This document shows positions 1 through 64,000 of a DNA stretch of 64,000 bases, piece by piece. This stretch comes from Sphaerodactylus townsendi (taxonomy: Eukaryota), in NCBI RefSeq assembly GCF_021028975.2, contig NC_059428.1:47678001-47742000 (forward strand), given 5' to 3'. A program made the position numbers and the translations under genes. How positions within the stretch are numbered: position 1 is the stretch's first letter; the number at the start of each line of letters is the position of its first letter. The notes beneath the pieces were generated by a model. That model was not told where the DNA came from. It searched no databases and saw only the letters and a program-made list of their open reading frames with translations.

Positions 1-189
1 TCCCAGTGTCCCAACCTGCACCCCCTGCATCACCACTTACCTTATCCTGCAGGTATGATGGTGCGTGCGGGTGGCTGCTGCATGGGACCTACAGGGGAGG
101 GGGCAGAAAACGAGGAGGCCGCCATCCCCCTTCTGCCCCATGGAGCAGCAGGCTGCTGCCTTCTCTGTCCGGTAGAGGTTTGCAGGGCA

Positions 190-1140
190 CCACTGCCACC
201 CCCTCTCTGCCCAAAGGAGCAGCAGGCGGCTGCCTTCTCCATGGGGCAGAGGGGTTTTGTATGCCCGGTGCTGCCGCCGCCACCGCCTTCTCCTCTGTGC
301 CCAATGTAGCAGGCGGCTACCTTCTCCATGGGGCAGTGGGGGTTTGCATGCCTGGTGCTGCCGGCTCCAGGCAGGCCGTCACCCCATCTCTGCCCAATGG
401 AGTAGGCGGCTACCTTCTCTGTGGGGCAGAGGGGGTTTGTATGCCCGGTGCTGCTGGCTTGCGCAGTGCGAGAGGCGTCAGCACCAGGCAGGCCGCCACC
501 ACCCCCTCACTGTCCTACGGAGCAGGTGGCTACCTTCTCCATGGGGCAGAGGGGGTTTGTATGCCTGGTGCTGCTGGCTCGCACAGCACGAGAGCCGGCA
601 GCACCAGGCAGGCCGCCACCCCATCTCTGCCCAATGGAGCAGGCGGCTACCTTCTTCATGGGGCAGAGGGGGTTTGTATGCCCGGTGCTGCCGGCTCGCA
701 CAGCACGAGAGCCGGCAGCACCAGGCAGGCCGCCACCCCATCTCTGCCCAATGGAGCAGGCGGCTACCTTCTCTGTGGGGCAGAGGGGGTTTGTATGCCC
801 GGTGCTGCCGGCTCGCACAGCACGAGAGCCGGCAGCACCAGGCAGGCCGCCACCCCATCTCTGCCCAATGGAGCAGGTGGCTACCTTCTCCATGGGGCAG
901 TGGGGGGTTTGTATGCCCGGTGCTGCTGGCTCGTGCAGTGTGAGAGCCGGCAGCACTAGGCAGGCTGCCGCCGCCATCTCGTCTCTGCCCAATGGAGCAG
1001 GCAGTTGCCTTCTTTGCGGGGCAAAGGGGGCTTTCATGCCTGGAGAGCTGGCAGCACCAGGCAGGCCACCGTCAACTCTCTGCCCAACGGAGCAGGCAGC
1101 TGCCTTCTCCATGGGGCAGAGGGGGTTTTCATGCCTGGTA
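190..1140. repeat. GC-rich tandem array, ~117-bp unit with an internal hairpin, inside a probable non-autonomous hAT element (PROS1 intron 1)
   Basis: The anchor ATGCC(C/T)GGTGCTG recurs at 261, 348, 441, 561, 678, 795 and 913. Full units contain the inverted repeat GGTGCTGCCGGCTC...GAGCCGGCAGCACC. Confidence 0.9.
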
Positions 1141-1221
1141 ATAAATGTTTATCCTGTTCGGCCAGGGACCTAAAGTGTGTTTGAGTTTTGGCCCTCTGTG
1201 CGATTGGGTTTGACACCCCTG
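1140..1221. mobile_element. Right end of a hAT (Charlie-like) non-autonomous DNA transposon
   Basis: GTTTGACACCCCTG at 1208-1221 is the reverse complement of CAGGGGTGTCAAAC, a typical hAT MITE TIR. The left end is probably outside the window. Confidence 0.6.
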
Positions 1222-1716
1222 CCCTAGTCAGACAAAAAGCTCCAGTGGCTGGTGTTACTAATGATTTCCTGTTGGGCACATTGATCATCGCCAGCCATAG
1301 GCTCACCTTTGCACAGGCAAACCTGATTGCTTCGGTCGAAGAGAAGGGGGGAGCATCTGAGTCTCAATCAAAACCGCCTTTGCCCAACAAGCAGAGCTTC
1401 GCCGGACTTTGCGAGGAAAATCATCCTCAGCCGAGAACACCTGACCCGATACGTGACTGCCAAATGCCAGGACGCAAATCCCCTCCAGCGGAATCGGATT
1501 TGCTTCTGAGCAAAACGCCCAGGAACCCGGCTGCGGCATGCAAAGAAATTCTAATTTCTGAATAACGGGTTGACTAGTCGAAGAGTTCGGTCAGCCGGTC
1601 GGAGGACGAGGGAATGACACTCACCGGAATCAACCAGAAACGGGGGAGGGGGAAGGGGGCGTTTAAAACAATAAACTTTTCCCCTCAAACTTGGCGCGCT
1701 GACCGAGTTTACTTAC

Positions 1717-1786
1717 ATGTCCCAGCCTCAGTGGGCGCAACAAAGAGGCAGGCGAGGAAGAGGCACGCCAGGGACTGAAGCCTCAT
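1717..1786 (-). CDS. PROS1: Vitamin K-dependent protein S, first coding exon (signal peptide); rest of gene lies left of the window
   Basis: Minus-strand ATG at 1786 gives MRLQSLACLFLACLFVAPTEAGT plus 1 nt, then a perfect GTAAGT donor (phase 1). It is a hydrophobic signal peptide resembling human PROS1 exon 1 (phase 1), in the known head-to-head position with ARL13B. Confidence 0.8.
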
Positions 1787-1789
1787 CCT

Positions 1790-2160
1790 GCAGGGAAGTC
1801 GAGGCGGGGGGATCCGTAAGGGAGGGGAGCTGCAGAGCTGCCGCTTCCTTGTTTACCCCGAGCCTGAGAGCGAGGCAGCGGGGAAATGTTCTGCCAGGTT
1901 CCAGTCCTCCTGCTGGGGGGTGGGGAGGGAAAGCCGACTGGCTGGGGGATGGGGTCGGGCTGCGGAGCAAAGCAGGACATTTCCAGGAAACGATGCTCTG
2001 GCAGATAAACAGGATGCACAAGAGGGGGGCCTGGGGTCAGCGACCCAGAGGACGCACCAGCTTTCGCCTTCCAACAGCTGGAAAAGGAGAAACCGTTTAT
2101 GAGATTTTCCACGGGCTCTTCTCCCCCTTAATGCAAGGTTTCTGTTTACCAAGCACAGTT
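1790..2160 (-). promoter_or_regulatory. PROS1: Putative PROS1 promoter/5' UTR: GC-rich, with forkhead and STAT3-type sites
   Basis: CpG/GC-rich stretch with TGTTTAC (forkhead) at 1850-1856, TTCCAGGAA (STAT consensus TTCCNGGAA) at 1981-1989, and GC boxes. Confidence 0.5.
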
Positions 2161-3040
2161 CAGGTTTCGACCATTATTCTCAAGGAAGTTACGTTCAAGA
2201 GACAGAGGTTCCCTACTTGTCTCTGAACATTTAAGTTAGGTGCTTTTTCAAATGGATCGAAATTCGACAAGGTGGTTTTTTAAAAATCAAACGTTTAGGT
2301 ACAGGGGACAGCACACGCTTGAAGGGTTTTCTTAAGGCCATCTTGAATAGTTGAGCAAGTTTCCCAGGTCAAGTGCTCCAGAGCCCTTATCCTTTGAGCA
2401 GGCCTGGGTCTATTGATGAATGGAGTGTGCAAAGAAAAGCAATAATAAGAAAGGCTAAGAAGGTCCTTTGGTTGTTAGTATAGAACATTATTATCTATCT
2501 AATAATGGTGGTTAGTATAGAAGCAAAATCTATGTGATAATGCATTCAAATGTATTAGGAGTATAGCTAATACAGAATCCTGCACATTCGAAACAGACGC
2601 TTGCCTGACCGGTATCATTCAGTTCCATATACTAACAGTAACTTACAATAATGTACATATACGCAAACACTGATGTAATAAAATACGAAAGTGCACCCAA
2701 ATGATCTTGAGGATATATGTTATTATGTATCTTTTAAATCCGTTAGATACACTAATGAGACAATGGGGAGAGAAGAAATGGCATTAAGAATAAGGGTTAT
2801 CACCCTGCATCTAGCACAATATTTCTGAGTGTAGTTCAATACAGGTACTAAACTGAAAAGCATCCTGGAGAAAAACTAGAATAACCATTTGGAAAAGCTG
2901 TTTGCCCAGTTCTGAACATACAGCCATCTATCATTGGAACAGCAACATTATAGTTAACTTCCATGTTAATCTACTGTAGCCTAAATTATTAACGATCTTC
3001 TGGCACAAAAGCTTGTATCACAATAGATTTGTTAACCTAT

Positions 3041-3292
3041 AAAGGTCAAGGTAGTCAACCCTGCAAGAACAGAGTCATTATTGACCCATGGGGTGATGTT
3101 ACATCATGAAGTTTATTAGGTGGACTGTGTTTCTGGTATGATTTGCCCATTGCTTTCCGCAGTTGTGCACACTTTACTCTCAGCAAGCTGGGTATTTTTT
3201 TTACTGACCTCAGAAGGATGGAAGGCTGAGTCAATTTTGAGCCAGCTACCTGCAATCAACTTCTGCAGGGATTGAACTCAGGTCATGAGCAG
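3041..3292 (-). mobile_element. Sauria SINE (Squam1), partial
   Basis: Recognisable core CAGCAAGCTGGGTA...GACCTCAGAAGGATGGAAGGCTGAGTCAA...GAGCCAGCTACCTG and a B-box remnant GGGATTGAACTC. Confidence 0.75.
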
Positions 3293-4045
3293 AGATAAGA
3301 TAACTTTAATGTCATTGTGCATTGTGCACGCACAACGAAAATACAAACAAGCATCCCCCATGCACATTTCTGCAATCCTCACACCCCATCTTCCCCAATC
3401 CCCCTTCCAACCATCCCTACACAGCCACAGCCATATCAATGCGACACCATGGAGTTCAGCATAGCCACAGCTTTAGAATAAAAGCTGTCTCTGAGCCTAG
3501 TTGTCCTTGTTTTGATGATCCTATGTTGTCTGTCAGATGGTAATATTTTAAAAAAAGAGTATGAAGGGTGAGATGGATCTTTCAGAATGTTCTGAACTTT
3601 CTTTAAGCAGCGGGAATTATAGAGTTCTTCCAAAGAGGGGAGAGGGCATCCAATAACTCTCTGGGCAGTAGTAATCACCCTATGGAGCGCCTTCCTATCT
3701 GCCACTGTGCAACTGGCAAACCATGCACAGATGCAGTATGTCAGGACACTCTCTATGGCACAGCGGTAAAAGGTCACCAGCAGTTTTTCATTTACTTGTT
3801 GTTTTCTTAAAAGTCTCAGATAATACAATCTCTGCTGGGCCTTCTTAACCACTGCGGCAGTCTGAATGCCCCAGGTCAAATCCTCAATAATCATAACACC
3901 CAGGAACTTAAAACTAGCCACCCGCTCCACTCGATCCCCATTTATAACCAAGGGCTAAATTTCTGACTTGTTCCTTCAGTAGTCTACTATCAGCTCCTTT
4001 GTCTTATTGGTATTAAGGACCAAATTATTGTCCCTGCACCAGAAC
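3293..4045 (-). mobile_element. Rex1/Babar-clade non-LTR retrotransposon, 5'-truncated
   Basis: ORF 3436-3951 (RVERVASFKFLGV...KKAQQRLYYLRLL...FYRCAIESVLTYCI..W...DPSHP...RTTRLRDSFY) is the typical Rex1 RT C-terminus. The 3' end reads AATGACATTAAAG followed by TATCT repeats. Confidence 0.85.
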
Positions 4046-4099
4046 CTCACAAAACAGACTCTCTTAAGCCATTCTTAACTGGCAGCAACTTCCCAGATT

Positions 4100-4460
4100 C
4101 TCAGTATGAGCATCTTTGTAGGACGCCACACGATTGGTGCTTATCGCTCCCTGGAATTCTAATCCCGCCTTTATAAGAACCAATGATGGGCGTGTAGCCA
4201 CCAATCCAAACCTTCCTCTCATCAGTGGCCCTTTGCTTCCCTCCTGCCTCTTCTCTTGCTGGCGCTTTTGTAACCATTGACAACCGACCTGGTTACGCGT
4301 CCCTTCGACGCTCTGTTGTTATTTAACGACCCTTCAGCCTGACCAATCAGCGGCCTCCAGCAGCATCACGTGGGCGGGAATCGGCGCAGGGATTGGCGTC
4401 ACGTGACTGATCGGTAAGGCCCGCCTTCTCTCCCCTGTAGCTTGTGGCCTCTTTAAATCT
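4100..4460 (+). promoter_or_regulatory. ARL13B: ARL13B promoter (CpG-rich; CCAAT cluster, E-box/CLEAR, GC boxes, RFX X-box)
   Basis: CCAAT/ATTGG at 4133, 4180, 4201, 4343 and 4392; X-box-like GTAACC-ATT-GACAAC at 4270-4284; TCACGTG at 4366; GGGCGG at 4372; palindrome GTCACGTGAC at 4398-4407. Confidence 0.75.
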
Positions 4461-4641
4461 TCTGAAGAGGGGGATAAGGCTGGGGCAGGAGGGAAAAACA
4501 TTTGGTATAGCCCCATGTGACTTCGGTTGAAAGTGGGGGAGGCATTGCCGTGGGTGATTCTGGGCTGGCGAGAGTAGTCGGAAGGCTATTGCTGGACACC
4601 GGTATCGCTCAGTCCTGGCTGGCTATGGCACCGAGAGCTGG
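4450..4641 (+). other. ARL13B: Putative non-coding first exon of ARL13B (start approximate)
   Basis: Lies directly after the promoter and ends at donor CTGG|GTAAGG (GT at 4642). A matching acceptor TTTTCTCATTTTTTTCAG ends at 6321, ahead of the ATG exon. Confidence 0.55.
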
Positions 4642-5849
4642 GTAAGGGATGGTTTGTTGTGGGTTTGTGGTACTGCCCCCGTCCTCCTCAATACATGCTT
4701 ATTGTCGGTTGTCAAGGGTGCGTTTGTATGTTAGAGAGCATTGGTATCTCAGCGTAAGGATTCAGGCAACAAACAAGTTAATCCCAGAAGCACAGTTAAA
4801 TCACAGTTTTAGCCTTGATTACTTTTAAGTAAACCCCATTGAGTTCAACGAGATTTACTCCATAGTGAGTCGGCGAGTGATTCTAGGCTGGTGAAAGGGG
4901 ATTCAATGTGGAAAGGACTTATTAGAAAGGGATTGAGATTTTTACCACTTTTTGATGTATGCATAAAGCACCTTTCAAAAGAATAAGGTGACAAAAATCC
5001 ATGGGGAATCTCTTAACTTATTTAGTGGTATTATATGGCACAGGCAGCCATGCAAGAAAACTTAGTAGTTGTTACAGAATTATTTTAAAATTCCACAGGA
5101 ATTAACATTCTGGAAAGAAAAAAACTTGCACCTCTCACTTCTAACTGAATAGCAGTGAACATTTGGATATTAAACAGACCTGCCATTTCTGTCCCATTCA
5201 AGTACCTAAGCAGGCAGTTATGACTTGCTGGTCCTTAGACATGTTGGAATGTGGATTCTCAGATCAGTCAAAGTAGATGCATCTTAGATGCATGCTGTAT
5301 AACCTTCTGACCTAGCACAAATTCTTCCAGAGAAGAAAATGTGATTGTAATTTTTTAATAGACACACTTTTCCTTCTTCCAAGAATCCATCTGTTAATCT
5401 TGCTAAAGTCATCAGGTCATTCAGGTCAAGTCTTAGTGCTATAAATCATAGATTATAACTGGAAGGGACATGCAGATGCATCCAAGTAAGCATTGGTCTT
5501 CCAGATATACTGATGCTGCTTTTGACTGAGGTTAAATTGTGGCTTTTGATTTAAGGTTGTTTATTAGTATATTTCATTTTGTTTCTTCAAGAAAAAAGTT
5601 TGCCTTGAAGGGAAACATGTTTGAGGGGATTGTTATTACCTGGTAGGTGGTGGGAACCTGTTATTGTTAAACTGATTTTTAGCTGCTTTTCTGTTACAGG
5701 TATATTTTTTGTTTTTGCTATGTTGCTTTTAACATTATTGAGATAAACTGCTCTGAGCATGAATGAGCTGTGTAGCTGCGTATTTGAACACGTCTGCTGT
5801 AATACTAAGAATCTTTTCCTGGCTGGAAGCCTCATTAGCTGGAATGGAA

Positions 5850-5990
5850 GGCCCCTTCCGCACATGCAAAATAATGCGTTTTGAAACCACTTTCACAACT
5901 GTTTGCAAGTGGATTTTGCCGTTCCGCACAGCTTCAAAGAGCACTGAAAGCAGTTTGAAAGTGCATTATTCTGCATGTGCGGAATGAGCC
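5850..5990. mobile_element. PIF/Harbinger-type MITE, 141 bp
   Basis: TIRs GGCCCCTTCCGCACATGCAAAATAATGC and GCATTATTCTGCATGTGCGGAATGAGCC; 3-bp TSD GAA on both sides. Confidence 0.85.
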
Positions 5991-6442
5991 GAAGTTATTT
6001 CTGAGTACACCAGCTTGTTAGAATTTGCCTTACTTATATTTGACAAGTTCATAAAAACTGAGGATCTGGTTTGTAATCTTACTTAGAGGTAAAAACATCT
6101 ATATCTTGCCTGTTGGAAGTTATACTGTTCCATTTGCTGTTTTCCATAGCATAAATGTTATTTTTTGAGCCATGACACTTTTCACTGAGGTAGCTTTATA
6201 TTTGTGTGAAAGAAATTAATTGGAAGACAGTTTTTTTGCAGATTTACAGAAGGAACCTTTTTCTGTTGTTTAAGAATGAGTGCAGGCAGTTTTTAACAGT
6301 GACTTTTCTCATTTTTTTCAGCCCCAAGACAGCATCTGAGTTGCTCTTTTATGCGGTGGGCAATCTCTGACTGCATATTCCGGACCGGTCTGCATACTGC
6401 ATCTGTGAATTGTTTGGTGTTTTGAATGGCTGTTGCATAGTG

Positions 6443-6501
6443 ATGTATAGTCTGATGGCCAATTGCTGCAATTGGCTGAAGAGGTGGAGGGAACCTGTTA
6501 G
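6443..6501 (+). CDS. ARL13B: ADP-ribosylation factor-like 13B, coding exon 1 ([20 protein letters not shown]); exon probably starts at 6322
   Basis: 59 nt as in human; Cys8-Cys9 palmitoylation pair; donor AG|GTAAAT. Confidence 0.95.
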
Positions 6502-6880
6502 GTAAATTTAAAATAAGGTTTAGAAGATTCTCATTTACAGTACTTTGAAATAGTAGTTTTCAAGGAAGAGTTGCATAAAGATATTTGTTGATTGTTAGTC
6601 ATCCTATGAATTAAAAGTAACTTGCAACAAGTGATTATTTTGTTGTAAGATATTCTGAATATTAGAGTAAATTTTAAAGTAAAACCACAGTTGCAAATTC
6701 AATACTTAATGGTGATACAAAACAGCAAAGCAGCAACAAAAATGTTGTAGAAAGTTGTAGAAATGTAGAAACAGAAACTATAATGCACAAATTGCAAACC
6801 TGCATAGTTACAACTTTTCAGACACATTTGGGTGAAGAACACTCTCTGTATTTGGAAGGAGAGGAGTATGATGACTTATA

Positions 6881-6971
6881 CTGCTTAGGATATTTTTAGA
6901 GCCATATATATCTCATATATGCTGCTTAGGATATTTTTAGAGCCATATATATCTCATATATGGCTCTAAAA
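6881..6971. repeat. 41-bp tandem duplication ending in a 16-bp-stem hairpin
   Basis: CTGCTTAGGATATTTTTAGAGCCATATATATCTCATATATG at 6881 and 6922; stem arms at 6935-6950 and 6956-6971. Confidence 0.9.
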
Positions 6972-9007
6972 TTTTAGCGAAGTAAAATTTTGTGGACAGA
7001 TATACATATTTGCAACCAGAAGTTCACAAATAACTTCTTTCTTACATATGAATTTAAAATTATTTTCTCAAACCCTGCAACTTCCTAACTCACTCAACTT
7101 CTGGAACTGGAATGACAAAACTTAAATAAAACAGCAAAATGGGGTGGGCAGAGAAATGGTTGACGTTAAGAGAACAGGTTGCCTACTTAAGAAAAAAAAG
7201 GTATGCTACCACTGTTGTAGGTGTCCTGATCAGCTAATAAAAACAAACTTTTGTCCCAACTGCAACCAGATTAGAACTACTGATATCTAAAGGTGAAGAT
7301 CTTAACTTTAAATTAGAGCCAGGGCTTAGCTCCTGTACCAGTTTTACACACAAATCTAAACCCAACAACATGTTAAATACCAAATGGACTTGAAGACTGC
7401 AAGTGCAGAATGTCCTTTCTAATGAGTATAACCAGCAATTAACATGAAAGGCACATTGAAGCACTTCTTTTACGTGTTCTGGTCTGCAATTTGTTAACAC
7501 TACTAGTTAAGAGCATTATAAAAGAAAGCCATGGCCTCTCTTTACTGTGGCTGTTCCTAGTACTTTGGTATATGCTCAAGAGGCAAACACAAAGTGAAAC
7601 ATTGCAGCTTCCTTCTCTGCCATACTACCTCCACAGCTTAATTTAGACCTAGTAGTCTGCCTCAGTACATCTCTTCAGCGCAATAACTTAACCCAAAATT
7701 GGGCTAATTGTTTTTTCTTGTGACCAAGTAACCATAATCAGCCAACACTCCCTAAGAGGCCAGAATGAAACATATCAGAAGTTTTAGTCTTTTTTATTTT
7801 TTAATTACATTTTATTCATATTTCAGTTACTAAAGGTATAGGAAGCAATACATAAGGTCTCCACATCTAATTTTAGAAAGAGATCAATACACAGATGTAA
7901 GAAAAAAGGAGTGTAATATCTGTTTGTCCTCACCTATCTACTACCTATATATTTGTATATATATAAAAAAGAACTCAAACTGCATATTTACTGTTGCTAT
8001 GTTTCTACATCCTTCTATATACCCTTCCCTCCCCACTAAACATAACTGGAAACCCTTATGTTTGCTAATAATTAAAAACATGTACGTTTGTATGTTTTTA
8101 AGAAGTTTTAGTCTTACCTTTCACTCCTTTTGCTAAATAGCCTTTTCATATGCCAGGCATACATGTTATTAGTTTGCAGCAGAAAAAAAATACAATATTC
8201 TAGCATCTTAGGACTTTTTAATTCTAGGATAAATACTTGTGAGCCAGAACCAGAAAGTTATGCTAGAATAAAAATTTCTTAGTCTAAAGATTCCACAAGA
8301 GGCCTGTTTTCAAGGGAAGGTAGTTGCCTTATGGATGATTATACTTCCCTTCAGACAGATTGACTTGGTCTCTGGGTAAGTGGAAGACAATTTTTAATAT
8401 AACACCATTTTCACTTTATCTAATAACTTACAAGACAGTAATGGCAGAGGGCCTACAGAAAGGTGGTACAGGGAAAGGAACAGATCCAATTGGACTTTTG
8501 CAATAGGATGGGAAAGATGGTAAAAAGTGCCATTTAGAAAAACAAAGCAGAGGTATCTGTATGGGGAAATTTTACTTTCCCTGTACTGAGTTTATGCAGT
8601 GTAGTTTGTTTGGGAATGACTTGTAAGTCAGAGGCATTGTTAGTTAGGCAGTTGTGTGCATGCCTGTCAAAGTCTTTAGAACATAATTTTCCAATTATTT
8701 TACTGATACATTGGAGATGGGATGTACATAGTGTGCTGATTCATCCTTCTATGTTATAAATTGCCCTAGTTCTGTATATAAATATATATTCTAACAAAAT
8801 CATTAGGTATTTAGTTACTTCTTATGTATTACAGGAAATGTAGAATGTTTTAGAAGTAAAATTAGTTTTGACACCTAACTTTTGAGCAATAAGTATGGGG
8901 ACATAGGTATTGGGTATGTCAATTCCCAGCTTGTTTTAAGTGTTTTTAAAATACAGTGACATTCAGGTCAGTCTGAAAATACTGTTTTTGTTTTATATAT
9001 TTCAAAG

Positions 9008-9078
9008 GCAGATAACGTTAATCATGGTGGGTCTTGATAATGCTGGGAAAACTGCAACTGTGAAAGGAATCCAAGGAG
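9008..9078 (+). CDS. ARL13B: ARL13B coding exon 2 (QITLIMVGLDNAGKTATVKGIQG; P-loop G1)
   Basis: 71 nt, AG/GT flanks, phases compatible with neighbours; GLDNAGKT motif. Confidence 0.97.
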
Positions 9079-9697
9079 GTAAGTTGCATCTTTATTCCAG
9101 ACTATCTCATGAAGTATTAATAAAAGCTTCTTTTAGGTCCCAGAAAGTATTACTTTTCCAGAAGAATGCAGAGAGCCTGTATGGTAAATTGAAATTGGAC
9201 TTTTTGAGTAGGGAGATCCAAGTTCAAACTCCACTTAATCATGAAGTTTCAAAGTAGCAACTTCCCAGTGTCATTTCAGATTGGGAAGATGGCCCAGAGG
9301 AGGAGAACTGAGCCCACTTTCCTTGCTTGTTCCCTTGCACCTAGGAAACAGAATTCCCTGGCCGTGTCTGATAAAAATCCATTGTGAAATTAGGCCCTTA
9401 TTGGATGTCCTTGGACCCTTTATATGCTCCTTTGTCCAAATCATCTCACAGTGTTGTGAGGAATGAGTGGAGGAGAAGAGAACTAGGAATGTCATCCTGA
9501 AACCTAGAAGTGAGGATGGGACAAATATGTAATGGATGCAAGTAAAACCTTTCTCTTTTTCAGAAAGGTTGGAGCTGTCTCCTTGCTTAATACAGTTTTT
9601 TCTCTGACATGGCACAGAGTGGTAAATCCTTTTCTGGGCTCTGGGTTCATTCATATACATGCAGAGAGCCTTTGAATCAAGACTGTTCGTTGGGAAG

Positions 9698-11725
9698 TTT
9701 ATTTATTTATTTATTTATTTTTATTTATTTATTGTTTACATTTTTATACCGCCCCATCCCCTAGGGGCTCTGGGCGGTGTACAACAACTTAAAATACAAT
9801 AAATAAGTTATTAAAAACATTAAAACAGCGGTAACACTATACTAACAATATAATAATAAATAGGGAAGGCGATCCGGAAGCTAACCCCCATTTTCCATTA
9901 AAATTCCTCCCAGGGGAAATTGGGGAGAGGAAGGGAGGCGCAGCCACAGTAGATGGGAGCCCAGATGGTAGACTGGCTGGGGCAACCCGCTTTCATGCTG
10001 CTGGTCCCTCCAAAGGCCCGGCGGAACAACTCCGTTTTACACAGGCCCTGGGCAGGAACTCTCACCAAGGTCCCTTGCGAGGGCCCCGAACTGCCGGAGG
10101 AGGAGGGTGTTCCACACTCAGGCCGGGGCCAGGGCTGTAAAGCGCCCTGGCCCGCAGTGGAGGCCAGCCGCGCATCATTGAGGGAGCCAGGGACCACTAA
10201 CAGATTAGCCTCCGCTTGAGCCGGAGAGGCCGCAGGGAGGACATACGGGGTGATGCGCGGTCTCGAAGATATCGAAATTTGGCCCCAGGCCGCTGTAGAA
10301 GGCCTTAAAGGTCAACACTCCAGCACCTTGAAAATGATCCGGGAACTCCCACCGGAGCCAGTGCGTAGCTGGCGGCAATACAGGTGCTGAATGTGATCAT
10401 AGATGGAGCTGCCTGTAAGCAACCGCGCCGCTGCGTGCTGGACCAGCTTCAATCTCCGGATCAGACGCAAGGAAAGGCGCGCGTAGAGCGAGTTACAATA
10501 GTCTAACCTTGGAGGTGACCGCTGCGCTGGATCAGCAGTGGCCAAGTCCGGCTGGGAGAGGAAAAGGAAGCCAGCCTCCGGGCCTGGACGAAAGGTGGGA
10601 AAAGGCAGTCCGGGTTGTATGGGCCACCTGGGTCTCCATTGAAAGAGACAAATCCAGGTGGGACTCCCCAGGCTGCGACGGAGGGGGGGGGGTCGGGCGC
10701 CAATGTGACCCCCTCCCACACCGGGTGGCTGGAAAATCCTGTCACTCCCCCCGCGGCCAAGCCAGAAGGATCTCCGCTCTTCGATGGATTCAGTTTTAAC
10801 TCTGCTCTGCCGCGAACCAAACCAGCAACCGCCTTCCCAAACAGTGTTCACGGAGAGCCGCAGGGGCGGCGGCTGCTCCCCTCCATCAACAGAATGAGCT
10901 GCTAATGTCATCAGCATACTGGTGACAAGTCAGCCCAAAACTCGCGTCACTCAGTCGAAAGGCAAGGGGTCGATATAGATATTAAATAGCAGCGGGGATA
11001 GTAGGGCCCCTGGGGTACACACACCGCCGAGTCAATTGCGGGCACTTCCGGGAGGCCTGATCCCCGGCAAGACTCAATTCTTCTGCTGACTTCGACCCCG
11101 GAGGAACGCAGGCAATCCATTGAAGGACAGTGCCTCGCACCTCGGAAGAGTACGCCAGGGCGGTGGAGTCAAAAGGTCATGGTAATTACGTAATTGCACA
11201 TCAAACGCCAAGGCGGTAAGATCTAACAACACCAGCAGCGCCGATCCGCCTCGGTCGAAGCTGAATACGGAAGCATATCTGTGGACGGGCGACGAACAGT
11301 CTCCGTCCCATGCCCAGCGCACGGGAAGCCGGACTGGAAGGGGTCAGGCACGGATGTCATCCAGGAAACCTTGAAGCTGCTCCAACACCACTTCTCTCAA
11401 TTACGCTTCCCCAGAAACGAAAAGATTCGAGACGGGGCGGTAATTGGCCAGATCCCTCGGATCTAACGGTGGTCTTTTTAAGAGTGGGCGGACCACTGCC
11501 TCCTTCAACCCATCCGGAAAGACTCCTTGCTCGAGGGAGCCATTGATGATACTCAACAGATGGGGTCGTAGCTCCGCCCTGCAAGTTTTTACAAGCCAGG
11601 ATGGGCACGGATCCAGAGGACAGGTAGTAGGTCTAACAGCAGCTAAGGTCCTGTCGACAGCGGCTTCAGAGAGCAAGGAAAACTGGGCCAAACAAGGGCC
11701 TGAAGACGGCAAGGGAGCCTCCAGT
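9698..11725 (-). mobile_element. L2-clade LINE, 5'-truncated, frameshifted
   Basis: RT motifs TTCPLDPCPSWLVK, LKEAVVRPLLK..LDP.DLANYRPVSN, LLVLLDL, RLDYCNSLY...LVQHAAARLLTG; (TAAA)n tail at 9698-9732. Confidence 0.88.
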
Positions 11726-12207
11726 TAAAGTTAAAGTATCATGTTTATCCCATGTTGTAAAATGGGAAACTTGGTAGTTTTTGTGAGGGTTGCAGATGTA
11801 GAATTGTTTGAACTGTAGCAAAGAAGACACGATCTTAATGAGACATTTCTGTATTTTAACATGGGATATAAAATCAGTGGTTTCCCTTGCAGTCTATGCT
11901 GAAACTGCTATCTTTTGAAATCCAGTAATACATATATCAATAAGTTTTACATAAAAATTAGTATTGTAGGGATAACCATTTTGATGACTTTGACTTGGGA
12001 TTTAATTTGAAAAAAAGTATGAGTATAACAAAGCATGATTCTAATTATTCTTTTATTTCTTCACTTGTAGTTCAATAGGCACCAGCAATTTGCCTTATCT
12101 CTCTTATCTCTGCAACCTTAAAATTGCCCTTGACAATTTCTTTTTGTTGGCTGGGGTAAAATAGCGTGCATGCAACCAGGCTCTGTATTGGATGACACTT
12201 GTTTGTT

Positions 12208-12517
12208 GAAGTAGAAGAAGAAGAAGAAGAGTTTGGATTTATATCCCCCTTTCTCTCCTGCAGGAGACTCAAAGGGGCTTACAATCTCCTTGCCCTTCCC
12301 CCCTCACAACAAACACCCTGTGAGGTAGGTGGGGCTGAGAGAGCTCCGAGAAGCTGTGACTAGCCCAAGGTCACCCAGCTGGCGTGTGTGGGAGTGTACA
12401 GGCTAATCTGAATTCCCCAGATAAGCCTCCACAGCTCAGGCGACAGAGCTGGGAATCAAACCCGGTTCCTCCAGATTAGATGCACGAGCTCTTAACCTCC
12501 TACGCCACTGCTGCTCC
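12208..12517 (-). mobile_element. tRNA-derived CORE-type SINE (Squam3-like), full length, young
   Basis: Minus-strand head GGAGCAGCAGTGGCGTAGGAGGTTAAG (A box) and GGTTTGATTCC (B box); GACCTTGGGCTAGTCAC core; (TTC)n tail. Confidence 0.85.
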
Positions 12518-13911
12518 TAGTGATAGTGAATTGCCTATTTATTTACTGGGAAGCTTCATGATGTAGCCAAAGGCACTACTGTGAGAAAATCTGATCGAGC
12601 AGTTTTCCAGATGCAAAAGAAACTTGATCAACCTTCCTCACTATCTTCTTGCTAATATTTTCATCTGGTATCTTAGTATGGTCTATATTGTTATTAGCAG
12701 CTCAGTCCTGAGAGGGAAGTAGATGTGTAGTGGCCAGGCATAGTGCAGCTTTGCCACCTCCACAGTGGTTTCCAGTGCTGTACCCAAAAAGAAAACAGGG
12801 AACCTCTTCTGAAAACAGCCCCTATGAGGCCCAGTGGGCTGCACAACCCTTATTACTGGCACAAGTCCACACCAGCAAAAGGAGACATTAATGGGCTGAA
12901 AGAGTTCAGGAAGCTAATTAAAGACAGTTCTACCCATGAGAATGCCCCTATTGGCACTGGTTCAGGCTCCTATGCTGGAAGAGTGCTGGCACTGCAGCAG
13001 CCTTGGCATCTTGGCATTACATAGCCATGCAGTTCCTAGGACCAGCGAAAATGTCCCTGTACTAGCACAGATGCCACTTTTGCTGGCATTAGGTGGCATT
13101 TACACAATGCCAGGGTCATGCCTGTGCTCTTTTGTTGTACGGTAAAATTATATTTTAAGTGATTTCAGATTTATACTACTTTGTATTAGAGGTCACAGTT
13201 AAGTTGCGATTCATAAATATTTTTATTTTGAAAAGATCATGTAAAACTTCACACCTAAACATTATTATATCCAACCCAGGCTCTTTATTTCTCCACTTGT
13301 AGTTCGATAGTCTAAAATATAATTAGTTTCAGTGGGTAACCATGTTGGTCTGCAATGGAACAACTAGAATCAAGGTCAAAAGAACTTCAGATACAAAGAT
13401 GATTTGGGGAGTTTAAGCTTGTGAGAGTCAAACTTCTCTCCAACCAGAGCTACTAAGAATACTGCTCAGTTCTATGGAGTAGGGCTTACTCCTAAGAAAA
13501 TGCTTTTAGGATTGCATTGTAAATTGTATAATGTTGGGAACTCATGGAATTTGGAGAAGTGTCTGGTGTAAAGGTCAGGGTTTACATGCCGCTGAAAAAA
13601 CTGTTGATTTTCCTGTTGTGTCTTCCTTCATCCTTCATAAATCTACTTCTGGGGTTTGGGAGAATTACCAGAATAGTGCAAAGTTTGTCAGGAGGCTGAA
13701 ATAGAAATTCTCTGCCCTGCTCTGTGTGCAGAAGTGCCTTTATTAGTTAGTGGGATTAGTACCCAGTGATGATGATGAATAATGGAATCATTAATGGTAC
13801 GATTTTAATGTACCATTTTGGAATAATGGAACAATTTTAATGTACCATTTTGGAATATAAGTTGCTGGAGTACAACCTCTCATAACTTTGTTATGTTTTG
13901 CTGCTTTTCAG

Positions 13912-14161
13912 AATCCCCTGAGGATGTAGCTCCAACAGTTGGTTTTTCTAAAATTGATCTTAAACAAGGACGTTTTGAAGTCACCATCTTTGATTTGGGA
14001 GGCGGAAAGCGAATCCGAGGTATCTGGAAGAATTACTATGCTGAATCCTATGGAGTAATATTTGTTGTGGATTCCAGTGATCTGGACAGAATGGAAGAGA
14101 CAAAAGAGACCATGTCTGAAGTTCTAAAGCATCCTAAGATATCAGGGAAACCTGTATTGGT
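13912..14161 (+). CDS. ARL13B: ARL13B coding exon 3 (switch I/II: VAPTVGFS...[19 protein letters not shown]...GKPVLV)
   Basis: 250 nt as in human; atypical G3 DLGGG lacking the catalytic Gln, diagnostic of ARL13; donor GT|GTAAGT. Confidence 0.98.
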
Positions 14162-16589
14162 GTAAGTGACATGTTACATTTACTACTAATTTATACATTA
14201 GAGAAAGACAGGGTATAAATCCAAACTCTTCTTCTTTTGCTGATAGAATTAGTTACATTTTTGTTTTATTATGAGTCATCTCAAGCAGGTCTGGAATGGT
14301 GGTGTACAAGTACTCTAAATAATTAAATGTATGTTCATGTATACCATTCAGCACTCTTTTTGTCTCCAGTACTATGTATCTTGTGATAATAGCATGCATA
14401 CCTTCATATCCATAATCATACTTTGACCGATTTTCTAGATGTAACAGTAGTCGTGGCTGAATGTGCATTATATTGTAGATGCTGTCCGTGATCCATCAAT
14501 CATCCTTTTACGCATACAGTAATTTTGAATCGGTGATTATAGGAAGTAATGTTCTCCATTTCATCCTGTGTTTATACATCTCTTATAACTCTTTTTTTGC
14601 AAATGACTTAGTTAAGAAAACAAATAAGACAGTGTTCACTCTGTAGTTTAGGGATTCTAACATGTATGGTAATAGATCCTTTGCCAGGTGAGTTTATTAT
14701 ATGGTGAGTTCTTGCGTGGTATGAACCACAGAAAGAGACATTGACACAGCTATGCCACGTTGAAGGCCTTAAGGCATTCTGAAACGGATGAATGCCACAT
14801 AAGGAATCTGCCTTATACAAACATAAGAAACCCTGTAGTTAAAATTCTTGACAGGTGAGTAAGGAGGGCATAGTGATAAGGAATGTTTACACTGAAGACT
14901 CAGTTTCTGAAGGTCTAATATTTACTGTATCTTTTACATTTGGGACTCGCCTTTAATCCAGAATGGCCACATGAGCCTCACTTACGTTCGTTTAACTGCA
15001 TGTGTCTGCCTGCCTCTGCCCTTTCTAGCAGGACTAAATAGAAAAGAATGAATTCTGTTAAGTGCAAGTTTGTTCTGCAGAAATAAGTAAATGTAAAAAT
15101 GTGTGTTTTCCTTTTCTTCTGATCATCTTTCTTGTCTGTCTGTCCTTTAAAAAAAAAGAAATGTCAGTTCTTTCTGTCTTCTGCTAAATAGTGGTGCTAT
15201 CACTGGTATGACACTGCTCCTTTGCATGCAGTTACATTTTGGTTCCCACCCATCTATTGAAGACCAGTGATCTGGAGTATTCATTTTCTCTTTTTAATGG
15301 ACAGTGAATACATGTTATGTTAAGAGCTGTTCAGAAACTTGTTATTTCCATGCTGCCTAATGATAAATCAGCATGCAGTGTGCTTTTTAATTGTGTTTAA
15401 ATGAAGGCATTCTAGGAATTCTTACACAGCTACTTTTCAAAGTATTATGCAATACCTACTAAAAGATTTGAGATGGGCCAAGATATTTATTTCATGCTAT
15501 TTTCCTCATTTGTGACTCACTTAATGGGGACCTAGAGTGACAGTGATGTGGCTTTTCCAGAAAAATTTGAATTGCAAAATTTTGCTTGTCAAATTTAAAT
15601 AATCTCAATATTTAAATGATGTTAGCAAAGTGTAAATGTTCACAAAAGGAGATCAACACACCATGTACTATCCTGGATCATGTACAAGCATAAAGCTGTA
15701 TCCATGTTTCATATCCCATGTTTAGCTCATGTGACATGATTGACATGCAGTGTAACAGTCCTGACAACTATGCTTGAACAGACTAAAATTACATACATAG
15801 GACAGAAAATTTTCCCCTGAAAAATGTGACGTTGGAAAACTTTCTGTACCACATCATTAAGGACTCATAACATTTCCCCCTTATTCTCCCAACAATCCTG
15901 TGAGATATTCTAACCTTGTTTATGACAGGATATTAGTTTTGATCTGCTTGGTTTTAGAGGTCTGGTAAATAAGTGCTATAGTACTGTTATCAGATAGCTA
16001 CAGGTGGGACATTTGATGCTATTCCAAGATCTATTTATGAATATTCAAGGCTGTACTGCATATTCTTGCCAAATGCCCATTGTTTATTTTTGAATAGGAA
16101 ATTCTTTTCTGTCCTATTTGTTAAAATAAACTTTGCCAGAACATTTTCTTTGTTCAGTAGTAGTGTTTTTCTCAGAAGTTTTGTTTTAGTCTGCATCCCT
16201 GTAATGCACTGATGAATAGCTGGGCTGATAACAGATCCCAGAAGAAAGAAATCAATAAACTTGCTTAAAAATTGAGACTGTGAAATGTGTGTTAGTGTAC
16301 CTCTGAGTCTTACCAGTCTGAAACTGATTTTACTGACTTCTCCTCAGGCTGCCCATACACTTTCAAACATAGCTTTCAATGAGGACTAGAAACCTTTTTA
16401 ATGAAAAATTTTCAGAAGCAAATTCTATACCCAGTGTCTTCCTCTATAAAACGTGGAATGGTTTGAGTGAAGATATTTAAACCTATTTCTAGTTGACAAA
16501 TGAACAATGAGCAGAAGGAGGAAAAAGATTCTAAGGAAATTTAAGTAATGCCCCTTAAGTACCACTGCAGTGCAGTATTTGCCAGTGTA

Positions 16590-17314
16590 GTAGCTTCCAA
16601 ACAGTTTGGTTCAGGGGGTCCAAAGTTATGGACCCTCAAAAGGGTAGCCCCCATCTCCTTAGCAAAGAATGGGGGATGGGGAACCCCTTTGACCCTAAAT
16701 CAAACTGCACCAAACTTGGGGGGTCCCATCAGTACAGTTTCCAGATGATACCCTGAAATTTTGGTGCTGATACATCCAAAAATGTGCCCCCTGCAGGAAC
16801 ATACCAGAAATTTGCCCAAGAATCTTTGTTCTTCATTGAGTTTTCTGTATTGCTGTCAATGGGGGTTGCAGGCTGGGGGGGGGGGGACATTTCTGAAGGC
16901 ACAGTCTCAAAACTTTCAGGGTCTCATCAGGAGACTGCCCTGATGATACCCCCCCCCCAGGTTTGGTGCAGTTTGGTTCTGGGGGGCCAAAATTATGGAC
17001 CCCCAAAACTGTAGCCCCCATCTCCTATTAGCTCCCATTGGAAACAATGGGGGATGGGGCACCTCCTTTTGGAGTCCATAACTTTGGCGCCTCTGAACCA
17101 AACTGCACCAAACGTGAGTGGTAGCATAAGGACAGTCTCCAGATGATACACTGAAATTTTGGTGCTGATATGTCTAAAAATGCACCCCTTGCAGGCACCA
17201 GTGTCCTGGTGCAAAAAGAAAATTTGGTCGTGGTGGAGTGGCCGCCCATGGGGGCGGGGGAGCATCCAACTCAGGTTTTGCCCAGGGCTACAGTTTGCCT
17301 CGTTAACGCCCCTG
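16590..17314 (-). mobile_element. Non-autonomous hAT-like element, truncated; shares internal repeats with 23824-25166
   Basis: Terminus reads CAGGGGCGTTAACGAGG on the minus strand. Internal GTTATGGACCCTCAAAA...CCCCATCTCCTATTAGCTCCCATTGGAAACAATGGGGG is repeated here and at 24840-24905. Confidence 0.65.
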
Positions 17315-18248
17315 TGCTGTACCTTCTTTTTTCTCATAGCTATCTTGGCAAAGGAACTGTTTGTTTGCTCTGACAGTATGCCCTCACATGGGTTGATGTT
17401 CTTTGTAGCTGCTGTTGGAACCAGATACAAACTTTGAAAAAAAAATTAAATGATAGCCCAAACTGCTGAAGGCTGGTCTTCTGGTAATGCATAGGCAGCT
17501 TCTGGCATCTCTCTTCCAGACACAGAACAACGGCTTCATTCACATGTTAAGGCCTTATTGAACTCAAGTAGACCAGTTAAGCTCCTTGATTCAGTTACGC
17601 TTGGAATAGAGGTAGGAGATAGAAGATTGAGAAAAGAACAATGAAGGATGCACAGGGATGGGGAGATGAGACACTGAGACAGTTGTGTATACGATCTAAT
17701 CGATGGTGTGTTTGGGGGAGGGAAACTCTGTGTATATTGGAGCTGTCAGGCATTTATTGCAGGTCTATTGGGGTGGGGGGGTCCATTGAACTTAGTTTTA
17801 ATTTTGAAGATAAACATCCTCGGAACAGGAGGATCCAGCTTTTGAGGGATTGTTGTTATTTCAGCAATGTGACTATGCTCTACTGTGTTTCTCTCTGTGT
17901 GACAAAATGTAAGTCCAGTAGCACCTTAAAGACCAATAAAATTTTCCAGAAGCTATTTTGAGTAAAAATTTTAACTTACAAAAGATTATACCCTGGAAAA
18001 TTTTGTCTTTGTGGGACACACATTTTGTTCTAATACAGACTAACCTAGCTACTTACCTAAAACTATTTCCTTGTGTGAACTTTTCAAAGAAATCCTAGAA
18101 TGAGCCTGTTTAGTATTTAATCTCAACAACTGATCTCTCATGTGCATTATTTGTTTGGTGTAAGAATTGGACATCTTTCGCTTTTAATGGTCCTTGTAAG
18201 GTACTTTGCCCAGTTGCTTGTGAGCAGTACTGGTCCCTTTCACAGCAT

Positions 18249-18693
18249 CAGAGGCATATCAGGGGAAAATAGTGCCCAGGGACAACATCTGCTCCAGGCA
18301 CCCTGCATCCTCGGGGCAGCTCCGGGCACCCCGCGTCCTTCGGGGCAATTCATACGGGCACTGCAGTAGCAGGTCAGCTCCTGGGCCACTGCGGTGCTTG
18401 TCTGAGCTGCATCCCTGCAGGCCGCCTCCTGCCCTCTTCAGGGCCTGGGGAAGACAGAAGCCAGCCTTCAAGGGGGCAGAGCACCGCAGTGGGTGGCCCA
18501 GGAGGCAGCCTGCTGCCACAATGCCCTTCCGAGTTACCCGATCCCCACCCCCGAGGACCTGGGAAGGGAAGGAGGTGGCTTGGACGGGCACCTCCCCTGA
18601 GTCGGCGCAAGGGAGGGGGTAGGGGCAATTTTGTCCCGTTGTTGCACCTGGGGTCATTTGACCCCACCTGTCCCCGTGGGCGGTACAACCCTG
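18249..18693. mobile_element. hAT (Tip100-like) MITE, 445 bp
   Basis: Ends CAGAGGCATATC...GGTACAACCCTG; perfect 8-bp TSD CACAGCAT at 18241-18248 and 18694-18701. Confidence 0.85.
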
Positions 18694-19771
18694 CACAGCA
18701 TTGCCAACTAATGCATTCTTGTGCTGTCGGCTCACAAATGGTTCAGTGCTCAGAATGACCTTGTCTTGGTTCTTGCTTCTGTATATTCCCTACAGATTTG
18801 TTTTGCAGCTCAGCAGCTTCTGTTGAAAGTGTGAGCTAAGAAGAGTGAATACAAATGAGACAACAGAATCTGAGTGTCTGTGAGCTGGATAATGGTTTCC
18901 CAATCTGAAAACATTAAATCATGGTTTTGTATTATGTCTGAACTAAGCCAATTGTGGCTGGCCCTGTGAACCCCAAGCAACTGGGGCGGGGGAGTCTTGC
19001 AGCCTGCTTGAGAGTACATGTAGCCAGGCTGGGAGTGGTCTGGCTGGCTGAGGGCTTTAAAAATCAATGTGGGGAAGACACAGAAGAGGAGGGAAGGGAG
19101 CAAGCAGCAGTGTGAGAGGGAGCGATGGCACAGGGAGTGCAGGGTATGGGAGAAGACTTGGCTAGGGAAAGAAGGAGGTAGGAACAGCTGTCCCAATAGA
19201 TGCTTCAGGGAACCTTTTTGCCATTTCTGTTGCCTCAGAGATCTACATTTTTGATGTTCTTTTATATTAAAGGGGCCATTTGGAGGGGGAAAGTAACCTG
19301 AAATTTTAACTGGACATGCTTGTTTTGAAGAACCTAACTTGCTTGGCAAACTACTAATTATATGTTTCTGTTGCAAAATGGCCAGTATAGGTTTTAATAA
19401 TCACCTAGGTGAGAGTAGGCAGCTAAGAAAGGTCAGTTCATGCTTTGCTTTTTAAAAAGAAAAACTGCCACATTCTTACTACAGCCGATTATGAATATCC
19501 GTGGTCTTAATTTCCCTGCAGAAACATTTTTCCCCTTCAGTTGCTGCTTCACTGTTCAGTTGTGGGGAAATTGCCATTTAAGTGTAATTTTACCGCTCTT
19601 TAATTCAAAGCACTGTCTGAATGTAGGCTGCATTCTTTAAAATTCATTGTCAGTGCCTTTTTCAGTAAAATATGTAAAGAGCTGCACACAGTAAATCTTT
19701 CATAAAACCAGCATATGCAAAAGAGAAAGCAGTTCTACTCCTATCCTTAATAGTCACTCCACTTTTTTTTT

Positions 19772-20030
19772 TTGCTGTCAAATCACAGCAGGCTTAGGGC
19801 AACCCCAGGCATAGGATTTTTCAAGGCAAGAGACCTTTGGAAGTGGTCCGCCATTGCCTGTCTCTGCATCATGACCCTGGTATTCCTTGTAGGTCTCCCA
19901 TCCAAATACTTGCCAGGGTCAGGGCTGACAAATGTATGACTAGCTCAAGGTCACCTAATAAGTTTCCATGGCAGAGTGGGGATTTGAACCAGGGGTACCA
20001 AGATCCTGATCCAACACCTTAACCATTATA
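19772..20030 (-). mobile_element. Composite SINE: tRNA/CORE-like head, 5S rRNA-derived segment, Sauria/BovB-like tail
   Basis: 19875-19918 (ACCCTGGTATTCCTTGTAGGTCTCCCATCCAAATACTTGCCAGGG) matches the reverse complement of the 5S rRNA 3' half; B-box-like GGGATTTGAACC at ~19978-19990. Confidence 0.65.
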
Positions 20031-22170
20031 CAAGAGTTCAACCAAACCTTCTCTTCCAATTTTAGGCGTGCTTCAGTTTGGACATTTCTGCTGCATTTAA
20101 AAGTTTGCCTCCTTTGTTATTACAACAAAACATTTCTTCAAAGTTCTCTGATATGTAAATTGCAAAAATTGTTTAATCTTTCCTACACATGCATTCACAC
20201 TTGTCTCATGCTAGTGATAGATTTGCACTTTGCATAACAAACAGAGTTTATGGAAATAATTTCTTTAGCCTTGCCTCCTTCTGAGTGCAAATAAATAGCT
20301 TTTTAAAGAAATTAAATTTGCATTTGTGCAATGCGGTAATATGATGACTATGAAGTGCTAAAGTTTCTGACAGCATAAAAATTGTCTCACAGCCGAAACA
20401 ACTGTTTGCCTCCAAAAAATTATGATTATACTTTGACTTTTTTGGGTTGCAAGTTAAATCCACATCAATGCAAACTGCCTTTCATAGAGGGTAACAAAAT
20501 GACAAGGTGGAATCTTTGCATTTTCCTTTGTGCTTTTAATATCTAGTGAGAGTTCTGTGTTCTGCCTTATTTAGGGGCAAAATATTTACAAGCTGTCAGT
20601 AACAATATTGCAATGCCTTTTGTTTAAAGATATCATTTATCCTATTTCCTGTTTCATACATAACTTTTAAACATGCATGCACACAGAAATATTGAAGCTG
20701 GGATCTACAGAACCTTCCAGTTTGTTCTATATGTGAAGGGAATGCAAACTTTAGAATGTGTTTCCTCAACACTTCTTCCTGTATGCTTTATAACAATATT
20801 CATTAAGTTAAAGGTAGGAGTCCTCAAAATAGAACCCACTGACACCTTTCCTGGTATCCACCAGGCATTTATAGAAAAGGGTTTTTGCTCTTCAGGGGTT
20901 CTGATTGGGCACTGGAGATCTGATTGGAAGTGCTGATTACAAGGGTATTGCCTAACACGTTGAAGAATTTCTATCAGAGCTATGCATAACCTCACTCCCT
21001 GATGTTCTGTGGTTGGCTCTGGCTCCTTCACAGCCATTTAGTATGTCTGTCCACCATCTTGTGCCAGAATTCCAAAGGTTTATACAGGCTCAGAATGACT
21101 GGGGACTCTGTATTAAAAATGCACTCGAAAGCATTTCTACTCCCTTGAGCTCGAGGACATCTGGGTAATCATCCATCTACCAATCACTGGGCAGGCTGAA
21201 GTTTAGAGGCATACCTAACATATGTTTGTTATTCTACAATATGTAAAGTAGTCCTAATTTATCTGTTACTGAACCTTGCTTCTAAGCTCTCTTCTCTAAG
21301 AAATAATTTACTCCTTGAGCTAATTCTTTTCGTTTAACACAAACAGCTGTGTTGCTGAAGTTCTCTCTTTTGAACTGAGGCACATGCAGATTTACATAAA
21401 ATATATGACATACCGGTATTCCCTCTGGCTTATTTCTGTAATAACACTGACGTTGGTGAGCAAACTACCAATGTCTTTGTGTCTTAATGCATCAACTGAG
21501 ACCTCTGTTGCAGCTTATTATCATATTGCATCAACTGAGACCTCTGTTATAGCTTATCTACTTCGAACTTGCCTTTTTTTTACTTGTACAGATGGCATGG
21601 AAGAAAAGGTTCAACACACAGAACAGCTTCGCATCTTCATTGTATGTTATGTTATAACATTCTCTCTTGCACCTTATAATATATTTCCATGTTGCTTCTG
21701 TTGTCAAACAAATTGTCATTTCTGAAATGGTCAGCCCAACACCATAGTCATAAATTGTTCCCAACAGAGCCTTTCCAGACAGTGTGTTTTTTACACCAGG
21801 GAATATGTAGTGGTTACTAGTACAGACAAGCTCTTCATGATAGCATTGTAGTGGTTCTGCAGTTTCCCTTCTGTTTAAGCAGCTGAATAAAACTTCCCTA
21901 TAAGTGACTTGGTTCTGATGGTAAGTGCTGCATGGAACATTATCGTAGGCACTTATTAAATAGTTTTGTAACATCATTAGTGACCTATCACTTGTAACAT
22001 CACTCTTCTTAATCCTGGCACTATCTTGTTCAGGTTTGAGAAATACTTAAAACATAGGGCATTCCTGTGCTCTATAGGGCAGCATGGCTGTTCTCCCCCT
22101 TGCATTTTTACATGCAGGCTGAAAATTGAGCTGGTAGTGCTAGAGTGAGATGAATTGCCTGAAAAGGGCT

Positions 22171-23052
22171 TTATGTACAGCAGGGGAAGCACCAACAGCA
22201 TATAGCTCTACAAGGATTTTTCTTTCGATACTTGGCTGCTAGTCTGAACTTCTCTCTTGATGTCTGAACATATTCTTGAGTATTAAGTACTTCCATTTCA
22301 ATGCTGTTGACAATATCTCCCTGTTCTTCTACCAAAAGTGAGATTTGGATAAAGAGGTCCTTTAAGTCTTTCACCTGGTTCTCAAGATTGATCAGTTCTT
22401 TGTGTCTTTGTTCAATCTCGGATAACTGAGTTTTAGTAATCTTAACCTCAGTGAGCAGATTTTCATTAAAAATTTCCCATTTTCCTTGCCAAACCATATC
22501 ATTAGCTTCCTCCTCGGAGACCTCTTTTCCAGCCACCTCAAGCTGACGTATGATAAAGGTCTTGCATTTTTCTTGCTTGGCTGTTATAGCATCATTGTAC
22601 AGAAACATAATATTTTGGAAACGGCGGAATAAAACATCTCTTTGAGAACTAAGAACCCTTACAACAGCAGATGATGAACCATGTACTTTTTCTGCTTTTT
22701 TCACTGTTTTTGACAAGTCGTCCAAGCACTTGCTAATGTGCTCTGCTTGAATTTTTATCTCTTTTGTAATGCTGCATTCCTTTTTAAGAACGCTGAATCT
22801 TCTCATGGAAGCTACCAGGCTCTTTTGGTGCTGACTAAACTTTTGAACGTCATCGGCCAAAGTGTTGATATCATTGTGAAGCTTCTGGATTTCATTTAGG
22901 TATCTTTCTGTTACAGGCTCCCTTTCGAAGATAACAGCCGCTTGTTCAAACTCTGCTTTTTCCTCTGACACAACTCTAGCACCTTGTTTATTTTCTTCCA
23001 ATAACTGTAGTTCCTTTGCTCGCAGCTTAAGCTCTTGAAGGCGGTCTTTCAT
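22171..23052 (-). CDS. STX19: Syntaxin-19 (Qa-SNARE, 293 aa, single coding exon), nested antisense in an ARL13B intron
   Basis: MKDRLQELK N-peptide, Habc helices, SNARE motif (EIEQRHKELINLENQVKDLKDLF...VEEQGDIVNSIE), and a Cys-rich C-terminus KKNPCRAICCWCFPCCT instead of a TM helix. Acceptor CCCCTAG| at 23108, so the exon begins at 23107. Nesting in ARL13B matches other vertebrates. Confidence 0.97.
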   Translation of the reverse strand: MKDRLQELKLRAKELQLLEENKQGARVVSEEKAEFEQAAVIFEREPVTERYLNEIQKLHNDINTLADDVQKFSQHQKSLVASMRRFSVLKKECSITKEIKIQAEHISKCLDDLSKTVKKAEKVHGSSSAVVRVLSSQRDVLFRRFQNIMFLYNDAITAKQEKCKTFIIRQLEVAGKEVSEEEANDMVWQGKWEIFNENLLTEVKITKTQLSEIEQRHKELINLENQVKDLKDLFIQISLLVEEQGDIVNSIEMEVLNTQEYVQTSREKFRLAAKYRKKNPCRAICCWCFPCCT

Positions 23053-23823
23053 CTTTTGCAGAATTCACTGGAGTTCTTCTGTCATATGTACAGATAGTGA
23101 TGTAATCCTAGGGGATTAAAAACCACTTGAATAAGTTACATACTCATAGACATGTAACACAGATGATGGAAAACTTGTAAGTATGTAGCAGAAGAATGCA
23201 GCACAACCTAAGCAAAAACTTTCCTGAGACTCACTATCTAAAATCAGTGGGCAGAGAAGAACACATACTGACTCACAATATTCTAGTTTTGTGGGTGTGG
23301 AGTAAACAGAAATAGTGATCTCATAAGAAGTATCTTGTTCTGATAGATAGTACAGTGAACATCCTTTTAGTTTTGTATGCTTCCATTTCCTCTTCTCCCT
23401 TTGAAATTCCCTCTTCTCTTTTTTGGAAATAATAGTTTAGTGTTGAAGCATTAGCCGTCATGTGGATGTAGCATTTCACTCCTATGAAATCAATAGGTTT
23501 AGAGTGCAGTAATTTTACATAGCTTTGCACTACAACTCAGGTTTGAAACTGATGAAAGTTTACCACATGTGAAAGAAGTAACCCATGGAATTTTGTATGC
23601 CTATTTGTATACATTGGTTAAGCACTTAAAAATTATACAGCTGTGGTGTTCAGGATCTGCATCTAAAATCCCTATGTAATGTTCAAGTTTGGAAACTTTC
23701 TTCCAGAATGTATCTAAATTCATTCACCACTCTTTTTAGTTCTTCCTTCAGAGTGCTCTTAAACTATGGCATGATTTTCCACAGTTCTCCATAATAGAAT
23801 TATTAGCAACAATGTAGAATAGG

Positions 23824-25166
23824 CAGAGGCGTAGCTAGGGAAAATGGAGCCCGGTGCAAAATCTGAGTTTTGCGGTGGGGGGGGCATGGGCTTGAGCATA
23901 GCTGGGCCATACTTCGCCAGGTAGCTGGGCCATACTGTGCCCGGTGCACACTCTTTGTTTTCCACCCCAACCTTTTGTGGTGCCCTGCTCCCCCACACCC
24001 CAGTGGGGCTGCATAGCCCCGCCCCCACATACTGCGTAACCTGGCCCCCTGCGCGTACCTGCTGCCAGCTCCTTCTGTCCCCAGGGCCTGGGGAGGGCAG
24101 AAGCCTGCTTGCACGGTCCCCAGGAGGGTGGAAGAGAGGCATATCTAGGAAAAATGGAGCTAGGGCATAATCTGAGTTTATGATTATAAACTCCCCCACC
24201 CCATTTTCCCTAGATACAGTGGAGGGGGGAGAGAAACCAAGCCATCTGCTGATCTCACAGAGGAGCACCCAGGTCTACTGCAGAGCAGGCAGGAAGGGTC
24301 CCAGGTCTATCACTTGGGCAGGCAGCAAGGGGCCCAGGTCTACTGCTGGGCAGTCCAGTCAGTGTGCTGGCACGGGCTCTGGCGGGTCAGTGCCCTCCTT
24401 CGACTGTGGTGCCTACCTAAAAGGGAGCCTGTAGGGTCCCTAGTTTAAACACCATTGAAAGTGATGCTGTTTGAGGGTGGATTCTCCCCCCCCCCAAATA
24501 AAAACAGCATCACTTTCAATGTTGTTTAAACTGGGGACCCCACATTCTCCCTTTAAGGTGGATTTAAAAAGAGAATCTGGGGTCCCTAGTTTAAACAACA
24601 CTGAAAGTGATGCTGGCATCCCCCCCCCCCCCAGCATCACTTTCAATGTTTAAACTGTGGACCTCAGATTCTCCCTTTAAATCCATGCCGAAGGGGGTGG
24701 ATTTAAAAGGAGAATCTGGGGAAATTTTGGGGTGCCTGCTGTCAGGGGTGCAGTTGTTAAGCTAGCAGCACCAAACTTTCAGGGTATCTTTAGGAGACTC
24801 TCCTGATGATACCAGCCAGGTTTGGTACAGCGGGTCCAAAGTTATGGACCCTCAAAAGTGAAGCCCCATCTCCTATTAGCTCCCATTGGAAACAATGGGG
24901 GATGGGGCACCCTCTTTGGGAGTCCATAACTTTGGACCCCCTGAGCCAAACCTCACCTAACTTGGGTGGTATCATCAGGAGAGTCTCCCGAAAAATCCCA
25001 GAAATGTTGGTGCTGCTAGCCTAAAAACTACGCCACCTGCAGATCAAAAACTGAAAAAACACTAAAAAATACAAAAAAACCCCACAAACGAACCTGAAAT
25101 TTTTGCGACCCCCCGGCGCGCACCTGGTGCAATGCGCACCCCCTGTCCCCCTGGTAGCTCCACCTG
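23824..25166. mobile_element. Non-autonomous hAT element, 1343 bp, with internal repeats
   Basis: Ends CAGAGGCGTAGCTA...TAGCTCCACCTG; perfect 8-bp TSD AGAATAGG at 23816-23823 and 25167-25174. Confidence 0.88.
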
Positions 25167-28100
25167 AGAATAGGTATGTAATTCCAGTGTACTTAGCTGT
25201 TTATAAGAATTACTGGGCAATCGTGTTTCATTGCCAATTGTTGGAAAATTGCATTTCACAAGGAAAAATTGTATAATTTCTTGGCTTTTCAAAATTGTTG
25301 ACTCCCATAACAGAAATGTAATTAAAGATAAGTCTTTTGTAACGTTATGAAATTGTTCTCCACCAATGTAAATTCTAAGGTATTTAGGTTTGAGCACATG
25401 AAAATAATCAGTACTGATTCACCATAGCAGATTATGAGAAAAATATCTTGTGGCACAGTCTAACACATCTATTGACATCAGGAATTTACTATGATCAACA
25501 GATCTGTAATTAAAGGACAAATCAGCAGTGTTTTAAGTCAGTATCAAAAGTATTATTGTGGATTACAATCAATTCTAATATTGGGAAAATCAGTAATTTG
25601 AGTTGAAACCCTTTTAAAGTCACAGTTGTTTCAAATAATCACTGCACTGGGAACAGGTATAATGACCAAACAAGAAATAAGAAAATCTTCTGTTGTCTCT
25701 CCCCACAACTGCAATTATGCTAATTATTTTATTAATCTTTCACTTTTGCCCCTAAACTTTGAAGTTATGTCCTTAAAGGTTATGAATAATTCCAGATGGC
25801 CACCTGTGCTAGTTGCAACAAAGACATACAGGAGTTTTGTGCAGTCTTAAAGGCTAAGGAGTTTTTATTGTAGCATAATTTTTTGTGAACAAGAAAGAGG
25901 GCCTGTGAAAACTTTATGTGTGTGTGCGGGAATACTGTTTAAGGTGGCACAAGATAAGAAGGTTTTAAATTCTATTTTCTGGAAATGCAGATTTTCCCTT
26001 AAACTGCCCCACCCCCTTACACTGTAAAACAAGTATAAGCTTTCTCTCATCAACTATGTTAAAGTCTACTTCTGAAAAATATACCATTGGAAGCTGGATT
26101 GGAGCTAGTACCAGAAAAAAAGCCGCCTGGCAAAGTCCTTGTGTACAATTAAAAAAAATCATTGTTTATTTATGACCTAAATGATACTGGGTGGAGATCA
26201 CTGAGGTAATACTCCTCAAGAAAGGTCATGTGATTCAGAGAACAGGGGAGGAGTCGGCCATGCAGCATTGCTTATAGTGAAGCAAGAGCTGCATTTGCCA
26301 TCTTGCAGTGGCAAACTAGAACAAAAAGTACCATAAGTGTGTGTGTGTGTGTACATATATATATATGTTCAAAAATATATATACTATATTGAGTTGATAC
26401 TTTTGATGAAGAAACTTTTGAATGTGTCTTTAATCTCATTGAAGGGGCAGATAAAACGTTTTTAACAACCTGATTTTAGGTGTGTACAAGATATTTGAGA
26501 GTTGTGCTACTACTTTAGACTGCTGCTTAGATGGAAACATTCAGCATGATACCGTTGAGGTAGCACTACATTCTAGGTTTCAAGCATAGTTGTAATCCAG
26601 GTAATTGCAACCTGCAATATATGTTGGATAATGATGTCAGTTATTGGTTTGTAATCAAATAGAGAAACAGCAAGTTTATAAATTGCTCCAAGCCTATGAA
26701 ATGTTGTTGCTGTTTTCTGCAGTTTTTTAGCCACTATTGCAAAACAGGTTTTGCGTACAAGTTTCAGGCAACAAGCATAATGTATTCTTTTTTTCCTGGT
26801 AAGCTGAATGCCTTGAACTGTTTTCAAGTTCAACATATTTCAGCTTTCTCTTTGGAGCAGCCATTGTCGTTTTGGGGGGGACTGTGAATTGTCTTTTAAA
26901 AATCATCAGGTTTCATAACTGTAAATTGAAAGTCAATATTTCTAACTAGACATAGATTCATCTCATGATGAATCTGGTTCAACATCTGAGATTAAATGTT
27001 CCTACATTTTTAAAGAGAAACCTGTTACAGTTCATTTACTAACATGCCCTGCTTCAGCTCATTGCAAGATAAATATTTCCAGAGTAAAATTACATAATAT
27101 TCATGATGTGGAGAAGAGTCTTCAGTGAATCTCAGAGTACGAATGTATATGTATGTGATCCTGTTTCTCCTGAGTTTCTGAGGCCTAGTGTATTACTGAC
27201 TGATTACGCTCAAGGTATCTACTGCACAATGGGGGCAAATGTACAAGTTTTCTTGTGGGGATGTATTTCCTCAAACCCTGCTCTAACTTTCTGCTCTTCC
27301 CATAGCAAGAGAGACCACTTCTAACACAAATTTAATTTTGTTTTACAGCCTAAGCAGCCAGATTTGCCAATGGGCACAGTTTTGCCCTGGACCGCTTCCC
27401 TCTGCCCACAGCCAGCACGCCTAATCTTCCACCCCCTCGTGCTGATTTGCATGCTTCTCCCTTGCCCTCCTCCCTGTTGCCGACTCCTTCCCGTTTCTCT
27501 AAATGCTTGTATCACTATCAAGTAGGGCCTCTTTCTGGCTCCACCCCACCTCCCCCACTCTGCTTCTGCCCTCCCTGGTGATTGGGATGGCATTTTAAAA
27601 AACTTGCTTTCAGATAAGCTTCTATTTTAAAAATAAGCCTCTCTTGCAGCATCAGCGAGAGAGAGGGAGTGTGTGTGTGTAGGGAAATGGAAGAGACTAT
27701 CAATGAGATCTGAGCCTTTAAGGCTGTTGCTGGGTTGTGCCAAAAGAAGCTCCCAAAGGATAGAGTTGGGACTTCAGGAAGCAGCTGCATGGCAGGTAAT
27801 GGGCGGCCTCCTCATGGGTAAACAGATAAATGGGAGGACAGCCCTCTGCAAGCCCACTCTGCAGAAAAGAATCCAGAGGTAAGCATTTCCTGCATAATCG
27901 CCACTGGATGGATTGCAGCAGCTTATCCACTTACTTGCCCATTTTTTTTCGCTCATTGCAGCTCATGTTCTAGTAACTTCTGCCCATGTGAATCCCATCA
28001 TCTCTCACATATCCATTTTGGTGGTCAAAAGTGGCTCGCTCTTCTTTCACCAGAGGAAATGCTAGTGAATCCAGCCAAGTGTTTTATGATGGAAGTATTA

Positions 28101-29120
28101 TTAAATCGATTTTTAAATGGTGAACTTTTGTGTAATACATATGCACACATTCGCAAAAGCGAAGGTTGCATCTGTGGCCTTTATTAAGTTTCAGGATGTA
28201 AAGCGTAGTAACCTAAGAGAATTCAAAATTTCACCTTCACTTGGAATGTTTGGAATATTAAAATTGTACACAGTGGGTTCTTATGCCTAGTTTTGGAACT
28301 ATGTGCTACGGAAACCGGCTCCAAGTTTGCCAAGACCTGCCCTGCTGATATCATTCCTTTGTTGTTTTTTAAATAGCCCAAATCTGAAAAACGGACATGT
28401 TCTCAATTAGACTTGTATTTAAAAATAATTTGAATCTTTTTGGATTCAAGTAGGCATGACCTTTGAACAAGTTTTCATATACAGCAGAAATATTTTTTTT
28501 GTAAATATGATGTTGTGATGTCATTTAACTGTACACATACACTCCCTTCCTTAGGATGATTAAAGCTCTCTAGCGATCATAAAATTCCCTAATATATATC
28601 CTACCTCTATTTTCCGTTTTTTTCCCTGTTTCAATATTATTTAAAACTGTTCAGTAAACATAGAAAATTCTCAAACAAAATGGATATAAGAACAAAAATA
28701 AAACAAGAGTGCCTTGTTCATACTGCACTTAACTTGTCACGCTTAACTTTACAAGTGAACTGGTCTCCTAGAATATCGCTTCATGTTATTTATTTATTTA
28801 AGCCTGCCTTGGTATTTTGATGAGAATTTTTGTGCAAAGAAAAATTCTACTGACTTGGAAAATTAAAAGTGAGCTCTTGTCTTTAAGCTACTCTTGGCAC
28901 ATTTCCAAAAGAAACAACTTTGAGGCATGAAATGTGTTCAGCACATTAGTATTCCTGTTCCGAGGCAGTAAACCTCGGAAACGTATCTATCGGAAACACT
29001 TTCAAATTTTATGTAGAGCAAACACCCATTGTTTTAAAGATATGTTGACACTTGAGGCTTTTAAATTATACAGTGCACTATTTCGTATTCGTCGAGGAAC
29101 AATAAAAGCAAACTACTTAC

Positions 29121-29260
29121 CTTTAAAATCCTGAGTTGATGGAAGCTTCTTGTACGTCTGTCTTAGGATCTGATGCTTTAAAGTCATTTCCCATACTTGT
29201 GTGAGCACAAATAACAGGGCAGGATTTCCATTAAAGAGTTTCTGCTTGCTTAATCCTCCT
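29121..29260 (-). other. STX19: Candidate non-coding first exon of STX19 (5' boundary uncertain)
   Basis: Perfect minus-strand donor AAG|GTAAGT (GT at 29120-29119) in unique sequence upstream of the STX19 acceptor. Mammalian STX19 has a non-coding first exon. Confidence 0.4.
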
Positions 29261-30109
29261 AGACCTCAATCACTTGGAAAGTGCATCTTGGAAGGCTGTA
29301 GATGTGAGAGTCGGACTGGTTGCAACTTACAGCAGTAGGAGAGCGAATTGGTTACTTTATGCTTGGGGAATCTGGTTCTGCCAGTTGGAGACCAAGCCTT
29401 GTTTTGAGGCGGGCCATTCTATTCTAATTAGCCAACACCAGGAAGTATTCCTGCCTGGGTCACTTGACTTGAAGTGCAAATACATGTTGTTTTACAGGAC
29501 TCTGATCTTTAGAGAAAAGAAAAGAAAGCTTGCCTGATCATTAGATTCCTGAATTCAAAGATGTAATAAGTTAGATGCTGAGGGAAGTAGCTACCAACTT
29601 CCACTATGCTTAGTGAGGTGTCCTACAGGGACATTAACTGGAAGGGGGAAACAGAAGCAAATGAAGAATAGCCACATGTGATACTTTGGATCTGAGACAT
29701 GCAGGGTACAGAAAGTTGAATTGTCTTTAAAATAATGCTTCACGGGTAAATAAAATTGATTGTGTAAGGCCAAGGCCATAACAATATTATAAAAACAGCT
29801 ACCCATGCAATAATAAATCACTATATATAAAAAGCTAGTCATGGTAGCAACGACTTACTTCCAAGCAGTCGCCATGACTCACTTTCAGCCAATTGCCATG
29901 TACACATGGCTTGGGGGTGGGGCTTGCCAAAACAGTAGAATAAGGCAGTTATTCACTGTCTTGGAGAGTGAGTTCTACCTGGCCAAGTTACTGAGGCAGT
30001 CACCTGCTCACTTCCACATGCACTCATCAGTGTGGGGCAAGGCCACTGAAGCAGTAATGCCAGCAAACTCAGAAGAATTGGAGATGAGGCATTGGCAGTG
30101 ACTCCAGCA

Positions 30110-30730
30110 GCAGAAGGGTGCCCCTTCACTGGCCACCCTGTCATCATCAACCAGGAGTTTCCTATGGAGATGGTGGAGAACTTTCTCCAGCTTCACAGGC
30201 ACCCTGCTGGCTTGCCCCACTTTGCAAAATCTGAATCCCAGCTTTACAAATGGGGATGTGCCTGTGGAGATGGGGAGAACCTCCTCCCAACTTCACAAGC
30301 AACTGCTGCCCTCCCTTTGCAAAGCCAGTATCCAGCTTTGCAAATAGAGAGTGTGTGTCTATGGAGATTGGGAGAATTCTCCCAATCTCCACAGGCACCC
30401 TGCTACCTCATCCTTTGGAAAGCCAGAATCCTGGCTTTTCAAATGAGAGGCTGTGTTTGTGCCTATGGAGATGGGGAGAACTCTCCTAATCTTCATAGAC
30501 ACCATGCTGGCTCCTCCTCCCACCTTTGCAAAGCCAGGGTACAGCTTTGCAAATGGTGGGAGTATTCTCCCTATCTTCACAGGTACGCTGCTGGCTCCAT
30601 CCCCCTTTGCATAGCCAGGACCCAGCTTTGCAAGTGGGGGGGGGGGGTGCCGATGGAGATTGGGAGAACTCCCTCCCTTTTCATAGGCACCCTGCTGCCA
30701 ATGCAGGTGCCCATCCCACCAGTGTAAGGA
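30110..30730. repeat. ~100-bp tandem array built from two palindromic modules
   Basis: CC(T/G)(A/G)TGGAGAT-like anchors at ~30161, 30261, 30358, 30462 and 30650. Perfect 30-bp palindrome TGGAGATTGGGAGAATTCTCCCAATCTCCA at 30362-30391; repeated CTTTGCAAAG. Confidence 0.85.
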
Positions 30731-31489
30731 GTAAAAACACTGGTGGATGGGCTGTTATTCTGGCAGTGTGTTGCATGCAACTGCATGGGGCCTAAACCCA
30801 GAAGTTTGCACACATGCTGGCACCCCTCTGCTGCAGAAGCCCACTCTGGCATAAGGGGGGGATCTGGGGGCATTCCAGGGAATGGAAATGACTTCAGTCA
30901 GCATCCAGTAGAGTTTCAGCCTGGGAATATCCCCTTTTTGTGGTGCAGATTTCAAAAAATACTTTCCCAGGAGGATTTCTTCCTTCACGGCTACTCATGC
31001 CACCATTTGCTTCTTTGGAGGCACCATTCTCGGCACATGCGCTATGTCCCCCCTTCCCTTTTTGATTAGACTGCCTTTTAGAGCCAGATTTGCCTATAGG
31101 CGTGGTAGGTTGAAGCCCAGGGCCTCAAAATCCTGGGGGCTTCCGGCCAAGGTGTATAATATTGTTGACACAGTCATAGGCCTTTCTTACACATGCTGTC
31201 ATATTACACTGTTGTCTCTTAACAACACTTCAGTAATTTTCCTTACATCCCATTTTAGAATAACATTGTCTTAAGCCAAAAACTCAGCAGTAGCTTTGAT
31301 TTCTGTATTGATTGTGAATTGTGGAATTCTAAACAAATGTAATCATTCTCAGTATTACTCAATTTTGTTTAAAATATTCTTCCATCTTCCTCTAGTCATG
31401 AGGGTAGGAGATTGGGAGAGGCCTCACAAGTAGAATAGCCTAGGGATACTTTCTGTAATATATCTAAATCCCTACTCTTCTATTCCTCA

Positions 31490-33560
31490 AAACCACAAAT
31501 CATCAGTTATTTTTTATTGCCTTGCATTTAAAAACCATCAACAATTTCCAATTACCCATGAATTTAAACAGTTTTCTTTAATCAACAGTCTAATCAACAA
31601 CTTAATTAACCAATCTGAAGTCTATTATGTATAGACAAATTGTTCCACTTTTGCACATAAAGTATTCTTGTTGCATGTTTAAAAACAAAGTTCCTTTTTT
31701 CCTTTCAAATTGTCCATAAATCCCAAAAGGTATTCCTCAGGTTTCATTTGATTGTTAGTTTTTAAAACCTTCTGGATTAATTCATGGATTTGTGTCCAAA
31801 TTTTGTTAGGTTGCTTAGGAGTCCACCATGAATGATAAAAAGACCTTTTATACTGTTCACATTTCCAATATGGTTCAAAACATGTTGTTACATTTTTGCC
31901 AATTTCTCTAGTGATAAGTACCAAAGGTACATCATTTTATAAAAATTCTCTTTAAGGCTAGAACTTAAGGTAAATTTAAGACCCTTTATCCACATTTATC
32001 CTTATTGTTCCATTTGGTATATTATATCCATACTTCACAAATGATTTCATCATACAATCTTTTGCATGTTCTCCTGTCTGAATCTCAACAAAAGTTTATA
32101 AGTCTTAGCTATAACATGGTAATTATTTGTCCATAAATCCTTTTCAAATTCACTCTTATTGTACTCAAACCCATAAAAATCTTTTGTCAACCTTTAATCT
32201 TTCTAGCAGTTGTGCATAAAAAACCCCAATTACAGAAATTTCCTTCGGTTAATTATTCTCTATTTCATTTTACATTCTCCTTATAAAATGTGGTCTCCAC
32301 CTGTTTCCAAATATAATTTCTTGCTTAAATAATGTTTCTTGCAGAGAGAGCTACTTTGGTGTTTTTTGACATAGTCTAGATTTATGTTTATTCCATATTC
32401 TCAGAGTGGCACACCTAATATTACGATTATTAAAATCCTTATTCATTTTAACTTTGTCATACCATAAATAGGCAGGCCATCCAAATCTCAAATCACATCC
32501 CTTTTGATCCAGCAGTCTTCTATTTCACAGCATAACCCATTCCTTCAAGCAGGCCAAACAGCAGGCAGCAAAATACTGTTTCAAATTAAGACCTCGTTTT
32601 TCTTTGCATCTTGCAAAATGTTATATTTAATCTGACATTGTTTTTTACGTTGCCAAGCAAAGTTAGATATATCCTTCTACCATTGTTTAACTGGAATGTC
32701 AGTTGTTAATACTGGTATTGTTTGAAACAAAAATAACATTCTTGGTAGTACATTCATCTTAATCATCAAATTCTCCCCAGCAACAGTGGCTCGAGTTTAT
32801 TCTACCTTTAAAAAATCTTTTTTAACTTCATTCCATTTTTTAACATAAGCCCCTTCGCGCTTGCGAGGCAGAGAGGGGTTGAATTCGACATGATCCACGC
32901 CCGACCAGCCGGCAGCTAAAGGACCATCGCATGGGGCGAGTCCCAGAACCCGGCTGGGATGGCGGCGCCGCGGAGAAGCTGCCGTCAGCCCGGCAACCGG
33001 CTTGTCCCTATATGGGCCTCGACGACGCGTCGCTTGAGGCCTGGAGACCACGCCGGCCCTTCACGCCTGCTTGAGTGTATGCAGGGCAGGGGGGCGTGTC
33101 CCCAGGCCTCGGCGACAGCGCCGGAAACCAGAGACCAGATAAGTGGCGAGGTGGGAAGTGGGGGGGGAGGGTGCCTTGGAGCCACTGCCGTTTGCACGGC
33201 AGCGGCTCCAAGCCGGCATTTCCAAACAACCTCGCTCCCCGAGCGAGGTTGGGAAATGCTGGCTTTGTGCCAGTCGGGCGACATGAGGGCGGCGCGGCTG
33301 CGAAGCAGCTGCGCCCTCTATACTGATAACTCTCCCTAGGGAGAATGGCGGCGTTTTTTTGCCGTCCCCAGAGTACTCATGAAACGCCTGCACCAATGTC
33401 TTGGAGGAAGGGCCATAGTTACTTTAAAATAACATATAGTTCATATTTGTAGACATAATACCCAAGCATTCCACCTTTTTACAAACTTAACTGTTTAACT
33501 CATCAATTCTATTTGAACTTGTGGTTTCATATTTATTATTACCTTTGTGTTCTATTTATT
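31490..33560 (-). mobile_element. L1-clade LINE ORF2 fragment, decayed, interrupted by a MITE
   Basis: KMNVLPRMLFLFQTIP (RT thumb region, ~32713-32760) and a C-terminal Cys/His knuckle remnant (WKCEQYKRSFYHSWW). The frame NYVKKW rejoins across the MITE. Confidence 0.8.
32848..33414. mobile_element. GC-rich PIF/Harbinger-type MITE nested in L1
   Basis: Ends AGCCCCTTCG...GGAAGGGCC, similar to the TIR at 5850; TSD ATA at 32845-32847 and 33415-33417; abrupt GC shift. Confidence 0.75.
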
Positions 33561-34242
33561 AATTTTAAAAACTGCAAGTGCATCAAATTCATAAAGACTG
33601 TTTATGAAAGGTGATGCCGGACAAATAAGTAGCTCTAATGTGATCCAGTTTTTGGCGTTTACGCCATGGTGGTGGCGGGGAGGGGGGGGGAGGGAAATCT
33701 GGAGCTAATAATTATATCCCTGCCTAAGGTGCCATCTATATTAAATATCTGATTCTGAGTTTTAAACCCGTCTGGAGGAAAGCCCTAGACATCAACAGCT
33801 ATTGGGTAACAGCAGAAAAGCCTGTAATAACTAGCAACTCTGAAAGTGTCTGTATTTCTGGAGCTGAATAAAGCACTTCCTAGAAAGATGACTAGAGGGA
33901 GAATTCTTCAACTTTCTCCAGTACTTAATTAAGGCAACGTGGACATGGGCCCTAAAAGAAGGCCAGTTTTGGCTTGTATCATGGCAGCTGGAGTGCCCTG
34001 AGGCAAATTCAAAATTATTCTTAAAAAAGATTGTGTATATAACACAATTCTTCATTTTACTGAATGTATGTATTGCTATTAGTTCAGCTAATGAAAGAGC
34101 GTGTGTGGCTGTAACACACCTTTAATTTATCCACTTGATGAATTTTAGTTAGTAACAATGCATGAACACCAGTCATTTGTAGAATGCATACGTCCTCTTT
34201 TACCCATGCTCTTGAAAAATGTATACTTCATTTGTTCACTAA

Positions 34243-34613
34243 AGGCCCATTCTCACTTAAATTTCCTCATGTGGTTGCCCTGAGGATTTTCAGTCAGATG
34301 TGTGCAGGGAGCTATGTGCTTTTAACAAATGTATGTTGGGCCAATTCAGGTCCACAGGGAGAGGGGGCCTAAGCGTCACACACCCCTTCCCCCATCCTAC
34401 TTTCTGGGGAACCAAGGTTTTCTCTGTTGGGGAGTATGCATGTACTGTTTGCGATGGGAAAACGGTACAAGGAGGAGGCTTCAGCTCTCTCTCTTCATGG
34501 TCCCAGCTCAGCCCTGAGAATGAATTTGCTTGCATGGGACTCCCAGACTTTGTCTCTTGACCCAGTATTTGGAGTGGGGAGAGTGCAAGGGACTCTAAAG
34601 TGTGAATTATCCC
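34243..34613. mobile_element. PIF/Harbinger-type MITE, diverged
   Basis: Imperfect TIRs AGGCCCATTCTCACTT and AAGTGTGAATTATCCC, flanked by TAA on both sides. Confidence 0.55.
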
Positions 34614-35314
34614 TAAGGGTTTATTTCATTTTATCAAATTTTCATTTTCTTTTTTAATGTCTTTCCCTGAATATGACCCTTTAAACTTTGCTGAAGAAAT
34701 GTACTCAAGTCAAATTGTGATGAAACCTCTATAAGAGCATGTAAAATCTGTAACTTTGATTTTTCTAATTTTATTGAAGGGAGATTGAAATTAGTATTTA
34801 TGCATTTTTACCTGTGTAAGTATACAAAATACTGTATGCTCCACTGGTATCTTGCAGTATCATTGTTCACAAGCAGGAGAGCTTCTAGGCATGAATAAGT
34901 AAAGGTTAGTGTCCATGCTGTTAAACTGGAGACTTGTTAGGTCTCCTAGCAGAACAAGATGTGTTCCATCAGTTCTTGAACTTTTCTAACTGACTTGGAT
35001 CTCATGATACATTTCTGCTTATGGAAGGCATTTCTGTGAGCAGAACCGGACTCCTTGTCTCCCACAAAAAGATGCCTGACATGCTGCTTCTGGGGGACCA
35101 GCAGGGACAGTTGGAAGTCCACAGTATATGTTTGTATCGGGGTGGGGGGTCACAGGAAATTGGCTTCCCTTTCAACAAACTGTTTAAACATGTATTATTT
35201 AAAACGGGGACTAATACTTATAGGCTCTTTATATCTAATTTTTGCCATAGGTGTTAAAGCATCTGATGTTATCTATCCCACTCTGACTTGTTGGTTTGTC
35301 TTATTTTGCTTGCT

Positions 35315-35515
35315 GCAATTTTATCTCACTCCTTCTCCCAGGGGCTTAGGCTAGCATTCATGGTTTCCCCTCTTCCATATTATTTCCCAACAACCCTATG
35401 AGGTAGGTTATGCCGAGGGAGAATGACTAATCCAGTAAATTTGATTGCATGTAGTGATTTGAACCAGAGTCTCCCAAGTCTTAGTCCACCATTCTAATTA
35501 CCGCCACATTGGCTG
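35315..35515 (-). mobile_element. Diverged CORE/Squam3-like SINE
   Basis: CAACAACCCTATGAGGTAGGTTA...GATTTGAACCAGAGTCTCC resembles the 12208-12517 element. Confidence 0.5.
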
Positions 35516-36062
35516 TCACGCGGTGCCTTTGTGGGACACTACTTGGATCCTCATGGGCAGCACAGTATAGACTGTGCTGTAAGGAAAAACTTACTTGATA
35601 ATCAGCATTGTGAGACACCAAACCTTCGGACTGTTTGATTTTCAGGGGGAGTCAGCCATTTTGCACATGAGGTCCTCAGGATTAGAACCAGTGTGTAACT
35701 AAGGCAACCTGTGTGCCAATAATTAAATAGCTAATACTTCTATCTGATTTCCTTTTAGAAAAGGTCAATCCTAATTAGTAGTCACTCTATAAATGTGATG
35801 TTTTTAAGGCCGATAACATATCAGCTTGAACAGTTGCGATCAAGAAGTAAGCACAGCATGCCTTAACAATAATTAACATGAGATTATTAATTTGATCTGC
35901 CAAGATCTAGGCAACCCAGGTGGTATACTCCACTACAAAGCGATTATTAATTAATATCAGAGCCTGTGTTTGAGGTTAGTAACAGTATATAATTTTTTTG
36001 ATTGTTCACTGCTGGAAGAATTGAAAGTTTCTATCTCCTGTAATTTTGCTTATTTGGTCTGA

Positions 36063-36254
<192 letters not shown>

Positions 36255-36584
36255 TAATAAGGTCTTATTTGGTGACTTCCTTAAATTTGATGCATGGGTC
36301 AGGCTGAAATTGTATAATCCTGTCATGTCATTCAGCCCTACAAAGCAGCTCTTGCCTTTGCACTTCTGAGTTCTGGTTGCAGTTGTTGTGCCAAATAAAT
36401 GATTTTAAAATGATCTGGTGTCTTAATGCCAAAACCTAGCACTGGGTTCCACATACATTCTTTGCAACATCTGTGGTTACAATTAGCCTGGTTGGACGCT
36501 TGTTCAATTATTTATTTTTAAATATGAATGTTAACCTTAAGCGGAAAAAAACCCAATAACTTTATTATAATTCAAGCAGTGGCA

Positions 36585-36830
36585 AAGCCTATCCTGTCTG
36601 ATGATGATAATGATGATGTGATTTCCAGAGCAGCCTCAAAGATAGCCCTGCATAGAGTAAGTTAAAGTAGTCCAGTCTGGTGGTGACCATTGCATAGGTC
36701 GCTGTGACTAGCTTGCAGTGGGTGGCCGGGCCCAGATGGAGATGGGAAAAAGCCGACCTGTAGTGACCAGAGCCTCCAGTGAAAGGGAGAATCAAATTCA
36801 AGTTCCTGGCTGAGGCATATGGTGTCAACT
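36585..36830 (-). mobile_element. L2 LINE fragment
   Basis: YAMVTTRLDYFNLLYAGLSL motif. Confidence 0.6.
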
Positions 36831-37164
36831 ACACCCCATAGATATTCTCATATAACTAATTCACGAGTCTAGATCCCCAAATACTTTTCTAAACTCAGTA
36901 GTTAAAAGTATCTTTTTGGTTTTATGGAAACAGCTTCTGAAAAAGGTCCCCCCCCCCCCCCGCACTGTTCCATAATCTTATTAATAGCTGAGGGAATCTC
37001 AACTAGAACAAACAATTAGAGCAAAATGTGTGCATGTTGTTACCGTACTGACAAATTAAGAGCTCATCAGCTATAAACAAAAAATTACATGACAGTGAAA
37101 TGAAGATCTCATTGTCCTCATTCACTGTAGTTGAGTATCATGGCTGTATTTCTCTTCCTTGTAG

Positions 37165-37367
37165 GAGCCTTGCTCAGCTATTGTGGGCAGCGGGAAGAAA
37201 ATTGACAAATCCATAAAGAAAGGTTTATTTTGGCTGTTGCATATTATAGCTAAAGATTTTGATGCCTTAAATGAACGAATCCAGAAAGACACCACAGAGC
37301 AAAAAGGAGCTGAAGAACAAGAAAAACGAGAACGAGCTGAACGAGTGAGGAAGATAAGAGAAGAAAG
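37165..37367 (+). CDS. ARL13B: ARL13B coding exon 5 ([26 protein letters not shown]...[13 protein letters not shown]; G5 and start of coiled coil)
   Basis: 203 nt as in human; AG/GT flanks. Confidence 0.97.
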
Positions 37368-38628
37368 GTATTTTTTTCCCTTTTAGAAGAAGAGTCTATG
37401 TGAATGAATGATATTAAATTAATATTAAAAATGTTATGTGTTATGATGATGAAACCTGCTTAGATAAAAGCCATGTGGGATGAGGGCTATAATAAAAATG
37501 GTAAATAGGGTGAGACTGAACTAAAAAAAAACCCCTGACTGGATCCCTGTTCTATAAATTATCATAGTTTAACAATTCTAATGTGAGCTAAAAGACATAT
37601 TTCCTAATAGTTTGATACAGTTGTCTGTAACAACATACATTCCCCACATGACTTGTCATACATATTGGAAATAGCAACGTCTAATGGGCAAAGGTACTGA
37701 GAGGATGACTGAGCAGGAGGTGGGCAAGTAGGCAGCTAAAAAGGTTGTAAGGTTATTGTTCTCTATTTAGTGTCACTTCTTGTCTGTCCCTAGACTGATA
37801 ATCTCAGGTCTAATATCTTGCTAATTCTTGGAAGTTAGTGTGAGAGACTCTTCCTAGCTAGCAAGCATGCTATCTTTCTCCTCTTCCCTATCCTAAATGT
37901 AGTTCCCTAATAAAGATATTTCCTTTACCCTTTTAATCAGTGTGTGTTGCGTTATGTAATAAAATGCCAATGATACAGTTCTCTAAGTTGTGACCCAAGT
38001 AAACTATCATTATGGCTGTCTCCCCTCTGCATCACGGTTGTTATCCCCACTTTCCAAAGCAGTAGAAATTTGCATTTGAGGGGAGGGAAACAAATATGAA
38101 GGTTTAGTGAATGGAATCAGTCAGGAAATGGAATCAGGAATCAGTCAGGGAATGGAATCAGGCACCCCTGGCTAGATCCTAATAAGGTACTTCTGTCAGC
38201 CCACAACCTTTTCTAGCAAGCTCCACATCCTGATGATATTCTCTCTTCTGTCCAGATGCAGCCTACCAAAACCATTCCTTCACTCTCCATCCAGGCTGCC
38301 AAGGTGTGGCACAAATTCCAGTGACTTGAGTAATAGCTGACAAAAGCCATTGATCAGAACTCTATTGTCCAACATTCACGGTTGGCTATTCAAAACCTAG
38401 ACAGAGAGGGCTGTTTTGCGTAACTGAACAGCCTGCTTGCGGCATTATGGAGATTTGGATAAATAGGTATTGTAAGAGTGCACAGCGGGGAATAAGTAGT
38501 ATTATGGAATAATGAAGAATTGCGCCATACCCACATTCCCAAGATATGCACAGCTGTCTCTGGCTTCTGAGACTGCAGTAAATACCATGTTCATGTGTCA
38601 TAATCTAAATGTAACAAACTTGTGTCAA

Positions 38629-38690
38629 CTTGGAATCTTAGACAGAGAGTTCTCATAGCTTGGAATCTTAGACAGAGAGTGCTCATAGCT
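38629..38690. repeat. 30-bp tandem duplication
   Basis: CTTGGAATCTTAGACAGAGAGT(T/G)CTCATAG twice. Confidence 0.9.
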
Positions 38691-39561
38691 CAATCTAGTG
38701 CTGTGTTTGTGATCTTACAGGAAGGAATGTCTATTATTGAAGAAGCCTGCATAACTGACGTAATGTTATTGTGTGATTGAACTTGGAAATTAAGTGAACT
38801 TCAGACAGCTCAGTATAAATCTTTTAGTAGTCGTTGGTTGTTGGCCAGTAGGCTTTAGCTGGATAAACTATAGTAAAAGTAATAAATTAAATTTAACCTT
38901 TTCAGAAGTCAGAGTACCAGTGGTGGTTAAGCCAGCTATTGGTGGCAAAATCTTGGAGTTGGATTCAGATTCACAAACACGCTCTTAAGCTCATAATTAT
39001 TATTAGAAATTTTACCTTGCTCTGTTTTTTTTAATAAATCTTGTATACCAGCAAGTTCATTCACAGATCACCTGACATAAAAAATAAATCTAGAATGTAT
39101 CAATGTCAAAGACCTGTCACGGTCTTTGGGGTGGTAGCAACACTGAACCATGGATTCTAAACCAGAACTCCAAAACCAAAGCATATTTTTAAAAAAATTA
39201 TTAAAGAAAGATAGTAAAACATAAACTTAAAAACATAACAGTGAACACAAAATCAAGGTGCAATTCAGTAACACAAATAAAACAACAAAGCTAAAGCCTA
39301 CCTATCAGAAAAAAATACTTGCAGCTAAAAAGTACTAGATATCTTCAGTACATGTGCAAAGTTCAAATAGAATTGTCAGGCAGAGAGGAGGACACAGCAT
39401 AGAACATAGAAGCAAGTGCTAACACTGATAGAACTAATTTACGGTTTACTATGGCCATGACAGGTGATTATTGATTAACCAAGCAGGCCATACTCTGGTC
39501 AGAATGTTCTGAAGGATGAATGGACTTACCCCTTCCTTCTAAAATCAAACCTTTCCAGTTA

Positions 39562-39787
39562 CCGTATATACTTGAGTATAAGCCGACTTTTTCAGCACAT
39601 TTTAATTGCTGAAAAAAAAGAAGCTAAATAAACTGCACTAGAGAATATATATAGTAGTGTTAGATAGCTGAAGCTGAGGCTGCTGTGGGGATCTGGTAAG
39701 CATGTTGCTGCTTTTTTTCTAACTCAACAGAGAGCTGTAAAAACAAGCTATAAGGACAGCCTGCACAGCACTACAACTAGGTTGTGG

Positions 39788-39825
<38 letters not shown>

Positions 39826-40244
39826 AAAGAAACCGAGGCATTTCTCTTTTAAGGGTTATTGCATTCTAGATGAATGCAATTCTTCATACAGTAGTTTACT
39901 GCCCAATACTGATGCTGCTGAAGACAAAGACTTTTTGGGAGCAAAGTTTAAGCTGTCATGATTATGAATCCCAGAATTATTCTACATTTGGAGGAAAACA
40001 GTGGTTCATTTGTGTTCCTAGAGTGCTGAAAAGCTGCTCATCTCTAATGCAAACTCTGTTAAGTAACTCTTCTCATTTTGCTCCCAAATCTTCTGTTTTT
40101 TGCTCCTATTGAGTCAAGTTCGAAGGCTTATACTCAAGTCAATAAGCTTCCCAGGTTTTTTTGGTAAAATTAGGTGCCTCGGCTTATATTCGGGTTGGCT
40201 TATACGTGAGTATATACGGTACTCTGTAACTCGAGTATATACGG
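39562..40244. mobile_element. Tc1/mariner (pogo/Tigger-like) non-autonomous element with duplicated right TIR
   Basis: TA|CCGTATATACTTGAGTATAAG...GAGTATATACGG|TA ending at 40219 and again at 40244; (TG)n at ~39789-39822 inside. Confidence 0.85.
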
Positions 40245-41828
40245 TACTTTGACCAGTCCGAGTTGGTTGAAATTAACGTAGATGATTTCGTACCCTCTAA
40301 CAAGCATTACAACCTTGGGTAGTACACTCATTCCCAATTAATGACACTTGCTCTCTGAACCCTCTGAGATCATGAGAAACACGAAAGGATTTTTTCTAGG
40401 ATTTTTACAGACAAAATAGATTTTCTCTTGACAATCTAAATCAGAATTATTTATCATATCTACTTTCATTGGACATATGTGACATTTATCTGTAGTATAT
40501 ATTAATCCTATATCTTTTTAAGGTATTTGTAGAGAGTCTCAAACTCTCTATCATTGTATGGTACTCTAGTAAGATAACTCCACAACATGCAGTTTTTTCC
40601 TGGATGTTTTTGACCACTTTGTTTTCTCACAGTAGCATGTAAATTCTACTTCATCCCTCACTGTTGAAATGTAGGTTATTTATGCCACTTCATTTTTGCA
40701 CAGTGCATACCAAAACCCACCAGTGTATTTATCTACCGAGAGCCCAAAAAGGCTTCTTAGTCTTGACATTCTATACATGTTGTTTAGGGAAATTAGGTGA
40801 CAAAAAAATATTTCAATGTTTCCTTTCTCAGTCATTTCAATATCTCGCTTTCTCCCTCCCCTTCCATGGTTTCTTTAATTATTCCCTTTGTGGCAGGATA
40901 TTTTTTAAAAGTAAACAATGTGTCAGTGTGTGCATGGCACATAATCTTTTTCCTGCACTTCAACATGCAGTGATTATGAGGTTCCCATGTCCTTTCATCT
41001 CATCCCCCCAAATATTTATAAGGATTTTGTGGATGAGATAAAAAGGCTTGTGAGACTGATAATCACGGTTACCAGCTAATACTTTATTCATAAGTTTTGA
41101 AAATTTTAGTTTCTGTACCATCATTATAACTAACATGCCACAACTATCTTGTAGCTTGTGTCTCTCAAAGCAGTGCCTGGAAGACATGAATAAATATGGA
41201 TCTGGAAGTCACACAGGTTTCTTGCGTAGTGCATGTTTGGCTGTAAGAAGTTCAAGACAGATACCTCTCTGTTTTTCAGCCACGTTAAGGGATTGAAGAG
41301 AGAAGGCTGATGCAACAGGACAAATAAAACATCTAGCAAGAAGGCAGGGGAAGTGATGAAGATTGAGGCAGAGGGTTCTTAGAAATGGAAATGTTGGCTG
41401 TGACTATTATGGCTGTTGGCAGTATAAAGACAGCAGTATGAGACACTGCTGTTGAATATTCCTGGAATAATGTTATGCAAATAGAATAACAGCTGCTTTG
41501 TGTGACCCAATTTATTAAGGATTCCTGGACAAAGGCAGTGCTATCCTTCTTCCTCATTTGATATAGTGAATATGGTTTCATTTCTTTGCTTCCAAAGAAA
41601 AGTGAGTTTGTGGGCCCAAGGGCAGGGGATGAAGTCAGGGAGAAAAGGAGGATAGAACAGATCCATGCAGAGACAAAGTTGGGTTAAAAAAACAGGCCAC
41701 AACTGTATTGATTGCAACCACTGGAATATTGGGACAGCATAGGGCACAGATCCAGCCATCGGGTGACCCGCCTGTCAACCAATGGAAACTTTCAGTCCAC
41801 TTGCTGGGGTTAAAGATGAAGTGAAAGG

Positions 41829-42220
41829 TCACAGAATCTTAAGAGTTGGACAGGCCTATACAGGCCATCTAGTCTCCTGCTAAATGTAAGATCAGTCTAA
41901 AGCAGGGGTAGGAAACCTGCGGCTCTCCAGATGTTCAGGAACTACAATTCCCATCAGCCCCTGCCAGCATGGCCAATTGGCCATGCTGACAGAATTTGAC
42001 AGAATTCAGTTCCTAAACTATCTGAGAAGAAACTGCAGTCTAAGCAATTCTGACAGAACATTCAACCACAGCTTGAGGCAGTGACATTACCACACTTCCT
42101 AGGCAGCCGATTCCACTGCTGAACAGCTCTTACATTTTTTTTCTTGATATCCAGCCTGTAACTTTCCTCCTGTAATTTAAACCCATTGTTGCAAGTCCTT
42201 TCCTCTGAGACCAACAGGTT
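41829..42220 (-). mobile_element. CR1 LINE 3' end with a nested half-palindromic hAT MITE (41903-41990)
   Basis: CR1-type ACAGAATC...GGCCATCTAGTC...CTAGGCAGCCGATTCCACTGCTGAACAGCTCTTAC. MITE reads CAGGGGTAGGAAACCTGCGGCTCTCCAGATGTT...CAGCATGGCCAATTGGCCATGCTG. Confidence 0.7.
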
Positions 42221-42562
42221 GGTGCGGCAATTCTGTATGATGATGCTACAGGTTCCTTTGGCTTTAATTCATAATACTGTTATCAAACATTGTACCCGTG
42301 AAGTGGAACAGCTGCTACAGGCTGAGATGTGCTGACCAAGAGGAGCTGTGTTGCTTGCCCCTGTGGTAAGGCATCTGAGCACCACCCCAACCCCCAAAAG
42401 GTGTGTGTGTATATACATCCCAAGGTCAGCCCAGAGAACTCAAGTGTCTGAGCCTGGGTCCCCTGGTTACTGACTGGCAGCTGCCCTTTTTATGGGGCTG
42501 TGTTAGTACCTTTCCTTTGGAATCATACTGATTCAGTTTCTTTTTTTCTTTTTTTCAAAAAG

Positions 42563-42677
42563 GGAAAGGAAAGAGAGAGAAGAAGCTGAACGTGAAGGAA
42601 GGAGCCTATCGGATGAAACTGACTCTGAAATAGTAACTGACAACCCATTCCAGCCTATATCTGCTGTAATCACCGAG
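42563..42677 (+). CDS. ARL13B: ARL13B coding exon 6 (ERKEREEAEREGRSLSDETDSEIVTDNPFQPISAVITE)
   Basis: 115 nt, phase 2 to 0; conserved NPFQPI motif; strong polypyrimidine acceptor. Confidence 0.93.
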
Positions 42678-44238
42678 GTATCAGAATGTTTTGTTTTATT
42701 AACCAGGGATTACAGACTGATACTTCACTTTGTCTGGGTTCTGTCACAGAGTTTATGAAAACTATTCTTCATTCCCATTCGCTTACAGTAAGTAAAGCCT
42801 GTGAGGTAATTCTGATCAAAAGCTGGCCCTAATATTGGTAAGTAGCCATAATTAAACATCCCTTTAATCTGCAAAAAGTGATAGACAATGCAATCTTAAA
42901 CAGAACTATACCTCCTAAGCTCAGTGAAGTAAATTAGAAAAAAATTAATGAATCCATTATAGTATAAAATTATTTTAGACTAGGGCACAGTTGTTACTGA
43001 GAAGACATTAGCCTTTACTTCAACAGAGTTTGCGTCAATCTAAGTGCACTTCAAATTTCTGAGTTAATTTTCAGATATTGCCATTATCAAGCATAAGTAA
43101 CAGTACAGTGGTAGCTAACCTGCTTGGCATATAGTCCACTAGTGCAGACCAATTATGGCACATGTTATTATATGGTATATTTGAACACCTTTTTCTGCCC
43201 TGAGTACCTTAATATTATTTTATATATACTCTATTCTCATTGTGCTGGGGAATGGGTTGCAGCCCTAGTAGGAAAAGTAATCTTAAGAGGTATAGTTTGC
43301 ATATTGTATGGGTATGTCTCCTTTTCAGGAGTACTATATGTCTGCCTCTTATATCAGCGGTAGCAACTGTTTTACAGGTTGGCCTGTAGCATTGTCAGAA
43401 AATACAAAAATTGGATTTATTACATTTACTGAAATTACTTTTTTTGTTTTATAGATGCTTCATTTCCATCTATTTGCGCATTTGATATAAATAAACGAAG
43501 TACCAGTGAAACAAATCAACATTAATAGCAGACACCAGTTTCTTTGGAGCGTTATGGCTTCTACTCCTGTCCCCTTGCATAATTTTGTAATTCCCTAAAT
43601 CAAATGATTTAGGGTATTTCCCAACTTTAGTGTCTTTTGGTTCCTTGGCATAATATGCAGATGTGTTTTTTTTAAAAGTCACCTCCTAAATCAGTGCACG
43701 TGATTAAAGACTTAGTCTTCCTAGCATCAGACAACTTAAGTAATCTACACAATGATTTGTTTATGGGACCATCCAGTAATCTATATGTGTACATAAGGAT
43801 GAAATAAGGGTATTGACTATATTTGTACAGTTGAACTTTTAAATACCTGCTTCTTAAAACCAATTAAAATGTAAAGCTGTGTACAGCCATGCTTTCTTAA
43901 GAATATGATATAACTAATATTTGGGGCCAAAGTTGGGCATCTAGTGCATAGTAGGCTATGCTTAGGGTAAAGTTTCTATGTTTCCCACCATCATTATCTA
44001 TAATGCTTAGCAGCAATAATTAGTAATGCTGAGATTACATTAGGTTGGTGTAGAATAATTAGCCATGTAAATCTATAATAATGATCTGTAAATGCAACCT
44101 ATTGAATGTTTTAGGTGTGTAATATTATTTCAGTAAATCTTGTAGAGTATTTTCTATGGCTTTTTGTTGACATTTCTGCTGCTTTACTCTCTTGCACAAG
44201 TGTCTGTATTAAAATGTCCTCTTGCTGTGCTTTGTTAG

Positions 44239-44487
44239 AACGAAAAGAAAGTTGAAAAAGAAAAGAGGCAGAGGGAAGAGTGAGGTTGAGCCTTAGAAGC
44301 TTAAAACAGTCGGAACAAATGGAGACTGAGGGAGCACAGAGCGATTAAACGATGGAAAGCATTGTAGACTAGCAGTAGAAAGTTATAAAGCTGCCACCCT
44401 AACCCAACTTGGCTGCAACATAGAAGAAGATAGAGCCAGCCCAGCCTCAGAGATGTGATTCAGGATAGCTGCATGAGTCCAGAATAG
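44239..44487 (+). CDS. ARL13B: ARL13B coding exon 7, disrupted as given (stop at 44281 and several frameshifts)
   Basis: Acceptor TTGTTAG| and donor AG|GTGAGT are intact. NEKKVEKEK, EQMETEG and VESYKAA match human NEGKLEREK, EQIETQG and VENYKEA but lie in three different frames. Confidence 0.8.
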
Positions 44488-44859
44488 GTGAGTTTTACAG
44501 ATGTAAATTCAGGCTTGATATACTAGCCATATTCTGCTTTTGTTTGCCACAAACTTCTCCCTCAGTTGCTCTGAAATTCACGTAAGGCTTGAGAAAAGGC
44601 AGGGTGTTGTTTTGTCTCTTGCCATTTCTTAGCTTCTACAAACTACCACATAAATGAGAGCTCAGGAATGGGAATGTGAAATTCTGACTTGTTTATCTAA
44701 CAACAAAGTTCAAGATATATTTTTAAAAAAACCTAAGGCTACAGTGTTATGCACACTTACTAATAAGCCCCACTGAACTTACTTCTGCATAAACATATAT
44801 GTATATAGGGTAGATAAGAGATTTTGTTCCTCTGGACTTGCTCTGCATGAAAAAAAAAG

Positions 44860-45440
44860 ATAATCTTTATGTTCATGTGGAGAACTAGAATTAGCATAGT
44901 AAATACAACATCAGATCACAACCAGATCAGCTTTTCACAAGTCGGTTGTAAGGATAAAATGGAAAGAGAGCCACATATACATTGTGGGCACTGGGGAGAC
45001 AAGAAGGATAATAAAGGGAGGCTGCTTGGCAATATTTGGGATGTCTATAATGTGAAATTAGAATGGTGTTGTAAAGTGAGTTAAGACCACGGGGGAGGAT
45101 ACTTATGGGCTTAGTCTTGCTGTTTGAAAAGCAGGTTAATGGGATGCACAAAACTGTCATCTTCCAGCTGCATCTTGTTCGCCAGCTCTGGCCTTTATAT
45201 AATTCAACTGACCTGTGGAATTGCCTAATCCATGCTTTTTTTGTAGCTGCATATTTGGGCTACTGTAGTATGGTCTATGTTGGCTGCTGTTAAATACAAT
45301 CCAGTAATTGCAACTGAATCAGAATGCAACAGCCTGTTTGTTAGGTAATACATCTGCTTATTCTAGAGTAGCATCATTGGATGCCAGTTTATCTACAGAT
45401 TCAATTCATGATGCTGGCTATAAGTGTTAAAGTTCTTTGT
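44860..45440 (+). mobile_element. Decayed L2 LINE fragment
   Basis: Remnants of the L2 RT end (LHLVRQL.P, LIHAF...LGYCSMVYVG, QLNQNATACLL). Confidence 0.55.
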
Positions 45441-45944
45441 AATTGTAATTTAAAGTCTTTGTAGTAGTGTGTGTGATTTTAGGCTGAGGAGGCTGGTGGG
45501 AGAGAAAAGATGGGGTGGGGATGGGAAAGCAATATGATTGTTTGATTCTAGAGTGTATGTGTGGGAGGACTGTGCTAAACTGGCAGGAGGTGAAAGGACT
45601 GGGAGTATCAGAGAGAGTTAAAGCTGAGTGTGAGCATGGCAGTGTGTGTTAGGGTTTCTGTGTGAGAAGTCATTGGCCCATTCCGTATGGACCCTGCATG
45701 GCTTGGGTGCACCTTTCTTGTGGTGCACCCCAGAGACTGTTGCGGTGCCCTGCGAACAGCCCCAGTGCCCCAGCGGAATCCCATCCTAATTTCCCATGGA
45801 CCACATAGGCCATCCACTGTGCCTTATAAGCTCATACACACTACCAGAAGGCAGTAAAGGAGAGGGTTTTTTTAATTTATAATCCTGGTGGCAGCTACTA
45901 TATGAGGAATAATTGCGTTGAAGTAGCTAATAACCCTCCTTGAA

Positions 45945-48900
45945 ATAAATGTGGTACAGCATCGCTGTGTGTGGTAAAATTATTTTATTAACAAATTGGT
46001 TCAAGGTGAAAACAGCGTAAGGCACAACGCAGGGGTCTGATCTTATGATCTGTGAGCTGGAACATACAGTGCATACGATGCCTAAATTCTCTTACCACAT
46101 GCGATGAAAAATTATCACCGCGAACAGCTGTGAGATTCCCAGATAGGCGGTTGCCCTTTATGAGGAGCTCTTTGCTGCCAGGTCATAAATACATAAGCCC
46201 GTCTGGGCAGGAGTTACCTGGCTTGCTACAACCCAAACCTCATAATGGGGGTTCACATAAGCACTTGCCGCTGTCCCTGGCGATCCAGTCCCCAATATAA
46301 AACGTAGCCTACAACAAGTAGGCATGCGGCTAACAAAATGTCCAAAGTATAGGGAGAATTGGGTGGACAAGTGTTTCTAGCAAAATGGGGAGGTTTAGGC
46401 CAGGACCAAAGCTAAAATGTGCCTGTTCCCTCTCGGTGACGTCCAGAGCCGCAGTGTACAGCTCCTAGGCTTTGTCCCTACCAGAAGCCAGAAACCTCAT
46501 GAGCTGTTGGGGCTTCGCTGAGGAGGCAATAGAGGAAGGCGGCAACCACCTAAGGAGAGCTGTCCCTTCCCGCTATGTATAATGGCGGCAGCGTTAGTGC
46601 TTTGCTGAACAGGAGAAATGCTCGCCTCAGCAGAAGCCAAATGGCGAAATACAACATGCTTTGTGTGTGGTAAAATTATTTTTATTAACAAAATTGGTTC
46701 AAGGTGAAAACAAAGCGTAAAGAGCATGGCATAGAGTCTGATCTTGCAGTCTGTGAGCTGGGCAGCAGATAACATCCCCCAGTCACCTAAAATTTTCACT
46801 CAACTTAGCCTGCCGTTGAAGAATTATCTGCATAGAGCAGCTGAGATTCCAGATGGGGATTGCCACTTCCTGAACTCTTTGCTGCCGAATTCTGCGCCAA
46901 GCCATAGAAATACGTCTGGGCAGGGTTGCCCTTGGCTTGCTACAACCCAAACCTCATAATGAGGTTCATAAAGCCGGAGCATTTTGCCGGCATACTAAGC
47001 AAAGATCAGTCCCCATCGCCAAACCGCCAAAAGGCTGAAACAGCTCATGGCATACCTACACGGGCAATCCACACAAATGCATTTCGTGCCTGTGCAGCCA
47101 ACAGTCCCATACTGGGAAGACAAGTGTACCCGATGCGTCCCTATAAAGGGGCCAACGTGTGCGAAATTCCCAATTAGACTCGTGGCCCCCATTGCCTGAA
47201 CAAAGCAGAAACCCGTAGCGACAGGTGTTGATTCTGGCCAAGTCCACACCTGTTGAGACACTTTGCCGGCAGCGTCTCTCAGCAGCTTGGACCAAAAGAT
47301 CCTAAGGTCCCAGGCATCTTGAAAATCGTTAAAATCTTCCCAGCATCTTGTGAAGTAGTGTCGGCTTGAAGCAGGTAAGTCATTTTAAAGCGAGATGAAT
47401 GATGAAGAACATCTGGAGCTCCCAAGCGATCCACCTTGTTCAAACATGGAGGCAGAAGGGCTTCCCAAGCGCATACCTCTGACACGAACCAGGCTGCCTG
47501 TTTCCATAGAGCCAGTTCCATCCCAGCCGGAGGATGCCCGTGATAGCGGTGCCATTCGCCATGGGTGCAGAGCGAGAGACAGAAAAGTCCTGCGAGTCGT
47601 GAAGGACCTGATGTAGGTCTTGTATCTGCGGAGGAGCGCCACCTGCCCAATGACTGGATGGCTTGGCAGGCCCCTGGCCAGCCTAAAGGCAGCGGCCCGG
47701 TGGATGCTGCCCCAGTCACCAGATGAATGAGGCCAAAAGGACCTGTGATTCACAGTACTAGGGCCACTAATCGCTTCAAGACTCCACAGTTCTGGAAGAA
47801 GTCAGGGGTTACTTATTTACGTGAACAATGCGGAATTATCATTGGAATCTGGATAAGGCATCAGCAATGTTGTTGTCCACTCCCGGCACATGCCTAGCTA
47901 GAAAAAGAGATGTTGTTAAGCAAACAGGGTAGCCACAAACCTCGCACCAAGCATGACCGCTGGAAGCGGAGAGTTGTTTGTTGATTACCGGACCCTGCTG
48001 TCACCTTGCTGAAAGAACATGGATTCACCTAAACCCGTGCTCACCAAAGAACCGGCCACTAGATGGGAAAGGGCCGAAAGTTCGAAATCTCTCAAGATTC
48101 CAGTAGCTTCCCATTCCACTGGCCGTAACAGGCACGCAGCGACCCTCGAAAGACCCAAAACCCAAACACCAGAGGAATCAGACTGACTGAACACATTTGA
48201 AGCGTGCATCAAGGGGATTGCATAAAGTGTGATTAAAATGCTTCTCCACCCCAGATAGCCAAATGCAATGCCTTTGGTCAGCGGATATAATGATGGGGCC
48301 TTAACCCCTTCGCCAAGCCTGAACAGCCGTGCGAAATGAAGCCCGGTGGCCACCACCCGATAGACTGAACCGCCGGACCTGCATCTCCTTAAGGGTGCAT
48401 TGCTGCGCTGTAAAAAATCCTGCAATAGAGCAAGCATCTTGTCCTTGTCTGAGGGCAAGCTGGAAGAACCCCTCCACAGGTGTCCAGTGTGACACCTAAA
48501 ATACCCATGAAGGCGGGGCGCCTGCTCGTTTGCCAAAGTGTCACCCAGCTCTGCGCCCGGCCATGTAGAGCCCTCAGCCTGTCCCGCATTCAGAGGTGTG
48601 CGGCCTATGATTAAAACTTCGTCCAAGTAGTGCGTTAGCATGTGAGGGAGAGGAGGCCCGGCCTTTGGCGGCCCATTGATGTGAATGTGCCGAAGCGTCG
48701 AAAGCCGCACAAGCCACAGAGCAGCCCTTCGGCATGGATTTATCCACGAACCGACTAGCCCTGAGAGCACCCCAAAACCCAGCAAACAAAAGTCATTGGG
48801 ATGAATGGGCAGCAGAGCGGACTGAATGTCACACTTAGCCATCAGGGCCAGGGCCACATGAGCGGATGAGGAGCTACGAAGCAGTCTAAAAGCGTACTTG

Positions 48901-51900
48901 ACAGAGCTGACCTCCGAATTGATACGCCGTTGCAGAAAGGCCCCTGGGGTGGAAGATTTGTGTATCCTTACAAAGCTTTATCGTCTTCTTGGAACTACTC
49001 TAGAGGACACTTTCCGGAGATTGGGCAGGGAGGGATGAGAAGGGCCAGCTACCCTGCCTGCTTGAATTTCTTTGATACAATTTTTTGTTCCAGCCACCCT
49101 GGAGCAAGTCCTAGCGGCAGTTCCCGATGGTGGCGCCTTGGAGCCTGCGTAAGGAATTCTAAAACCTTGGTGAATCCATCTAATAGAAATGGCTGCCACC
49201 TCCTGGGTAAGCTTGGAGTAGTGGGGCAGAGACCTTCACGGGGCTGACCAGGCGGGTGGGAGTCAGTATCCCTCTGCCTCAGCAGAAGTTTGCTTGAGAT
49301 TCCCGACCCTCCGTCCCTTTCCTGTTGGGGCTGGTGATGGGCGGAGCACCTGAGACTGGGCAGGATTTCCCTTTGGGCAATTGATCGTGGGTGGGAACCA
49401 GCACAGCTCACAGGCATGTCTCAAACTTGCATTTGCTCTGTAGCGCGCTACAGTAAACTCCCAGCACATGGCCTGTGCCTTGAAAAAATGAGGCGTTCTT
49501 GTTGGAGGAAGACTGCTGGGACGGCATTGGGCTGCACAAATCACGCCCTATTATGAATAGATGCCAGCGTGTTTTATGCGTGTTGGAGAGCACTTTCACA
49601 GAAACTCACTCATCATGCAGCCTATTATGCGGCGGCCTCTCCAGCAATGGCTCTGGCCCTCATTCACGTTGATTATTGTAATTGGGCCAGCAACTGCCCA
49701 AGCTCTAAAGCGGATAAGCTGTCGGAAATGAGGCATAGCATATTCACGAGCGGATAGCCAGTTGATGAAGGACCGGTCCAACCCTAGGGGCTGTGAGGCT
49801 CTTGGCGGCAGATCCCCCCAGAAGCCGCCTGGAGCAGTCGAGACCACGAAGTCAAAAATATCTCGGCCATAGTAAATCCATCCAATGCTGCGTTCCTTTG
49901 ACCTTTTTTTGGGAGAGTGCCACCGGGTCCTGGTCACAAACCTTCGCCGTGGACCAGAACCGAATCATGATTCTGTCCCATCTCTGGCAGGGACCCAAGC
50001 TAAAGTCACGCCGTTTTGCCAAGGAAGGAGGCAACTTGAGGGAATACCCTCCCGGAAACCCAATAAAACCCCATCCGGGCTTCAGAGTCCTTCATCAGTG
50101 ACAACTCGCACTGGGCGAGGGTGTCCGCGATGTTTCCGTGAACCCTGTGATGTTTGGTCTTCGCGCTTCGGGACCTGCTGGTGAAGCAGTCCGGTCTTCT
50201 TCTTCCTCACCGTCCAGTGCGGGAATTTTAGAGTTCCCTTGTTCCTGGTGGCTGTCAACCTGGTCAGGAATAGGAAAAACCTCCCCTTCCCTACAGAATC
50301 CTGCACAGCGCATGTGAGCTAAAGTGGTGGAGAGAGCCGGAATCCGACTGACTGGTCACGCGAACATCGAACTACCACTAAGCTGCTTTTGGACAGCTGC
50401 ATCGCCGATTTGGCCATGGATTCGCAGTAAGCGTTCCCCATGTGAACTAAAGGGTTGCCGCTATTAACCTTGGGGGGGGCAGCTTCCGCAATGGCTGTTT
50501 TTGGCCAGCTGCCATACCGCTGGTGGAGGTGGCAATAAAGGCTTGAGCCTGGCTAACAGCACGCTTAGAGCTCTGCTCTCTTACACTGCTGCTGGGTCTG
50601 GGGGCCACCGGCGTCCTTGGTGGTCGCTTGCTGGTGGTGGTGCCATTGGCTGTAACCCTTGGGGCCCCGCTACTGCGTGTTCTATGGATGGGGCTGCCAG
50701 GCTCTGCCTGTGCAGCCGCCGCTGTCACAGAGACCCTGGCCTTTTTGGCTGGGGCACCTTTGGATGCCTCCGTGGGTTTTTCCCTATTGGCCCTGGTGGC
50801 TCTGCTTGCCCTCTGCTCCTTTGCAGGGGCCTCCACCCCTTTAGCTGCTGTAGGAGCCATACTGCCAGCTGTATGCTGAAAGAAAACCCAGTGCTTAAGG
50901 AGAACAGTGGGCCGGACTGGGAAGGGATGGTGGTGTATTAAGTGCCAGCAACCGAGAAGAGTACACCCTAGTAACTAGCCTTGTAAATGCGGCAGGGAAG
51001 GATAGGAAAAAAGGAGCAGCAGTATACGTTATGCAATGCTTCTGGCGATGAATTCCCCATCCCAGCAAACTTTATAAAACGACAGTAAACAGCAACAACA
51101 GAAAGTGCCTGAAACATGAACCGAGACAAAAAGGGGGTGGGGTGGGGAATTTGGCGCCGGAAGTTGAGGAAAACCGTAGTAGCTCCCTCATGCCACCCCC
51201 CCCCCCTTTCCGCTAAGGAATAATGGCTCGCGGCTGCAGCAGGTGGCTAAAAAAATGGGTCAGCTGATCCCCCCTGGGCGGCAAGAATATAAGGCCAACA
51301 CAGCCAGGTTTTCCCGCCATCCGCTGGCGGAAGAGGGCCGCCCGTTCCGCCTATGGCCGGGCGGGAAGTAGCCGGAATAGCCGCCCGGCCTGCCCCAATT
51401 CCGGAAGAAGGCAGCGGTGCAGGGCGCCAGCGGACTTGGGTTGCGGGCTGGCGGAGGCGCCGAGGCCGATGCCGCCGGTTTGAAGCCCGCCCTTAAAAGC
51501 CGTGAGGCCGGGCGGAAGGCGCCCGCTACCCAGAAGAAGCGCCATAGGTGCAGCTGGGTTGGCGCAAGAAGGCTTCGCCAGCCATCCTCAGGACCCCACG
51601 GAATTCGAAACAGCCCCGCTGGAGTAGCGGGAGCATGGACGGTAGCGGCATGCGGCCAGTCGCCGGACCCCCCCCCCCCCCCCCCCACCGGAAGGCGGGC
51701 CGCGGGTGCTGCGAAGGCCGGGCGAGCCGAATTCGGCGGCCATGCCGCCCGACTTACTACCATATATACAAAAGTAGGACGCGATGGCGTGAGACCGGAT
51801 TTTAATGCAGGCGCCCGCCACAGCCGGGCTTCCGCTTTACCCGAAGAAGCGCCGCGGGGCCAGCGGGGTAGCGAAGATAGCGCCCGCCGGGCCGCCCGGG

Positions 51901-52700
51901 GAGGTCAGGCGTGTGCAAGTATGCTGGTAGCGAGGCTTCGCTGTAAGAAGCGCAGCCGCTAGAACTCAACCAGAAAAAAGGCAGGCGCTGGTCTTGGCGC
52001 GGACCGGCGCCAAGGCATGAGGCCAGCGCCGCCGGGCCCCCCCACCTCACCGGAGGAAGGCCATGGCTCACCGGAGTTCCGCGCTTAGGGCGGTATTGTA
52101 GCCGATGGCCAGCGCCGTCCGGGCCTCACCCGAGTGGGCTGCGGGGCCGGGCGGCGGAGCGGCGTATAAGCGAAAGAACGCGGATCCCCACCGCGCAAGG
52201 CCCGGCGTAACGGCAAGGGAAAGGAAATGCGCCGTGGTTGGTGAAGAGAAGCCTTTGCCAGGACCGCTTCCAATCCCTGACTGACCTCGGGACCAGGCCT
52301 TGGCCAGCGCACAGAGCTGGCGGCAGGAACGAGGCAAGGAGGGGAGGGAATAGTAAAAGGCAAAGCCGCCATTACTTACCTCACAGCAACGTGTTACCGC
52401 TTCCCGTGGGTCAACGTGTTTGCTCTGGCAAAATAGGAGGTTTAGAGCAGGACAATGACCCTAAAATAGAAGCTGCCTGGCCCTTCCTCACTCCAGTGCG
52501 ACGTCCAGGCTTAAGGCCGCCGTCACCTGGCTCCCTGGAGGGCTTTGCCCTACAACGCTGAAGTCCAGAAACCTGCAGCGAAAGCTGTTGGGAGCTCGCT
52601 GAGGCAGCAATGAGAGGCGGCAGCCACCTAGGAGGCTGTCCCTTCCCCGCCAGCAATGGCGGCCGCGTTAATTCGCAGCCGCTCTTTAAGGGAGTAAATA
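45945..52700 (-). mobile_element. Ngaro-type (DIRS order) tyrosine-recombinase retrotransposon with split direct repeats, frameshifted
   Basis: Minus-strand order: A1 (~52370-52700); gag-like region with Cys/His knuckle (CWEF...HACELC, ~49400-49470); RT (KCDIQSA.LPIHPNDFCLLG, HYLD); RNase H (FLARHVPGVDNNIADALSR, ~47850-47905); YR C-terminus (PHS...GAAST...IQSLGRWRSS.YKTYIR, ~47610-47740); SGNH-like remnant (RGMR, PDVL); B1 (~46640-47060); A2 (~46330-46620); B2 (~45945-46320). Confidence 0.88.
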
Positions 52701-53466
52701 TTAGTTGACACTTGTATATTTATTTATAAAGGGAAAAGAGTGAACATCACTGTTGGTGGCCACGGATAGAAGGGTCATCGCACCCTTCATGTCCTAAAAC
52801 TCAGGTATCTAAAAAAAATCTCTACCCATATATTCCCATGGGCCAGATGTAGTCTTTAAGGGTCCCCTTTAAGGGTTTCCCCTGCTGAAAGTGACCCGCC
52901 TAGCACTGACAAGGATCCATGCTTTCTCAGTGATTCTTCTATTGTATGGAATGGGTTTCTCAAGAAAGGCAGCACTATTCTTGGAAACCTTTAGGAGGTA
53001 CTATAAAGTTTATTTTACTCACAAAAGCTTTTGAGTGTAAACTGCAGACATCTTATTACATTCGAGGAGAATTATGAATGTATTGTTTTCAGTTGTGAAT
53101 TGTAAGCCATCTTGAACCATGGAGGAAAGTGGGATACAAATGTTTCATTAACAAAAAATCTCATAGTCAATATTGTGTAGTTGACACTTTACTCATCAGG
53201 CTGATGCTCAGTTGCCAAGAGAAACCAGCATTTGTACTAGCTAGCTTTTTCATTTCTTCCTTTCAAGTAGTATGAAGAACAGATTTGAATCTGAAATCAT
53301 TTACTCTCCTCCCTACTCTGAAGTAACCCATTATATTAATTTGTAGCCTCCTACTGCCCTGTCTCTATCTTTGAAGGAAGAAGTCTTACCCAGCAGTCTT
53401 CAGTGGAAGCATTTGCAGATATGAAAATAAAGTATTACAAGCAGAGTTTATTTATAAGCTTGCTAA

Positions 53467-53622
<156 letters not shown>

Positions 53623-53790
53623 TAACACATTAGTGAACTATAATTATTGGTGCATCAGTTTGTGAATGCTGTGTGAAGTGATTTTATCTACTTATTTAAC
53701 TTAAGTTAACAGCAGTTGATATAGCTTCTCAGGTTTCCTCTGATAAAATGTAGATCTAGGATGAAGGTGAAGGAACATGAAAACCAAGTA

Positions 53791-54927
53791 CCGTATATAC
53801 TCGCGTATAAGTCGAGTTTTCAGCCCTTTTTTAAGGCTGAAAAATGCTCCCTTGACTTAAATGCGTGAGTCAGGGTGAGGTCAGCCCTTCCGCCTTTCCC
53901 ATCCTGCTCACCTTTGCGTGTGCAGAAGTCCCCCTCCCAGGAATCGCCAGTATTTGCCTAGGAACATCCTGGGCACAACCATTCCAGTCACGTGGGGAGC
54001 GCCAAATTGTCCCCACACACAGACTGAAGTATTCCAGCCTTCCAGCCTAAACTTTCATTGGCATCAGGCTGCCTCAAACTTCCTGGTTTGTCTTTTTGAC
54101 CTTCCTCTCACTCCCAACTCTGCTCATGTTGTGCCTTGGCCCCGCCTACACAGTTGCTCTGTTGGCCACTAGCTAGAGAAATAGTGGCGACTCAAGTCCC
54201 AGGCTGGTAAGTTATGGGAAATGTTTTTGTGAGGGTGAGGGGTGTATTGTGAGAGTTACATGGATACACTAGTGTGGGAAATGTTTGCTTAAAGTGAGCT
54301 GGCTTAGTTTTCCTTCATTTTCTTCTCCCTCCTTTCCACTCAACCGCATTCATGTGCAGCCTTACTCCATAGTAGCCCCGGTGAGCTGCACAAGGCGTAT
54401 GCAGTAAGGCTGCCCATGGAAGCCCCGTTGAGATACAGTTCGTCCATCCCGTTACGGTGTTGCTGCTAATAAGAAGGGTGGGAAGCTTTAAAACTATTTG
54501 TTTGCAGCACTGGAAGGTTAAAAACTGTTGGAGCTGTTTGCTAGAGAGGCTGAGCAGGAAGGGAGGGGGTGGGAAAGGGTAAACAAGGGGAGTTTGCTTA
54601 GTCTTAGAGAAAAAGAGCAAGAAGGGCTTCAGATATACAGCCCATGAGCTGACTTTAGTTTTCCTTCATTTTCTTCTCCCTCCTTATTGTTCTTGTAGTT
54701 TACTGTTTTTCTTTGAAATAAATATAAATATTCAAAAACATTTAACATATTGAAGCCCCAATTAATGTAATTTTATTGGTATCTATTTTTTATTTTTGAA
54801 ATTTACCAGTTGCTGCTGCATTTCCCACCCTCGACTTATACACGAGTCAATAAGTTTTCCCAGTTTTTGTAGTAAAATTAGGTGCCTCGACTTATACTCA
54901 GGTTGACTTATCCACAAGTATATACGG
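53791..54927. mobile_element. Tc1/mariner (pogo/Tigger-like) non-autonomous element, same TIR family as 39562
   Basis: TA|CCGTATATACTCGCGTATAAG...CAAGTATATACGG|TA; shared sub-terminal GGTGCCTCG(A/G)CTTATA. Confidence 0.85.
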
Positions 54928-55457
54928 TATGTGTTAACTGCTTTTTCTGGGCAGTTCATTTGCAGCACATTATTCCTGTGTACCATATATTTATTGCTTT
55001 ATAGATATTTTTATGGAGAAACATCCTAACTTGAATGGTAAAACCTGTGAACTTAATCCTTGTTCTGCCCAATAAGTAACTCATATCACTTGTTAATATT
55101 AGCAAACAAGAAACTATTTTCTGATAGTTACAAATACCATCTTATGAACCCTTATCAGTACAAGGGATTGCCAGTAGATGGCAAAATTAGCTTCCCAGTT
55201 ATGTACATTCAGAAGTACTTTGTACGTGCAAACAAGAATCTCTAGATTGGTTTCTTCTGCTGGACAAAATTTGTGTAGATACAGGGGGGAAAAGTACTGA
55301 AATCAAAGCACTGCTATCATATCAATACTTATGTGAAAATACATCTGCAAGGTAATTGAGGTTCACTCTCAAGTTTATGCGCTGGAAATCCTATTCACAT
55401 TTACTTCGAAGTAGGTTTTAATTAAAATTATTAATTATGCCTAAAAAGTACTACAAG

Positions 55458-55628
55458 TAGGGTTGTCAACATCCAAATGGGTCCTGGAGTTCTCCCAGAA
55501 TTGCAACTGATCTATAGACTACAGAGATCTGGAGAATTTTATCTGCTTTGGAGAGTGGACTGTGTCATGGTATATGCCGTACTTCCCAGTCTCTCCAGGA
55601 ACCTCCAATCCCAGAGTTGGCAATCTTA
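55458..55628. mobile_element. hAT MITE (TAGGGTTGCCAA-type TIR)
   Basis: TAGGGTTGTCAAC...GTTGGCAATCTTA; 8-bp TSD ACTACAAG / GCTACAAG (7 of 8 identical). Confidence 0.75.
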
Positions 55629-56122
55629 GCTACAAGTCTTATTTTTAAATCCCCTGCCAAATTGTTCCAATGGCAACATAACTGAGGGCAGGTGAAATAT
55701 GTTTATAATATTAGGGATTCTGTCGAGAATGAATAGTTCTCTCTCTATGTCAAATAGGTGTCTGGATCAATCAGATGTCAGGAATGTTCCTGAAATGCCC
55801 TCAGTCGTGCCGGCTTCCTCCTGGATACCAGTGCAGTACAACAGAGTAGAAACAATACAACAGATTGTTGATATATACCACCTCTGATCTGCTAATCAGA
55901 TGTCTGTGGCAAACCGTTTCTGTCTGCAAGGTTTTTCTGTAGACAGAAAGTTGGTCTACACAGACCTTTGATTTAATACACAGTTTTCAAGTTTTATCCT
56001 TCCCTTGTAGTTTACTTGCAAATGGAACTGTAGGTTTGATTGGTGGTGAACGTTTTCTTGTTATATTTTCATCACACAGATGAATGTGCTCATCTCTTAA
56101 TTCCTGTTCAACAGTGTAGTGA

Positions 56123-56317
<195 letters not shown>

Positions 56318-59300
56318 TAAATTTGAGCTGCTTTATGATTTTATTTTCAATTTTTGGAAAGATGCACTTTTTCCTAGCTTTTTTTATATTTGTGGCAAAA
56401 GTATTGCTTATAAACTATTCACTTAATTCTTTTATTCAGGACAGATTATTGCTCAGTGGTGCCTACCTATATTTAAAAAAAATTAATTCAGTAAGCTGTC
56501 CCATTATGTATAATATTAAAAATGTCACATGATGCAGTTCAGAGGAAAAACAGAAATCAGGGGCATATATCATTAGCTACAAGTAACTGTTATATAAACT
56601 TCTAAATTCTATAAGACAGAAGGCTGGTTTTTTTGTTTTGTTTTAAATCTTAATTAGAAAAGCAAAGGAAATTTTGCATGCATGGTCCAGAATATGTAGG
56701 AGCAATTGATTAGCTCAAAAAGTGAACATATATAGATCTCCCTAAGCCTGAATAATGTAAAATAGCATTTGTTTCTAAACCTTTTTAAATTACATAAATT
56801 GAGAAGAGAATCTAAACCTTTTTAACAGTTAATGAAGGGATCCCATTTAATGATTGATCTTAAAATATAGTTGGCTTCTGATTTATAACACCGAGTTATC
56901 TTAGCTGAGTTCTTGAAATTAATGCATAGCTATTTGAGGGAATTATTTCATGGATCTTTGCCAAAGATCCAATGCTATTGTCTATAGCATGCTAATAATA
57001 TTATAAACATTCCTGTTGAATAGTGTTTCAGTGGGAGAAGCACATGTCAGCAGTAGAATGTATATTGGGCATTAACAGGGGTCCAGGTTCATTTCCTAGC
57101 ATCTCCAGTTAAAGGATCTTTAGCAGCAACATCCTTTCATAGAGGATTAAGTGGATCAGTGGTATAAGGCACCTTGGTAGTATTTTTTCAAACAGTAGTT
57201 TCTTATGAACATTTGTGATGGTAAGCACAAATGTTATGCATTGTAATGCAGCAATGGTTTGATATGCTTTAAAATGCATTTGTATAATAAAGTCCACCTT
57301 TGTTTTTAAGGTGTGTAAACAGAAGAAGGCAAGAAAAATGACAGAATAAAAAAGGTAGGGAGGAGAGGAAAGGGCTCATGCTTTCTTGATTACATTTGCT
57401 TTGCTCAAAATGAGGCAGCTGGCTTAGTGGCTGGAGCATGGGAATGGGAATCAAGAAATGTATATCCTTAGGCATGATGCCTGTCCCCACCAATGCAAAG
57501 TTGGGACATGAGTTATTTATCTGGATGGTAGGTGATATCTCAGGTCGGTCCCAAAGGGATAACACTAACTCATCTTTCATAGAGTTCCTTGTGTTCTTGT
57601 TGAAAACCACTAAATCTTGGAACTGAAATAATGTAATTGAATTCACATGTCTGTCAAGGGTTTACTGGGCCACTGAGTGCAGTTTAGGATCAACTGCGAT
57701 AAAGTGCAGTTGCAAGAATTTACTGGCCTCTTCAGGAGCTCCAATTTCCCTACCATGTGAGTGCTTGCTTTTTTCCAAAAATATTTGGCACACTGACTAA
57801 ATTTATTATGGCAACTCTATAGCATTATTCTGTGATACAAAATGAATAACTATTCATCAATTTACTTACTGGTATTCCACATTTGTATCCTTGTTTAATG
57901 GTAGGCATACATTTAATGCTATACATGAAATTGGGTAGCAGATATTTATGAAAATTCTTACATTCCTGCATAGGTCAAACTTTTTTTCGCTTTTCTTAGC
58001 TGGAATCTTTTCAAGCAGTATCTAAATGAATCTGTTATATTTACAGAAATATAAAATTTCCTAGTATCTCAAGAAAATATAAAATTTCCTAGCAACTCAA
58101 GAAAAGTACATGTTTCATATTGACCAACCAATCTTTAAACTAAAAGAACAGGTTAAAAGATGGGAGAAGCATCTTTCTTATCTGTCCTAACTGATCCAAT
58201 CAGTTGCAGTTTCTAAATCCATTAGTTTCCTGAGAACATTAAACAATTCTAAGCATAATTACACCTTTCTAACCCTGTTGACTTTCATAGACAAGGAACT
58301 ATTAACTCATTTTCGGATTGCACTATTGGTTTCCCAAACAGTAGTTTTACATTCTCTATTGTTCTTGGAAGGCATAGGATAGTGTCATTTGACACTTTCT
58401 ATCTCCAAGCAAACTTTCGTTGTAACAGAAAAAAGATCTTGATGCTTATAGCTAACAGAATTCTGGAAGATTCTGTTGAAAATACTAGAAACATCTGGCT
58501 TTAAGTCATATTCAGGACAGCAAGGTCAGAAGTTCACTCACCTTTAAAATTAAATATAAATATATGAAGATCAGATGTAAAATAAATCCATGTCTTTAGT
58601 GCTACAATGGAGGCTGTTTTTAGTACCACTGAGTCAAAAATATCCTAAATGCTGCTTGCATTCACTTTTCCTGTTCCTTCTGAGTAAACAAGCCAGCTTT
58701 TTATTTGTTTTCTAATTTTGCATGTACTAAACCTGCATGTTGTTATAGCACTATAAAAAAGTGTTTGAGTTAAGAAGGATGTTTCCATTCTCTCCTGGCA
58801 TGTTTGGAAACTTGAGACAGATGGTCGTATTTTTTTCCTCAGATCCTGTTTATTACAGCATTGTCTAAAATGTTGCCCAAATATCTGATTCCAAAGAGAA
58901 CAAACATACCAGCAGCATGGAAACACACAGATACCCAGTGTGTTCATGTTACAGTGCAATCTTAAGCAGTGAATGGATTTAGAAGTGTGTACTTCTGTTT
59001 AGGATTGCACTGGAAGTTAATTGCTACTTTTCATTTTGTTCTCCATTGTTGGCTGGGAGTCTTTGGAAAAAATGGTTGCTATGCAGTGATCTCTGAGATT
59101 CTCCCTTTCTAGTATTATTTCTTGTAGACTGCTTGTAGAAGCAGAAAGCAATGACAGCAACAGTGTGGTTATTTGTGTGTACAAGGAATAAAATGGAAAC
59201 AGTAATCTATTTGGATTGAGTTTTTTTCTTTTTCCATATTACTTTTGATTTTACATCCTTACAACTAATTTTATCTTATGATTACCATTTTTATAATTCT

Positions 59301-59594
59301 ATAGAGTGTTATAATTATCTGCTGAGATAGTCAATCATAAAGGCATCAATGGGTCTATTCCAACTATGTGCCTTTGTGCCTGTGATCTTGTATATGTAGG
59401 CTGAACTTTTGCTAATTTGAAATCCTAGAACTACTTCAGATGTTACCAATTACCTTCTGCACATCACAGTGATGACCATCAGAAAAAAATAGTGAATGTA
59501 AAAAACTAATAAAACAAAGAAATTTGTTCCTTAGGCCAAATATGACTTGGTTTGTGAGTCCATACTAGACAGGGGAAACTGCAATATCAGATAG

Positions 59595-59795
<201 letters not shown>

Positions 59796-61860
59796 CAAGG
59801 AGTCATGCAGCAGCTTTAAAACAAAGCCTGCAGTGTGGAAAAGTGAAACCCAGATTCAGTATCATTTTCTAAAATGATGAAAACAATGCTATTCTTAAAA
59901 ATTGCTGGGAAAGACACTAAGAGTGCCTTGGAATTGCAGCAGTAAGAATAGTGTTGATGAATTCAACTATCTTGATTCACCAGCTCATCTTCAAGAGTTT
60001 ATGTGGACTAAGAAAATGTTTATTAATAGAACTATTGATAAGTTCCTGAATTTTTTCTGTGCCGGAACAGAAAAACTGTAGCTCTGAAGACCTTTCCAAG
60101 ACCAACATGTGCACCTACAATGACTGTTTCTGGTTATGCTTAGCAACCAGTATTTCTACATTTAATATTTCAGAGATTTATTTGGAAGGCTTGTGCAAAT
60201 GAAAAGTATGAACTATACATTTCAACTATTTTTATATTTTTTATAGGAGGTTTGGAAATTTGGGTTAACAGAACTATTTTGAAATATTGAGGTTCATACT
60301 TAATTTTCACAAGCAAAACATACTTCTGAATGTCATTTTTTTTCTTTGCAACTGCAGTACAGTTTGCCTATGCTTCACAAGTTGCCCTTGCTGTTGCTGT
60401 GTTGATATTGTCTATCGTCATGATCAGCCAGAGGAACTGCATGCTCGAATGAGTGCTGCAGTTGTTTTTACTCAAGCTGAAAAGCTTATTCCAGAAGCTG
60501 GTGCTACATACAGTGAACCCATGCCAGTCACTGGGATCACACCAATCATATGTTCCGAAGATGAGCAGGAAGACTGAATCCCTACCCCTTGTTCTAACTT
60601 CTGGATGGCTGATGATTAGAATAATTCCAAACAATCTGGGATGCCGTGCACTTAGTCGCAGTTTCTGAAGTGGGCTTTTCCATGGGGGTGGGGGGCGGGG
60701 ACAGACAACAAGCATTGCACGCATTAATAGGATGTGCATTTCCTCTTGTCAAATTGGGGTGACTTGTCTCTTGATCTCCTGATAAATGAGACTATATGTA
60801 AAATTATGATGGTTTTGCTCGTGGAATATGTTGTAACCTCAAAATAATTTTCTGTCCAAAGACCTAAAATGGCAAGCGACTAAAATTGGAAGCAATTAGC
60901 CCTTCCTCGATTAGGTTATATCTGTTTCCTGTAATGCTGACCCAACTTTTTTGCAGCTCATTATACTTTCTTGCTCACATTCAGAGCTCTACTGTGCGCG
61001 TATCTGTGTAGGTCAGCTTTGTATAAGCGTGTGGGCACATATGTGGTCTTGGCACTAAAGTGATTGAGAATGCTTTTGGTTATGCTGGAGCTGAAATGTG
61101 TACATCAAAGCACTCTAAAAATTTAGATGGTGCCCTGTCCAGTGTGGCCGTCTTTAACAAACTGAGAATGGCATAGAAGTACAGAAATATTTATTTGTTC
61201 TGTATGCATGGATCCTATTTGAAATTAACTCCTGCATCATAAATAAAACTGGCACAATTGAAATATTAAGATCTGTTATTAAGTTCTGTGACTTCACACT
61301 TTTTGTGTACAAACAGTAATATTAAAATTTATCCAAAATATTATATTTAATAGAACATTGTGGTCAAATAGTTTTGAATTCAAAGCTGGCTATTTCCCCT
61401 TTTTTTCCGAGCATGTATGTCGAAAACTGATGTAAACGTTAATTAGTACCACAATCATTTTAAAAGTACTGTGAATTTTAGTTTAGGAAAAAATAAGCCA
61501 AAATGACCCATAAGATGGTTCAAAGACTAGTCCAAGGCTTTCTGTTTTGGGAAACAATCTTTTAATGGAGCTTGATAGTTTCAGCCCTTTCACTGAAAGA
61601 TATTTTTCTGCCAGTTCTTTCCCCTATTAACATGCATTACAATTCAAAGGATTTTCTGGGAACACAAAAGGAAAAAAACCCAGCCTTTTAAATATACAAC
61701 ATGTGTGCTCCATGTATTTGTTTATGACTGTTAAATATATGTTTGCTTTGGGCCCAAACTAATTTTTTGTGTATTAATGTAATGAACTGTTTTATTGTTT
61801 TTCCTTATGACTGTATTATTTGTTGAATGTCAAATCTAAACGTTTTATGCCTGCAGTAAA

Positions 61861-61877
61861 AATAAATATGAAATAAA
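61861..61877 (+). terminator. ARL13B: Candidate ARL13B polyadenylation signals (tandem AATAAA; another at 61242)
   Basis: AATAAA at 61861-61866 and 61872-61877, after a U-rich stretch ending a ~2 kb region with no obvious repeats. Confidence 0.5.
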
Positions 61878-62739
61878 GTCTTAATGCAATTTTTAAGGGC
61901 CAGTGGGATCTTACCCAGAGTCTGATTGAAGATGGATGAAATGAATACATGGTTTAGATATAGCAGTAGTGAGAAAATCATGTCCTGCCATGTGCAGTCA
62001 TCTGGCATGAAATATCCACTCCAGTCTTCCATCTATTTTTCTATATTCATTTATGTACTATTCCAGGATAGATACTGATTCCTTATCTCCCTACTTTTAT
62101 ACATCTTCACCCTAGGCATCTGGCTACATACCCCTTTCCTGTCTCTCTTGCTCTTTCTCACAGACACAGGATACGCTCTTAATAATGGCAGTGTCGTGGA
62201 ATATTAATTGATGTTTGTAATCTATTTTATCTAAGTATAGTTCCATTAACAAACATACCTCCTGGGAAGAAAGCCTGAAAGAGGAGTGGAACCATTTAAT
62301 GACTAAGGAAAGACCTGGTGCTTACCAGTCTTCTTGCTGCTCTAGTGGAAGGCCCTTTCATTTGACCATTGGCCATGTCCACTGTCTGAAAATCCACTGG
62401 CACCATGACACCGGGAATGATGTTTGGGGACCCTGCTCCAAGTGAACCTGCATAGTGTTATGTGATAAAATAGTTATGAGAGCAAGACCCAGAGTTGGAA
62501 ATGGTACAGCAAATAACCATACTGGATACAATTGGAATCCTATACCTTACTGCATTTCTACTCCATTCCATCTATTGTAGAGCTACTCTATGATAGTACC
62601 TACGCCTCTTGTGCTAAGTGCTTCTTGGTTCCTTGAAAGATATTGCTCATGTCAAGGCCTAGCAGCAGCAGTGGAGGACTGCATCTGCAATGGACAAAGA
62701 GGAGTGCAAGCAGAAATAAGTTACATAAACCAATCCTTT

Positions 62740-63340
62740 ATGATTTTATTTATTTTATTATATTTCTATGCCGCCCTTCCTCTTACTGGCTTAGGGTGGC
62801 TTACATCATGTAAAATACAATAAATACAGTTCATTAAAAATTTAACAACATTAGCACAACACTCTAAAATCGATGTTGAATAAGATATGTTAATGAGGGG
62901 AGACCAAAAGTTGGTAGAGATTATTCATTGTACCGTTTCCCCCTCGAACAGAAGTCTGGTGGAACAGTTTGTCTTGCAGCTCTGTCTGGTGGAATTGAAT
63001 CAAATCCTGCATGGCACTGGTCTCCTGAGACACTCCACCAGACTGGGCCCAGGACCAAGAATGCCCTGGCCTGGGTGATGCTAACTGCACCTCTTTCAGG
63101 CCAGGGATCACTAGTCAGTTATTTGCAGAATGGAGCACTCACTGGAAGATGTAACAGGAGCCAAAGGACACGGGTATAATCTTTAAACAGTATGAAGTAC
63201 TATTGTTCCATTTGTTTCTTGTAGAGTTCAATCTACCATTTTTTTGGCAGATGTTTGCTCATTTTGTTACTTTAAGTAGTAGCACTATTTGCATAGCATG
63301 TCCCTCAGAACTGTACTGTTTTCTTCAAAGCTACCAAGGT
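62740..63340 (-). mobile_element. Decayed L2 LINE 3' fragment
   Basis: (TTTTA)n tail at ~62744-62765 and a 3' structure similar to 9698-10200. Confidence 0.5.
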
Positions 63341-63624
63341 ATACTGAATCCCCGTTGCAATGGAATCAGTAACATTGGTAATGCAATATCTTTTATTTGG
63401 ACTAGCTAAAACAAGAAGTAGTGATCAAGCTTTTAGATTTTTTGATAACATAGCGGATAGGCCTTTAAGATGCCTTCCTTAACTAGAAGAGAGAAAAATC
63501 ACCAAACTGGTCCATTGAGCAAGATGACTCCAGGTTGCTGCAGGAAGATACATCTTGGAATACTTTCCTAAATAAAGCAAGTTTAAAATGCATGCATCAA
63601 GAAGAGCAGTTCAACCCTATCTGC

Positions 63625-63810
63625 TGAGAGCCAGAACGGCTAATGGTTAAGTGCAGGTGAACTCTAATATGGAGAACCAGGTTTGATTCTCCACTACACC
63701 GAATGAGCTGCAGAGTCTTCTGCTGAACCAGATTCGTGCCCCCACTCCTCCATTCCTGTTGGTTACCCTTGGGGTAGTCACAGTTTCTCTCAGCCCCATC
63801 TATCTAATAA
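63625..63810 (+). mobile_element. Diverged Squam3-like tRNA SINE, followed by a hAT MITE left end (~63814 onward)
   Basis: GGCTAATGGTTAAG...CTAATATGGAGAACCAGGTTTGATTC...CCTTGGGGTAGTCACAG, then GTGTCAAACTC...GGGCCACATCCAGCCC. Confidence 0.6.
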
Positions 63811-64000
63811 GGCGCATGTGTCAAACTCACAGCCTGGGCCACATCCAGCCCTTCATACAATTCTAACCGGCCTGTGGATACTAACACACACTTAAAATCC
63901 CATTGCCTGGCCCCAGTCCCAGACGCCGTTTGGTGGGTGTGCTCAGGAGCCTGTTGTGCATTTTGAAAAGCAGGAAGAACGTATTTGCATACAAAATTTG

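What the first reader, a model, noticed from the sequence alone, without database searches (positions are those of the whole stretch)
45945..52700. Near-complete Ngaro tyrosine-recombinase retrotransposon with A1-ORFs-B1-A2-B2 split direct repeats
Seen: A copies at ~52370-52700 and ~46330-46620 (shared GGCGGCA.CCACCTA.G..GCTGTCCCTTCCC...AATGGCGGC.GCGTTA). B copies at ~46640-47060 and ~45945-46320 (shared TGTGTGTGGTAAAATTATTTT..ATTAACAAA.TTGGTTCAAGGTGAAAACA). Gag knuckle, RT, RNase H and YR motifs follow in order. Established: this layout defines Ngaro elements, which integrate via a circular intermediate and are absent from mammals and birds. It is the most unusual self-contained system in the window, inserted antisense in an essential ciliary gene, and its retained CpG-rich 5' region (51150-52690) suggests recent activity and an internal promoter.
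Basis: partly seen in the sequence, partly recalled or inferred. Interest (0 to 1): 0.7.

Follow-up and report, generated by a model that had tools for sequence, protein, structure and literature searches.

The report
Young Ngaro retrotransposon blurred by read errors
This is a jumping gene of a known kind (Ngaro) sitting backwards in an intron of the cilium gene ARL13B of a lizard, at a site that is empty in other samples of the species; it likely jumped in recently, and its ruined look is likely sequencing noise in the assembly rather than age.

Summary
Confirmed, and ordinary. A 6,773-bp Ngaro-type tyrosine-recombinase (YR) retrotransposon lies at 45913-52685, minus strand, in intron 7 of ARL13B of a gecko-like lizard. 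There is no methyltransferase, and the family RT lies far from this genome's DIRS1-like elements. No labelled Ngaro or PAT reference was in my tree. Short-read contigs of two same-species samples and one other species join the flanks without the element, sharing 2 bp (AA), so the insertion is likely recent and polymorphic; I saw no contig across a filled junction. The apparent decay (A and B pairs about 73% alike, every ORF broken) is likely raw long-read error. Indels outnumber substitutions (271 vs 242), and the noise also garbles ARL13B exon 7 where short-read contigs disagree. About 740 bp of YR is missing, so this copy is likely non-autonomous. Solo A-B units abound (27 of 30 best matches), as described in Cafeteria. 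The scan noted this family, solo units and read noise before on other DNA.

The parts
45913..52685 (-). Whole Ngaro-type element, 6,773 bp; a 2-bp AA is shared with the target (52686-52687 / 45913-45914)
   Evidence: Empty-site joint 45912 to 52686 with 2 shared letters in X1, X2, X6; ends match the family ends
52406..52687 (-). Repeat A1
52375..52383 (-). Strong splice-donor-like site just past A1 (GT at 52380); splicing not shown
   Evidence: Same site at +217 to +280 in 8 of 12 siblings
50861..52405 (-). GC- and CpG-rich 5' non-coding region; tandemly repetitive in siblings; possible promoter or 5' intron (inferred)
49298..50860 (-). gag-like ORF1, broken in the assembly after about 110 clean codons; C-terminal CCCH plus CCHC-like motifs seen by eye in siblings, traces in the window
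   Evidence: tblastn E 1e-87 to L013 ORF1, DNA match; no Pfam hit
47780..49468 (-). RT/RNase H ORF2, many apparent frameshifts; no methyltransferase tail
   Evidence: tblastn E 1e-43 to L023 ORF2, which hits RVT_1 at E 8.6e-11; that ORF ends 18 aa after RNase H
47590..47790 (-). Remnant of YR ORF3; about 740 bp missing at 47757-47748
   Evidence: the joined form occurs once in the assembly, here
47071..47580 (-). ORF4, SGNH/GDSL hydrolase, broken in the assembly
   Evidence: tblastn E 6e-13 to L023 ORF4; 63 of 77 aligned relatives hit Lipase_GDSL_2; model pLDDT 96.4 matches SGNH esterases
46602..47030 (-). Repeat B1, ending at the internal B1/A2 junction
46303..46603 (-). Repeat A2
45913..46302 (-). 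Repeat B2
44239..44487 (+). ARL13B exon 7, garbled in the assembly (upstream exon of the host intron)
   Evidence: 37.5% identity with stops, against 82-100% for the other 9 exons; short-read contigs disagree here
53501..53617 (+). ARL13B exon 8, intact (downstream exon of the host intron)

Best explanation
This is a Ngaro-type tyrosine-recombinase retrotransposon in intron 7 of lizard ARL13B, at a site that is empty in other samples of the species; it likely inserted recently, and its scrambled sequence is likely uncorrected long-read error in the assembly. Shown: layout, ends, ORF order, host gene, empty site, the 2-bp AA shared by both ends, the target and the internal B1/A2 junction, and the ~740-bp gap in YR. 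Inferred from the family model: RNA starts in A1 and ends in B2; reverse transcription uses the internal B1-A2 joint to rebuild both ends as a B|AA|A circle junction; YR recombines that junction with a genomic AA, mostly followed by A or T, leaving AA at each end and no longer duplication. Because this copy lacks most of YR, it was likely integrated by a sibling's recombinase or lost the piece afterwards, and it likely cannot move by itself.
For: Empty allele: joint 45912 to 52686 in contigs of X2 and X1 (organism A, samples S2 and S1) and X6 (organism C), 3 of 4 runs laid. Flank contigs leave the window at 52686 in X1, X2, X3, 3 of 4 runs. Noise: window vs sibling L013 gives 242 substitutions and 271 indel events in 3,493 nt. 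Four control pairs give 15/6, 94/6, 295/31 (about 1,615 nt each) and 867/181 (5,351 nt). 27 solo units have a median indel/substitution ratio of 0.19. The two bins with almost no indels (51050-50651: 2 and 0) overlap the stretch that short-read contigs match with 0-1 differences. The unique left flank 44482-45675 differs from X1 and X2 contigs by 40-42 letters and 34 gaps, and X6 from another species sides with them at many listed places; the right flank 52686-53838 differs by 0-1. ARL13B exon 7 is the only garbled one of 10. Against solo unit L040, A1 and A2 share 0 substitutions and B1 and B2 share 1 in 578 columns; the rest are private to one repeat. Class: no methyltransferase tail, SGNH ORF4, RT 24-27% identical to six inverted-repeat DIRS1-like RTs of this genome and split from them at 100/100. 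Target: A or T follows the end in 27 of 29 right flanks, p 7e-5 at 60% A+T.
Against: No contig across a filled junction appears among the listed pieces (1,042 pieces not shown), so the filled allele rests on the assembly alone. X5 showed no joint and X4 no cover. No raw reads were seen, so the noise is inferred. One-base deletions are only weakly enriched in homopolymers (44 of 69 vs 0.53 expected in the 5' part, not enriched in the other four parts), so the platform cannot be named. CpG transitions are somewhat above background against L013 and L025 (0.052 vs 0.031; 0.070 vs 0.040), so part of the divergence from those siblings is real. The tree holds no labelled Ngaro or PAT sequence. Why the noise stops at the 5' end but runs 1.9 kb into the 3' flank is unexplained.
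Confidence: 0.85

Rival explanations
1. The copy is an old, truly decayed Ngaro fossil.
For: Best sibling match only 77-80%; repeats about 73% alike; all ORFs broken; slight CpG-transition excess.
Against: The site is empty in same-species samples. The indel/substitution ratio is 1.1 against a median of 0.19 for solo units. The damage is patchy, hits the unique flank and a host exon, and short-read contigs contradict it there. The element body keeps CpG o/e 0.53-0.54 against 0.21-0.23 in flanks.
Confidence: 0.04
2. The element is real, but it was placed here by a mis-assembly or chimeric read, and no animal carries it in ARL13B.
For: Only the empty allele is seen in the contigs listed; the stretch has raw-read quality.
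Against: Both ends fall exactly on the family termini and removal restores the empty site to the base with the family's AA overlap. A random chimera would not be expected to do that (inference).
Confidence: 0.07
3. The element is a PAT-like YR retrotransposon that lost its methyltransferase, not a Ngaro.
For: PAT-like elements share split direct repeats, and one nematode PAT lineage lost the methyltransferase (PMC4157794, passages). No labelled reference was in my tree.
Against: The SGNH ORF after YR is reported for Ngaro only (PMC9210276, PMC7192593, passages). PAT-like RTs are reported as close to DIRS-like RTs, whereas this RT is 24-27% identical to the local DIRS1-like ones and 51-55% to amphibian relatives, Xenopus included.
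Confidence: 0.04

Closest known systems
[quoted passage not shown]
   Same: A1-ORFs-B1-A2-B2; four ORFs gag, RT/RH, YR, SGNH hydrolase; no methyltransferase; frequent loss of 5' or 3' repeats among copies.
   Different: Host is a lizard (that paper describes the hydrolase for amphibian Ngaros). A is about 265 bp and B about 450 bp here, against 236 and 152 bp. This copy lacks most of YR. No direct sequence comparison with those families was possible.
Cafeteria burkhardae Ngaro elements with solo AB repeats (PMC8547959; passages)
   Same: Same layout; isolated AB repeats scattered in the genome, read there as recombination products.
   Different: Protist host. The reciprocal form, ending at a single B, is also common here (6 of 16 loci).
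VIPER and its SIRE derivative; PAT-like elements (PMC6681497, PMC4157794; passages)
   Same: Split direct repeats; SIRE equals A2-B2, and whether it is mobile or a remnant is called open.
   Different: VIPER is confined to kinetoplastids; PAT-like elements carry a methyltransferase; no hydrolase is reported for either.
DIRS1-like elements of the same genome
   Same: RT/RNase H plus YR, no integrase.
   Different: Inverted terminal repeats with an internal complementary region, LAP2alpha-type ORF1, and a 132-146-aa tail after RNase H in 4 of the 6 used; RT only 24-27% identical.
ZfL2-1 LINE ORF1p esterase (PDB 4c1b)
   Same: A retrotransposon-borne SGNH esterase; Foldseek E 1.3e-6 to the ORF4 model.
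   Different: Non-LTR element; domain inside ORF1p; 18% identity, no closer than bacterial GDSL esterases.

Membership tests
Ngaro-like (order DIRS) | Split direct repeats A1...B1-A2-B2, internal repeats downstream of YR | tested here: met
   complete B1-A2-B2 also in 8 of 16 sibling loci
Ngaro-like (order DIRS) | A1=A2 and B1=B2 (near-identical in young copies) | tested here: inconclusive
   About 73% in the window, but differences are private to each repeat; B pairs 98.9-99.8% in four clean siblings
Ngaro-like (order DIRS) | gag, RT/RNase H and YR on one strand in that order; no DDE integrase | tested here: met
   YR mostly deleted in this copy, whole in L016, L022, L023 (Phage_int_SAM or weak Phage_integrase hits)
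Ngaro-like (order DIRS) | No methyltransferase after RNase H | tested here: met
   L023 ORF2 ends 18 aa after RNase H; 20 relatives 16-40 aa; DIRS1-like controls 132-146 aa in 4 of 6, the other 2 broken early
Ngaro-like (order DIRS) | SGNH hydrolase ORF after YR (vertebrate subgroup) | tested here: met
   S19, G52, N82, D171, H174 kept in 90% or more of 77 rows. L023 ORF4 itself has no Pfam hit; the evidence comes from relatives and the fold
Ngaro-like (order DIRS) | RT groups with labelled Ngaro references | tested here: inconclusive
   Groups with squamate, amphibian and unnamed relatives, apart from DIRS1-like (100/100); no labelled Ngaro or PAT sequence was available; the window's own RT was too broken to include
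Ngaro-like (order DIRS) | No true target-site duplication; short overlap equal to the circle junction | tested here: met
   2-bp AA at the empty site, at the B1/A2 junction and at the ends of solo units
Ngaro-like (order DIRS) | Circular DNA intermediate integrated by YR | not testable with these tools
   Model only (PMC7192593, passages)
DIRS1-like | Inverted terminal repeats plus internal complementary region | tested here: not met
   None in the element; present in 9 of 10 control loci
PAT-like | Methyltransferase domain | tested here: not met
PAT-like | Split direct repeats | tested here: met

The most novel reading that the evidence does not exclude
The family throws off a 773-bp A-B minicircle that is itself mobile. 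Loss of A2-B from a full element (6 of 16 loci end at a single B) frees a circle that carries the intact B|AA|A junction, and the family recombinase inserts it at new AA sites. Many of the solo A-B units (27 of 30 best matches; about ten times more search candidates for the A-B unit than for the RT-YR body) would then be direct insertions, not remnants. That would answer the question left open for SIRE/VIPER.
Probability: 0.12. Interest if true: 0.6.

Novelty: new member of a known kind. Interest (0 to 1): 0.22.

Why it matters
For this locus, little: Ngaro elements with this layout are described, and so are solo AB repeats. Three points have some use. (1) Young, polymorphic insertions in this assembly can look like ancient fossils because they lie in unpolished sequence, which would distort repeat-age landscapes and here falsely breaks ARL13B exon 7. 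(2) The hydrolase-bearing Ngaro subgroup, described for amphibians in the papers I read, is present and recently active in a lizard; its enzyme keeps the catalytic residues and has no proven function. (3) A segregating insertion with a known empty allele, plus many solo and single-B forms, gives material for testing how split-repeat elements integrate and shed their repeats.

Tried and rejected
Pfam on 13 window frames: nothing over cut-off. I first took the 52873-53031 frame and the 60401-60574 frame for host exons; searches found nothing and the ARL13B map shows they are not coding exons. A PDB sequence search with ORF4 found nothing useful; the Atlas look-up gave no result. Pfam Dam (PF05869) found 0 matches in the genome although DIRS1-like tails exist, so it is no test for the methyltransferase. 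No RNA holder was listed, so expression was not examined. Searching for the filled junction in four runs showed none among listed pieces; contigs show presence, not absence. Homopolymer bias of the indels was weak. No tandem repeat was called in the window's 5' region, though siblings have one. CpG richness as a dating tool was rejected. Literature: Ngaro+SGNH+hydrolase gave only the Xenopus paper; retrotransposon+SGNH+esterase+tyrosine recombinase gave 0; two further searches listed no paper on lizard Ngaro families by title. [quoted passage not shown]

Full report
OBSERVATION. A1 (52670-52407) matches A2 (46596-46360) at 72.5% and B1 (46974-46650) matches B2 (46262-45955) at 73.8%, all direct, far above 100 shuffles each; no inverted termini or LTR pair appear. 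The window's own frames give no Pfam hit over cut-off (13 tested), so I used relatives in the same 1.81-Gb genome. The RT-to-ORF4 part has 62 matching pieces among 40 scored of 131 candidates, none above 84% and the long ones 67-80%. I fetched 16 loci. L023 has four open frames: 511, 608, 311 and 197 aa. The second hits RVT_1 (E 8.6e-11) and the third phage-integrase SAM-like domains. These frames map in order onto 50860-47071 of the window. About 740 bp of YR present in siblings are replaced by 10 bp at 47757-47748; that joined form occurs once in the assembly.

FOURTH ORF. ORF4 has 1,495 relatives among 50%-cluster representatives. In an alignment of 77 rows (L023 ORF4 plus 76 of the 150 listed, mostly the shorter ones), S19, G52, N82, D171 and H174 are kept in 90% or more, and 63 rows hit Lipase_GDSL_2. 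The model (pLDDT 96.4) matches SGNH esterases, including the ZfL2-1 retrotransposon esterase. An SGNH ORF after YR, of unproven function, is described for amphibian Ngaro elements (PMC9210276, parts 1-3 of 5 read; PMC7192593, passages).

CLASS. Split direct repeats are shared by Ngaro, PAT-like and VIPER elements (PMC6681497, PMC4157794, passages), so layout is not enough. ORF2 ends 18 aa after RNase H, with no methyltransferase. I fetched 10 LAP2alpha-marked loci as controls; 9 have inverted ends with an internal complementary piece. Six with long RT frames went into a tree with 3 family RTs and 20 of the 120 listed homologues. They are 24-27% identical to the family RT and split off at 100/100. 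The family sits beside a leopard-gecko protein within a squamate group (98/96). No labelled Ngaro or PAT sequence was available, so the phylogenetic test is indirect; the structural features all point to Ngaro.

HOST. An exon at 37165-37365 hits ARL13B. Ten coding exons map on the plus strand from 6443 to 59792, and the element lies antisense between exon 7 and exon 8. That ARL13B is a ciliary, Joubert-syndrome gene is recalled, not from a call. Best hits for both the host gene and the RT are geckos.

ENDS AND AGE. Contigs from 3 of 4 runs laid (X1 and X2, two samples of organism A; X6, organism C) join 45912 to 52686, skipping 6,773 bp with 2 letters fitting either side. A second lay showed the flank contig leaving the window at 52686 in X1, X2 and X3, and no listed contig across a filled junction; 1,042 pieces were not shown. 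The shared AA also lies at the internal B1/A2 junction of clean siblings and at the ends of solo units, followed by A or T in 27 of 29 right flanks. This fits recombinase exchange over a short overlap, as proposed for DIRS elements (PMC7192593, passages); the circle itself is a model. An empty site in same-species samples makes the insertion likely recent and polymorphic.

THE DECAY IS LIKELY NOISE. Against its siblings the window copy shows 7-11 indel events per 100 nt. In a global alignment with L013 it has 242 substitutions and 271 indels in 3,493 nt, while four control pairs give 15/6, 94/6, 295/31 and 867/181, and 27 solo units a median ratio of 0.19. The damage is patchy: bins at 51050-50651 have 2 and 0 indels, where short-read contigs match with 0-1 differences. 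It extends into unique DNA: 44482-45675 differs from X1 and X2 contigs by 40-42 letters and 34 gaps, against 0-1 in the right flank, and exon 7 of ARL13B is the only garbled exon of 10. Against the nearest solo unit, L040, the two A copies share 0 substitutions and the two B copies 1 in 578 columns, as expected if the true repeats are nearly identical and the differences are independent errors. Against this reading: no raw reads were seen, homopolymer bias is weak, CpG transitions are slightly raised against L013 and L025, and the YR gap could be real or an error. The CpG-rich 5' region (0.88) is matched by 4 of 4 siblings (0.79-0.82), so it is a family trait.

FAMILY PRODUCTS. Of the 30 best matches to a clean A2-B2, 27 are solo units with no B1 or coding body in 1.5 kb upstream; the A-B query had 1,307 candidates against 131 for the body query (lower bounds, different queries). 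Of 16 fetched loci, 8 carry B1-A2-B2 and 6 end at a single B. Both forms follow from recombination between like repeats; solo AB repeats are described in Cafeteria (PMC8547959, passages), and their mobility is called open for SIRE (PMC6681497, passages). A mobile A-B minicircle is not excluded but has no direct support.

EARLIER NOTES. The scan had noted a solo unit in another genome, and in this genome a single-B copy, raw-read noise in a DIRS1 pair and a possible spliced gag-hydrolase message. I had reached the noise and solo readings before looking. The last note led me, which found a conserved donor past A1, acceptor-like sequence before ORF4 and ORF4 in the YR frame, but no strong donor in gag.

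VERDICT. A real, likely young and non-autonomous copy of a hydrolase-bearing Ngaro family, seen through assembly noise. New member of a known kind; interest 0.22.

Noticed in passing
window 44049-45675, including ARL13B exon 7 (44239-44487): Unique sequence with dense assembly errors; the exon looks frameshifted while short-read contigs of two species read otherwise.
   Followed up: yes
L016, L018, L020, L022, L023, L024, L027, L028, YR/ORF4 boundary: ORF4 lies in the YR frame in 10 of 12 siblings printed, behind a single stop codon in 9. In L023 it has no Met before the catalytic serine, and a pyrimidine tract with two AG acceptors precedes it. It needs read-through or splicing.
   Followed up: partly
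window 52380 and siblings at +217 to +280: Conserved strong splice donor just past A1 and outside the A1/A2 match, like a retroviral major donor (comparison recalled); present in 8 of 12 siblings.
   Followed up: partly
L031-L049, L051-L058: 27 solo A-B units of about 773 bp with family ends and unrelated flanks; L044 and L048 share flanks and are one event duplicated.
   Followed up: partly
L013, L016, L018, L024, L026, L027: Copies that end at one B with flank directly behind it, the reciprocal of the solo unit; assembly collapse not excluded.
   Followed up: partly
L014, L015, L019, parts of L017 and L018: Other family copies show the same indel-rich noise (about 3-9 events per 100 nt in pairs that include them), so the artefact recurs in this assembly.
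   Followed up: partly
L021:344-675 and 4003-4333: A 5'-truncated copy flanked by a 332-bp, 99.7% identical direct repeat, which is not a family feature.
   Followed up: no
G000, genome-wide: 150 of 150 scored LAP2alpha matches among 1,032 candidates; 9 of 10 fetched are DIRS1-like with 95-98% identical inverted ends.
   Followed up: partly
window 197-1139, 16600-17200, 24400-25050, 30160-30700: A 93/117-bp GC-rich tandem array, palindromic SINE- or MITE-like repeats and a 104-bp array.
   Followed up: no
P0241, P0242, P0245, P0252, P0255: Long proteins (1,900-3,100 aa) with 4-6 stretches like ORF4 among 1,495 representatives at E up to 0.001; identity unknown.
   Followed up: no
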